Assembly: GCA_951406725.2 (NCBI GenBank)
Contig: OX597842.1
Location: 32,736,001 to 32,800,000, forward strand
Direction: 5' to 3'
From: Octopus vulgaris
Taxonomy: Eukaryota
Length of the DNA: 64,000 bases
Below the pieces are notes generated by a model that was not told the DNA's origin, did no database searches, and saw nothing but the letters and a program-made list of their open reading frames with translations. Below are positions 1 to 64,000 of this stretch, in pieces (positions within the stretch are counted from its first letter, which is position 1; each line of letters starts with the position of its first letter). The position numbers and the translations under genes were made by a program.

Positions 1-600
1 TTATCAACAACATCGTCATCATCATAACCATCATCATCATCTCAGCATCATAATCATCGTCACCCATGTTGTTGTTGTTGTTTCTCTTCTTCCCTTTCTT
101 CTTCAACTTCTTCTTCTTCATCTTCTTCTTCTTCTACTTCAACTTCTTCTTCTTCATCTTCTTCTTCTTCTTCCTTCTCTTCTTCTTCTTCTTCTTCTTC
201 TTCTTCTTCTTCTTCCTTCTTCTTCATTCTTCTTCTTCTTCTTCTTCTTCTTCTTCTTCTTCTTCTTCTTCTTCTTCTTCTTCTTCTTCTTCTCCTCCTC
301 CTTCTTCTTCTTCTTCTTCTTCTTCTTCCCTTTCTTCATCTTCTTCTTCTTCTTCTTCTTCTTCTTCTTCTCCTCCTCCTCCTCCTCCATGCTCCTACTG
401 GTCTTCTTCCTCATCTTCGTCATCATCACCACCACCATCAACGTCATCGTCGTCGTCGTCATCATCGTCATCATCATCATCGTCATCATTATCATCGTCG
501 TCGTCGTCATCATCGTCATCATCATCATCGCCATCAATATCATCATCATCATCGTCATCATCATCGTCATCACCATCGTGACCCTCTTCGGCATCGCCAT
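1..600. repeat. Compound trinucleotide microsatellite (CAT)n/(CTT)n/(CGT)n
   Basis: Direct reading; source of the poly-F/S/D/I pseudo-ORFs. Confidence 0.95.
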
Positions 601-849
601 CGTGTGTACCCGTAGCCATCCTCACAAATGCTATTATCATAACCATCAAAATCGTCAAAATTAACTCCACCCCCACCACACCCACCCCCACCACCCCACA
701 ACAACAACAACAACAAAATCAACCCCTCCTCCACCCTTCCCTCTCATATATTGCAATATTTTAATCGTTTTTCATAATTCAACTTCCGGTAAGAATTTTC
801 TTCAAACGTTAAAATAAACCCTTACCCAACCACACACCTACACATGTTT

Positions 850-1440
850 TCATACACACACACACACATATGTATACACACAAACACACAAATACTCATG
901 CATACACAAACACATACACAAACACACAGACACAAACACACACACAGATACAAACCCACACACAAACACACACACTAACACACACACTGACACACACACA
1001 CACATGCATGCTTACACACACACACACAAGCGCACACACACACACATATATACACACAAACATACAAATACTCAAATACATACAAACATACAAATACACA
1101 AATACATACACACACACAGACACAAACCCCCACACAAACACACACACTAACACACACATTGATACACACACATACACACACACACACACAAGCACACACA
1201 CACACATATATACACACAAACACACAAATACTCATGCATACACAAACACATACACAAACCCACACACATATATACACATATACATACGCACCCGTACACG
1301 TCCACACCTATTATTTCTCTTTCACACACCCACAATATCATGGATTTTCACACAGACACAGACTCACTCACATACACACACATACACTCGTATGCGCAAG
1401 TGTACACACACACTAACACACACATTGAGACACACATACA
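850..1440. repeat. Degenerate (CA)n/(CATA)n tract with internal duplicated blocks
   Basis: CA-rich; the block ACACACAAACACACAAATACTCATGCATACACAAACACATACACAAAC recurs at ~876 and ~1212. Confidence 0.9.
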
Positions 1441-1441
1441 T

Positions 1442-1663
1442 ACTATTTCTTTACTACCCTCAAGGGGCTAAACACAGAGGGACCAAAACAAGAACAGACA
1501 GACAGATTACATCGACCCCAGTGTGTAACTAGTACTTAATTTATCGACCTCGAAAGGATAAAAGGCAAAGTCGACCTCGGTGGAATTTGAACCCAGAACG
1601 TAACGGTAGACGAAGTACAGGTACGCATTTCGCCCGGCGTGCTAACGTTTCTGCCAGCTCGCC
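1442..1663 (-). mobile_element. tRNA-derived SINE with Meta-type central domain (family B)
   Basis: Minus strand: GGCGAGCTGGCAGAAACGTTAGC head, GGTTCAAATTCC B-box, GCCTTTTATCCTTTCGAGGTCGATAAATTAAGTAC (MetaSINE-like domain); multiple copies in window. Confidence 0.85.
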
Positions 1664-1680
1664 ATATATACATGTATACA

Positions 1681-1714
<34 letters not shown>

Positions 1715-1742
1715 CATTCATACACACATACATATATACATA

Positions 1743-1792
<50 letters not shown>

Positions 1793-1793
<1 letters not shown>

Positions 1794-1977
1794 GACCTCG
1801 TGTGTACCATTGGCGATTTTTTTCCTCTGTCTTCCCTTCTATGTTTCTGATGAAGAGCTCCGCTCGAAACCTTAAACCCTCCTTCTTTCCTTCTTTCCTG
1901 AGCGTCCAATAATACTATATTTGTTCCACGTCCTCGCGTTGTTGTGTTTCATTGTGCTTTCTTGTTTGGATTAACTT
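1793..1977 (+). mobile_element. Short Penelope-like non-autonomous element (family C) with minimal hammerhead ribozyme at 1843-1877
   Basis: GTTT-CTGATGA-A-GAGC-TCC-GCTC-GAAA-CCTT-AAAC; flanked by (TA)n; three more copies in window. Confidence 0.75.
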
Positions 1978-1988
1978 TATATACATAT

Positions 1989-2116
1989 ATACGACGGGCT
2001 TCTTTCAGTTTCCGTCTACTAAAACACCTCGCAAGGCTTTGGTCGACCTGAGGCTATAGTAGAAGACTCTTGCCCAAGATGCCACGCAGTGGGACTGAAC
2101 CCGGATCCATGTGGTT
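1989..2116 (-). mobile_element. SINE family A, partial head
   Basis: Matches GGTTCAGTCCCACTGCGTGGCA..TTGGGCAAG..CTTCTACTATAGCC consensus of the full copies. Confidence 0.85.
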
Positions 2117-2315
2117 CGTGGTATACGCAATATATGCTTTATGGGCTACTAATGGTTTCAAACATTGAAAATTTCCGATCTGGAATTTAGCATTATTATT
2201 ATTATTAATTTTCTTTTCTTTGCTGGTTTTTGTTTTTTTCTTTTACGCAAGGTTTTTCTTCGTCGCCATTTCTTAGCAATTTAAAATTCAATTAATTTTT
2301 CCAAAACGGTTTTCT

Positions 2316-2530
2316 CCACCTCCACCACCATCCGCACCACCACCACCACCACAACCACCACCACCACCACCACCACCACCACCACCACCACCACCACCAC
2401 CACCACCACCACCACCACCACCACCACCACCACAACCACCACAATCACCACTACCACCACTACTACCACCACCACAACCACCACTACCACCACCACCACC
2501 ACTACCACCACTACCATCACTACTACCACC
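2316..2530. repeat. (CCA)n/(CTA)n microsatellite
   Basis: Direct reading. Confidence 0.95.
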
Positions 2531-2920
2531 GCACTAAATGCAATCCTTCTAAATCCAGTGAACCGTGAACAGACAGACATAGAGGCTCACCCAATGAAAC
2601 TCTCCCCCCTATTTCCACTGCACCCTATTTTCCCCCCTCTCCCCAACCCTACACCCTCTGCACCACCCCCACTCACCCGCACTGCACTCCAACGTTTTAT
2701 ACAAGTGCCTCTTTCCTTTTCCCCCGCGCCATCCGTCCCCTTCACCCCTGACGACCCTACTGTCTGAGTGGCGAGGCGGAGTGCGGCACGGTGGAGAGAG
2801 AGAACGGGGGATGCGGAGGCGGAGGAGGGGTTGGCTGAGGTAATCTGCCGCGGTTGTGAGGGTGGTGTGACGCTGGTGGAGATAGGGACGCTGGGGTTGC
2901 TGGGAGTGCAAATATGGAGT

Positions 2921-2922
2921 TG

Positions 2923-2955
<33 letters not shown>

Positions 2956-2981
2956 TAAAAGTAGTAGTAAAAGTAGTAGTT

Positions 2982-3017
<36 letters not shown>

Positions 3018-3018
3018 A

Positions 3019-3052
<34 letters not shown>

Positions 3053-3689
3053 TGTAGTAGTAGTAGTAAAAGTAGTAGTAGTAGTAGAAGTAGTAGTAGC
3101 AGTAGAACTAGAGGTAGTAGTAGTAGTGGTTGTAGTAGTAGTAGTTGTTGTAGTAGTAGTTGTAGTAGTTGTCGTGGTAGTAGTTGTCGTAACAAGTTGT
3201 ACTCGTAGTAGTAGTTGTTGAAGTTATAGACGTGACAATAGTAGTAATGGTGACGGTGGTAGTAGTAGTAATAGCAGTAGTAGTTGCAGCAGTAATAGTA
3301 GGAGTAGTAGTGTTGTTGGTGGTGGTGGTAGTGGTAGTTGTAGTAATTGCGGTGGTGGTGTCGGTAGTAGTAGTGGTTGTGATTGTCGTGGTAGTGGTAG
3401 TAGTAGTTATAATAGTGGTGGTGGTGGTAGTTGTAGTGGTGTTGGTGGTTGTAATATTGTAGTAGTGGTCGAAGTGGTGGTAGTAATACTGGTAGTGGTA
3501 GTTGCAACAGTGGTGGTAGTAGTAGTTGTAGTAATAGTGGTGGTGGTAGTTGTAGTCGTGGTGGTAGTAATACTGGTTGTGATAGTAGTAGTAGTGGTGG
3601 TGGTAGAAGTTGTAGTAGTGATGGTGGTGGTAGTAGTTGTAGTAGTGGTGGTAGTAATACTGGTGGTGGTAGTAGTAGTAGTGGTAGTT

Positions 3690-3745
<56 letters not shown>

Positions 3746-3820
3746 TGTGTTAGTAGTAGTAGTGGTGGTGATAGTAGTAGTAGTGGTGGTGGTAGTAGTT
3801 GTAGTTGTAGTTACAGTAGT
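2921..3820. repeat. (GTA)n/(GTG)n compound microsatellite
   Basis: Direct reading. Confidence 0.95.
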
Positions 3821-3863
3821 ACTAAGTGTAGCTGTTCCAACGTTAAAAGTAATTTTTACCTAC

Positions 3864-4272
3864 GCGCGGGAGTGGCTGCGTGGTAAGAAGCACGCTTCCC
3901 ATCCACGTGGTTCTGGGTTCAGTCCCACTGTGTGGCACCTTGGGCCGACCAAAGCCTTGCGATTGGATTTGGTTAATGGAAAGTGTGTGCGTGTGTGTGT
4001 ATACACACATACACACATATATACATACACATTTATATTTATGCATGTGTGTGCGTGCGTGTGAGTGTGTGTGTGTGTGTGTGTGTCCCTTCACAGTTTG
4101 AGAACTGATGTTGGTGTGTTTGCGTCTCCTTAACTTAGCAGTCCGGCTTAAAGAGATTGATAGAATAAGTCCTTGGCTTCATAGAATATAATATATATAC
4201 AGGTGTCGATTTATTCAAAAGAAAAAAAATCCTCCAGGTTGTACCTCAACATGGCCGATGTCTAATGATAAC
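3864..4272 (+). mobile_element. SINE family A, diverged near-full copy
   Basis: GGAGTGGCTGCGTGGTAAG head, GGGTTCAGTCCCAC B-box region, internal (TG)n, tail ..CATGGCCGATGTCTAATGA. Confidence 0.8.
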
Positions 4273-4504
4273 AAATATACTTCGAAGTCACTAAATTCTT
4301 TAATAATGTAAACAATTCGTGTAGATAAGAAGAAAGCCTCTAAATTTGATGGCTAAAATTCGGAGCGCTACTTGGGTGCAATGGCTGGAACGTCTGCCTT
4401 GTTTTACATACGATGTAGATTTGACTCCCACGGATAGCCATTAGCTTTTTCTTTCCGTTAATGTAGGTTTTAACATAATATTCTACACGCTATTATTTCT
4501 AGCT

Positions 4505-4530
4505 TCATCACCACCACCATCATCATCATT

Positions 4531-4574
<44 letters not shown>

Positions 4575-4647
4575 TATCGTCACCATCATCACCATCATCA
4601 TCATCATCCTCATCATCATCATCATCATCATCATCATGGCCATCATT

Positions 4648-4681
<34 letters not shown>

Positions 4682-4712
4682 CCATCATCATCACCATCAT
4701 CATTGCCATGGC

Positions 4713-4753
<41 letters not shown>

Positions 4754-4796
4754 CTACCATCATCATCATAACCACCACCACCACCACTACCACCAC

Positions 4797-4834
<38 letters not shown>

Positions 4835-4835
4835 G
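4505..4835. repeat. (CAT)n microsatellite
   Basis: Direct reading. Confidence 0.95.
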
Positions 4836-4993
4836 CTGCATCACCTTTAACGATCGTCATTCTCTCAGCATCACCGTTATCTTGATCATCGTCATCGTCA
4901 TCATCGTCTTTCTCAGCAGCCCCGACAATTAGCTCAACAGAACCAAATGAAAATTGAAAACCTTTTCGCGGATGACGAAACAGAAAGAAAGGT

Positions 4994-5049
<56 letters not shown>

Positions 5050-5159
5050 AGAGAGAGAGATTAGGAAGAAGCAGAAAAAGAGGGCTGAATTGGTGTCACC
5101 GTTGGTCGTTGAAAGCCAGCCATCCGTCTCAAATAAAATCTGACCGTTTCATATCCTGA

Positions 5160-5265
5160 ACTGCTCATGCGCAGAACGCACAATCCTACAAATATCCACG
5201 TACTCTCGGTCCCACGTGACTTAAGTAAGAACTCTGACCAATAGCGGCCACTTATATTTATTACT
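5160..5265 (+). promoter_or_regulatory. Candidate promoter cassette (NRF1-like, E-box, CCAAT, AT-rich TATA-like)
   Basis: GCTCATGCGCA 5163-5173, CACGTGAC 5213-5220, CCAAT 5238-5242, TTATATTTA 5252-5260, in promoter-like order; motif evidence only. Confidence 0.4.
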
Positions 5266-7184
5266 TCACCCTCTCCAGACCCCCAACACTCTTGAAATTT
5301 TCCATTTGTAAGTCTCACATTGGGACTCCAACCGACCGTGAAAAAATATATTTCTGGGAACTTCGAAGACACGGAACGCGTTTGGATTTAAAAACTGACT
5401 GTCACGTTATGCATGCAACTGTGAAAAAAAAAGGGGGAAAAACTAAGTATTTTTGTAAATCTCAAGCTATGGGCTGTTCAGATTTTTAAAATCGCTGATG
5501 CCATGTTCAGTAAACCGTGAAAAGTATATATATATTTTTTGCAAGCCTTTTCGTATCCTGAATTTTTTTAGTTTTAAAATGACCGTCCCTTTAAAAAAAA
5601 TATAAAATATATAGACATTTTTACAAATTTTCCCACCCATGTTTTTTCCCTTTTTTTTACATTTAGAACAGATCATTCAACCAACCATGAAAATATATTT
5701 TTGCAAACCCCCTCAAATCCCGGAATATTTTAGTCTTAAAATGACCGTCTCTGAGTAACTAACTATAAAATATATATATAGATATTTTTACAAATTTTCC
5801 CACCCGTATTTTTTCCCTTTTTTTTTTACATTTAGAATAAGATCATTGATTTATTCAACCAACCATGAAAATATATTTTTGCAAACCCCCTCAAATCCCG
5901 GAATATTTTAGTCTTAAAATGACCGTCTCTTTGAGTAACTAACCAAAAAAAATTAAGATATATAGATATTTTTACAAATTTTCCCACCCGTATTTTTTCC
6001 CTTTTTTTTTTTACATTTAGAACAGATCTTTGTTTTATTCAACCAGCCATGAAAATATATTTTTGCAAACCCCTCAAATCCCGGTCTTAAAATGACCGTC
6101 CCTTTGCGAATTAACTGAATAAAAATATATATAGATATTTTTACAAATTTTACAACCCGTGTTTTTTTCGTTTTTTTTTACATTGAATAGGTCATAGTTT
6201 TATTCAACCAACCGTGAAAAAATATTTTTGAAACCCCCTCAAATCCTAGAATATTTTAGTTTTAAAATGACCGTTCCTTTAAGCAATCAACCGTAAAAGA
6301 GATGTAGATATTTCTTTTAATTTTACGGCCCGTAGCTTTTTCAGCCTTGGAACTGACCATCGGTTCATTCAACAAACCGTGGGGAAAAAAATTTGTAAAC
6401 CTCAAAATAATGGCTGTTAAGATTTTTAAGATTGTCAATATGTTCAATCAACCGTGAAAACTATATTAATATTTTTGCATGCCCTTCAAGTCCTGGAATT
6501 TTTTAGTCTTAAAATGACCGTGCAGTCAACCGTAAAAAAATATACATATTTTTACATAAGTTTTCAGCCCATACCTATTTTAGATTTAGAAAAACTATCA
6601 TTTTATTCAACGAACTTTATAAAAAGTTTTTGTAATCCTTAAAATATAAGTTGTCTAGCTGTGTAAAATCACCGATTTGATATTCAACCAAGCGTGAACA
6701 AATTTATTAGTATCTCTGTAATCCGGCCAAGCCCTGTAAAATTCAGATTTCAAACTGACCATCCTTTTGTTCAATCAACCTTCAAAATATTCTCACATAT
6801 CTTCCTCCCTTAGCTTTTTTTCAGCTGTAAAAAATCACCGGACCTTCGGTTATGGGTTTACATTTTGTAAACCGCTGATTTGTTTATTCAAGTAACCGTG
6901 AAAAATATTTATAAATATTTCTGCAATCCGGTCGAAATCTAGAAGTTTAGATTACAAACTAACAACACCTGTTTTCAATCAAACGTGAAAAAAAAATTAT
7001 TTATTTTTTTATTTTATCTAGTTTCAGCTCACGAGCTGTGACCATGCTGGGGCACCGCCATTTATATATTGTTATATATTTCCAACCTGTAACTTTTTTA
7101 GATTTAAAACTAAAACCATTATTTTATCGAATTAACCGTGAAAAAATATAAATAGTTTTGTACATATGTATATGTATATATGCG

Positions 7185-7443
7185 CAGTAATGCCTCGACT
7201 ATCGCGGGTGCTACGTTCCAACCGTTCTCGCGATAGGTGAAAATCCGCGAAGTAGAAACGGTACTGTATGTGTATATATGCTTTTTTATATTTTTATAAT
7301 TTGTTTATATTTATTTTATTATAAATGGAAAACAATACCACGGAGGAATCGATGTAAGATTAAATAATATACCGCGACTGGTGAACCGCGATAGGTGAAC
7401 CGCGATAGGTGAACCGCGATAGGTGAATGGCGAGGGATTACTG
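7185..7443. mobile_element. Tigger/pogo-type (Tc1/mariner superfamily) MITE
   Basis: TIRs CAGTAATGCCTCG ... CGAGGGATTACTG (12/13 complementary), TA on right flank, subterminal GAACCGCGATAGGT x3. Confidence 0.75.
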
Positions 7444-7466
7444 TATATGTATGTATTTGTGTGTAT

Positions 7467-7494
<28 letters not shown>

Positions 7495-7503
<9 letters not shown>

Positions 7504-7700
7504 TGTCCCCCACCATCGCTTGACAACCGATGTTGGTGTGTTTATATCTCCATTGGTTAGCGGTTCGGTAAAAGATATTGATAGAATAACTACTGGGCTT
7601 ACAAAGAATATGACCCTGGGTCGATTTCTGCGACTAAATAAAAAAAACCCTTTAAGGCGGTGCTCTAGCATGACCGGAGTAAAATGACTGAAATAAGAAA
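7495..7700 (+). mobile_element. SINE family A, 3' half
   Basis: GCTTGACAACCGATGTTGGTGTG...AAGGCGGTGCTCTAGCATGACC...AATGACTGAAA. Confidence 0.85.
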
Positions 7701-8787
7701 TAGAATTAAATACTAACTGTCCAAAAATATAGTTTTGCAAACTTTAAGCTGTAAATAATGCCAAAGTGTTTGCGGATCCCAACCCGCATCTCGTGGAATT
7801 CCTGGAATGACAATGGCCAAACTGGTGTTTACCCAACCGTGAAAAAATATTTTTTCGCAATATTCCATCCAGCCCGTCCATTTCGGATATAGTTTTCGGA
7901 TTTTAAAATGACCAGCTTGTTATTCAATCAACCGTGAAGAAATCTAAATATTTCTACAATCCATATAGCAGTGCGATTGGTGTTAGTGGTGGGTGTTAAA
8001 ACGGCCAGCCTTTTATCCAGCCATGCCCAACCCATAGATTGTTTCAATTTTAGAAATCAAACTCCTGATGGTCAGCAAACCATGAAAAATATAAATAAAT
8101 ATGAAATCCTGAAACTGAAGGTTGTTCTAGTTTAAGAATGGCCATTCCTAACTGGTCAATCAACCGTGAAAAATTTTAAATAATTCCGAAGTCCCCAGAG
8201 CATATCCCCGTTTCTATATAGATAATCATCCAGCCATGAAAATGTTTATAATATTTCTTAAATCCCCGAAACCCAGGGACTGCTGTGGTGTAAAAATGAC
8301 CGTCCCGATAACGAACCAAGCGTGAAAAATCTTAATTCTGAAATACTAAAACCTTGGGCCGTTTCGATCTTGAAATGACCATCCTGCTATCCAACGAACC
8401 ATGAAAAAAATAAATATATATATCTTGACACTACAAGCAAGCCACGGTCAGTTTTAATTTTTAAATTTGTCCATCTTTACATGCAGCCATCTGTGATAAA
8501 AACGAAATAGTTTTGACTCTCTCAATCGTAACAGAAATTTCGTTAGCGCCGACTTCAACTTGATTTAGCTTTCAGCTGTTGGTTCTTAGCTATTAGCTTT
8601 TAGCATTTAAGCTGCAGGTTTGTTTGGTCATTACGGCTTTCAGGACAAAAATGCCGAGTCGAGATAGTGTGGGTACGTGGTAAAGAGTTTGCTTCGGAAC
8701 CCTATATATTCTGGTTCAATTCCACTGCGGAGAACTTTGTTCAAGTCTCCTGTTCTATAGTCTCGGGCAGAGCATAGTTCTGTGACC

Positions 8788-9126
8788 ATAAGTCGATTAT
8801 ATCGACCCCAGTGCGTAACTGGCCCTTAATTTATCGACCCCGAAAGGATGTTAGGCAAAGTCGACCTCGGCGGAATTTGAACTCAGAACGTAACGGCAGA
8901 CGAAATACTGCTAAGCATTTCGCACGGCATGCTAACGTTTCTCTTTTCTTTATTACCCACAAGGGACTAAACACAGAGAGGACAAACAAGGACAGACAAA
9001 CGGATTAAGTCGATTATATCGACCCCAGTGCGTAACTGGTACCTAATTTATCGACCCCGAAAGGATGTCAGGCAAAGTCGACCTCGGCGGAATTTGAACT
9101 CAGAACGTAACGGCAGACGAAATAGG
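8788..9126 (-). mobile_element. SINE family B (Meta-type), tandem partial copies
   Basis: GTCGATTATATCGACCCCAGTGCGTAACTGG repeated at ~8792 and ~9009. Confidence 0.85.
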
Positions 9127-9397
9127 TAAATTTTTTGAAAAAATTGAGAAATCGATAAAATTGAAAAAAGTTGAAAAATAACTGGAAAAAATATTAAAAT
9201 ATTGAGAAATTTTGCAAAACGAAAATGAAAAAAATTGAAAAATTCGAAAAGAGTGAAAAGTGAGAAGGAAAAAAAAAACGTGAAATTTAGTTCCTGTGAA
9301 GAATGGTCCGTGGATATCGGAGTTTACTTTGAACAAGGAAGGGTAAAAGAGCAGAAGATTTTTATTTCGAGTTAAGGGCAAACATTAACTCATTCCT

Positions 9398-9485
9398 CAT
9401 GATGATGATGATGGTGATGATGAGGATGATGATGGTGATGATGATAGTGATGATGATGATGATGATGATGATGATGAGGATGATT

Positions 9486-9531
<46 letters not shown>

Positions 9532-9692
9532 GGATGATGGTGGTGATGATGACAATGATGATGATGATGATGATGATGATGGTGATGGTGGTGATGATGA
9601 TGATGAGGATGATTATGATGATGATGATGGTGATGATGATTATGATGATGATGATGATGATGATGATGGTGATGGTGGTGATGATGATGATG

Positions 9693-9723
<31 letters not shown>

Positions 9724-10000
9724 GGATGATTATGATGATGATGATCATCATCATCATAACCGTCACCATCATCAACATTATCATCATCATCATCATCGTC
9801 ATCATCGTCATCCTCCTCATCATCGCCATCATCATCTTTTTCCTCCTCATAATAATAATAATAATAATAATAATCTTTATCATCATCTTCATCCTCTACC
9901 TCCTCCTCCTCCTCATAATTATCATCATCATCATCATCATCTATCTCCTCCTCCTCCTCCTCCTCCTCCTCATAATCATCATCATCATCATCATCATCAT
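9398..10000. repeat. (GAT)n tract switching to complementary (CAT)n at ~9743
   Basis: Direct reading. Confidence 0.95.
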
Positions 10001-10299
10001 TGTTCGGAACCCCACCCCAACTCCATTATCACTGCCCGTCTATGGATTCGAACCATCTTCCAAGCGGCAACCACATCGGTCCGCAAAAGCCAAAACCATT
10101 CTCAAAACCGCCGCCCCCTCCCCATACCGCCACATCTTCCCCCCTTACCCCCGCCACACCCTCCACTCTCTCACATGGTGTGTGTGCGTGTGTGCGTATA
10201 TGTGTGTGTGTATGTGTGTGCGTGTGTATGTGTGTGTGTGTGTGTGTGTGAGTGTGTGTATGCTACCTTCGATATCCTGCTTCATTTGTCCAGATGACC

Positions 10300-10430
10300 T
10301 CAGCCACTTCGTTCCTCAGCCAATCAGTCGACCGTGAACGACGTTCTCTTCGTTGGTGTTGCATTTACGATTTTTGCAGCAACGTCGGCCATCTTTATGG
10401 AACGCTGCGCATTCAACTGAACCGTTCGGA
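10300..10430. promoter_or_regulatory. CpG-containing island with CCAAT and YY1-like motifs
   Basis: AGCCAATCAG 10318-10327; GGCCATCTT 10387-10395. Confidence 0.3.
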
Positions 10431-10432
10431 AA

Positions 10433-10506
10433 AGTCTCTCTGTCTCTCACTGTCTGTCTGTCTGTCTATCTGTCTATCTGTCTGTCTATATCTCTCTGTC
10501 TCTCAC

Positions 10507-10557
<51 letters not shown>

Positions 10558-10560
10558 ATG

Positions 10561-10591
<31 letters not shown>

Positions 10592-10794
10592 CTATCTGTC
10601 TGTCTACCTGTCTACCTGTCTGTCTGTCTGTATGTCTCTGTCTCTCACTGTCTGTCTGTATGTCTCTCTCTCTCTCTCTCTCGCTCTAGCTGTCTATCTG
10701 TCTGTCTACCTGTCTGTCTGTCTGTCTGTCTCTCTATCTCTCTAATTCTCACTGTCTGTCTGTCTGTTTCTCTCTCTCTATCGTTCTATCTGTC

Positions 10795-10831
<37 letters not shown>

Positions 10832-10848
10832 ATCTCTCTGTCTCTCAC

Positions 10849-10887
<39 letters not shown>

Positions 10888-11020
10888 ATGTCTCTCTCTC
10901 TCTCTCTCGCTCTAGCTGTCTATCTGTCTGTCTACCTGTCTGTCTGTCTGTCTGTCTCTCTATCTCTCTAATTCTCACTGTCTGTCTGTCTGTTTCTCTC
11001 TCTCTATCGTTCTATCTGTC

Positions 11021-11053
<33 letters not shown>

Positions 11054-11080
11054 ATCTCTCTGTCTCTCACTGTCTGTCTG

Positions 11081-11117
<37 letters not shown>

Positions 11118-11295
11118 CTAGCTGTCTATCTGTCTGTCTACCTGTCTGTCTCTCTATCTATCTAATTCTCAATGTCTGTCTGTCTGTATCTCTCTCTCTC
11201 TCTCACTCTATATGTCTATCATTCTATCTCTCTCTCTCTCTCTCTCTCGCTCTAGCTGTCTATCTGTCTTGTCTGTCTGTCTGTCTCTCTCTCCT
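10433..11295. repeat. (TCTG)n/(TC)n tract with higher-order ~130-230 bp blocks
   Basis: CGCTCTAGCTGTCTATCTGTC marker at ~10682, ~10908, ~11114, ~11248. Confidence 0.9.
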
Positions 11296-11364
11296 TCTGC
11301 ACTGTCATATCGGCTTGTGCTCTGCTTGGTAGTTTTATCGCCGCCGTCGTCAACAGCATCACCA

Positions 11365-11397
<33 letters not shown>

Positions 11398-12067
11398 CTA
11401 CCAACATTATCACCATCATCATCATCATCATCGTCATCATCGTCACCATCGTCATCATCGTCATCGCTAGCATTATCATAATCACGATCTTTACGATACT
11501 TCTCCTCCTCTTCCTCCTCCTCCTCCTCCTCCGCCCCCTCATCATCATCATCTTCATCATTATAGTCATCGTCGTCATCGTCATCGCCACCGCCACCATC
11601 ACCGTTATCGTCATCATCATAATCGTCGCCGTCGTCGTCGTCGTTATCTTGAACACCATTCCACTCACGCCACCCCCGACATTGGCATCAAACAACACGT
11701 CGCACCTGCAAAGCAAACGAAGAGGGAAACGAGAGAGAGAGAGAGAGAGAGACAGAGAGAGAAAGAGAAAGAGGAGGGCAGATAGAGAGGGAGGGTCAGA
11801 GAGTTAGAGAGAGACAGTGAGAGAAAAGACGACAGATAAATAGGTAGAGAGAGACGGTGAGAGTGAGAGAATAAGTGAGAAAGAAAGACAGAGAGATAGA
11901 GAGAGAGTAAAAGTGAGAGAGAAAGGGAGGGAGAGAGAGACAGAGTGAGAGAGAGAGAGAGAGAGAGAGAAGAGAGGTGGGCTGATGGAGGTTTGATAAA
12001 ATGTTTTTGCTTCAGCCACTTTCGCTTTGCAGGTGCGAGATGTTGTTGTTGTTCTTCTCCTTGTTTT

Positions 12068-12502
12068 TCTTCTTCTTCTTCTTCTTCTTCTTCTTCTTCT
12101 TCTTCTTCGTTTTCTTCCTCCTCTTCTTCTTCTTTTTCGTTTTCTTCTTCTTCTTCTTCTTCTTCTCCTTCTTTTTCTTCTTCTTCTTCTTCTTCTTTCT
12201 TCTTCTTCTTCTTTCTTCTTCTTCTCCTCCTTCTTTTTCTTCTGCTTCTTCTTCTTCTTTCTTCTTCTTCTTCTTCTTCTTCTTCTTCTTCTTCTTCTTT
12301 TTCTTCTGCTTCTTCTTCTTCTTCTTCTTCTTCTTCTTCTTCTTCTTCTTCTTCTTCTTCTTCTTCTTCTAATTCTTCTTCTTCTAATTCTTCTTCTTCT
12401 TCTTCTTCTTCTTCTTCTTCTTCTCCTTCTTCTTCTCCTCCTCCTCCTCCTCCTCCTCCTTCTTCTTCTTATCCTTCTCCTTCTTCTTATCCTTCTTCTT
12501 CT
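12068..12502. repeat. (CTT)n microsatellite
   Basis: Direct reading. Confidence 0.95.
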
Positions 12503-12553
12503 TGGTAGCGATGGCGGTGGAGGCGACGTCGCTCTCTAGGCGAGACTGGAATG

Positions 12554-12810
12554 CCTTAACGTGGTTCTAAGGGCCTGGCACGGATCCCTATTGGTTACCA
12601 CAATGAGGGTTCAGTCGACCAGATCAACGGAACAGCTTGCTCGTGAAATTCCCATACAAATGGCTGAGTACACCACAGACACTCATACCTTAACGTGGTT
12701 CTAAGGGCCCGACTGGGCTCCCTTTTGGTTACAACGATGAGGGTTCCTGTTGATCCGATCTGCGGAACAGCCTTCTAGTGAAATTAACATGCAAGTGGCT
12801 GAGTACACCA
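12554..12810 (-). mobile_element. Two tandem 3' fragments of the SINE family seen intact at 59589-59971
   Basis: GATCAACGGAACAGC.TGCTCGTGAAATT...TGGCTGAGTACACCACA is the reverse complement of the 3' domain of the 59589 copy. Confidence 0.75.
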
Positions 12811-12863
12811 CAAACAAACAAATACACATACTCGCACACACACACACACGCACACATTTATAT

Positions 12864-13018
12864 AGACTAGGCTTCTTTCAATTTTCGTCTCCAAATCCAC
12901 TCACAAGGCTTTGGTTGGCCTCAGGCTATAGTAGAAGACACTTGCCCAAGGTGCCACGAAGTGGCACTGAACTCGGAACCATGTGGTTGATAAGCAAGCT
13001 ACTCACCCTTCCTGTACC
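12864..13018 (-). mobile_element. SINE family A head
   Basis: CCAAATCCACTCACAAGGCTTTGGT...GACACTTGCCCAAGGTGCCACG. Confidence 0.85.
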
Positions 13019-13067
13019 TATATATTATATATATATATGTATACATACATACATACATATACATATA

Positions 13068-13158
<91 letters not shown>

Positions 13159-13209
13159 ATATTAGGGAATAAATCAAAAAAAATAGTGGTTTTGTCTCTA
13201 ATAATATTT

Positions 13210-13253
<44 letters not shown>

Positions 13254-13668
13254 TATACATATATATATATACATATATGCACAAACACATATATAAATAT
13301 ATATATATACATATATATATTATATATACATATTTATGTATATATGTATATATATATGTATATATATGTATATATATATGTATTTATGTATATGTGTGTG
13401 TGTGTGTGCGTGAAACGCATACGCACAAACCACTCACATGCACACATATGCATATGCATGCATCCATACACGCATCCATACACAACACACATGCTCAACA
13501 TATGCACAAACATTCACATAGGTACACACATGCACACACACGTATTCCCGTGCACATGTATGCATATCTATACGTACGCACACATGCGCATACATTCATG
13601 CCAACACGCCTAGATGCATTTTAATATTTATATGTATATATGCTTTCACAGGCAAACGTATGTGTGTG

Positions 13669-13777
<109 letters not shown>

Positions 13778-13851
13778 CATATATATATGTATATATATAT
13801 GTGTGTGTATATATATATATATATATATACATACATATATATATATATATA

Positions 13852-13929
<78 letters not shown>

Positions 13930-13935
<6 letters not shown>

Positions 13936-14050
13936 GTACGTACGCGTGGACGTACGGAAAACGCAAGCGTACGTACACACGTGATACCACGTGATTGTGA
14001 TTTTTCGTGACGTCGCTGTTACGCTAGACTGACGACTCCTGGGTCACAGC
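13930..14050. promoter_or_regulatory. CpG-dense island with tandem E-boxes and a CRE-like site
   Basis: CACGTG 13978-13983 and 13988-13993, TGACGTCG 14008-14015, many ACGT cores. Confidence 0.3.
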
Positions 14051-14408
14051 AACACATAATGAAAGGAGAGACAGAAGGACGAACGGATTAGAAGTGTACA
14101 AGAGAGAGGAAGGGAGAGAGGGGGGAGAGAGAGTGAGAAAGGTTGTAAGAAAGACTGGAAAGGAGAGAAAGGGAGAGAGTGAAAGGTCGTAAGAGAGAGA
14201 GGATAGGAGAGAAGGGGAGAATGTGAATGGTCGTAAGAGAGAGACGAAAAGGAACAGGCTTAGACAGAGAGAGAGAGAGAGAGGGAGAGATAAAACAGAC
14301 GTAAGAGAGAGGAAATAGTGATAGAGAGATAAATAGATAGAAAGATAGATAGATTTATAGATAAAGACATAGGTAGTGAGATATGGATGGATAGATACAT
14401 AGATTGAT

Positions 14409-14527
<119 letters not shown>

Positions 14528-14843
14528 AAGTGATAGATAGAGAGATAGATAGGTAGATAGATAAAAATAGACAGAGGGGAGAGGGGGAGGGAGAAAGGGA
14601 GAGAAAGACAGAGAGACAACCAGAGAGACAGACAGAGACACAGTGAGACACAGAGAGAGAAAGAGAAAAAGCGACAGAGAGAAAAAGTGAACGAGAGTAT
14701 CAGAGAGAAAGAGAGATACAAACAAACATACGAAGAGACAGGAAGTCTAAAATAAGGTGGAGAAAGTGAGAGAGAAAGAGAGAGAAAGGCGAGTGAGAAC
14801 GAAAGAGAGAGAGAGAGAGAGGGAGGGAGAAGGGGAGAGAGCG

Positions 14844-14886
<43 letters not shown>

Positions 14887-14909
14887 AAGGATGAGGATAA
14901 ATTGAAAAA

Positions 14910-15200
14910 TAAATGAATAGCGGAGGTGACCGAGCGACATGCGAATAAACGGCAACAATTTTCTGCGGCAAACTTCGCCAGGAACGTCGCCATCTTAACA
15001 ACTGGAGACCGGTTTTTCTCGAAAGATCGCTATATTTCATCAGTTGATCTCAGCGCCACCTATACAGATATTTCACTAAAATCTAGACAGTGGATTTATC
15101 TTAATCAAACAATCTTCACCTTTTCGTTGACTTCTATTGTCCCGACCGGAAATATAGCCCGTGCTGGCTCGCAGTGAATAATTTTAACTTCGCCATTACT
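14910..15200. promoter_or_regulatory. CpG-containing island with YY1-like and CTCF-like motifs
   Basis: CGCCATCTT 14988-14996; CAGCGCCACCTA 15051-15062; CGCCATTA ~15191. Confidence 0.35.
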
Positions 15201-15247
15201 ACTTCCATGAACAATATAAGCTCACAACACCATTATACTTGCTCGTT

Positions 15248-15282
<35 letters not shown>

Positions 15283-15358
15283 TATATATATATATATATA
15301 TCTGTGTATCTATATCTGACTATTTATCTATCTACCTATATCTATCTACCTATCTATA

Positions 15359-15443
<85 letters not shown>

Positions 15444-15578
15444 GTCTATCTATCTATCTGTCTGTCTGTCTGTTTGGCTGTTTGTATGTCTGCTTGTCTG
15501 AATGTCTGTTTATGTATGTATGTATGTAACTATTTATTTATCTACCTGCCTGTCTATCTGTCTGTCTGTCTCTCTCTC

Positions 15579-15646
<68 letters not shown>

Positions 15647-15657
15647 TATATATATAT

Positions 15658-15888
15658 AGTTAATCCAAACATGAAAACACAAAGAGAAAACACAACAACG
15701 TGAGGACGTGGAACAAGTATAGTGTTATTGGACACTCAGGAAAGGAAAGAAAGAAGGAGGACATTTTAACGTTTGGAGCAAAGCTCTTCGTCAGAAATAT
15801 AGAAAAAAAGAAAAAGTCCAAGGAAGGGAAGACGGAGTAAAAAATCGCCAACGGTACACACGCGGTCACATTTTGAATGACCTGAAGG

Positions 15889-15891
<3 letters not shown>
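15658..15891 (-). mobile_element. Penelope-like family C element, hammerhead relic at 15764-15798
   Basis: Minus strand TTT-CTGACGA-A-GAGC-TTT-GCTC-CAAA-CGTT-AAA (GAAA mutated to CAAA); (TA)n both sides. Confidence 0.7.
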
Positions 15892-15935
<44 letters not shown>

Positions 15936-15947
15936 TATGTATATATA

Positions 15948-16096
15948 AGCAGGAGTGGCTGTGTGGTAATAAGAAGCTTGCTTCCCAACAACATTGTCCC
16001 GGGTTCAGTTCCATTGCGTAGCACCTTGGGCAAGTGTCTCATACTATAGCCGCGGACCGAGCGAATTTGGTAGACGGAAACTGAAAGAAGCCCATC

Positions 16097-16099
<3 letters not shown>
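15948..16099 (+). mobile_element. SINE family A head
   Basis: GCAGGAGTGGCTGTGTGGTAA...GGGTTCAGTTCC...GGTAGACGGAAACTGAAAGAAGCCC. Confidence 0.85.
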
Positions 16100-16128
<29 letters not shown>

Positions 16129-16156
16129 TTGAGTGTATGTGTGGGTGTGTCGTTGA

Positions 16157-16240
16157 TTTAATGTCCAAGTGCAAAGAGAGGCAGTTCCATCAATAGAAGA
16201 AAATCTTATTAAATGCCTTGGAAAGATGAATGAAGCCAGC
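16157..16240 (+). pseudogene. Non-LTR retrotransposon RT fragment (Hero/R2-like), upstream piece
   Basis: Translates FNVQVQREAVPSIEENLIKCLGKMNEAS, resembling the RT domain-7 'IPSI.E.PIKCLGK' region. Confidence 0.55.
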
Positions 16241-16579
16241 TCAACCCACCCCGGGTGAATGCTGTCTCAAGACAAGACAAGATAGCCAACCATTCAGGGA
16301 TTTACTCAGAGGAGAACATCGACCAACTTTCAAACATGAAGCGACAATAAAACTTTAAAAAAACTTATAAGAAAAATGAAATTTATGTGATGTTCCAGCA
16401 TGGCCGCAGTCCGGCGATATAATTAAAACGATAAAAGAATAAAGAACAGTTATCTATGTGTGTACATAAGCCAGTGTGAGCGAGAGACACAGAAAATACA
16501 CCTGGCCATCTTCGGAGGTATTTATTTACCTTCCCCATCCATTGTTTCCACACTTGTCATCGGAATATCGTACAGCGTC

Positions 16580-16755
16580 AAATGAGTCTTGAAAGCAGTC
16601 CATGTTGGCTGAGCCTGTACTTCCCTGGAAGCCTGTATTTCACTGGAAGCTCGGCTCTATCAATCCTCATCAGCCACTCCTCTGCTTGCTTCACCATGTT
16701 GGTGGCATTGCTTCTGTCTGACGATGATCTGTCAGACATCATCTTTCCAAGGCAT
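16580..16755 (-). pseudogene. Non-LTR retrotransposon RT/thumb fragment (Hero/R2-like), inverted downstream piece
   Basis: CLGK..SDRSNATNMVKQAEEWLMRIDRAELP(VKYRLP)GKYRLSQHGLLSRLI resembles the 'ID.S.LPGKYK.W.YQHGLLPRL' motif. Confidence 0.65.
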
Positions 16756-16991
16756 ATATATATGAATGTTTTTATGATGACATGTATATACACATACATC
16801 TAAGTATGTATTCACACAGATAGGTCTGTCAAAATTTTGGTATGTATCTACGTACGTATATATATGTGTATATGAATGTATGTATATAAGTACATACATG
16901 TGCGTGAATGCATGTGCCTTCCTTATATATATTTAAAAGCAATCAACTGTCTCTCTGTCTCTCTGTCTCTCTCTCTATTTATCTATCAATG

Positions 16992-17067
<76 letters not shown>

Positions 17068-17639
17068 GATCGATCGATCGATCTATCAGTCTGAATTTCT
17101 GTCTGTCTGACTGTCTGCTTCTATATTTTCTCTCTCCCAATCTCTCTCTCTATCTATCTACCTATATATCTGTGCGTCTGTCTGTCTGTCCATCTATCCC
17201 TCTATCCATATAACTGTCTATCTATCTGTATCTCTGTCTCTCAGCCTCTCATTCTATCTCTTCCTCCTCCTCTCTCCTCTCTCTCTCTCTCTCTATCTAT
17301 CTATCTATAAATGTATATTCAAACATATTTACTTACATATATATATATATATACAAAATATATCGTATACTAATAGAGAAAGCAATGTTGATCATACATC
17401 GAAACACAGAATCACACACACACACACACACATACACACATACACACCCATATATATATACACATACATATATATTTATATAAATATATGCCTGTATATA
17501 TAGATCCACATATACACACAGAGATATATATGCTTATATAACTATATATTTACATACACATAGATCAGAACCGTATGCATTTTCAATTAATTATACGTCA
17601 GTTCAATCAATACCTACATACACCGCACAATCCTTCTTC

Positions 17640-17800
17640 CCCACCAGCCGTTATACGTAAATGTCTTCCTATACGCAGCATGATGGCGCAGAATTTCACA
17701 ATTTTCTCTATTGCCACAAGCGCCCTCTTTTACGCGATGTGAGGGAACCGGAAGTAGGACGGCTATAATGATTCAGATATCACGTGACTGAAGATGACTG
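17640..17800. promoter_or_regulatory. Island with ETS, TCACGTGA E-box, YY1-like and CTCF-like motifs
   Basis: GATGGCG 17682-17688, AGCGCCCTCT 17719-17728, CCGGAAGT 17748-17755, TCACGTGA 17780-17787. Confidence 0.4.
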
Positions 17801-17961
17801 TTTAGTAATTAGAGCGATAATTTAAATTCTTTGTGTGGTGTGAAAACGTATGTAGGTGTATATATCTATACGTACAAACATACATATGTATATATATATA
17901 CATACATATATATATACATATACATATATATATACATATATATATATATATACATATATAT

Positions 17962-18016
<55 letters not shown>

Positions 18017-18310
18017 CATATATATATATACACACGTGTGTGTGTATGCACCTAAACATATATATATATAAGTATTATTGCGTATGTACCTAAACATATA
18101 TATGTGTGCTTGTGTGTGTGATGTGCGATGTGTGTGTCTGTCTGTCTGCCTTCTGAGGAATAAACAGAGAGACAGATAGACGTCGGGCAAGCAATTATAT
18201 ACGCAGGTTAGGATTTTGGACGTAGGCGAATAGATAGATAGACAGATAGATACGTATATACATAGATATACATATGTGAATACACACTTCCATACATATG
18301 TATACATACA

Positions 18311-18346
<36 letters not shown>

Positions 18347-18359
18347 TATATATGTGTGC

Positions 18360-18425
<66 letters not shown>

Positions 18426-18523
18426 TAGATACATACATACATGATATACATATATGAATACATACATGTCTACATACGCATCAATCTATACATACATATG
18501 CATATATATATATATATATATAC

Positions 18524-18575
<52 letters not shown>

Positions 18576-18728
18576 ATAGATAGATAAACAGATAGATAGA
18601 TACATACATACATACATAGAAAGAATAATAATCACTGATCTCTCTCTCTCACTCTCTCTCTCTCTACATATATGCATATGTGCAAATATATGTATATTTA
18701 ATATTTACATATACATACACACACACAC

Positions 18729-18851
<123 letters not shown>

Positions 18852-18957
18852 GGTGTGTGTGTACACGCGCACACTCGATGTGTGTAAAGAGATAGAGTGC
18901 GGGATAAATGGAGAGATGGAGAAAGATTAAGCAAGTGCTAGAATTTGATATATATAC

Positions 18958-18992
<35 letters not shown>

Positions 18993-19019
18993 TATATATA
19001 TATGTAAATATCTATCTAC

Positions 19020-19077
<58 letters not shown>

Positions 19078-19132
19078 GTCTATCTATCTATCTATCTATC
19101 TTTCTTTCGTTCGTTCTTTCTTTCTTTCTATC

Positions 19133-19167
<35 letters not shown>

Positions 19168-19489
19168 ATCTCTATATCTATCTCCGGTCTGTCTATCTAT
19201 ATATGCGTGTGAATCCTTACAAACACACACACACATTATATATAGTGAGAGAGAGAGTGAGAGAATAAGCGAGAAAAAGAGAGAGTGAGATAGACCGTTT
19301 GTCAGAGAGAGAGAGAGAGAGAGAGAGGTGGGGACAGAGATAGAGATAGTGAAAGGAAGACAAAGGAAGGGCGCGTGTGACTGAGATAAATTCGCGATAA
19401 GTTCCATGATAAATTTGTTGATCAGGTCTTGAGACATAATTCCATGATTGATGCCAAAGATTTCGGTAGAGTCAAAGAGACAGATATAT

Positions 19490-19580
19490 ATATTTTTTAT
19501 TCAAAGACAGCCATTTTGTGATTCACCGGAAACGCGACTCTCTGCTTCTAATTGGCGATTGGACGACGACGAATCTGTGA
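19490..19580. promoter_or_regulatory. Island with YY1-like, ETS-like and double reverse CCAAT motifs
   Basis: GCCATTTT 19510-19517, CCGGAAA 19526-19532, ATTGGCGATTGG 19551-19562. Confidence 0.35.
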
Positions 19581-19685
19581 TGTCTGTGTGTGGATATAGA
19601 AGGGAAAAGATGGACTTTAATATCAGTAATTAATTGGGGGACGTTTGTATGAAGCATTGGTGTAATGGTATACTAACTTTTATTC

Positions 19686-19771
<86 letters not shown>

Positions 19772-20142
19772 GTCTGTCTGTCTGTCTGTCTGTCTGCCTG
19801 CTCGTACGCCTGTCTGTCTGTTTGTCTGTCTGTCTGTGTATCTAGATCGGCCCCAAACACACTACAATCATACACAACTACACACCAACGTATACATACA
19901 CACACACATACATACATACATACATTCATTCATACATACATACATACATACATACATACATACATACATTCATACATACATACATACATACATACATACA
20001 TACATACATACATACATTCATTCATTCATACATACATACATACATACATACATACATACATACATACATACATACATACATACATACATACATACATACA
20101 TACATCTACTTCCCAACCACATGGTTCCGGGTTCGGACATAA

Positions 20143-20662
20143 TTGAACCCTTAAAGGGTTTTCATTGCAGTTTGTCACGGAGAAATATTCCTTACTGAAG
20201 ACAAAATGGTCTTAAAACGCTATAGTCAATGCAGAGCGCCCTTTATTGGACTGATGGCCTTAAGTTTGTATCCTTTCATTTACTGTTTGGTGCATCTACT
20301 CACATACATCATAGTTACTGCAGAGCGCTCACTTTTGTACTGTTGATCGCATTTCGAACTCCTTATTACTCTTCAGAACTAGATACCAGGAGAGACAACT
20401 CCGAGCTGCAGACAATATTACTGAATCATAGCAGACATTCCATCTGGAAAAAATATGTGAATAGAAGAACGGATGATCGACTGGAAGAATAGTAACTCAA
20501 TACCTGTACAAATACGTTTGAGAGATTTGAACCTGTTAAGGCTTTTCGTTGCAGTTTGTCCTAGAAAAATATTTCTCGCTAATGACAAAAATGGTATTAA
20601 AACACTATAGTCACCTGAGAACGCCGCCTATTGGACTGATTGTCTTAATTTTGTATACTTTC
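20143..20662. repeat. Diverged ~135-bp direct repeat (20143-20277 and 20527-20662)
   Basis: Collinear TTGAACC..TTGCAGTTTGTC..AAATATT..AAAATGGT.TTAAAAC.CTATAGTCA..TATTGGACTGAT in both. Confidence 0.8.
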
Positions 20663-20689
20663 CTTCCTGACTTCGTACACCAACCCACT

Positions 20690-21124
20690 CTCTTTTACTC
20701 TCTTTTTCTCTTTTTACTTGTTTCAGTCATTTGACTGCGGCCATGCTGGAGCACCGCTTTTAGTCGAGCAAATCGATCCCGGGACTTATTCTTTGTAAGC
20801 CCAGTACTTATTCTATCGGTCTGTTTTGCCGAACCGCTAAGTGACGGGGACATAAACACACCAGCATCGGTTGTCAAGCAATGCTAGGGGGACAAACACA
20901 GACACAAACATACACACACACAAACACAGACACACATACATATATATATATAAATATATACGACAGGCTTCTTTCAGTTTCCGTCTACCAAATCCACTCA
21001 CAAGGCATTGGTCGGCCCGGGGCTATAGCAGAAGACACTTGCCCAAGATGTCACGCAGTGGGACTGAACCCCGAACCATGTGGTTGGTTAGCAAGCTACT
21101 TACCACAGAGTCACTCCTGCGCCT
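20690..21124 (-). mobile_element. SINE family A, full-length
   Basis: Complete head (GGCGCAGGAGTG..GTGGTAAGTAGC, GGTTCAGTCCC), core, internal microsatellite, tail CCAGCATGGCCGCAGTCAAATGACTGAAAC plus AAAAGAG-type repeats. Confidence 0.9.
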
Positions 21125-21159
21125 ACGAAATTTCACTTAAAAAGTGGTTCTGATAATAC

Positions 21160-21720
21160 GAAGGAACCGAAAATTCACGTGACAATGACAGAGCCATCTT
21201 GATTTCGAACTGCAATCGACGAAGTTAGGAATGAACGAATTAAATATACAGCTATTCCCAGGTCTGCATGTTTTAAAACACATATAAATAAACGATCGCA
21301 ATTATTTGAGAGAGAAAATGCTTTATACGAAATAAATATCCTTTTTAAAACACATATATCGATAATTAAAACGGTCGTCTGTTTTGCTCAAAATGGCGCC
21401 GAATATTTCCGTAAATCAAGCTGCAATGTCGTAAACATTGACAGAACGTAAACGGAGGGTGTTGAATTATCTATGATGTTAAAAGTCAGAGTATCGATTA
21501 AGAGAAGGGAAACTTTTGAGCAGAGGCCGGCTAGAGCAAGGTATGATGGGAAGGAATGCAACAATAGTGTAAATTTAAACGGAGTGCTAATAGCTACGGC
21601 GATTTTCACAAACATGGACACCGCTAGAACAACCGAGAAATATAGCAAAGGATGCGCTGTATACTAGGTGGAAAAATTAGAATATGTGACGAAGAATTCT
21701 CTATGACGTCATTCGCTTCA
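21160..21720. promoter_or_regulatory. Island with E-box, two YY1-like sites and a CRE
   Basis: TCACGTGA 21175-21182, GCCATCTT 21193-21200, CAAAATGGCG 21389-21398, TGACGTCA 21704-21711. Confidence 0.4.
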
Positions 21721-21954
21721 TGTATATTCATTTCTGGAATTTCGGATCACACCATATACGGCATAATCTTTTACCGTTGTTCCAGTAATGGAGGGAAATC
21801 TGGTTACATACATGCATACACATACACAAACACGCACACACGTCTAGATATAAATATATATATAAATATAAGTATAGATATTTATATACATATATATATA
21901 TATATATGTATATACATATATATATATACATTTATGCATATATACATATATGTA

Positions 21955-22015
<61 letters not shown>

Positions 22016-22352
22016 ATACATATATGTATATATATATGTACATATATATACATATATACACATATATATGTATATATATATATATAAATATTACATGTAT
22101 ATATCTATGTATATGTACCTATATCTTGCTATGCGTTTAAGCACACCTCAAAATACAAGCACATATATATACATATGCATCGTATAAATGGCAGTGCCCC
22201 AGCATGGCCATAGCTCGTGAGCTGAAACTTTTTCAATTCATTTCATATCAAAAATACATACAACTGTGCATTTATATATATATATATATGTGCATACGTG
22301 CACTATAAATGCATATATTCCTCTATGCACATACCGCTACATGCTTATTAAA

Positions 22353-22398
<46 letters not shown>

Positions 22399-22599
22399 AT
22401 ATATATATATATGTATGTATGTATATATATATGTATATGTCTCTCTGTGTGTATATACACATATATACTTAGATAAACGTTGGCCCAGAGAGGTTAAATA
22501 ATAATTACACGAACGAACAAATATATACATCAATATATAACAATAAATACAAACACACAAAAAAAAATGAGAATAAAACACAAACAGCAACAACAACAA

Positions 22600-23170
22600 A
22601 AATAAATCCCCGTCCCTCCACCACGACCACCACCGCTAAATAACAATTTACTACGAAAGTCTTAAACGCCAGCTATACACAACAGGAGGTCTTGCCAAAA
22701 GATATATATGTATCGATCGGAGATATGACCTGGGTATATATACGTCTTATTCTTCCTGATATCAGCCCCCACCGCACCGCGGACGACCATCTCCTCTCCG
22801 CCTGTCCGCCCTCCCTCTGTCTACCCCCGCCGCCCTTCCGTATCACCATTGGATGCTTCCAGAAGCCAGTATACGTGGTTCTCAATATTTAAATATAAGG
22901 AGACAATAGGAAAAGCAACAATAACGCTTACAACAACAATAACAACAACAACAACACGAACAAAAAAAAATAATAATGGTGAAGATGGCGACAAGAACAT
23001 TTTAGGGGGGTGGTGGGCGGCGGTGGATTGGAAATGAAATATTTGCGGAGAAAAGGAGTCGAGGAAAAACAAAATGGCGTCGTATTAAATGTGCATTAAA
23101 TATATTAGAGCGATATTTTATCGCCCCTTTTGTGAGGTTGTGTGTGTGTGATGAAGATGGACGATGCGCC
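22600..23170. promoter_or_regulatory. GC-rich island with two YY1 consensus sites and a GC-skew flip
   Basis: GAAGATGGCG 22981-22990, CAAAATGGCG 23070-23079; C-rich left half, G-rich right half. Confidence 0.4.
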
Positions 23171-23196
23171 GTGTGTACATAAATATACATACATGC

Positions 23197-23248
<52 letters not shown>

Positions 23249-23491
23249 GCATATATATTTACATACATGCATGCATGCATATACATATATACATATGAAT
23301 ATGAATATATATATATATATATATATACATGATAATATATGGATAGAGATGTGCATATATATATATATTTATAGTATATATATATATAAATATATATATA
23401 TATAAATGCATTGAATATAGATAAATCTATATATATATAATATAATATAATATATATACTTACACACACACACATATACACACACACACAT

Positions 23492-23531
<40 letters not shown>

Positions 23532-23674
23532 GTACCTAAATATGTATGTATGTATGGAAGGATGGATGTATGTATGGATGGATATATGGACGTATGGATG
23601 GATGTGTGGCTACGTGAGTAAATATACACGCATAGCACGCGCGCGCGCGCATACACACACACACAGACATATGC

Positions 23675-23857
23675 TTTTACACTTTTACATGTTTCAGTCA
23701 TTTGACTGCGGCCATGCTTGAGCACCGCCTTTTAATCGAGCAACTCGACCCCGGGACTCATTCTTTGTAAGCCCAGTACTTATTCTATCGGTCTCTTTTG
23801 CCGAACCGCTAAGTGACGGGGACATAAACACACCAGCATCGGACAAACACAGACATG

Positions 23858-23913
<56 letters not shown>

Positions 23914-24069
23914 TACGACGGGCTTCTTTCAGTTTCCGTCTACCAAATCCACTCACAAGGCTTTGGTCGGCCGAGGCTAGAGTAGAAGACACTTGCCCAA
24001 GGTGCCACGCAGTGGGACTGAACCTGGAACCATGTGGTTGGTAAACAAGCTACTTACCACACAGCCACT
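23675..24069 (-). mobile_element. SINE family A, near full-length
   Basis: Same consensus as 20690-21124 with a small internal deletion. Confidence 0.9.
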
Positions 24070-24084
24070 ATATATATATATCTA

Positions 24085-24362
24085 TCTATATATATATATA
24101 AAACTGAGAATGTGTGTCTGTCTGTCTGTCTGTGTGTTTCCCTAAAACTCTAGAAACACAACCAATTTCATTCAAATTTTACACATGCCTTACTTAGGGT
24201 CCGGGGAGTGTCATGGGCAAAAAAATGTTCAACTTCTTGTCTAGAGCGAGCCCATAGCAATATCATATCTTCTCCACTGTTTCAATATTACGTGTTAAAA
24301 GTGAAACAACAATATTTCTCTTTTGTAATGCAGACACTTTCATTTTAATACTGAAACTATTA
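24085..24362 (+). mobile_element. Probable Helitron-like non-autonomous 5' end
   Basis: TCTATATATA..TAAAACTGAGAATGTGTG(TCTG)n followed by ACCAATTTCATTCAAATTTT, a layout typical of animal non-autonomous Helitrons; no 3' hairpin found. Confidence 0.45.
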
Positions 24363-24366
24363 ATAC

Positions 24367-25725
24367 GGTGGTAGTGGTGGTGGTGGTGGTGGTGATGGTG
24401 GTGGTGATGATGGTGTTGGTGGTGGTGATAGTGGTTGTCGTGTTGGTAGTGGTGGTGGTCGTGGTGGTGGTTGTGTTGGTAGTGGTGGTGTTGGTGGTGG
24501 TGGTAGTGGTGGTGTTGGTCGTCGTGGTGATGGTGGTGGTGGTGGTCATGGTGTTAGTGGTGGTGGTGGTCATGGTGGTAGTGGTGGTGGTGGTCATGGT
24601 AGTAGTGGTGATGGTGGTATTGGCCGTGGTGCTGGTGGTGGTCATGGTGGTAGTGGTGGTCGTAGTGTCGTTGGTGGTGGTGTTGGTCTTCGTGGTGATG
24701 GTGGTGGTGGTGGTGGTGGTGGTGGTGATGGTGGTGGTGTTTGCGGCAGAGTTGTCCTTTGACCTTGAAGCTGTCGTCTGGGTTCTTCCAATTCTTCGTG
24801 TGTCGGCGTCCATTCTCGCACCTGCACCTGTCTTGCTCCTCCCCTTCTTTCCCTCCTTCATAAAGCAGTGGGGAAGGCAGGGTAAGGAAATCAACGTCGT
24901 AAGCGTTGTCAAGGAGACCAGCCTTCCTTTAGAACGACGACTTCATGGCTTTGAAGTCGCCAAAACAGAAAATGGCTAAGAAAGCCCGAAAACGAATTTA
25001 CAAAATGGGGAAATACGCCACACAGGGAAGGTTTCCCCTGCAAAGAATTTGCACAACCGAATGCTTTAGTCGTTGCACAACTAATACATAAAAAATATTA
25101 TCCAAACGCAAACTTTTGAAGGCGATATTGTATGGCGATGGTACTTGTGAAATATAAGGCGGCGAGCTGGCAGAAACGTTAGCACGCCGGGCGAAATGCT
25201 TAGTGGTATTTTGTCTGCCGTTACGATGGTGGTGGTGGTCGTGGTGGTCTTCGTGATGGTGGTGGTGGTGGTGGTGGTGGTGGTGGTGGTGGTGGTGGTG
25301 GTGATGATGATGGTGGTGGTGGTGGTGGTCATGGTGGTAGTGGTGGTACTGGTCATGGTGGTAATGGTAGTGGTGGTGGTGGTGGTGGTAGTGGTAGTGG
25401 TGGTGGTGATGGTGGTGGTGATGGTAGTAGTGGTAGTGGTGGTAGTGTTGATGGTGGTGGTGGTGTTTGTGGCAGAGTTGTCCTTTGACTGTGAAGCTGT
25501 CGTCTGGGTTCTTCCAATTCTTCGTGTGTCGGCGTCCATGCTCGCACCTGCACCTGTGTTGCTCCTCCCCTTCTTTCCCTCCCTCGTGAAGCTGTGGGGA
25601 AGGCAGGGTAAGGAAATCAACGTCGTAAAGCGTTGTCAAGGAGACCAGCGTTTCATTAGAACGACGACTTCATGGCTTGAAGACACCAAAACAGAAAATG
25701 GCTAAGAAAGCCCGAAAACGAATTA
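24367..25725. repeat. Local duplication: two (GTG)n tracts, each followed by a ~260-bp unique module (24739-25000; 25465-25725)
   Basis: Near-identical GGCAGAGTTGTCCTTTGAC...CAGAAAATGGCTAAGAAAGCCCGAAAACGAATT blocks; SINE-B head at 25158-25225 lies between them. Confidence 0.9.
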
Positions 25726-25778
25726 CCCGGAACCATGTGGCTGGTAAGCAAGCTACTTACCACACAGACACTCCTGCG

Positions 25779-25825
<47 letters not shown>

Positions 25826-25829
25826 TTAT

Positions 25830-26050
25830 GCGCAGGAGAGACTTGTAAGAAGCGTTCTTCCCAACCACATGGTTCCGGGTTCAGTCCCACTGTGTGGCAC
25901 CTTGGGCAAGCGTCTTCTACTATAACCTGGGGCCGACCGAAGCCTTGTGAGTGGATTTGGTAGACGGAAACTGAAAGAATATATATATTTGTGTGTCATC
26001 GTGGTGCTCCAGGATGGCCGCAGTCTAATGACTGAAACATGTAAAAGAAC
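25830..26050 (+). mobile_element. SINE family A with internal deletion
   Basis: Head and tail present, middle missing. Confidence 0.85.
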
Positions 26051-26059
26051 AAAAGACAC

Positions 26060-27050
26060 AGAGAGACACACGCTCTCTCTTTCTCTCTCTCCTTCACACT
26101 CACACACACACACAAACACACATACAAGCACACAACACAAACACATACAAGCAAACACACACATACACATATACATACACAACACAAACACACACACATA
26201 TACACATATACATACACAACACAAACACACACACATACACACACATATACACATATACATACCCAACACAAACACACACATATACACACACACACACGCT
26301 CTCTCGCACACACACTCACGCACAAACGCACAATCATACGCACACACACTGACACATGTACATACACATATTCTCTCACAAACACTCACGCGCACACACA
26401 TAAGAACAGACACACACGTACACAGACACGCACACTCTATCTCTATCACAATTACTCACGCACATACACACAAACACACGGACACACACACACACCCTGT
26501 CTCTCACCGACACGCACACACAACCACAGACAAACACACAATAACACACAATAACACACACACACTGACAGACACACACACTCACACGCACTCACACACA
26601 CACGAACACAGACACACTCTCTGTCACAATCACTCACGCACATACACACAAACACACGGGCAAATACACACACACACACACATATACACATACACTCTGT
26701 CTCTCACCGACACGCACACACAACTACAGACAAACACGCAATAACACACACACATTTACAGACACACACTCACAGACACGCACACTCACACACTCACACA
26801 CACGCACACTCACACACACGAACACAGACACACTCTCTATCACAATCACTCACGCACATATACACAAACACACACATACACACACACACACACTGTCTCT
26901 CTCAAAGACACGTACACACAACCACAGACAAACACGCAAACACACACACATTCACAGACACACACTCACAGACACGCACACTCACACACAACACACAGAT
27001 AAACACACACATACACACACACACACATACTCAGACACACAGACACACCC
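26060..27050. repeat. Degenerate CA-rich tract with ~185-bp higher-order blocks
   Basis: CTGTCTCTCACCGACACGCACACA at ~26497 and ~26697; CACAAT.ACTCACGCACATA at ~26447, ~26625, ~26841. Confidence 0.85.
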
Positions 27051-27159
27051 ACATTCAGAGGAAGACAGAAACAAGGTAAGTCTGTCCGTATTCTTAAGAA
27101 AACAAAAATGTGCACAGTTCAGTAAATATAAAAACGATGTGTGTGTGTGAATGGGTGTA

Positions 27160-27217
<58 letters not shown>

Positions 27218-27381
27218 TACACATACACACACTTACACATACAGACACGCACACGCAGACGTATATATATAATCTTATATGCATATAGAGAGATATACTA
27301 ATTGATGCATTGATATACGGAGAGATATGAGGTTAGATATAAATACGATTATAGATACGTTGACATACATATGCTTGTCTG

Positions 27382-27451
<70 letters not shown>

Positions 27452-27640
27452 CATGTTTTCACGATCCCTTGTGATCGAAAACCTAGCCCCCTTTTCTTTT
27501 TTTTTTTCTTCCCCCAAAAGAAAAGCCTTACTTTGTGTTAAAAAGAGTTATAGTTGTATTAAAATACAGTTAGCCTATCTATATATATGGTGCCCCAGCA
27601 TGGCCGCAGCCTTCGGGCTAAAACATTTTTAAGGATTTAA

Positions 27641-27690
<50 letters not shown>

Positions 27691-27714
27691 GTATGTATAT
27701 ATATATATATATAT

Positions 27715-27893
27715 AAGAAATATAGAAGAAAGCAAAGGACCACTGATGCGGTCACAGGAGTGTGACGAAAGAACTCTGGCCGAAATAAGATTGAGATTAA
27801 TGTAAAAAATAAATAACACTGAAGCTAAGTAAAACCAAATGTATAGTGCGTGTGCTTTTATTGGCTAAACTGGCAAAATGCCCATTCCGAAAT

Positions 27894-27900
<7 letters not shown>
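27715..27900 (+). mobile_element. Penelope-like family E fragment with hammerhead-like fold at 27737-27781
   Basis: CCA-CTGATGC-G-GTCAC-AGGAGT-GTGAC-GAAA-G-AA-CTC-TGG; within (TA)n; its 3' end is shared in reverse with 59383-59420. Confidence 0.55.
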
Positions 27901-27937
<37 letters not shown>

Positions 27938-27958
27938 CTTTACTACTCACAAGGGGCT

Positions 27959-28051
<93 letters not shown>

Positions 28052-28628
28052 CTTACATATAGGCAAAATAAAAAGCAGAATTATACATCCATGTCCATAA
28101 TTTATAATCCATTATTTTGCTTACGCACGTTTCCGATGTGCCAGTGTTGCTTAATACAATGATGCGCTAATTCCGCACATTAATCGCTTCTAAAATATCA
28201 ACACTAATCCCTGCCCCTTCATGGCCATCACACTGCGAAGAACATAGCACAACCAACCTGATTGGGTGGATGGGAAAGATTTAGTTGCCGACGACCTGAC
28301 CACGCAGCAGCAGGCGGAACTGGAATCGAAGTTTTACCACTCGTGACATACTTCACAACTGACCTGGCATAACATACATACGTACATAGACACAAACAAA
28401 CAAACACCCACACACACAACAACAACAACAAAAGGTAAAAAGGAAAGGAAAACTATTCCGCCATTTTAACTTTCTCCACGTATAAACTATAATCACTACT
28501 ATATTCCTTCTTTCTTAATTTTTTTATGTTTTTCTTTCTTTCTTACTTCCTTCACTTTATCATTCCTTTTATTCCTTTCTTATACCTTCTTTTCTTTGTT
28601 GGTTTGCGTGTTTGTTTCTTATTTTTCC

Positions 28629-29165
<537 letters not shown>

Positions 29166-29388
29166 GTGACCATGACAAACATCACACACTTTCAATCCTT
29201 ATATAACAGAAAAGAACCCCCCCCCAACCATTATCCCCACCATCTCCGCACAAAACACTCCCTTCACCACCCGCCCCACAACCAGACTCCCCCAAATTCT
29301 TCTATCTCCCTAAAAATCTTTCAACAACGACTTCCTTATATCAACTTATTCCTGTCAAAACGAGCCATTGTTTTCATTACCCAAGACA

Positions 29389-29425
<37 letters not shown>

Positions 29426-29593
29426 GTTGTTGTTATTGTTGTTGTTGTTTTTGTTGTTGTTGTTGTTGTTGTCAACATTGTTTTCGTTGCCATTACCCTC
29501 ATTGTTAACGCCCCCGCCCAAAATTTTTAAATATTACACGGACGAACGGTTAGCACACTCAAGCACCCACCCACACACACTCACACAATCGTG

Positions 29594-29627
<34 letters not shown>

Positions 29628-29879
29628 TATATATATAAATACACATATATCTATATATATCTATTTATATATACATATATTTACATATACATATACCTAT
29701 ACATACATATATATATATGTATATGTATATATACATATATACACACACATGTATATATATGATGGTGACGTTGATAGCGAGAATGTAAACACACAATACA
29801 ATGATAATAATAACGAGTTTTTCATTAGCTATGACAGGAGATGTATAGATATGCACATGTCTGTGTATATATATATATG

Positions 29880-29939
<60 letters not shown>

Positions 29940-29972
29940 TCTGTCTGTGTGTTTGTGTGTTTGTGCGTATAT

Positions 29973-30030
<58 letters not shown>

Positions 30031-30286
30031 ATGCGTATGGATATATAGGTTTGCGTGTTTGTGTACGTGTGGTGCCTAGAAGCCAGGCGCAGCCCCTATG
30101 AAAACAAAGCGACGTAAACCCGGCGCCTTATCTCTCCCCTCGTCTCCTTGATAAGATCCTTTCGGCATGTGATTTTGGTTGATAAAATTACAATATATAT
30201 ATTTACAATATACACGTCTACATTAACACACACACACACAGACACACACACACACACAGATAGATATGCACGTATATGTATGCATG

Positions 30287-30417
30287 GGTGTGGCTGTGTG
30301 ATATGAAGCTTGCATCTTAACCACTTGGTTCCGGGTTCAATCCCACTGCGTGGTACCTTGGTCAAGTGTCTCTCTGCAATAGCCTCGGGCTGACCAAAGC
30401 CTTCTGAGTGGATCTGG

Positions 30418-30418
<1 letters not shown>
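30287..30418 (+). mobile_element. SINE family A head
   Basis: GGTTCCGGGTTCAATCCCACTGCGTGG..ACCAAAGCCTT. Confidence 0.8.
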
Positions 30419-30474
<56 letters not shown>

Positions 30475-30477
30475 TCT

Positions 30478-30693
30478 GTCATTCAAAATGTGACCGCGTG
30501 TGTACCGTTGGCGATTTTTTTTTCCTCTGTCTTCCCTTCTCTGGATCTTTCCTTCTCCTATGTTTCCGACGAAGAGCTCCGCTCGAAACGTTAAACCCTC
30601 CTTCTTTCCTTCTTTCCTGAGCGCCAATAATACTTTATTTGTTCCACGTCCTCGCGTTGTTGTGTTTTTTGTGCTTTCTTGTTTGGATTAACT
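30478..30693 (+). mobile_element. Penelope-like family C element, hammerhead at 30562-30596
   Basis: GTTT-CCGACGA-A-GAGC-TCC-GCTC-GAAA-CGTT-AAAC. Confidence 0.75.
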
Positions 30694-30695
30694 AT

Positions 30696-30781
<86 letters not shown>

Positions 30782-31021
30782 GACCACAACTACCTCGAAC
30801 CGACAAGAGTAAACGAGAAAGACAGAGACAGGCAGAAACAATGAAAATGCCCCTGGTATTTGAACACTATACAAATATTCTTTTAAAAAAACTTTTCTTT
30901 TAAATTTTCTAAATTTAATTATTTAATTGTTACAGTTGAAAATGTCTCAATGAATGAAACCGGTACTGAAATGTTCTTTATAAAATTATTTTAGCATTTT
31001 CTATCTTGAATTGTTTTTCCA

Positions 31022-31226
31022 TGATGATAGATCGTTAGCTCCTACACACATTTTTTCCCTCCTTGTTTCTGTCCTTGTTTCTTTTCTGTGTCCCTTTCTG
31101 TAGAAGAGCGTAGGCTCGAAAAGTAAAAGACTTTTCCTATTTCTATTCCTGAGCGCTATACTAATACAATTGTTTGTTTGTACTCCACCTGTCTTCGTCT
31201 TTTGTTTATTTTCGTAAACTTTCCCG

Positions 31227-31227
<1 letters not shown>
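31022..31227 (+). mobile_element. Penelope-like family D element, hammerhead at ~31094-31128
   Basis: CTTT-CTGTAGA-A-GAGC-GTAG-GCTC-GAAA-AGTA-AAAG; 3' end runs into (TA)n. Confidence 0.7.
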
Positions 31228-31275
<48 letters not shown>

Positions 31276-31371
31276 TATATATGTATATATGTATACATAT
31301 ATATGTATATATATATATATGTATATATACATATATATGCATATATACGTATATACATATATATGTAAATA

Positions 31372-31583
<212 letters not shown>

Positions 31584-31958
31584 TATACACGTTTTCCTTC
31601 ATTGCACACGACTTCAGGTTTGTTGGGCATGGAAACCGGACGCAAATATTTTCGCATATTTTTTGAGCTTGTCTTTCGCCATAACGGACAGAAAGCCAGA
31701 CTGATTGATATTTAAGCGGGTAATTTGTGACTTCGTTACGGCGTAGCGATACTAATGACTAGTTTTTAGCTCACGATGTACTTATGGTTTCGAATAAGCA
31801 ACGACTGAGTAGAGAACGTAACAGATTGTTTGGTAACTATAAATGAAGTGAGTGAAGAAAATTAGGAATACATATATAATATATACAGGGAGATATTTCG
31901 TGAATTGAGAGACGTTTTTTACAAACAAATACATCCATCGAGATAGATAGATAGACAG

Positions 31959-32066
31959 ACATTTAAACACATAAGAGATGACCATAATAGGACATCTGAC
32001 CCACTAGAAAGAGCAGTTAAATGCCAAACATGTCCTATTATGGTCATCTCTTATGTGTTTAAATGT
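31959..32066. other. Perfect 37-bp inverted repeat with 34-nt loop
   Basis: ACATTTAAACACATAAGAGATGACCATAATAGGACAT (31959-31995) is the exact reverse complement of 32030-32066. Confidence 0.9.
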
Positions 32067-32245
32067 ACATTGTATTTTTCTATGAATAATCCATAGTCTA
32101 TTGACTAATTTTCCCTTCTCGCTAGACCACTGGTGCTGTTTTACTCAGAGACGGTGCCCAAAGGACCCTACTACACTGTGTAGTCGACAAAATCAAGAAG
32201 GAACCATGCACATACATAAAATAAAAAAAATACCCATCGCACCGT

Positions 32246-32691
<446 letters not shown>

Positions 32692-32755
32692 TACATATAT
32701 TTATATTTCTTCTCACACACACACACACATACATGTATAAACACAAAGACATAGA

Positions 32756-32800
<45 letters not shown>

Positions 32801-32907
32801 CATATGCCCCCCTTTGTCCAATCGGTTTTATTCAGTAATGAATTGGAATCTTGAAACATGACAAATAAATATTGGTTTGATCGATTAGGCAGTGAAAGAG
32901 AGAGAGA

Positions 32908-32953
<46 letters not shown>

Positions 32954-33039
32954 AATCTGAGTGAGAGAGCGACGTAAGATGAGAGAGGGAGAAAGTGTGA
33001 AAGAGGGGGAAACGTAGAGGAATAAGAAGACGAATATGA

Positions 33040-33760
33040 AAGAAGTGGGAGAAGGCGGAGACGGAAAATTTTGAGAAGGAAAAGAAGGAAGATTAAGGAA
33101 AAGGTGAAGGAGGAGAAGGAAGAGGAAAAGAATTGTAAAAGAAAAGGAAGAGAAAAAGAGGTGGAAGGAGATGAAGGAAAAGAATAGGAAGAAGATGAAG
33201 GGGAAGAAGGTGAAAAAGAGAAAAAGAATTATAGAAAAAGAAGATGGAGATGATTAAGAAGAAAAGAAGGGAAGAAAACGAATGAGAAAAGGAAGAAAGT
33301 AGAAGAAGAAGAAAAAGAAGAAGAAGAAGAAGAAGAAGAAGAAGAAGAAGAAGAAGAAGAAGAAGCAGCAGCAGCAGAAGAAGATGATGATGAGGATGAA
33401 TAGGACGAAGAAGAAGAAGAAGGGGAAAAAGAATGAGAAAAAGAAGAAGAAAAATAATAATGAAGAAGAAGAAGCTGAAAAAGATGACGAAGAAGAAAAG
33501 AAGGTGAAAAAGAAGAAGAAGAAGAAAAAGAAAAAGAAAAAGAAGAAGAAGAAGAAGAAGATGAAGAAGAAGAAAAATTAGAAGAAGAAGAGAGGAAGAA
33601 GAAAGAGAAAGAAGGAGAATAATAACAAGAAGAAAAAGAATGGGAAAGAGAAGGAAGAGTAGAAGAAGATGAAGGTGAAGAAAATTAATGAGAAGAAGAA
33701 GAAGACGCGATAAAGAAGAAGAAAATAAAGAAGGAATAACAAAAACCAAGATGAAGGATT
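33040..33760. repeat. Purine-rich (GAA)n degenerate tract
   Basis: Direct reading. Confidence 0.9.
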
Positions 33761-34123
33761 GTCGTCCAATCAGGTGGAGTGATTGCTTATGCGGTTAATG
33801 AAGCTTATAGAACGACGAATCAAGTGAAAGGCATTGATTTCTTTTGTTCGGGTTCAAATCCATTCGAGGGACTGGGTTTGGTTGGCCAGGTTTAGCGTTT
33901 TAATTATTCCTTTTTTCTTCTTCTTCTCTCTCTTTTAAAAAATAAAATTTTAATTGTTTTAGGAGTTTAGTTTTATTTTATTTCATTTTATTTTATTTTT
34001 TGTTTTTGTTTTCTTTTCCTAATTTAGTTTCTGGCATAGTATTTTCGTTTTTTTAAAATTTGGTGTTTAGTTTGTGTGTGAGAGATTTAATGGAGAAGCG
34101 GGGGGGGGGGGGGCAGAGGAAAT

Positions 34124-34710
<587 letters not shown>

Positions 34711-35002
34711 CTTCACATATACACATATACATACATACATAGATACATACATATATATATATATATATATACACACATACATACATAGATACATATATAT
34801 ATCTATATATATATATAGATAAATATATATACACGTACATATATATACATCTATATATATAATGTACATAACCCATTTTTTATGTGTATATATATATATT
34901 CTTTTACTAAAGCTGAACACACGCACGCATATATACATATATATCTATATATATATATGCGTAAAAATCTGTTATGTGGGCATCAAGCTTTATGTGTATG
35001 TG

Positions 35003-35120
<118 letters not shown>

Positions 35121-35261
35121 ATGTATGTATGTACGTATGTTTATAAACATTTATATACACATACACACACTTATAGGCGTATATACCCAAGTGTATGTCT
35201 CTATGTGTGCATACGTACGTTTGAATGTGCGCATCTATCTATCTATACTTTTATATACACA

Positions 35262-35306
<45 letters not shown>

Positions 35307-35433
35307 ACATATGTACATTTGGAATTGACAAAACACGATTGTCTCCTCCAAAGAAAAAAAAAATGTACCGAACTAAAACGAAATTCTTTTAAAACGAAAC
35401 GCGCATACACACAAGCACACACTGACCCAGAGC

Positions 35434-35470
<37 letters not shown>

Positions 35471-35659
35471 ATACACACACATATACACACACATTCATAT
35501 AAACAAACACACGCAATCACACACAGATAAGTGAAAAAAAAAAAACCTTAAGCAAACAAACCTAAAAACGCACCAAAATCTTTAATCAATTAATCACGTG
35601 ACTCACAAATCGATCTAATTTTGATTGCTTTCTCTCTTATTGTAAGTTCTGCCAGTATT

Positions 35660-35698
35660 TGTTTTTGCTATTGTTGTTGTTGTTGTTGCTTTTATTAC

Positions 35699-35752
<54 letters not shown>

Positions 35753-35801
35753 CATTATTATTATTATTATTATCATTATTATTATTATTATTATTATTAT
35801 A

Positions 35802-35842
<41 letters not shown>

Positions 35843-35865
35843 TATTATTATTATTATTATTATTA

Positions 35866-35902
<37 letters not shown>

Positions 35903-35905
35903 CTT
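35660..35905. repeat. (TTA)n microsatellite
   Basis: Direct reading. Confidence 0.95.
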
Positions 35906-36267
35906 TATCATATGCATGTAGGTTTGTGTCGTCCGTTTAGTTGTAGTCTGGCAATTATTGATGCTTGTGGTTGTTGTCGCTGTTGTAGTTGTTGTTGCTG
36001 ATGCTGCTGCTGTTGCGGTTGTTTTTGTAGGTTGTTGTAATCAACCAGAGATGAAGATTGATGTACGTATTGCAGTTTTTTTGTTTTTGGTTGTTTGATT
36101 CTTTTTGTTTTCTTTTGTTTTGTTTTAAATTGTAGTTGTTGTTGTTGTTGTTTATTTGGTTTGCGGCAGAAACAAAAGATTAAATTGACTGGACTAAAAC
36201 AAAATAGTTTTGCTGTTGTTCTCCTGGTTGTTGCCATCGCTGGAAAGAATGACTAAACGGCATGAGT

Positions 36268-36350
36268 TATAATGATAATAATAATAATAATAATAATAAT
36301 GATAATAATAATAATAATAATGATAATAATAATAATAATAAGAATAATAA

Positions 36351-36407
<57 letters not shown>

Positions 36408-36574
36408 TAATAATGGCCTACCAATGTATACTATGAGTTTCTTTGCCCTAGGAGTCGGGAAGACACTCGGCAAGAAATGGAAGCAAATTTGAAAGAAGAA
36501 AAAGAAAAAAAATAATAATAATAATAACAATGATAATAATAATGATAATGATAATAATAATGATAATGATAATA

Positions 36575-36605
<31 letters not shown>

Positions 36606-36641
36606 TAATAATGATAATAATAATAATTAATAATAATAATG

Positions 36642-36690
<49 letters not shown>
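36268..36690. repeat. (TAA)n microsatellite hosting R4/Dong insertions
   Basis: Direct reading; interrupted by a short 3'-UTR-like insert at 36414-36495. Confidence 0.95.
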
Positions 36691-36691
<1 letters not shown>

Positions 36692-37438
36692 GTTCTCCGA
36701 AACGGTACTGACCCTAAATGCAGATTCTGCGACACATTTGACGAAACGATAGACCATCTCGTTTCGGGATGTCCTGTGCTGACACCAAACGAATACAAAA
36801 ATCGCCACGATAGGGTAGGACAGTATATACATTGGAAGATATGTAAACACTACAAATCCGACACTCCTGCTAACTGGTATGAACACCATCCTCAGCCAGT
36901 TGTTGAAGGTAAAGATGTCACCATCCTCTGGGATTTTCCAGTCAACACTGACAGAACGATCAAGGCTAATCGACCAGACATAATTGTTAAAGACAGGGAA
37001 GAAAATACCTGCAGACTAATAGAAGTAAGCGTCCCCACTGATAAAAATGTATCTGTCAAGGAATTTGACAAACTTAGTAAATATAAGGACCTGGAAATCG
37101 AAATACAGAGGATGTGGAATCTTAAAACAAAAACTGTTCCTGTTATTGTAGGTGCCCTAGGTATGATAAAAAAGGGATGTCAGAAACACCTAGACAATAT
37201 CCCTGGAAAACCATGTCTCAAGGAAATCCAAAAGATTTTGCTAACAAGTACTGCCCACATCCTTAGAAAAACCCTATCAATGTAAATGTCTGTGTTTGCA
37301 TTACATGGAGATATATCTCTACTTCCCCTCCCCAAGCTTTCAGCTATATTTCAACAACTCTTAACCTTCACTTGCCCTAGGGCGCTGGGTGTGCCCCAGC
37401 AGGTGATTGCATCAAACATGCAGATAAAATGTAAATGA
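36691..37438 (+). mobile_element. 5'-truncated R4/Dong-clade non-LTR retrotransposon: CCHC zinc knuckle, restriction-like endonuclease, 3' UTR (ORF stop at 37285)
   Basis: CRFC..ETIDHLVSGC..YKNRHDRV..ILWD..NRPDIIVKD..LIEVSVP..KLSKYKDL..VIVGALG motifs; frame open; (TAA)n on both sides. Confidence 0.92.
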
Positions 37439-37443
37439 CAATG

Positions 37444-37488
<45 letters not shown>

Positions 37489-37511
37489 TTGATAATAATA
37501 ATAATAATAAT

Positions 37512-37745
37512 GTTTTATTTATTGGCCACAAGGGCCGAACACAAAACACATAGAGACAGTACAACACAAGGAACGAGAGGAGTTTAATACAAAGTCGTGT
37601 AAGAAAAATAGAGTTAACAATAACAAGAATAAAATTAATAAAATTACCCCCTAATAGGGAGGAGTTTATCTCAGGGACAACCGAGGAAACCCCACACATC
37701 CTACTGATTCCAACCACCAGGTGTACCTCAACAGGTGCCCCTTTC
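37512..37745 (-). mobile_element. Probable 3' end of another retroelement (unassigned)
   Basis: Minus strand ends ..GTGGCCAATAAATAAAAC into (TTA)n; family not recognised. Confidence 0.4.
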
Positions 37746-37769
37746 CTTCACAACTCCAGCGGTTCACGA

Positions 37770-38567
37770 GCGAATGTCCAGAGGCAGGAGTTTTAGCCTG
37801 GGTTTTCATACGCGTAGCTTTTTCTGTTCTTGTCTCCACTATGTCTAATTCTGGAATGTGTTGTATTCGGCATTCATTTAGATATTCCTTTGCCTGTTTT
37901 GTTACTGAGTATGATGCTTTCTTGTTTTTCAGATAGATGTCTACGCCGATTGTGGCAATCTTCATTGTTAATTCCTGGTGCAAAATTCCACCGTCACCCT
38001 CTTTTCTTGCCTGGTAAAGTCGTTCTATATCTGCCTTAGGGTGGTGCATTCTATGCATTGCCAACAATCTTCGTATTTTCTGTCAAGATTACATATTTCT
38101 GTAATTGACCAGTTAATGATATTGAAACTGTAGCTCACAACTTTTATGGCTAAAGTATTGATCGCTTCTATCCTGTTTCTTGCATTCAGCTCTGTCTTGA
38201 GTATTGCCCTTACCCTGCGATAACATTTTCTTCTGATCCTTTCCCTCAACACTGAATGCTTGATTCCGTCTCCTTCAAATACCCCTAGGTATTTGTAGCT
38301 CTCCGCTGATTCTAACTCCTTTATGGCATTCTGCTGGTCAATATTAACGTTAGATGTCTCTGTAATTTTTCCTTTCGTAAATGTAACTTTTGCACATTTA
38401 TCGAGGCCAAATTGCATTCTGATGTCATCACTTAATTGTTTAACAATTGTTAGTAAGTCCTGTAGTTGTTGGTCATTTTTTGCAAAGAGTTTTAAATCAT
38501 CCATATAAATGAGATGATTTAATTTTTATCAAACATTTTATAACCGTATTGTACATCATCGAGTAAC
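37770..38567 (-). pseudogene. R4/Dong-clade reverse transcriptase fragment, frameshifted
   Basis: HLIYMDDLKLFAK..MQFGLDKCA..YKYLG..ELNARNRIEAINTLAI..YSFNIINW..LDRK; frameshift to HHPKADIERLY.ARKEG.GG. Confidence 0.92.
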
Positions 38568-38574
38568 TTTACCT

Positions 38575-38922
38575 TCAGGTCGAGTAGCCTATTCTGCTCA
38601 AAAGGTCCCTGAATAAGGGATGTTTAAGGATGTTGAAAGAACCACCCATGTTTCCAGAGGTGAATTATTCAAACCCCAAAGAATCCCTCTCAACACATGG
38701 CTGTGATGCTCCCCCACTACTTCTGCTCGTGATCAGAGATGCACATATCGTCAGCCACTAAGGGACATGCTCAACTGGTTAAGGTCAAACAACTGACAAG
38801 CAAATCTGTGGTATTGAGCAGAATATTTGCTGTAGCCCATCTTTTATACCAAGACAAAACAATGTACATGATAACACTTCCAATCAGTTAAGATCAGAAG
38901 CCATGAGAGCCGCTGCCTGGTT
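38575..38922. mobile_element. Unassigned interspersed-repeat-like segment abutting the Dong RT fragment
   Basis: Non-simple sequence joined sharply to the truncated RT; single copy here, family not established. Confidence 0.25.
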
Positions 38923-38940
38923 ATTGTATATGTATATATA

Positions 38941-39010
38941 GCTACGGCTGTACATATTCTAAAATTGCAACGATACAGAGAAGATTACGCAAATTCGTGA
39001 AGCGTTCCAT
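38941..39010 (+). pseudogene. U6: U6 snRNA pseudogene with a ~25-nt internal deletion
   Basis: GCT.CGGC.G.ACATAT.CTAAAATTG.AACGATACAGAGAAGATTA / CGCAAATTCGTGAAGCGTTCCAT matches metazoan U6; GCATGGCCCCTGCGCAAGGATGACA is missing; no terminal T-run. Confidence 0.9.
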
Positions 39011-39142
39011 GAGTTCTTTTCAAGGCGAAGCTCCAGCAGGGCTGCAGTCAAATGATTGAAGCAAGTAAGAGAATGAAATAATAGAAGAATAATATACACA
39101 TATATAAATATGTATATATATATATATATAAAACATATACTT

Positions 39143-39328
39143 ATGATAGATCGTTAGCCACTACACACATTTTTTTCTCTCCTTGTTTTTCCTGTGTATC
39201 TTTCTGTAGAAGAGCGTAGGCTCGAAACATAAAATACTTTTTCTATTCCTGAGCGTTATACTAATACATTTGTTTGTTTTCTAAACCACCTGTCTTCGTC
39301 TTTTGTTTTTTTCGTAAACCCACCCTTT
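39143..39328 (+). mobile_element. Penelope-like family D element, hammerhead at ~39200-39234
   Basis: TTT-CTGTAGA-A-GAGC-GTAG-GCTC-GAAA-CATA-AAA. Confidence 0.7.
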
Positions 39329-39564
39329 ATATATATACAGAGATAAAGAGAGATAGAGAGAGAAAGAGAGAGAACGACAGGGACAGTGAGTACAGAGAAG
39401 AGAGAGAAAGAGAGAGAGGTGGAAGAGAGAAAGAGAAAATGAGGGAGAAATAAATGAACAGTAATGTGGTTTAAAATTGTACCTAGCCATTTCTGGCGTC
39501 CTACGCGCATATATGCCTAGATTCTTAATGAGTCCTATAACTAATCAATGTATGAAGACAGAGA

Positions 39565-39604
<40 letters not shown>

Positions 39605-39634
39605 CTTTTATATAGGCATGTATATAAAGATATC

Positions 39635-39696
<62 letters not shown>

Positions 39697-40164
39697 TACA
39701 CACACAAGCCCATACACGTATACGTATACACATACACAAACGCATACATACCAATATCTACAAAAACATCCGCTAGACACCTTTACCGAATAATTTTGCT
39801 TCTAATAAATCTAATTTAAGTACAAAAGAATACCGACAGCTTAACATCCCCCCTGGGGCGACGAAATATCAGCCTCATTGATAATTTAGAGTTTGCTAGC
39901 GACCATCTTCGCTATATAGGTTATGGCCGACGGCCAATGCACTCCCTAACTCTCGTTGTGTTTCAATGGCGGCTGGTCTAGCTCGGGGCGAACTAGCGTT
40001 CATATGATGTAGGTAATGGATGCTATTTGTGGTTCTTGGACGTTTTCGGAATTAGTAGAATAGATACGTTCGCGTGTGTGTGTGTGAGTGTGTGTGTGTA
40101 TGTGTGTGTGTGTGTGAGTGTATCTATATGTATGTATGTATCTTTCTCTCTCTCTCATTCTGTA

Positions 40165-40224
<60 letters not shown>

Positions 40225-40458
40225 TAGATAGATAGATAGATAGATTGATTGATTGAAAGAGAGATAGATAAACATATAGGTAAAATTATATCTACAAATG
40301 AACATATATATATATATATATATACACGCACACACATATATATGCATATATGTATGTGTGTATGTACATATATGTATATAGGTACAGATATACATAAATG
40401 TATAAAAATTTTATTTATATATATCAATATAAATGTGTATAGACATATATGTATACAT

Positions 40459-40504
<46 letters not shown>

Positions 40505-40596
40505 GTAAATTTGTATCTATATATGTGTGTGCATGTATATATAGAGAGGTATAAATCTATTTTATATACTACTACTCTATGTATATATATATACAT

Positions 40597-40643
<47 letters not shown>

Positions 40644-40785
40644 TATGTAATTCGGTATATACACACATATATATATATACATACCGAGTATGCATTTTTA
40701 TATCGTTGTATGTATGTATATATATATATACATATATATTTATGTCTTTAAAGGTATGTGTATATATATATATATATATGTTTGT

Positions 40786-40841
<56 letters not shown>

Positions 40842-41114
40842 TCTCTCCTATTTTCCATTATCCCAAGTCTTCCCGTAATGAAAGAGCTGGTGTCTATTAA
40901 TAACAAAGTTACAAATCTCCATCGTTATAATGTAAATAACAGAAAGAAGAAAAAAGAGAAAAACTGGTACATTTTCAATTTTAGAAAAGGCTTGCATATC
41001 TTTACTTTGCCACTTAGAGATTGTAATTATAATATGCAAATTCGGTGGATGGTTTCATTTTCGTGAAGCCTGCGTTATGCAGATTCTCACCGTGGAAGTT
41101 ATTCACAGAATATG

Positions 41115-41712
41115 TATTTATTTATTGCCGACAGGGGGTTAAACATAGAGGGGACAGACAAGGACAGACAAAGGGATTAAGTCGATTATATCGACCCCAG
41201 TGCGTAACTGGTACTTAATTTATCGAACCCGAAAGGATGAAAGGCAAAGTCGACCTCGGCAGAATTTGAACTCAGAACGTGACGGCAGACGAAATACCTA
41301 TTTCTTTACTACCCACAAGGGGCTAAACACAGAAAGGACAAACAAGGACAGACAAACGGATTAAGTCGATTATATTGATCCCAGTGCGTAACTGATCCTT
41401 AATTTATCGACCCCGAAAGGATGAAAGACGAAGTCGACCTGGGTCGAATTTGAACTCAGAACGTAACGGCAGACGAAATGCCAGTTTCTTTACTACCAAC
41501 AAGGGGCTAAACACAGGGAGGACAATGAAGGACAGACAGACGGATTAGGTCGATTACATCGACACCAGTGCATAACTGGTACTTAATTTATCGAACCTCG
41601 AAAGAATGAAAGACGAAGTCGGGCTGGACGGAATTTGAACTCAGAACGTAACGGCAGACGAAATACGGCTACGCATTTCGCCCGGCGTGCTAACGATTCT
41701 GCCAGCTCACTG
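41115..41712 (-). mobile_element. SINE family B (Meta-type): one head plus three tandem 184-bp bodies
   Basis: GTCGATTA anchor at 41181, 41365, 41549; single A-box head at ~41670-41710. Confidence 0.9.
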
Positions 41713-41717
41713 CCCTT

Positions 41718-41943
41718 TATTCGAACAAATCTACCCCCAGAACTTATTCTTTGTAAGCCTAGTACATCTTCTATCGTTCTCGTTTGCCAAACCGCAAATT
41801 TACGGGGTACGTAAACACACCAACATCGGTTGTCAAGCGTTGGTGGGGGGAAAAACACAGACGCACAAATATGTACATATATATACATACTCACAAGGCT
41901 TCGCTCGGTCCGAGGCTATAGCAGAAAACACTTTTCCTAGGTG
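41718..41943 (-). mobile_element. SINE family A, partial
   Basis: ACTTATTCTTTGTAAGCCTAGTAC..CATCGGTTGTCAAGC..CTCACAAGGCTT. Confidence 0.8.
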
Positions 41944-42194
41944 TCATCATCATCATAATCATTGTTCGACCGTGGTTGAGACAATGGAATTTACCATGCT
42001 ACGCCAGACTTCACGGTCCATCATGGCATTACGAAGGTCCTGTTGCTGGATGCCTGTATCCCTGGAGATTACATCAGGATAGAAGTGTGTGCGCTCTCTG
42101 GTATTGAGAGTAGATGGCTTCCAGAGGAGAAGAGTAGAAATTGCCTCGTTTTCAGCTCTACAACAATGTCCAGCAAACTGGACTCTCCTACCTT
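41944..42194 (-). mobile_element. RTE/RTE-X-like LINE 3' end with (GAT)n tail
   Basis: RRVQFAGHCCR..LLLWKP..YPDVISRDTG..DLRNAMMDREVWRSMV, stop codon, then ATGATGATG tail. Confidence 0.85.
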
Positions 42195-42237
42195 TCACAT
42201 ACACACACACATATTCACACATACATACACACACACA

Positions 42238-42394
42238 TACGATGGGCTTCTTTCAGTTTCCGTCTACCAATTCCACTCTCAAGGCTTTGGTCAGCCCAAG
42301 GCTATAGTAGAAGACAATTACTCATGGTGCCACGCAGTGGAACTGAACCCCGGAACCATCTGGTTGGGAAGCAAGCTATTTACCTCACAGCCAC
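42238..42394 (-). mobile_element. SINE family A head
   Basis: GGGCTTCTTTCAGTTTCCGTCTACCAA..GGTGCCACGCAGTGG.ACTGAACCC. Confidence 0.85.
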
Positions 42395-42988
42395 AATATT
42401 AAAAAAAATTTTTAAATATATATACATTTCTAGTTTGGCATAAAATTACAGAATCTTAAAGAATTCAATAAGCGGATGCAAAAACAGCAATTATATTCCC
42501 AAAGAAATAAAGAATTCGCAGATTTATTTACAATATGTTATGACTGCGATATTTATATATATATGGAATGATTATACGCACGGACATTATTACGAATGCG
42601 CGTTATGTAGCCGGTATTGTATATTAATTCGTCAATATATGTGAATATTTAAATGGACGCAGATATCAATCGCGGTTGTATATAGATGTATGAATATATT
42701 TGTAAGTTTTTTTTTTTCTCTGCAGATATATGTGAAATTTATTTAATCGTATGTAAATATTGCAGTGAATAAAAATTTGTGGTACAGGGAAACAAGGCAT
42801 ATTGTTGCGTATATAGTTTTATATACACACGCATAAACACACACACACACATACACACACACACACACATACGCTCACAGAAACAGATATATATATATAT
42901 ATGAACATGATAAATATGGATATGATATATATATAGTTCTCTTTGTGGTCTTTAATTGTAATAAAGGCCTATAATCAATCTATATGTA

Positions 42989-43097
<109 letters not shown>

Positions 43098-43760
43098 TTA
43101 TATATATACATGCATGCATACATTCATACATACATATATATATATGTATGTATGTATGTATATATATTGATATATGGGTATGTATTTTCTGAGTGTGTGT
43201 GTGCGGGTATTGTTAATTTTATCGAATGAACTTTAGATTATATACATGCTAAAATATAATTGTTTCAAAGATAAGCAAACGGATAGTCGCAAAACTGCGC
43301 ATACATACATACATACATACATACATACATACATACATACAAATTTATATGTATGTGTATATATATATATACGTGCATACAAACACACACATATTATAAA
43401 TTAATGATACGGAAGGCAGTAACTAAGTATGGATGCAAGTATGCATCGTTTAATGTATGTTGGTATGAAATTACCAGTGTATGTATGTACATGTCTGTCT
43501 GTCTGTCTATATGTCTGCCTGCCTCTCTGCCTGTCTGTCTGTCTGTCTGTCTGTCTATTTATTTATCTATCAGTCAATCTATCTTTGTCTCTCACTCTTT
43601 GTCCCTCTCTGTCTCTCTCACTTTCTTTCCCTCTCTATACACACTCACACACACACAAATATATAAATCACATATATTTCATCATCATCATCATCATCAT
43701 CGTCATTGCAAGTAGAAACACACACGTATACATATATTACGAGGGAACGATAGAAATGGA

Positions 43761-43805
<45 letters not shown>

Positions 43806-43958
43806 GTGTGTGTATTTGCATATGGATATTGTTATAAATGTGTACATATTACGCATGTACATAATATCTCTCTATTTATCTCCCAGTCTCTCTCTTTTTC
43901 TCTCTCTCTCTCTGTATATATATGTATATATATATATATATATATACTAGTTCTCTGA

Positions 43959-43998
<40 letters not shown>

Positions 43999-44189
43999 CG
44001 TGTGTGGGTGCGTGTATGTATGTATATATATATATATATATATATATGTATTTATATCTATATGGATATACATATATACACATACACACACACATATACA
44101 CATCCATATATACACACATCCATATATGGCCTTCCACTCGTAGCATTTTACGGATGATTATACAGATATATGTCGCAGTTAATTTGATA

Positions 44190-44400
44190 GGCAAAATAAT
44201 GAACTTCCGGTGACCAGCTGTGGCTATCCAAAGGGGCAGTTCGTTTCCGGTTCCGCCCCGCTGGTTAAGGGGAACCTCTCTGCGGTATATCGCCATTGTC
44301 TATCGGCACCTTAGCTTTTGTTTAATAGGGGCCCACTTCACAGCTCGCCCTGTCGGGTGTTCTTTGACTCCGGGACCTCTTATTAGTGGTTCTTTGCCGT
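44190..44400. promoter_or_regulatory. GC-rich island with ETS and GC-box motifs
   Basis: ACTTCCGG 44203-44210; TTTCCGGTTCCGCCCC 44244-44259; CGCCATT ~44291. Confidence 0.35.
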
Positions 44401-44876
44401 GTTGGCAAGAGAGGAGAGGAGGAGAAGGAGAGAAGGAGAAGGAGAGAAGAAGGAGAGAAGAAGGAGAGAAGGAGAGCGAAAGGAGAAACGGGAGGAGAAT
44501 GGGAATTTTATGTGTGTAATTATAATGATATGCATAAGAGTTACAAAATGGATGTTGAAACAAATAGAAGCCGTTAGACAAGAAATGAATATATATTGCT
44601 CTGTCTGTCTATCTGTCTGTCTCTCTCCTATTTTCTCACTCTCGAACTTTCTGACTATTTGTCTATCTGTCTGTCTTTCTTCCCCCTCTCACTCTTACAC
44701 TCCCCCTCTCTCTCTATATATATGTATATATATACATATATATACATATATATACATATATGTACGTATATATACATATATATATATATGTTTGTATGTG
44801 TGTATGTATGTACATACCTATTACATTACGTCATCAGACGCGATTTTGCATAACCTCTGCCTCTGTGTATATAAAC

Positions 44877-44940
<64 letters not shown>

Positions 44941-45059
44941 AGAGAGAGAGAGAGAAAGAGAGAGAGAGAAAGAAAGAATAAAATAGACAAATATATAACG
45001 TGTGTGTATGTGTGTGTGTGTGTGTGTGTTTTTCCCCCGTTCAAGAATTTCTTGGTGCG

Positions 45060-45900
45060 CCCTCTCTTATCTTCTGCTGTTTTTCATTTTGGAAAATTCT
45101 ATCGTCTGCTTTATACGTTTTGAGTTTTGTATTTTTCCTATCTTCTGTCATTAGTCTCTGGTGTTCTGTCATCAATCATTTGCCTTCGCTCTTCAGAATT
45201 TCTGTATTTTGTTTCGGCTTCAGTCAATCATGATCTGCTTCTTGCTTTCTGTCATTAATCTTCAACCTTCTTCTTCGAGTCTTTCATCTTTTTAAAATCC
45301 AATCATCAGTCATTTACCTTCATCTTCAATCTTCTATCTCCAATCTTCAGTGTTCTACTTTCAGTCTTTTATCTGTTATGATCAATCATCAATCTTTTGT
45401 ATTCTGTATTCTGTTTTCAATCTTCAATTTTTAATCTTCTATCTTCAATCTTCATTTTTTAACTAATATAATCTATATTCTGCGTTCTGTATTCAATCTT
45501 CTGTCTCCTGTCTTTCACGATTCATCTTTAATCTTTTGTCTCCATTGTTGTATACTATTTGTTCAATCTCCAATCATCTGTCTTCTGTCTTTTGTATTGG
45601 ATTTTCAGTCTTGAAATATTTATCTTCAATCTTCTATAATCTGAATTCTATCTTCAAATCATTCGCTTTCTATCATCTCTCTTCAATCATCAATCATATC
45701 TCTTCAATCTTCTCTATTCTGTCTTCCGTTTTCAATTATCACTCTTCTGTCTATTTTTTATCAATCTTTTATCATTCGTCTTATATATCACGTACTACAT
45801 TTCCAGTCATCAGTCACATCTCTTCAATCTTTAATCGTCAGTCTTTATATTCTGTCTTTCGTCTTCAATCACCTGTCTTTTGCATTCTATCTTCCATCCC
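45060..45900. repeat. Degenerate heptamer array (consensus ~CTTCAAT/CTTCTAT)
   Basis: 7-nt periodicity, e.g. CTTCAAT CTTCTAT CTCCAAT CTTCAGT GTTCTAC TTTCAGT. Confidence 0.75.
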
Positions 45901-46019
45901 GTCAATTCCATCGCGTCTCCATCGACCCATCCCCCCCAAAACCAGCAGCAAATATACACCCCACAGGCCACACCTTCCCCTCGCACCCTGTAACCACTAC
46001 TAAAAATATCGACCCCTAA

Positions 46020-46210
46020 AAAAAAGGGGGCGAAACGCATCAATAATTAAACGGCTGACGGTTATGTGATCGACTTCTTGAATAGGCACGGTACAAACGG
46101 AAGTGGGGTTAATCACGTGATCTAAACAATTAAGGCGATTGCGTGAGTAACTGGAGTAAGTAACGACAAGGGTGGATTGAAAGGAGATACCCCGATACCC
46201 GGCTTACGAC
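46020..46210. promoter_or_regulatory. Island with ETS and TCACGTGA motifs
   Basis: CGGAAGTG 46098-46105; TCACGTGA 46113-46120. Confidence 0.35.
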
Positions 46211-46305
46211 ACAAATCACTGCCTCTCTTTATGTATATGTGTATATATATATATATAAAAACGTATACTCGTACACTTATATATGTACATATATACATAC
46301 ATACT

Positions 46306-46339
<34 letters not shown>

Positions 46340-46450
46340 CATAAAGACACACATACATGTATATGCATATAAGTATGCATTTATATATAAAATGGATATA
46401 TATATATGTGTATGTGTGTGAATATATATATAAATGAATGTGTACACTAT

Positions 46451-46492
<42 letters not shown>

Positions 46493-46753
46493 AATACACG
46501 CACACATATGTACTATATGCACATACACACACACACCCGCACAAGCACGCACAAGCATATATATATATATGTATATATATATATGCAGACACATAGATGT
46601 ATGTATGTGTGTATGTATGTGTGTGTATATGTATATAAGTATGTATGTATGTATGTATATATGTAGGTATGTATGTGTGTGTGTATGTATGTATGTATGT
46701 ATATATCTATCTACCTATCTCTCTCATGGTATATCTGTCAATATGTGTATATA

Positions 46754-46797
<44 letters not shown>

Positions 46798-46996
46798 TAT
46801 GTGTGTGTGTGTATTTATATGTGTATAGATTAGTACAGGTTTACATATATATCAACGTACGAGTACAAGTGAGCGTGTACATATATACCTGTCAAAGTGA
46901 TATACGGGTGCTGCTTCCTCCCTAGATAAGGGTGGCTCAGTGAAACCCGCAATTAATAACATGTAAACTACTACCTGTTAAACGGGGAATTTGCAG

Positions 46997-47059
<63 letters not shown>

Positions 47060-47130
47060 ATATATATGTGTGTGTGTGCATATGTATGAATGTATGTATG
47101 TATATAAATATATATATATATTTATATATA

Positions 47131-47537
47131 GGCACAGGCGTGGTTGTGTGTTAAGTAGCTTGCTTACCAACCACATGGTTTCGGGTTCAGTGCCACTGCG
47201 TGGCACCTTGAGCAAGTCTCCTCTGTTATAGCTTCGGGCCGATCAAAGCCTTGTGAGTGGATTTAGTAGATGTAAACTGAAAGAAGCCCGTCGTATATGT
47301 ATATATGTACGTATATGTGTATATATGTGTGTGTTTGTGTGTCTGTGATTGTCCCCAAAACATCGCTTGACAACCGATGCTGGTGTGTTTACGTCCCCGT
47401 TACTTAGCGGTTCGGAAAAAAGAGAACAATAGAATAAGTACTAGGCTTACCAAGAATAAGTCCTGGGGTCGATTTGCTCGGTTAAAGGCGGTGCTCCAGC
47501 AAGGCCACAGTCAAATGACTGAAATAAATAAAAGAAA
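47131..47537 (+). mobile_element. SINE family A, full-length
   Basis: Head, core, internal (TG)n and tail all present. Confidence 0.9.
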
Positions 47538-47633
47538 ACAAGAAGGGAAGGAAGGCAATCAAGAATCAAAATGGTTGCCGAATGATTTGGTAGTTTTGTA
47601 TTTTATATGTGTGTATATATATCTACATAAATA

Positions 47634-47679
<46 letters not shown>

Positions 47680-47692
47680 GTGTGTGTATATA

Positions 47693-47737
<45 letters not shown>

Positions 47738-47761
47738 ATATCTATCTATCTGTATATATTA

Positions 47762-47794
<33 letters not shown>

Positions 47795-47811
47795 CATACA
47801 CACACACACAC

Positions 47812-47887
<76 letters not shown>

Positions 47888-48124
47888 AACTTAGATAAAC
47901 TTAGATATGTTTCTACCAAAGATTAGTCCAGGCCATGTCTAACTCAATAGCTGATCACATGCTGCTCTGTCAAGTCGCACAACTATATATACATAAATAT
48001 ATATATATCGAAGAAATCGTTATATATATATATATATATATATATACACGCACACACACAGAGACACACAGACACACAGACACACACACACTTCTACACG
48101 CACACACTCTCATATGTTTCATTG

Positions 48125-48430
48125 TTTATATCACTACCGGAAGTGAAGTAGTCACGTCAGCCATAATAGCGTGACTATCGACAGCCACCATTTTTCCAGC
48201 TTAAACGTTTTTGTAATTCGAAACCTCATGTTTAAGTTTATGACTTATTTTCGGGTTGTTTTTCTATAATTGCTGTTTATTTCTTTATCTATTTTTACCT
48301 TGCAAAATACCTGTGCCGCATCACCTGATGGACTTTCACTGGAGCGTGTAAACACTTCCGTTCTGCTCGTCATCCTCTCACTATCGTCAACGCAATCACA
48401 CTAAGTCACGTGATGATGAACGTCTCGCTT
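48125..48430. promoter_or_regulatory. Island with two ETS sites, a CRE/E-box hybrid and TCACGTGA
   Basis: CCGGAAGTG 48137-48145, GTCACGTCA 48151-48159, CACTTCCG 48353-48360, TCACGTGA 48406-48413. Confidence 0.4.
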
Positions 48431-48499
48431 GAATGCTTATATCGACAAACGAATACATCTTTTCAGTATATGTGTGTGTGTATATATATATATACATAC

Positions 48500-48554
<55 letters not shown>

Positions 48555-48580
48555 TACATACATACATACATACATATATA

Positions 48581-48800
48581 TACTCTTTTACTATTTTACT
48601 TGTTTCAGTCATTTGACTGCGGCCATGCTGGAGCACCGCCTTTAGTCGATCAAATCGACCCCGGGACTTATTCTTTGTAAGCCCAGTACTTATTCTATCG
48701 GTTTCTTTTGCCGAACCGCTAAGTGACGGGGACGTAAACACACCAGCATCGGTTGTCAAGCAATGCTAGGGGGACAAACACAGACACACAAACACACACA
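48581..48800 (-). mobile_element. SINE family A 3' half
   Basis: Near-identical to the tail half of the 20690-21124 copy. Confidence 0.9.
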
Positions 48801-48827
48801 CACACACATTAGCCATTACACACACAC

Positions 48828-49003
48828 ACGTTAGCCATTACACACACATTTTTCTCTCCTTTTGTTTTCTATTTCCCTTTCTGTAGAAGAGTCTAGACTC
48901 GAAACGTAAAAGACTTTTTCTATTCCTGAGCGTTATACTAATACATCTGGGTTTTTTTTGTACTCCACCTGTCTTCTTCTTTGATTTTTTTCGTAAACAC
49001 TTC
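48828..49003 (+). mobile_element. Penelope-like family D element, hammerhead at 48877-48912
   Basis: CTTT-CTGTAGA-A-GAGT-CTAG-ACTC-GAAA-CGTA-AAAG. Confidence 0.75.
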
Positions 49004-49212
49004 ATATATATATATACATATAAGTAAACTTGCAAGGTGCCGCAGGAGTGAATACGTGTTGGAGAGAGGCTTTGAAACGGCAGAAGGCTTTTAAAGAATT
49101 TTATTGACTTGACCGGTTTCACTTTTTTTTAAAAAAGATTATCAAAAGTAAAGTGTAAAGTTTTGTGTGACCTTCGTTTTGTTAAAATGGTTATCATATA
49201 TAAATAATATAT

Positions 49213-49400
49213 AAAGGGAGAGTTTACGTCAAAAACAAAAGACGAACGCAGGTGGTGTACAAAACAAACAGATGTCTTAGTATAACGCTCAGAAAGAGAA
49301 AAAGACTTTTACGTTTCGAGCCTACGCTCTTCTACAGAAAGGGACACAGAAAAAACAAGGAGAGAAAAGTGTGTGTAGTGGCTAACGATCTATCATGGCG
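49213..49400 (-). mobile_element. Penelope-like family D element, hammerhead at 49306-49341
   Basis: Minus strand CTTT-CTGTAGA-A-GAGC-GTAG-GCTC-GAAA-CGTA-AAAG. Confidence 0.75.
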
Positions 49401-49587
49401 ACATATATATATATATATATTTATATATGTATATGCATATATATATATATATATATATATATGTCTGACAAGATTTGAATGAATGAGGATACTTGAACGG
49501 TAAATCTTCAGGTCGAGTCGAAAAGATATGTGTGTGTGAGTGTATGTGTGTGTGTGGGGTGTGTGTGCGCATGTGCGTATACACGAA

Positions 49588-49728
49588 CACGTAGAGGTGC
49601 TGAAAAGTTCCTGGTATTGGGTAAAAGAAAATACAGGAGAATCAGTTAATTACGATTTTATTCAACATATTCCCCTCTCAGATTCACAGACTTTATTGCA
49701 GTGGTTCTTCAGTTTTTTCTATGCCCTG

Positions 49729-49729
<1 letters not shown>
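49588..49729. mobile_element. Mariner-like transposon end fragment
   Basis: CACGTAGAGGTGCTGAAAAGTTCCTGG resembles the mariner TIR TACGAGGG.TGCTGAAAAGTT; TTTTATTCAACATATTCCCC subterminal sequence. Confidence 0.55.
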
Positions 49730-49767
<38 letters not shown>

Positions 49768-50104
49768 TACAAAATTAGAGAATGGATATATATTTACATA
49801 TACAAGTAACTACATATGTATATATAATTATCTTTATATATATGTATGTAATTTGATGGACACGTCTTTGTAGCATGCTAATTATTAAATTATTATAATT
49901 TACACTTGAAATATGCACGCACCCGCACACACATATATTTGTGAGTGTGCGCACGTCCCTGCGTGTTTATGTGTATACATGCTATCTTATTGTGCATACA
50001 TTCTTATTAAAGATAAAATATAATCGATATATGTATATAGTTAAATATGTATATATACATATATATATATAAGTGTACTTAGAGAGAGGAAGAGAGAGGG
50101 AACA

Positions 50105-50151
<47 letters not shown>

Positions 50152-50260
50152 GAGAGAAATATTATACATACATTCTTAATTGCCTGTAGCGTGTTTGGGT
50201 GTAGATATAGCTTAATGTACAGTGGCATTGTTAGGAAAAAAGACATTTACATCGAAATAT

Positions 50261-50371
<111 letters not shown>

Positions 50372-50737
50372 TGTGTGTATGACTGTGTTTATGTGTGCTT
50401 GTGTATAAATATGGGTGTATATAATTAGAATTGATTGTATCATTAATATATGCAAATATGAAAAGCTGTAGATTTGTATAGAAAACCTTACATAATGGTT
50501 ATTGATATCTGTGATAAATGCATGTATGTTTCCAAACGTGACCCCTCCCCACTAACTCATACAGATGTATCTATATGTTTTTTACATAGAACTATCTATC
50601 CATCGATCTATCGATCGATTTTGTTCTACAAAAGTGTATAAATCGATTCTATTAACCACAGTACGAAACTGGTACTTATTTTATCGATTCGAAAGATTGA
50701 AACCTGAAGTCGATCTCGTTGGAATTTGAACTCAGAA

Positions 50738-52511
<1,774 letters not shown>

Positions 52512-52996
52512 AAATGACGTGTGAAAGAAAGAGAAGAACAATTCGTGGCTTAAAAGGATTCACAGCTTCGTGGAGAGACGGATTTAACAAATGGATGGAC
52601 ACACAGACACACACACACAGACAGACAGACAGACCGACATCAAACACCCACACACCCACACACACACATAGACAGACCGACAGACGCACAGACAGACAGA
52701 CAGACAGACAGATAGACAGAAAGACTGGCAGACAGGCGCATGCGTCTGCACACCATACAAGCACTCAAAACGCGTAGACACCTTCTGGTAAGCAGTGACA
52801 AAAACCTGGATTAAGAGAGAGAAGGACAAACGGACCGACAGCGTACACATATTCATAAATATATATATATATATACACACATATATATATATATATACAC
52901 ATAGCCTGCCAATCTTATGCTCCTTGCTTTCACGTTCCATAAAAGACTACACTTCTGCGACTGTCAGGTTCAATTTGCTTCATATTCACCAACGTG

Positions 52997-53081
<85 letters not shown>

Positions 53082-53091
53082 GTACAGACAT

Positions 53092-53135
<44 letters not shown>

Positions 53136-53172
53136 GTACACACATACAAATATATATATATATATATATGTA

Positions 53173-53233
<61 letters not shown>

Positions 53234-53602
53234 GTATATATGTATGTATATCTACATGTATTGTTGTGTGTATGGTTGTGAACACACTCGCTCCGACCGG
53301 ATTGCGGATTTGAACTTTCGGTCGATTTATTTCAGACGCGGTTCAATACTGCCTGTCTGATGTATTAGACCACGGGACCGTAAAAGATTTCCATGTACAT
53401 ATATACATATATATATAGGCACATATGTGTATGTATAGATTTGTAAGTGTATCTGCCTCGTTATCTCCTCTTTTGCATATGCACACCTACATACATACAT
53501 ATGCATCTGTGTCTATATATATACATTTATTTGTGGAAGTGTGTGTATGTGTGTGTGATGAAAACAGGAAAAGTAGAATGAAAATATGAACATATGAATA
53601 TA

Positions 53603-54168
53603 AGCGCAGGAGTGGCTGTGTGGTAAGTAGCTTGTTTACCACCCACATGATTCCGGGTTCAGTCCCACTGCGTGGCACCTTGGGCAAGTGTCTTCTACTA
53701 TAGCCTCGGGCCAACCAAAGCCTTGTGAGTGGAGTTGGTAGTCGGAAACTGAAAGAAGCCCGTCGTATATATGTATGTATATATAGGAGTGGATGTGTAG
53801 TAAGTAGCTTGTTTACCAACCACATGATTCCGGGTTCAGTCCCACTGCGTGGCACCTTGGTCTTCGGGCCGACCAAAGCCTTGTGAGGTGGATTTAGTAG
53901 ACGGAAACTGAAAGAAGCCTGTCGTATATATATATGTATAAATATGCGTGTGTGTGTTTGTGTGTCTGTGTTTGTCCCCCTAGCATTGCTTGACAACCGA
54001 TGCTGGTGTGTTTATGTCCCCGTGACTTAGCGGTTCGGCAAAAGATACCGATAGAATAAGTACTGGGCTTACAAAAGAATAAGTCCCGGGGTCGAGTTGC
54101 TCGATTAAAGGCGGTGCTCCAGCATGGCCGCAGTCAAATGACTGAAACAAGTAAAAGAGTAAAAGAGT
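53603..54168 (+). mobile_element. SINE family A with duplicated head
   Basis: Two successive heads (53603, ~53785) sharing CACATGATTCCGGG, then one tail. Confidence 0.9.
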
Positions 54169-54320
54169 ATACGTATATATATATAAGTTTATTAATATTT
54201 TAAAGAAGCAGAGTGACTCAAGAACCGAGGGTTCCGTTCGGTGGCACTTAACAAACATGCAAGTACATATATATGCATGTATATACGTGTGTATATATGT
54301 AGGGACAGAGAGAAGCATAA

Positions 54321-54363
<43 letters not shown>

Positions 54364-54377
54364 CATACATACACATG

Positions 54378-54531
54378 TGCTTCTTTCAATTTCTAGCCAC
54401 CAAATCCACTCACATTGGTCAACTCGAACACTCAGTAAAAGACAACTGCTCAAAGTGCCACGTAGTGGGACTGAACACGGCATCAGAAGGTTGGGGTGCG
54501 AATTTCTTACCACACAGGCACGTCCGCGCCT
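54378..54531 (-). mobile_element. SINE family A head, diverged
   Basis: CCAAATCCACTCAC..GTGCCACGTAGTGGGACTGAAC. Confidence 0.75.
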
Positions 54532-54623
54532 ATAGATACATATATGTATATATATATATGTACATATATACATACATACATACATATATATGTGTGTGTA
54601 TGTATGCCTGTATATACATATAC

Positions 54624-54725
<102 letters not shown>

Positions 54726-54835
54726 CAGGATTCGTTCAGTTTACGCCGAAAAATCATCACTGGGGTCTAAATGGATCAGGGCCACAGTAGAGGAAGACGC
54801 TACTCTAGGTTTCGGTACAGTTATGTATGTATGTA

Positions 54836-54891
<56 letters not shown>

Positions 54892-54990
54892 TACAAATAT
54901 AAGAGAGTGTCCACTATGTGGTCGCTCTTGCGCTATATATATATGTATGTATGCATCCATCTGTCTACACACGCACACACATACACAGAC

Positions 54991-55026
<36 letters not shown>

Positions 55027-55465
55027 GTCGACATTCACCGCGTCAGCCGCTGTTGAATTGCAAACAACAACACGCTACATCTCAGAAAATGTAAGAAATG
55101 CTGACATCACATGCAACTATTTATATGTGCATACATATATGAGCCTATACATTCATACATGTATATATGCGTCTGTGTATGCACCGGTGCGTGTGTGCGA
55201 GATTCTAGTATTGAGGAATGTCTGGAATAAATGAACTGTGAGTTCAAATCCAGTCAGAGCAGATGTATATAGAAAGAATATATATATACATGTATATACA
55301 TACATACATACATACATATTTATATATATATATAATCGCAAAATGCGAAAAGAATGCAAACTGACATGTATAAAATGTTGTGTTTTATGGAACATTAAAG
55401 AAGAGATTAACAGGCCGCATATAACTACATATATAAACACAAGACATAGGCATATGTGCACATAT

Positions 55466-55541
<76 letters not shown>

Positions 55542-55763
55542 TTGTATACTATGATTGTCTGTCCATCTATTTCATAATCCATTTCTTTGTGTATCTGTCT
55601 ACGCATGCGTTTGGTTCAATGAGTGTGTGTGGTTGTATATTGTACGCAGAAGTGTGCTTGTCTGTGCGACTCTGTCTGTTTGTCTCTTTCTCTGTGAGTC
55701 CATCCATTTGTTTAATCCGTCTCTCTACATAGCTGCGAATCCTTTTATGTATAAATTTTTTTC

Positions 55764-55840
<77 letters not shown>

Positions 55841-56124
55841 AAACACACAGACAGACACGGAAACACACACACATATATTTATGTATATATGTATATACAT
55901 GTATATACACAAATACAGGTATTTATCTACCAGTCTACCTATATATACATATATACACACACACATATATATATATGTACGTACATATACAGATACACAC
56001 ACACACACATATACGTACACATACACATACACGCACACATATATATGTACGTACATATACACAGACACACACACATATATATATGTACGTACATATACAC
56101 ATACACACACACATATATGTGTGT

Positions 56125-56278
56125 GCATACAGGAAAGGCTCTGTGGTAAGGAGCTTGCTTCCCAACCACATGGTTCCGGGTTCAGTCCTACTGCGTAGCA
56201 CCTTGGGCAAGCGACCTCTACTATAGCCTTGGGCCGACCAAAGCCTTGAGAGTGGATTTGGTAGACGGAAACTAAAAT
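56125..56278 (+). mobile_element. SINE family A head
   Basis: GCTTGCTTCCCAACCACATGGTTCCGGGTTCAGTCC..GGTAGACGGAAACT. Confidence 0.85.
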
Positions 56279-56280
56279 AA

Positions 56281-56432
56281 GCTGGGGTTGGTGGTGATCC
56301 CTGTTGCACTCTTTCTCCCCAATTTTCTCACACTCTTTCTTCTTGTTTCTTGGGTAACGCTGCGATGGACTGGCGTCCGCTGGAGCTGGGAGGAACACAT
56401 ACGCCACAGAAAGTGGGAAACCGGGCCCATGT
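56281..56432 (+). mobile_element. SINE fragment with V-domain-like segment
   Basis: GGTGGTGATCCCTG.TG.ACTCTTTC shared with the 59589 family, then CTGCGATGGACTGGCGTCC..GAAACCGG (V-SINE-like). Confidence 0.55.
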
Positions 56433-56434
56433 AG

Positions 56435-56890
56435 AATCCCCCAAGGAAACCTCCCGAGGACAAAATACCCCAAGGACAAATTCTCTCCAAGGACAAAATC
56501 CCCCGAAGAACAAAATCCCTCCGAGGAAAAAGAAACCCCAAGGACAAACCCACCCGACGACAAAATCCCCCAAGGACAAAATCCCTCAAGGACACTTCCC
56601 TCGAGGACAAATTCCTCCCCAAGATCAAAATCACCTGAGGACAAAATTTCCCCGAAGACAAAACCCCACAAGGACAAAATTCCCCCAAGTACAAAATCCT
56701 CCCAGATAAGATTGCTATTGTCCTTTTCAATGAAAAATATTAAAATTTTTAAAAATAAAATTTCACATTCGTAAAATATTTTTATTGTAAAGAAAGAACA
56801 ATATCGCAAAGAATATCGGCTGCCGAGGAATTTTGTCCAGGGATAGGGTGGGGCGAATATTGACCGGTGGGGATTTTGTCCTAGTGTCCA
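56435..56890. mobile_element. Foldback/Mutator-like relic with GGACAAAATCCCC subterminal repeat arrays
   Basis: About 14 copies of a ~16-20 bp GGACAAAATCCCC-like unit at 56435-56705; inverted copies (GGAATTTTGTCC, GGGGATTTTGTCC) at 56827-56882. Confidence 0.6.
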
Positions 56891-57202
56891 TAGAATACAG
56901 TCCGACGTGAAGACAATTTAGAACCTCGCTATTCAATAAGGGTTTGCATTATACTGTTCAAAAATACCCCAAAATCATATGAAGTACTCCAGATAAAAAC
57001 TTACATGAGCTTAGCATCTAAGTTTTGTTGGCACAAGACACCAGGCAAAGCAGGTCCACCGGGGAACCCATGATGGACCCCTCTGTTTTGACAGGAAGGG
57101 CATCCCCTATATCCACTGCGTTCCCTCTAGCTAGACGGTCACCAAACAGTACAACAACAAATTCAGAAACTGATTTCAAAATGTTACCCACCGTCTTTCC
57201 TT

Positions 57203-57352
57203 TCTGAGTTCAACTTCCGCCGAGGTCAACTCTGCCTTTTATTTTTTATTCTTTCCGGGTCTATAAAACAAGTACTAGTTGAGCAATAGGGGCCATGTAA
57301 TCGACTGGCACCTTCCCTCGAAATTGCTGGCCGTGTGCCAAAATTTGAAACT
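57203..57352 (+). mobile_element. SINE family B (Meta-type), diverged
   Basis: TTCTGAGTTCAA.TTCCGCCGAGGTC.ACT.TGCCTTT..CGGGTC.ATAAA..AAGTAC.AGTTGAGCA. Confidence 0.75.
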
Positions 57353-57473
57353 AGTGTTACCTCACTGTTATATTATTTCTGATACATATATAAACACACG
57401 CACACAGACATACACACACACACGTGTGTGTTGTACAAGCGTGCAATTTTTTTTAAATAGATTCGTAAATATA

Positions 57474-57559
<86 letters not shown>

Positions 57560-57627
57560 TAGATAGATAGATAGATAGATAGATAGGTAGATAGATAGAT
57601 AGATAGATGGATAGACAGATGGATAGG

Positions 57628-57689
<62 letters not shown>

Positions 57690-58431
57690 TAGACAGAGAT
57701 AGATAGATAGATAGACAATTAAATGCAAGGAAAAAGAGAAAGAGAGTGGGAGAAAGAGACAAACAGAAGGCGAGGGAAAGAGAGAAAAAGAAGGAGAGAT
57801 AAGCAAATAGCTAGAGAGAGAGGGGGGGAGAGGGAGAAAGACAGACAGAGAGAAAGAGACAGAGAAAGGAACACAAGGCTTTGCTTGGCGAAATCAAATC
57901 GCGTAATTCTAAGACAGGGAGATAGAAAAAAAAATGTAGAAATACGATTTTAAGAAAAGCCAAAAATTTCTCAGCTAACGCCATTACAGCAAGTGTCAAT
58001 CCGCCCCTGCATTCCACTCCCCCGCCATCATCATCATCAACAGCAGAAGCAGCAGCCGCGGCAGTAGCACCTTCAGCTGAGATGCCACACTTAACGAACC
58101 ATTTTCTTTCTGACGGAGAGAAAGAATGTTTTCTGTGGAGAAGTTCGTGCCTCATCTCGAAGACACGTCACTAAAGGCTTGAGGATTTTCAAGTCCGCTT
58201 CTCCCCTCCGCCACCCGTCAAACAACAGCGCAAAAGACACATTAACTCGCCACGGAACGACAAGAACCGTCACCAAACGCGGCCGGCGCCGCCGCTTCCT
58301 CCACGCGGAGATGTCACCCAAACCATCACTCAAGATTAACAGGTCATACCATTAAGGTATCTTAACCATTAACCATCAGCGATGTTGTCTTGCCAGCGAC
58401 AGAACAAACGAAAGAGTCTTAGGAGCGATGC

Positions 58432-59072
58432 GGGAGACCTCAAACCGGTTCTTATCTTTGGGAAAGATAGCAGCTAAATCACCCTCAAATCACACCCTAC
58501 TCTCTTATTCATGTATTTACATATGTCGGACACCTCTACATGGTAGCTAGACCTGATAGAAATAGCAGCCAAATCTCCCTCAAATCACACCCTACTCTCT
58601 TATCTATGTATATATGTATGTATGAGCCAATGAGGGAGACCTCTACATGGTAGCTAGACCTGATAGAAATAGCAGCCAAAACTCCCTCAAATCACACCCT
58701 ACTCTCTTATCTATGTATATATGTATGTATGAGCCAATGAGGGAGACCTCTACATGGTAGCTAGACCTGGTAGAAATAGCAGCCAAATCTCCCTCAAATC
58801 ACACCCTATTCTCTTATGTATATATGTACGTATGAACCAAATGAGGGAGACCTCTACATGGTAGCTAGACCTTGTAGAAATAGCAGCCAAATCTCCCTCA
58901 AATCACACCCTACTCTCTTATCTATGTATATATGTATGTATGAGCCAATGAGGGAGACCTCTACATGAAAGCTAGACCTGGTAGAAATAGCAGCCAAATC
59001 TCCCTCAAAACACACCCTATTCTCTTATTTATATATGTATGTATGAGCCAATGAGGGAGACCTCTACATGGT
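58432..59072. repeat. Tandem array of a 103-107 bp unit, about six copies
   Basis: CTCTACAT anchor at 58534, 58641, 58748, 58852, 58959, 59062; unit contains AGAAATAGCAGCCAAATCTCCCTCAAATCACACCCTA. Confidence 0.95.
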
Positions 59073-59188
59073 CGCTTTATGTATATATGTATGTATGAGC
59101 TATTAGTTGGTTCTAGGTGTACATAAATACATACGTGTAAACACGTGTGCACAGACACACACACACATATATATATAGATATATACAT

Positions 59189-59298
59189 GGAGGTGCAATG
59201 GCCTAATGGCCCAGCGGACTCGTGGTCGTAGGAACGCGGTTCCGATTCTCAGATCACGCGTTGTGAGTGTTTATTGAGCGAAAACACCTAAAGCTCCA
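59189..59298 (+). mobile_element. 5' fragment of the tRNA-derived SINE at 59589
   Basis: GGAGGTGCAATGGCC..CAGCGGACTCG..GTTGTGAGTGTTTATTGAGCGAAAACACCTAAAGCT. Confidence 0.85.
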
Positions 59299-59423
59299 AA
59301 TATATATATTTGTGTGTGTGTGTGTGTGTATGTCTCCACGTTGTTCCGGGCTCAGGCGTACTCTCTGAGTGTATATATATATTATATTTCGGAATGGTCA
59401 TTTTGCGCGTTTAGCCAATATAG

Positions 59424-59971
<548 letters not shown>

Positions 59972-60395
59972 ATATTCCATATATATATATATATATGTAC
60001 ACACACACACACACCCAGCCACACACATATATATAAATTAATAAATAAATAAAACATATGCATATATACATACATATATGTACGTACCTACCTCTACATG
60101 CATATATACATGCATATATGGGTACAGGACACCAAAAAAACGTCGAACACAATGAGAAACGAAAACATAAATACAAAACCAAGGAAATGGACATTTTTCT
60201 TAAACAACGAAAAAATAGAGTACAGGACATACAACGCATACACACACACACATATATCAGTTTCTGCTAAATATTGATAAAAATACACATATACTCATAT
60301 TCTGACTTCCATTTTTCCCGCTTGCACCAACATACACACACACACACACACACACACTCTCTCTCTCTCTCTGTTTCTCTCTTTCAATCTTCCTT

Positions 60396-60431
<36 letters not shown>

Positions 60432-60637
60432 AGACACACACACACACATATAGATACGTAAATGTCGAACAAAGAAGATTAGGGATCAGCATCGCATTGG
60501 CGGATAAAACTTCTAAATTTGTGTATTAAAGCTACCATTGGTTTCATGTGAAGACAAATATCTTGTTATCTTGATAATTTTTTTAAGCAGATCACATGGA
60601 GTAATGGTGTTCATTTCCATTTTGGATGAAAAAGTAT

Positions 60638-60804
60638 AGGCGCAGGAGTGGCTGTGTGGTAAGTAGCTTGCTTACCAACCAAATGGTTCCGGGTTCAGTC
60701 CCACTGCATGGCACCTTGTGCTAGTATCTTCTAATATAGCCTCGGGCCGACTAAAGCTTTGTGGAAAGCCTTGTAGACGGAAATTGAAAGAAGCCCGTCG
60801 TATA

Positions 60805-60859
<55 letters not shown>

Positions 60860-61075
60860 ATATATGCATGTGTGTGTATATATTAGTGTGTCTGTGTTTG
60901 TCCTCCCAACATCGCTTGACAACCGATGCTGGTATGTTTACGTCCCCGTACCTCAGCGGTTCGGCAAAAGAGACCAATAGAATAAGTGCTAGGCTTCCAA
61001 AGAATAAGTCCTGTGGTCGATTTGCTCGACTAAAGGCGTTGCTCCAACATGACCGCCGTCAAATGACTGAAACAA
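60638..61075 (+). mobile_element. SINE family A, full-length
   Basis: GGCGCAGGAGTGGCTGTGTGGTAAGTAGC head through GTCAAATGACTGAAACAAG tail. Confidence 0.9.
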
Positions 61076-61117
61076 GAGAGAAAGAGAGAGACAGAGAGAG
61101 AGAGAGGTGCTCCTCAA

Positions 61118-61157
<40 letters not shown>

Positions 61158-61535
61158 GTCTTTCTATGTATGTATGTATGTATGTATGTATGTATCTATT
61201 TGTCTATCTATCTATATCTCTGTCTGTGTATTTCCTTAATCGAATTCTTTCACCGCAAACACACACACACACACACAACACACACACACACACACAAGCA
61301 CACAGTCGCAAAAACACGCAGGTACACACGCATACGATGGCAGACATATTTATTTAAATTTTATGACACTGGCAAAAGAATGCCAGCCAACCGAAACTGC
61401 GAAGTCACTGTCACCATTCGTTATGTAAAAGTTTAATAATAAGATCTTTAGTGAAAACTACTAAGGAACATTCCAGTTAAATGTTAATGAGTTTTTACGC
61501 ATAGCTTCATATCAAAATAAAAAAAATATACATAC

Positions 61536-61688
<153 letters not shown>

Positions 61689-61740
61689 GTATATATATGT
61701 ATATATATATATAGACATAAAAATATCTACATATATACAT

Positions 61741-61827
<87 letters not shown>

Positions 61828-61923
61828 TACATATTTGTCTATGTATGCACACAAACACACATATGCGTATATAGATGTATATACATGCATGCATACATAC
61901 ATACATACATATCTACCTACCTC

Positions 61924-61961
<38 letters not shown>

Positions 61962-61993
61962 TATAAATGTATATATGTATGTATATGTATATA

Positions 61994-62046
<53 letters not shown>

Positions 62047-62264
62047 ATATACACATGAATTTTGTGTGCATAAACATGTAGACTGTGTTCTAAATGAAAT
62101 CTCGTATAAATGACACTAATCTTTGCCAAGACATGTTTCTTATCTACCAGACTTCTTTTGCATCCAAGATCCAGGGAACATTCTGTCTCATTTGACGGGT
62201 CGTCTGCCTATCACTCTTCTTCCGTCTCAATCTCTCTCTCTTTCTCTCTCTATTTATGTATCTG

Positions 62265-62330
<66 letters not shown>

Positions 62331-63269
62331 CATTCATCCAGCCATCTCTGTAGGTCTGTATACATCTATCTATTTTCCCCTTGCTGTCTCCTTATATGTG
62401 TAGATACACACACACATATATATGAACGTATATATTTATATTGTACATGTATCTATGTATACACGTATACGCATACATGCATGCATCTATCTACCTACCT
62501 ATCTATGTATCTCTCGATATATATATATATATATATATACATAGATATTGTATATGCTATATGTGTGTACGTACGCGCGAGTGTGCGTGTATGTGTTTCA
62601 ATGTAGTCAGTCATCTACTTGCGTCTGCCCGAGGTTAACCGTCCTTTGAACTGCCAACCGAAAATATATGTATGTGTGTGTATATGTATGTATGTTTATG
62701 CATATCTCTCTCTCTATATATATATATATACATTTATAATTAGTTATATGTATATATTCATAATTAGATATATGTCAATAGACTATACATCAATATATAT
62801 ATTATGTCATATTTGTATGTGTATGTATGTATGTATCTGTCTGTCTGTCTGTCTGTGTGTGCATATATATATATATATATGTACATATATACATGCATAT
62901 ACATATATATGTACATATATATATTTGTTTTATATATATATATATAAATTTATGCATATATATATACATTTATTATCGTTCCGTTGATTCCCTCCCCTAA
63001 TTGTTGTCTATGGGTATATATATATCTATACATACAGAGAAAAAGAGAGAAAAGGAGAGAGAGAATGACAAACCCGTACATACGTACATACACACACACA
63101 CACTTTTACGTCTGTATGTCAAAGGGGTATAAAGAAGAAAATGCAATTACCAAACAAACAAACAATCAACTAAACAACTAAACAAATAAAACCAACAGAT
63201 CAAATAAAATTGAAAAAAAAAAACCCCGAAAAAACTATTAAAAAAACCCCTGGCAAAACGTAAAGAAAA

Positions 63270-63560
63270 CAAAGCTAACAGCGTCGTTCGACGCATCCAA
63301 AATGGCCGCAATGTCACAAAAATTGTCGGACATCTTTTTCGTGATCTATTTCGGGATAATCTCTTGTCTCAATATCGAGAATGTTCGGTGATATAATGCG
63401 ACTCGTGTCGGTTGTCAATAAATAGAACAGGGGGCGCTGTAGCTTATTGCTGTTATTGGTGGTGGTGGTGGTGGTGGTGACGGTGGCTGTGATGGTGTCA
63501 TGGTTAAGTTTAAATTTGGAAGCAGAGTTTTACTGCGGGCGGAACGGAGCCAAAATTTAG
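63270..63560. promoter_or_regulatory. CpG-containing island with YY1 and CTCF-like motifs
   Basis: CAAAATGGCCGC 63298-63309; CAGGGGGCGCTG 63428-63439. Confidence 0.4.
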
Positions 63561-63711
63561 GAACCGTGTGTGTGTGTATGTATGTCATTACGTATGTGTG
63601 TAAGTACGTATATATGTATGCTTGTATGTATGTATGAATTTATGTAACTATTTTGGTAGTTATGTGATCATGTCTATATTATGTAAGCTTGTATGTATGT
63701 ATGTATGTATG

Positions 63712-63743
<32 letters not shown>

Positions 63744-63909
63744 TGTATGTATGTATGTATGTATGTATGTATGTATGTATGTATGTATGTATGTGTGTGT
63801 GTGAGTGTGTGTCAGTACTCGGGTTTCTGTGTCATTGTGAATGTATATGTATATGTATATGTATATATATATATATGTATGTATATATGTATATAGATGT
63901 GTGTATATA

Positions 63910-63944
<35 letters not shown>

Positions 63945-64000
63945 CTACATATATAAATGTGCATATGCACGCATACATATATATGTATGTATATATATAT

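Follow-up and report, generated by a model that had tools for sequence, protein, structure and literature searches.

A tandem array at positions 5326 to 8500 of the 64,000-nt window of Octopus vulgaris DNA analyzed here is, in our reading, a platform to which Pax6 may bind at many sub-optimal sites and which may act as a long-range autoregulatory element of the Pax6 gene. We put the probability of this reading, which is drawn from sequence, at about 45%, and we favor it because the units carry Pax6-like sites, because the array is positioned near Pax6, and because the boxes within the units have changed least. A search of the open literature, outside subscription papers and bioRxiv supplements, found no published description of the array.

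Organization of the array and its copy number

The array comprises about 32 units of approximately 85 bp with a mean pairwise identity of 53%. A profile derived from the units gave 28 matches at E < 0.001, all on the plus strand and spanning 5329 to 8498, as expected by construction. Each unit holds three boxes: box A, which resembles a Pax6 paired-domain site when read on the minus strand, and boxes B (ATTTTTGCAA-like) and C (TTTAAAATGACC-like), both on the plus strand. The initial annotation had described 30 to 35 units of this length from about 5334, in good agreement with our count. Its statement that each unit keeps the boxes was overstated: at the 32 first-box positions that served as the unit set for box and motif counts, the first box is exact in 6 and within one mismatch in 19, whereas TATTTTTGCAAA is exact in 3 and TTTTAG..TTAAAATGACC in 5. 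All 12 positions that it quoted fall on the first box, but only six of them carry the exact motif. Nor do the linkers differ as strongly as had been described; they can be aligned, with a column agreement of 0.54 to 0.72 compared with 0.74 to 0.80 in the three boxes.

The unit tree distinguished three monomer types (support of 94, 97 and 72 or less), pointing to an older trimer. This higher-order repeat of about 240 bp, with types 1-2-3 in order, was recognized at 6204 to 7160 (plus strand) from the tree and from 240-bp spacings, and the same order is also present at 5411 to 5676. A young dimer of types 1 and 2, noticed previously as a repeat of about 180 bp, occupies 5595 to 6274 on the plus strand (period of about 184 bp, 3.9 copies, 83% matches), and its type-2 halves no longer carry the Pax-like site (8 to 11 mismatches). 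The MITE and SINE insertions reported earlier were also recovered and are of high copy number in DNA sequencing runs. They consist of a short SINE fragment at about 7025 to 7060 (plus strand, approximate ends), a MITE-like insertion at 7185 to 7443 (no strand assigned) with terminal inverted repeats and TA flanks, and a SINE at about 7503 to 7700 (plus strand), which follows a TG microsatellite and has 58 to 71 local copies in 464 kb. The depth in DNA runs exceeded 10^5 at 6914 to 7171, compared with 6 to 37 in single-copy parts.

The dimer contig had a depth of 204 versus 27 to 37 in run X3 and of 6.6 versus 6 to 10 in run X2; since contig depth is not copy number, variation in dimer copy number is unproven. 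None of the 24 runs listed, for which the sex of the animals is not given, was recorded as RNA, and this counts neither for nor against expression. Run X1, which we guess to be RNA, contained two short contigs of low depth, at 5840 to 5984 (the collapsed dimer) and 8609 to 8700, and no contig on the unique parts of a control stretch, while run X4 had none on the unique parts of either the array stretch or the control stretch; these contigs were given no weight. A coding repeat was rejected, as unit length is not divisible by three and the boxes do not share a reading frame; Pfam gave no match in three frames of the array and adjoining cassette (5064 to 5387, 8262 to 8375 and 8464 to 8571). An array of microexons was rejected on inspection, donor-like GT being absent from the CATG units.

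A search for further copies, as proposed in the initial annotation, pointed to a single locus. Outside the array, the best profile match had E = 1.2 in 464 kb, and none reached E ≤ 1 in 1.04 Mb and a further 200 kb. The array was the sole locus in DNA searches, which very old relatives below about 65% identity could escape, and its non-transposon parts had single-copy depth in DNA runs. Eighteen of 120 genome pattern matches, plus two arrays, were tested with the profile. The matches on C22 and C9 lacked the unit, as did those on C20, which look like paralogous exon-like sequence; two matches elsewhere were mariner-like ends, and the arrays on C27 and C28 were unrelated young repeats. Neither dispersed copies of the unit, nor terminal repeats, nor a link to a transposase were found in the DNA searches and profile-tested pattern matches, so that the array had neither the many loci of a satellite family nor the terminal repeats and transposase of a transposon-internal repeat.

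Constraint on the boxes and the Pax6 consensus

Selection on short boxes of a protein-binding platform had been suggested from the start, and two comparisons support purifying selection on these boxes. Per-column conservation was block-like, a pattern which was reached in 0 of 120 neutral simulations and which persisted after the units had been re-cut at another phase: column conservation surpassed all 120 simulations (three models, run without gene conversion) in smoothed spread, in autocorrelation and in range. The maximum-window statistic was matched by 8 of the 120 and the number of conserved columns by 59, and a gamma shape of 6.4 indicated mild rate variation among columns.

Recent changes were assessed by comparing the reference with DNA runs X2 and X3, which come from one study and represent a second haplotype or species; the figures refer to the differences listed (40 of 93). 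Among these, 28 are substitutions, 6 in the boxes (886 bp) and 22 in the linkers (895 bp), and this avoidance of the boxes had a composition-adjusted p of 0.0025, a p of 0.029 when 17 events were counted, and a p of 0.005 by rotation. The control stretch had 35 differences in 1156 bp. Among the differences listed, boxes A, B and C each had at most about one quarter of the number expected from the control stretch, as against 22 versus 26.8 expected for the linkers; box A had 3 versus 10.9 expected in this one comparison, and boxes B and C were constrained as strongly as box A. One listed substitution, at 8170, affects an informative position in one of the four Pax6-like sites that fit best.

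To describe these sites, we used the 20-bp Pax6 paired-domain consensus P6CON as printed (PMC2612750, PMC2041993). Read on the minus strand, the majority box A agrees with 13 of its 16 informative positions, four units agree with 14, and both halves of the 20-bp site are matched. Twelve sites with at most three mismatches lie between 5505 and 8173, all on the minus strand, and start at plus-strand coordinates 5505, 5675, 5853, 6202, 6281, 6442, 6520, 6682, 6769, 6973, 7922 and 8154; those at 6442, 6682, 7922 and 8154 are the best, with two mismatches, and about 20 sites of the array are within four to five. Sites with at most three mismatches occur at 3.8 per kb in the array and at 0.19 per kb in its flanks. 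The array is the densest P6CON cluster in 1.04 Mb (12 sites versus at most 6 elsewhere), and 1 of the 95 tandem units in that region has such a site; two other clusters near Pax6 were dismissed as mostly ATGC microsatellites. For this hand-picked motif, equally good matches were obtained with 203 of 20,000 dinucleotide shuffles of the unit (about 1%, uncorrected for the number of known motifs), and none of 1000 column-shuffled motifs fitted the 32 units equally well. CAACCG, previously taken for a Myb-type core, turned out to be the middle of the 20-bp match, and the proposed YY1 site (AAAATGGCC/G) is present in none of the 32 units.

Box A starts with TTCACG, as printed for Pax6 (PMC2612750, PMC2041993), and differs in this from GTCACG, which is printed for the CD19 site and for Drosophila paired (PMC2612750). 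Consensus C9, called a position of high information in PMC4330359, is kept in 2 of 32 units and mismatched in 30, with G in 28; two further consensus positions fit only 11 and 5 of the 32 units. Extra use of the permitted second base was seen at one of five degenerate positions. Among 86 windows of 20 columns, the one covering the site is 16th in conservation, and the top windows reach into the adjacent A/T run. Matches to the consensus often fail in vitro, where 6 of 11 probes (PMC2612750) and 11 of 27 sites (PMC2041993) were unbound. Readings of boxes B and C as Meis, Sox, Six, Maf, nuclear-receptor or C/EBP sites were considered and were not convincing.

The Pax6 gene and the promoter-like cassette

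The genome contains seven paired-box loci. The paired-box exon of Pax6, in which 113 of 120 aligned residues are identical to human PAX6, is located at C29:33,382,500, and the linker, homeodomain and terminal exons run down to about 33,259,030 on the same contig as the array. The array thus lies downstream of the gene, 515 kb from the stop codon and more than 638 kb from the promoter. This location was looked up after the idea of the motif had been formed, and the chance of an array lying this near is 0.04% for Pax6 and 0.27% for any of the seven Pax loci. Among 245 open frames compared with Pfam, picked by eye or composition score from several thousand, matches were to reverse transcriptase, Pax6 and a weak PTB exon; no host gene was detected between the array and Pax6 by this search, whose sensitivity was low (one of three Pax6 exon frames recovered). 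The end of an ANKS1B-like gene lies 394 kb from the array, nearer than Pax6.

Upstream of the array, at 5162 to 5263, is a promoter-like cassette with no assigned strand, whose motif order was confirmed as initially annotated: an NRF1-like site (5162 to 5173, 11 of 12 positions), a USF-type E-box with CACGTG (5211 to 5220), a CCAAT box (5236 to 5244) and a TATA-like element (5252 to 5263). Only one of the 10 NRF1-like sites found in 1.244 Mb, the one described here, is accompanied by an E-box and a CCAAT box at a distance of no more than 100 bp. Among the differences listed in the comparison with X2 and X3, the segment from 5063 to 5327 has 1 versus 8.4 expected from the control rate, and that from 5063 to 5704 is the least changed part, with 2 versus 19 expected. 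NRF1, E-box and CCAAT motifs are typical of promoters and less so of distal enhancers. No coding exon was recognized near the cassette in the open frames or by Pfam.

Interpretation, alternatives and known systems

In the Pax6 autoregulatory reading, tandem duplication of a unit with one paired-domain site and two other boxes would have produced a homotypic cluster, whose many medium-affinity sites could provide a dose-sensitive, cooperative read-out of the Pax6 level. Boxes B and C may bind partner factors, the NRF1/E-box/CCAAT end may hold chromatin accessible or initiate transcription locally, and a loop from the module to the Pax6 promoter, across more than 638 kb, would sustain or limit Pax6 expression. 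Among the observations that weigh against this reading is that the young dimer amplified monomers lacking the Pax-like site.

It is somewhat unlikely that a Pax6-bound array regulates, instead of Pax6, a local unannotated transcript starting from the cassette on either strand, or the ANKS1B-like gene. The rarity of the cassette, its place in the least changed part and its promoter-typical motifs fit a local transcript, and the closer ANKS1B-like exon offers another target. However, the proximity of Pax6 would then be a coincidence of 0.04 to 0.3%, unless this transcript is itself part of the Pax6 landscape; no coding exon surrounds the cassette as far as could be recognized, and only 7 bp separate its TATA-like element from the CCAAT box, a tighter spacing than usual. 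We consider it unlikely that the sites are selected for another paired-domain protein or an unrelated factor, perhaps in a silencing, insulating or titrating platform within the Pax6 gene desert. Six other Pax loci could supply such a protein, P6CON is departed from in a fixed manner at three positions, and boxes B and C, constrained like box A, match no Pax6 consensus; Pax3 and Pax9, which reportedly bind mouse major satellite, provide a precedent. Against this stand the Pax6 form in which box A begins and the fact that Pax6 is the nearest Pax gene.

A neutral relic, that is, a minisatellite or transposon-internal repeat whose boxes are kept by conversion and mutation bias and whose Pax6 match and position arose by chance, seems improbable. 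Recent substitutions avoid the boxes among the differences listed, the boxes vary between units unlike conversion tracts, dispersed copies, terminal repeats and a transposase link were lacking, and the segment from 5061 to 7015 is the fourth longest of 1297 stretches without microsatellites and dispersed repeats in 464 kb. In favor of a relic, tandem arrays with units of 50 to 200 bp are common in this region (95 in 1.04 Mb), the simulations modelled no gene conversion, and conserved boxes are known from diverged satellites (PMC3694981). In 17 of 28 units, box C and the box A that follows it are 21 bp apart; this spacing does not clearly exceed what a short segment or, by our estimate, a uniform indel rate would produce, and was rejected as a signal. 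Highly improbable is a repeat-rich lncRNA whose boxes bind proteins as RNA in the manner of XIST, RSX or roX, the analogy drawn in the initial annotation. The position of the promoter-like cassette, immediately 5′ of the array on the plus strand, and the single locus with constrained boxes are compatible with it, sex-specific Z-linked lncRNAs exist in octopus (10.1101/2024.12.09.627507), and XIST, RSX, roX and the octopus Zmast and Zfest likewise have promoter-like sequence followed by repeats. The array, in contrast, matched no Rfam family and showed no consensus RNA structure (0 consensus pairs in 29 units, plus strand folded), and its main box suits a double-stranded DNA-binding domain. Zmast and Zfest are located on chromosome 16, the published Z of O. 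vulgaris; the array, on contig number 29, would lie outside the Z if contig and chromosome numbers are equivalent, as we assume. The unit profile scored no better than E = 5 over a 30-kb segment of C16 that surrounds Zmast at its published coordinates.

The Pax6 autoregulatory reading has a counterpart in vertebrates, where SIMO lies 150 kb downstream of Pax6 and holds an autoregulatory Pax6 site (PMC5137874). Like SIMO and EE, the array is non-coding, lies in cis to and far downstream of Pax6 (515 kb, against 150 kb for SIMO), carries matches to the paired-domain consensus with constraint on box A, and has other constrained boxes. SIMO is unique and ultraconserved and has a single autoregulatory site together with clustered Meis sites, while the array is a tandem repeat of about 32 units; by eye, the box C majority, TGACC(G/A), is not the Meis site TGACAG/A of SIMO and EE (PMC5137874). 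No homology is claimed. Homotypic, often sub-optimal paired-domain sites are likewise described for Pax6-bound enhancers in PMC4538810 and, for the zebrafish hb9 enhancer, PMC3327876; mouse Pax6 ChIP peaks have at most 2 to 4 motifs, in 15 to 17% of peaks (PMC4538810), compared with 12 over 3.2 kb in the array. Satellite DNAs of Meloidogyne (PMC3694981) resemble the array in having monomers 32 to 64% alike, higher-order units and short conserved boxes within diverged monomers, which are proposed to promote rearrangement. They are multi-locus libraries with a CENP-B-box-like motif, whereas the array is a single locus of 3.2 kb that carries a Pax6-like motif and has an adjoining promoter-like cassette. 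Multiplication of factor sites by repeats, or a tandem repeat acting at long range, is also reported elsewhere: Pax3 and Pax9 reportedly bind mouse major satellite, PAX6 sites are said to occur in human repetitive elements, and the distal enhancer of maize b1 is said to be a tandem repeat acting at long range. None of these is known to be an old array of low copy number in which a factor's own sites lie next to the gene for that factor.

Tandem arrays are usually short-lived in the octopus genome. It is possible, though doubtful at present, that a paired-domain site which was multiplied about thirty-fold tens of millions of years ago and which still changes in copy number tunes Pax6 feedback in octopods. 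Little is known of Pax6 regulation in cephalopods, yet their camera eye is a textbook case of convergence, and the array offers a 3.3-kb candidate with internal controls in its intact and decayed units and in C versus G at one site position. It would clearly exemplify a developmental enhancer that arose through tandem duplication and was retained by selection. If the reading is true, repeat dosage would tune Pax6 feedback in the eye, brain or arm, and the array would represent a convergent, repeat-made counterpart of vertebrate SIMO in an independently evolved camera eye.

Anatomy and copy status of the array

The tandem array occupies 5326 to ~8500 of the window, which is C29:32,736,001-32,800,000; C29 is a contig of 34.56 Mb in a 2.8-Gb assembly of 227 contigs, and simple repeats constitute ~48% of the surrounding region. 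A profile built from the array's own units returned 28 matches at E<0.001, every one within the array, and no match at E<=1 across the remainder of a 1.04-Mb stretch and a further 200 kb. The locus was the sole return of genome DNA searches, in which a missing match is no proof of rarity, and the unit was absent from the pattern-search matches examined elsewhere in the genome. Sequencing depth in the DNA runs was single-copy, insertions and a dimer excepted. The 28 units aligned (insertion-broken units and the last partial unit excluded) share a mean identity of 53%, and their tree revealed three monomer types alternating as a trimer. Repeat detection and the unit tree further identified a later type-1/type-2 dimer amplification (5595-6274), and the array is broken by a MITE insertion and two pieces of SINE. 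If neutral, a root-to-tip distance of ~0.3 would correspond to tens of millions of years at the octopus rate that we assume. The array, insertions and dimer described in the initial annotation were all found, at one locus. The boxes are degenerate: of the three motifs said to persist in each unit, exact copies occur in 6, 3 and 5 of the 32 units, respectively, and the proposed YY1 site is exact in none of them.

Other repeats are common nearby. A 107-bp tandem repeat (58467-59076; 5 copies, 92% matches) belongs to a family with at least three further arrays within 240 kb, and tandem SINE arrays of 184 bp (e.g., 41115-41666) and a family of 153 bp are also frequent. At 36692-38525, both strands carry broken coding remnants that were assigned to non-LTR retrotransposons by inspection only. 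On other contigs, young homogeneous 78-bp and 81-bp arrays at C27:12.087-12.090 Mb and C28:0.942 Mb both contain TTTCACGG; the profile ruled them out as relatives of the array unit. At C4:136,075,700-136,076,500, several hundred bases around TA microsatellites form an almost perfect inverted duplication. An exon-like segment occurs at C20:16.43-16.52 Mb in four diverged copies, two of them inverted, which suggests a small paralogue cluster.

Constraint on the boxes and the promoter-like end

Column agreement among units was 0.80 for box A, 0.76 for box B and 0.74 for box C, and 0.72, 0.54 and 0.62 for the linkers. Neutral evolution was simulated on the inferred unit tree with plain indels, with homopolymer slippage, or with slippage combined with an excess of CpG and GC changes; each model was run 40 times (120 runs in total, matched to mean conservation and without gene conversion). 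None of the 120 runs matched the smoothed spread of column conservation (0.106 versus ~0.05 simulated), its autocorrelation (0.32 versus ~0.04) or its range; the best-window statistic was equalled in 8 runs and the conserved-column count in 59. Re-cutting the units at another phase gave a smoothed spread of 0.097 and an autocorrelation of 0.24.

For a test independent of the simulations, recent differences were taken from two DNA sequencing runs, X2 and X3, which come from one study, differ from the window almost identically and were therefore scored once. Among the 40 of 93 differences listed, we kept the 28 lying inside units on single-copy contigs, excluding 1 on the collapsed dimer contig, 4 outside units and 7 within insertions. 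Of these, 6 fell in 886 bp of boxes (3 of them in one truncated unit) and 22 in 895 bp of linkers. Box avoidance gave p=0.0025 after adjustment for base composition, 0.029 when scored as 17 clustered events, 0.005 by rotation and 0.014 by random event placement. At the rate of a control stretch (35 listed differences per 1156 bp), 25.8 and 26.8 differences would be expected in boxes and linkers, and the stretch 5063-5704 carried 2 versus 19 expected. Collectively, by one comparison and one control stretch, the boxes and the promoter-like end are under present constraint and the linkers are near background. Simulations and recent differences both support constraint on the boxes, in line with the earlier proposal of selection on short sites.

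At the promoter-like end (5162-5263), a stretch of 85 bp holds presumptive NRF1-like, E-box and CCAAT motifs; none of the other nine NRF1-like sites in 1.244 Mb has both an E-box and CCAAT within 100 bp. The order of these motifs fits a transcription start on either strand, and therefore transcription may run through the array, or the array may be upstream of a transcript going the other way. On the minus strand at 14885-15050, AAGATGGCG, which we take to be YY1-like, and an ATG occur in unique CpG-rich sequence with no Pfam match and no strong donor seen; an unrecognised transcript directed at the array may start here. A unique GC-rich stretch at 57866-58460 has open frames in either orientation but no Pfam match, and is a candidate regulatory element or exon.

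Box A and the Pax6 locus

On the minus strand, box A aligns with ANNTTCACGCWTSANTKMNY, the consensus that PMC2612750 and PMC2041993 print for the Pax6 paired domain. The likeness was noticed first, and the consensus was then taken from these papers. The majority box agrees with it at 13 of the 16 informative positions and four units agree at 14; twelve sites, all on the same strand, lie within three mismatches, at 3.8 per kb versus 0.19 per kb in flanking non-repeat DNA. The mean mismatch over 32 units is 4.97, reached by 0 of 1000 column-shuffled motifs (best, 5.94). No cluster of such sites in 1.04 Mb is denser, and of the 95 mid-period tandem units in that stretch only the array's own has such a site. 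The match spans both ends of the 20-bp Pax6 site, and the P6B probe and the consensus probe P6CON also have a TTTT run before CACG (PMC7046147). Dinucleotide shuffles of the unit fitted equally well in 203 of 20000 cases, for a single chosen motif. Several features weigh against the match. Where the consensus has C at position 9, 28 of the 32 units have G, and two more positions are poorly matched; PMC4330359 terms position 9 high-information and describes natural partner-dependent sites that depart at it. The Pax6-site window ranks 16 of 86 in conservation, and one of the best sites has been struck by a recent change.

A genome-wide paired-box search, made after the motif idea arose, yielded ten strong matches representing seven loci. 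The exon at C29:33,382,500-33,382,859 (minus strand) shares 113 of 120 residues with human PAX6 and scores 250 bits against PAX6 versus 211 against PAX5. A linker, three homeodomain pieces and the last exon follow down to ~C29:33,259,030, giving a complete Pax6 that spans at least 124 kb (C29:33,259,030-33,382,859), in contrast to the O. bimaculoides model, which lacks the homeodomain as described in PMC5333810. Elsewhere, presumably Pax1/9-like and divergent eyegone-like paired boxes lie at C16:26,634,139 and C9:115.82-115.84 Mb; contig 16 is the Z if numbering follows O. vulgaris.

The array lies 515 kb past the Pax6 stop codon; its distance from the paired-box exon is 638 kb. The chance that a random place falls so near Pax6 is 0.04%, or 0.27% if any one of the seven paired-box loci is allowed; by our own estimate about 1% is fairer, because a wider list of eye genes would have impressed us too. 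On the other side, 394 kb away, lies a plus-strand exon whose product resembles the final part of the PTB domain of ANKS1B (E=0.0003 in a search of solved structures). Among 245 frames scanned against Pfam, none pointed to a host gene in the ~910 kb that separate this exon from Pax6; such a scan easily misses single short exons and recovered 1 of 3 Pax6 exon frames.

A possible role in Pax6 regulation

We consider it probable (roughly 0.65) that Pax6 binds the array in some role. A part in Pax6 autoregulation is more tentative, at somewhat below even odds: Pax6 would bind many medium-affinity sites, partner proteins would occupy boxes B and C, and by contacting the Pax6 promoter the module would feed back on Pax6 level. 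Such feedback is described for the vertebrate SIMO and EE enhancers (PMC5137874). Cuttlefish Pax6 is expressed in the tissue surrounding the eye and in the optic lobes, brain and arms (PMC5333810), and squid Pax6 has a central position within a chromatin compartment (PMC10329180). That the target is instead local or a neighbouring gene is rather unlikely, and so, a shade more, is binding of the boxes by another factor. Neutrality is improbable. An RNA-level scaffold is more improbable still; the XIST-type comparison drawn earlier fails on structure, with no Rfam match and no consensus pairs on the plus strand, and probably on linkage (10.1101/2024.12.09.627507).

In its proposed working the array would resemble a Pax6 autoregulatory enhancer, but we do not class it as one: its binding and activity are predictions, and it lacks the Meis sites of SIMO. 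Known Pax6-bound regions hold at most 2-4 motifs per peak as given in PMC4538810, whereas the array is a 32-unit repeat, and nematode satellites with conserved boxes (PMC3694981) are similar in anatomy, whereas the array is one locus. No published description of the element was found in the literature searched. The array is a real, constrained element, and its possible Pax6 role is open to a specific and cheap test.
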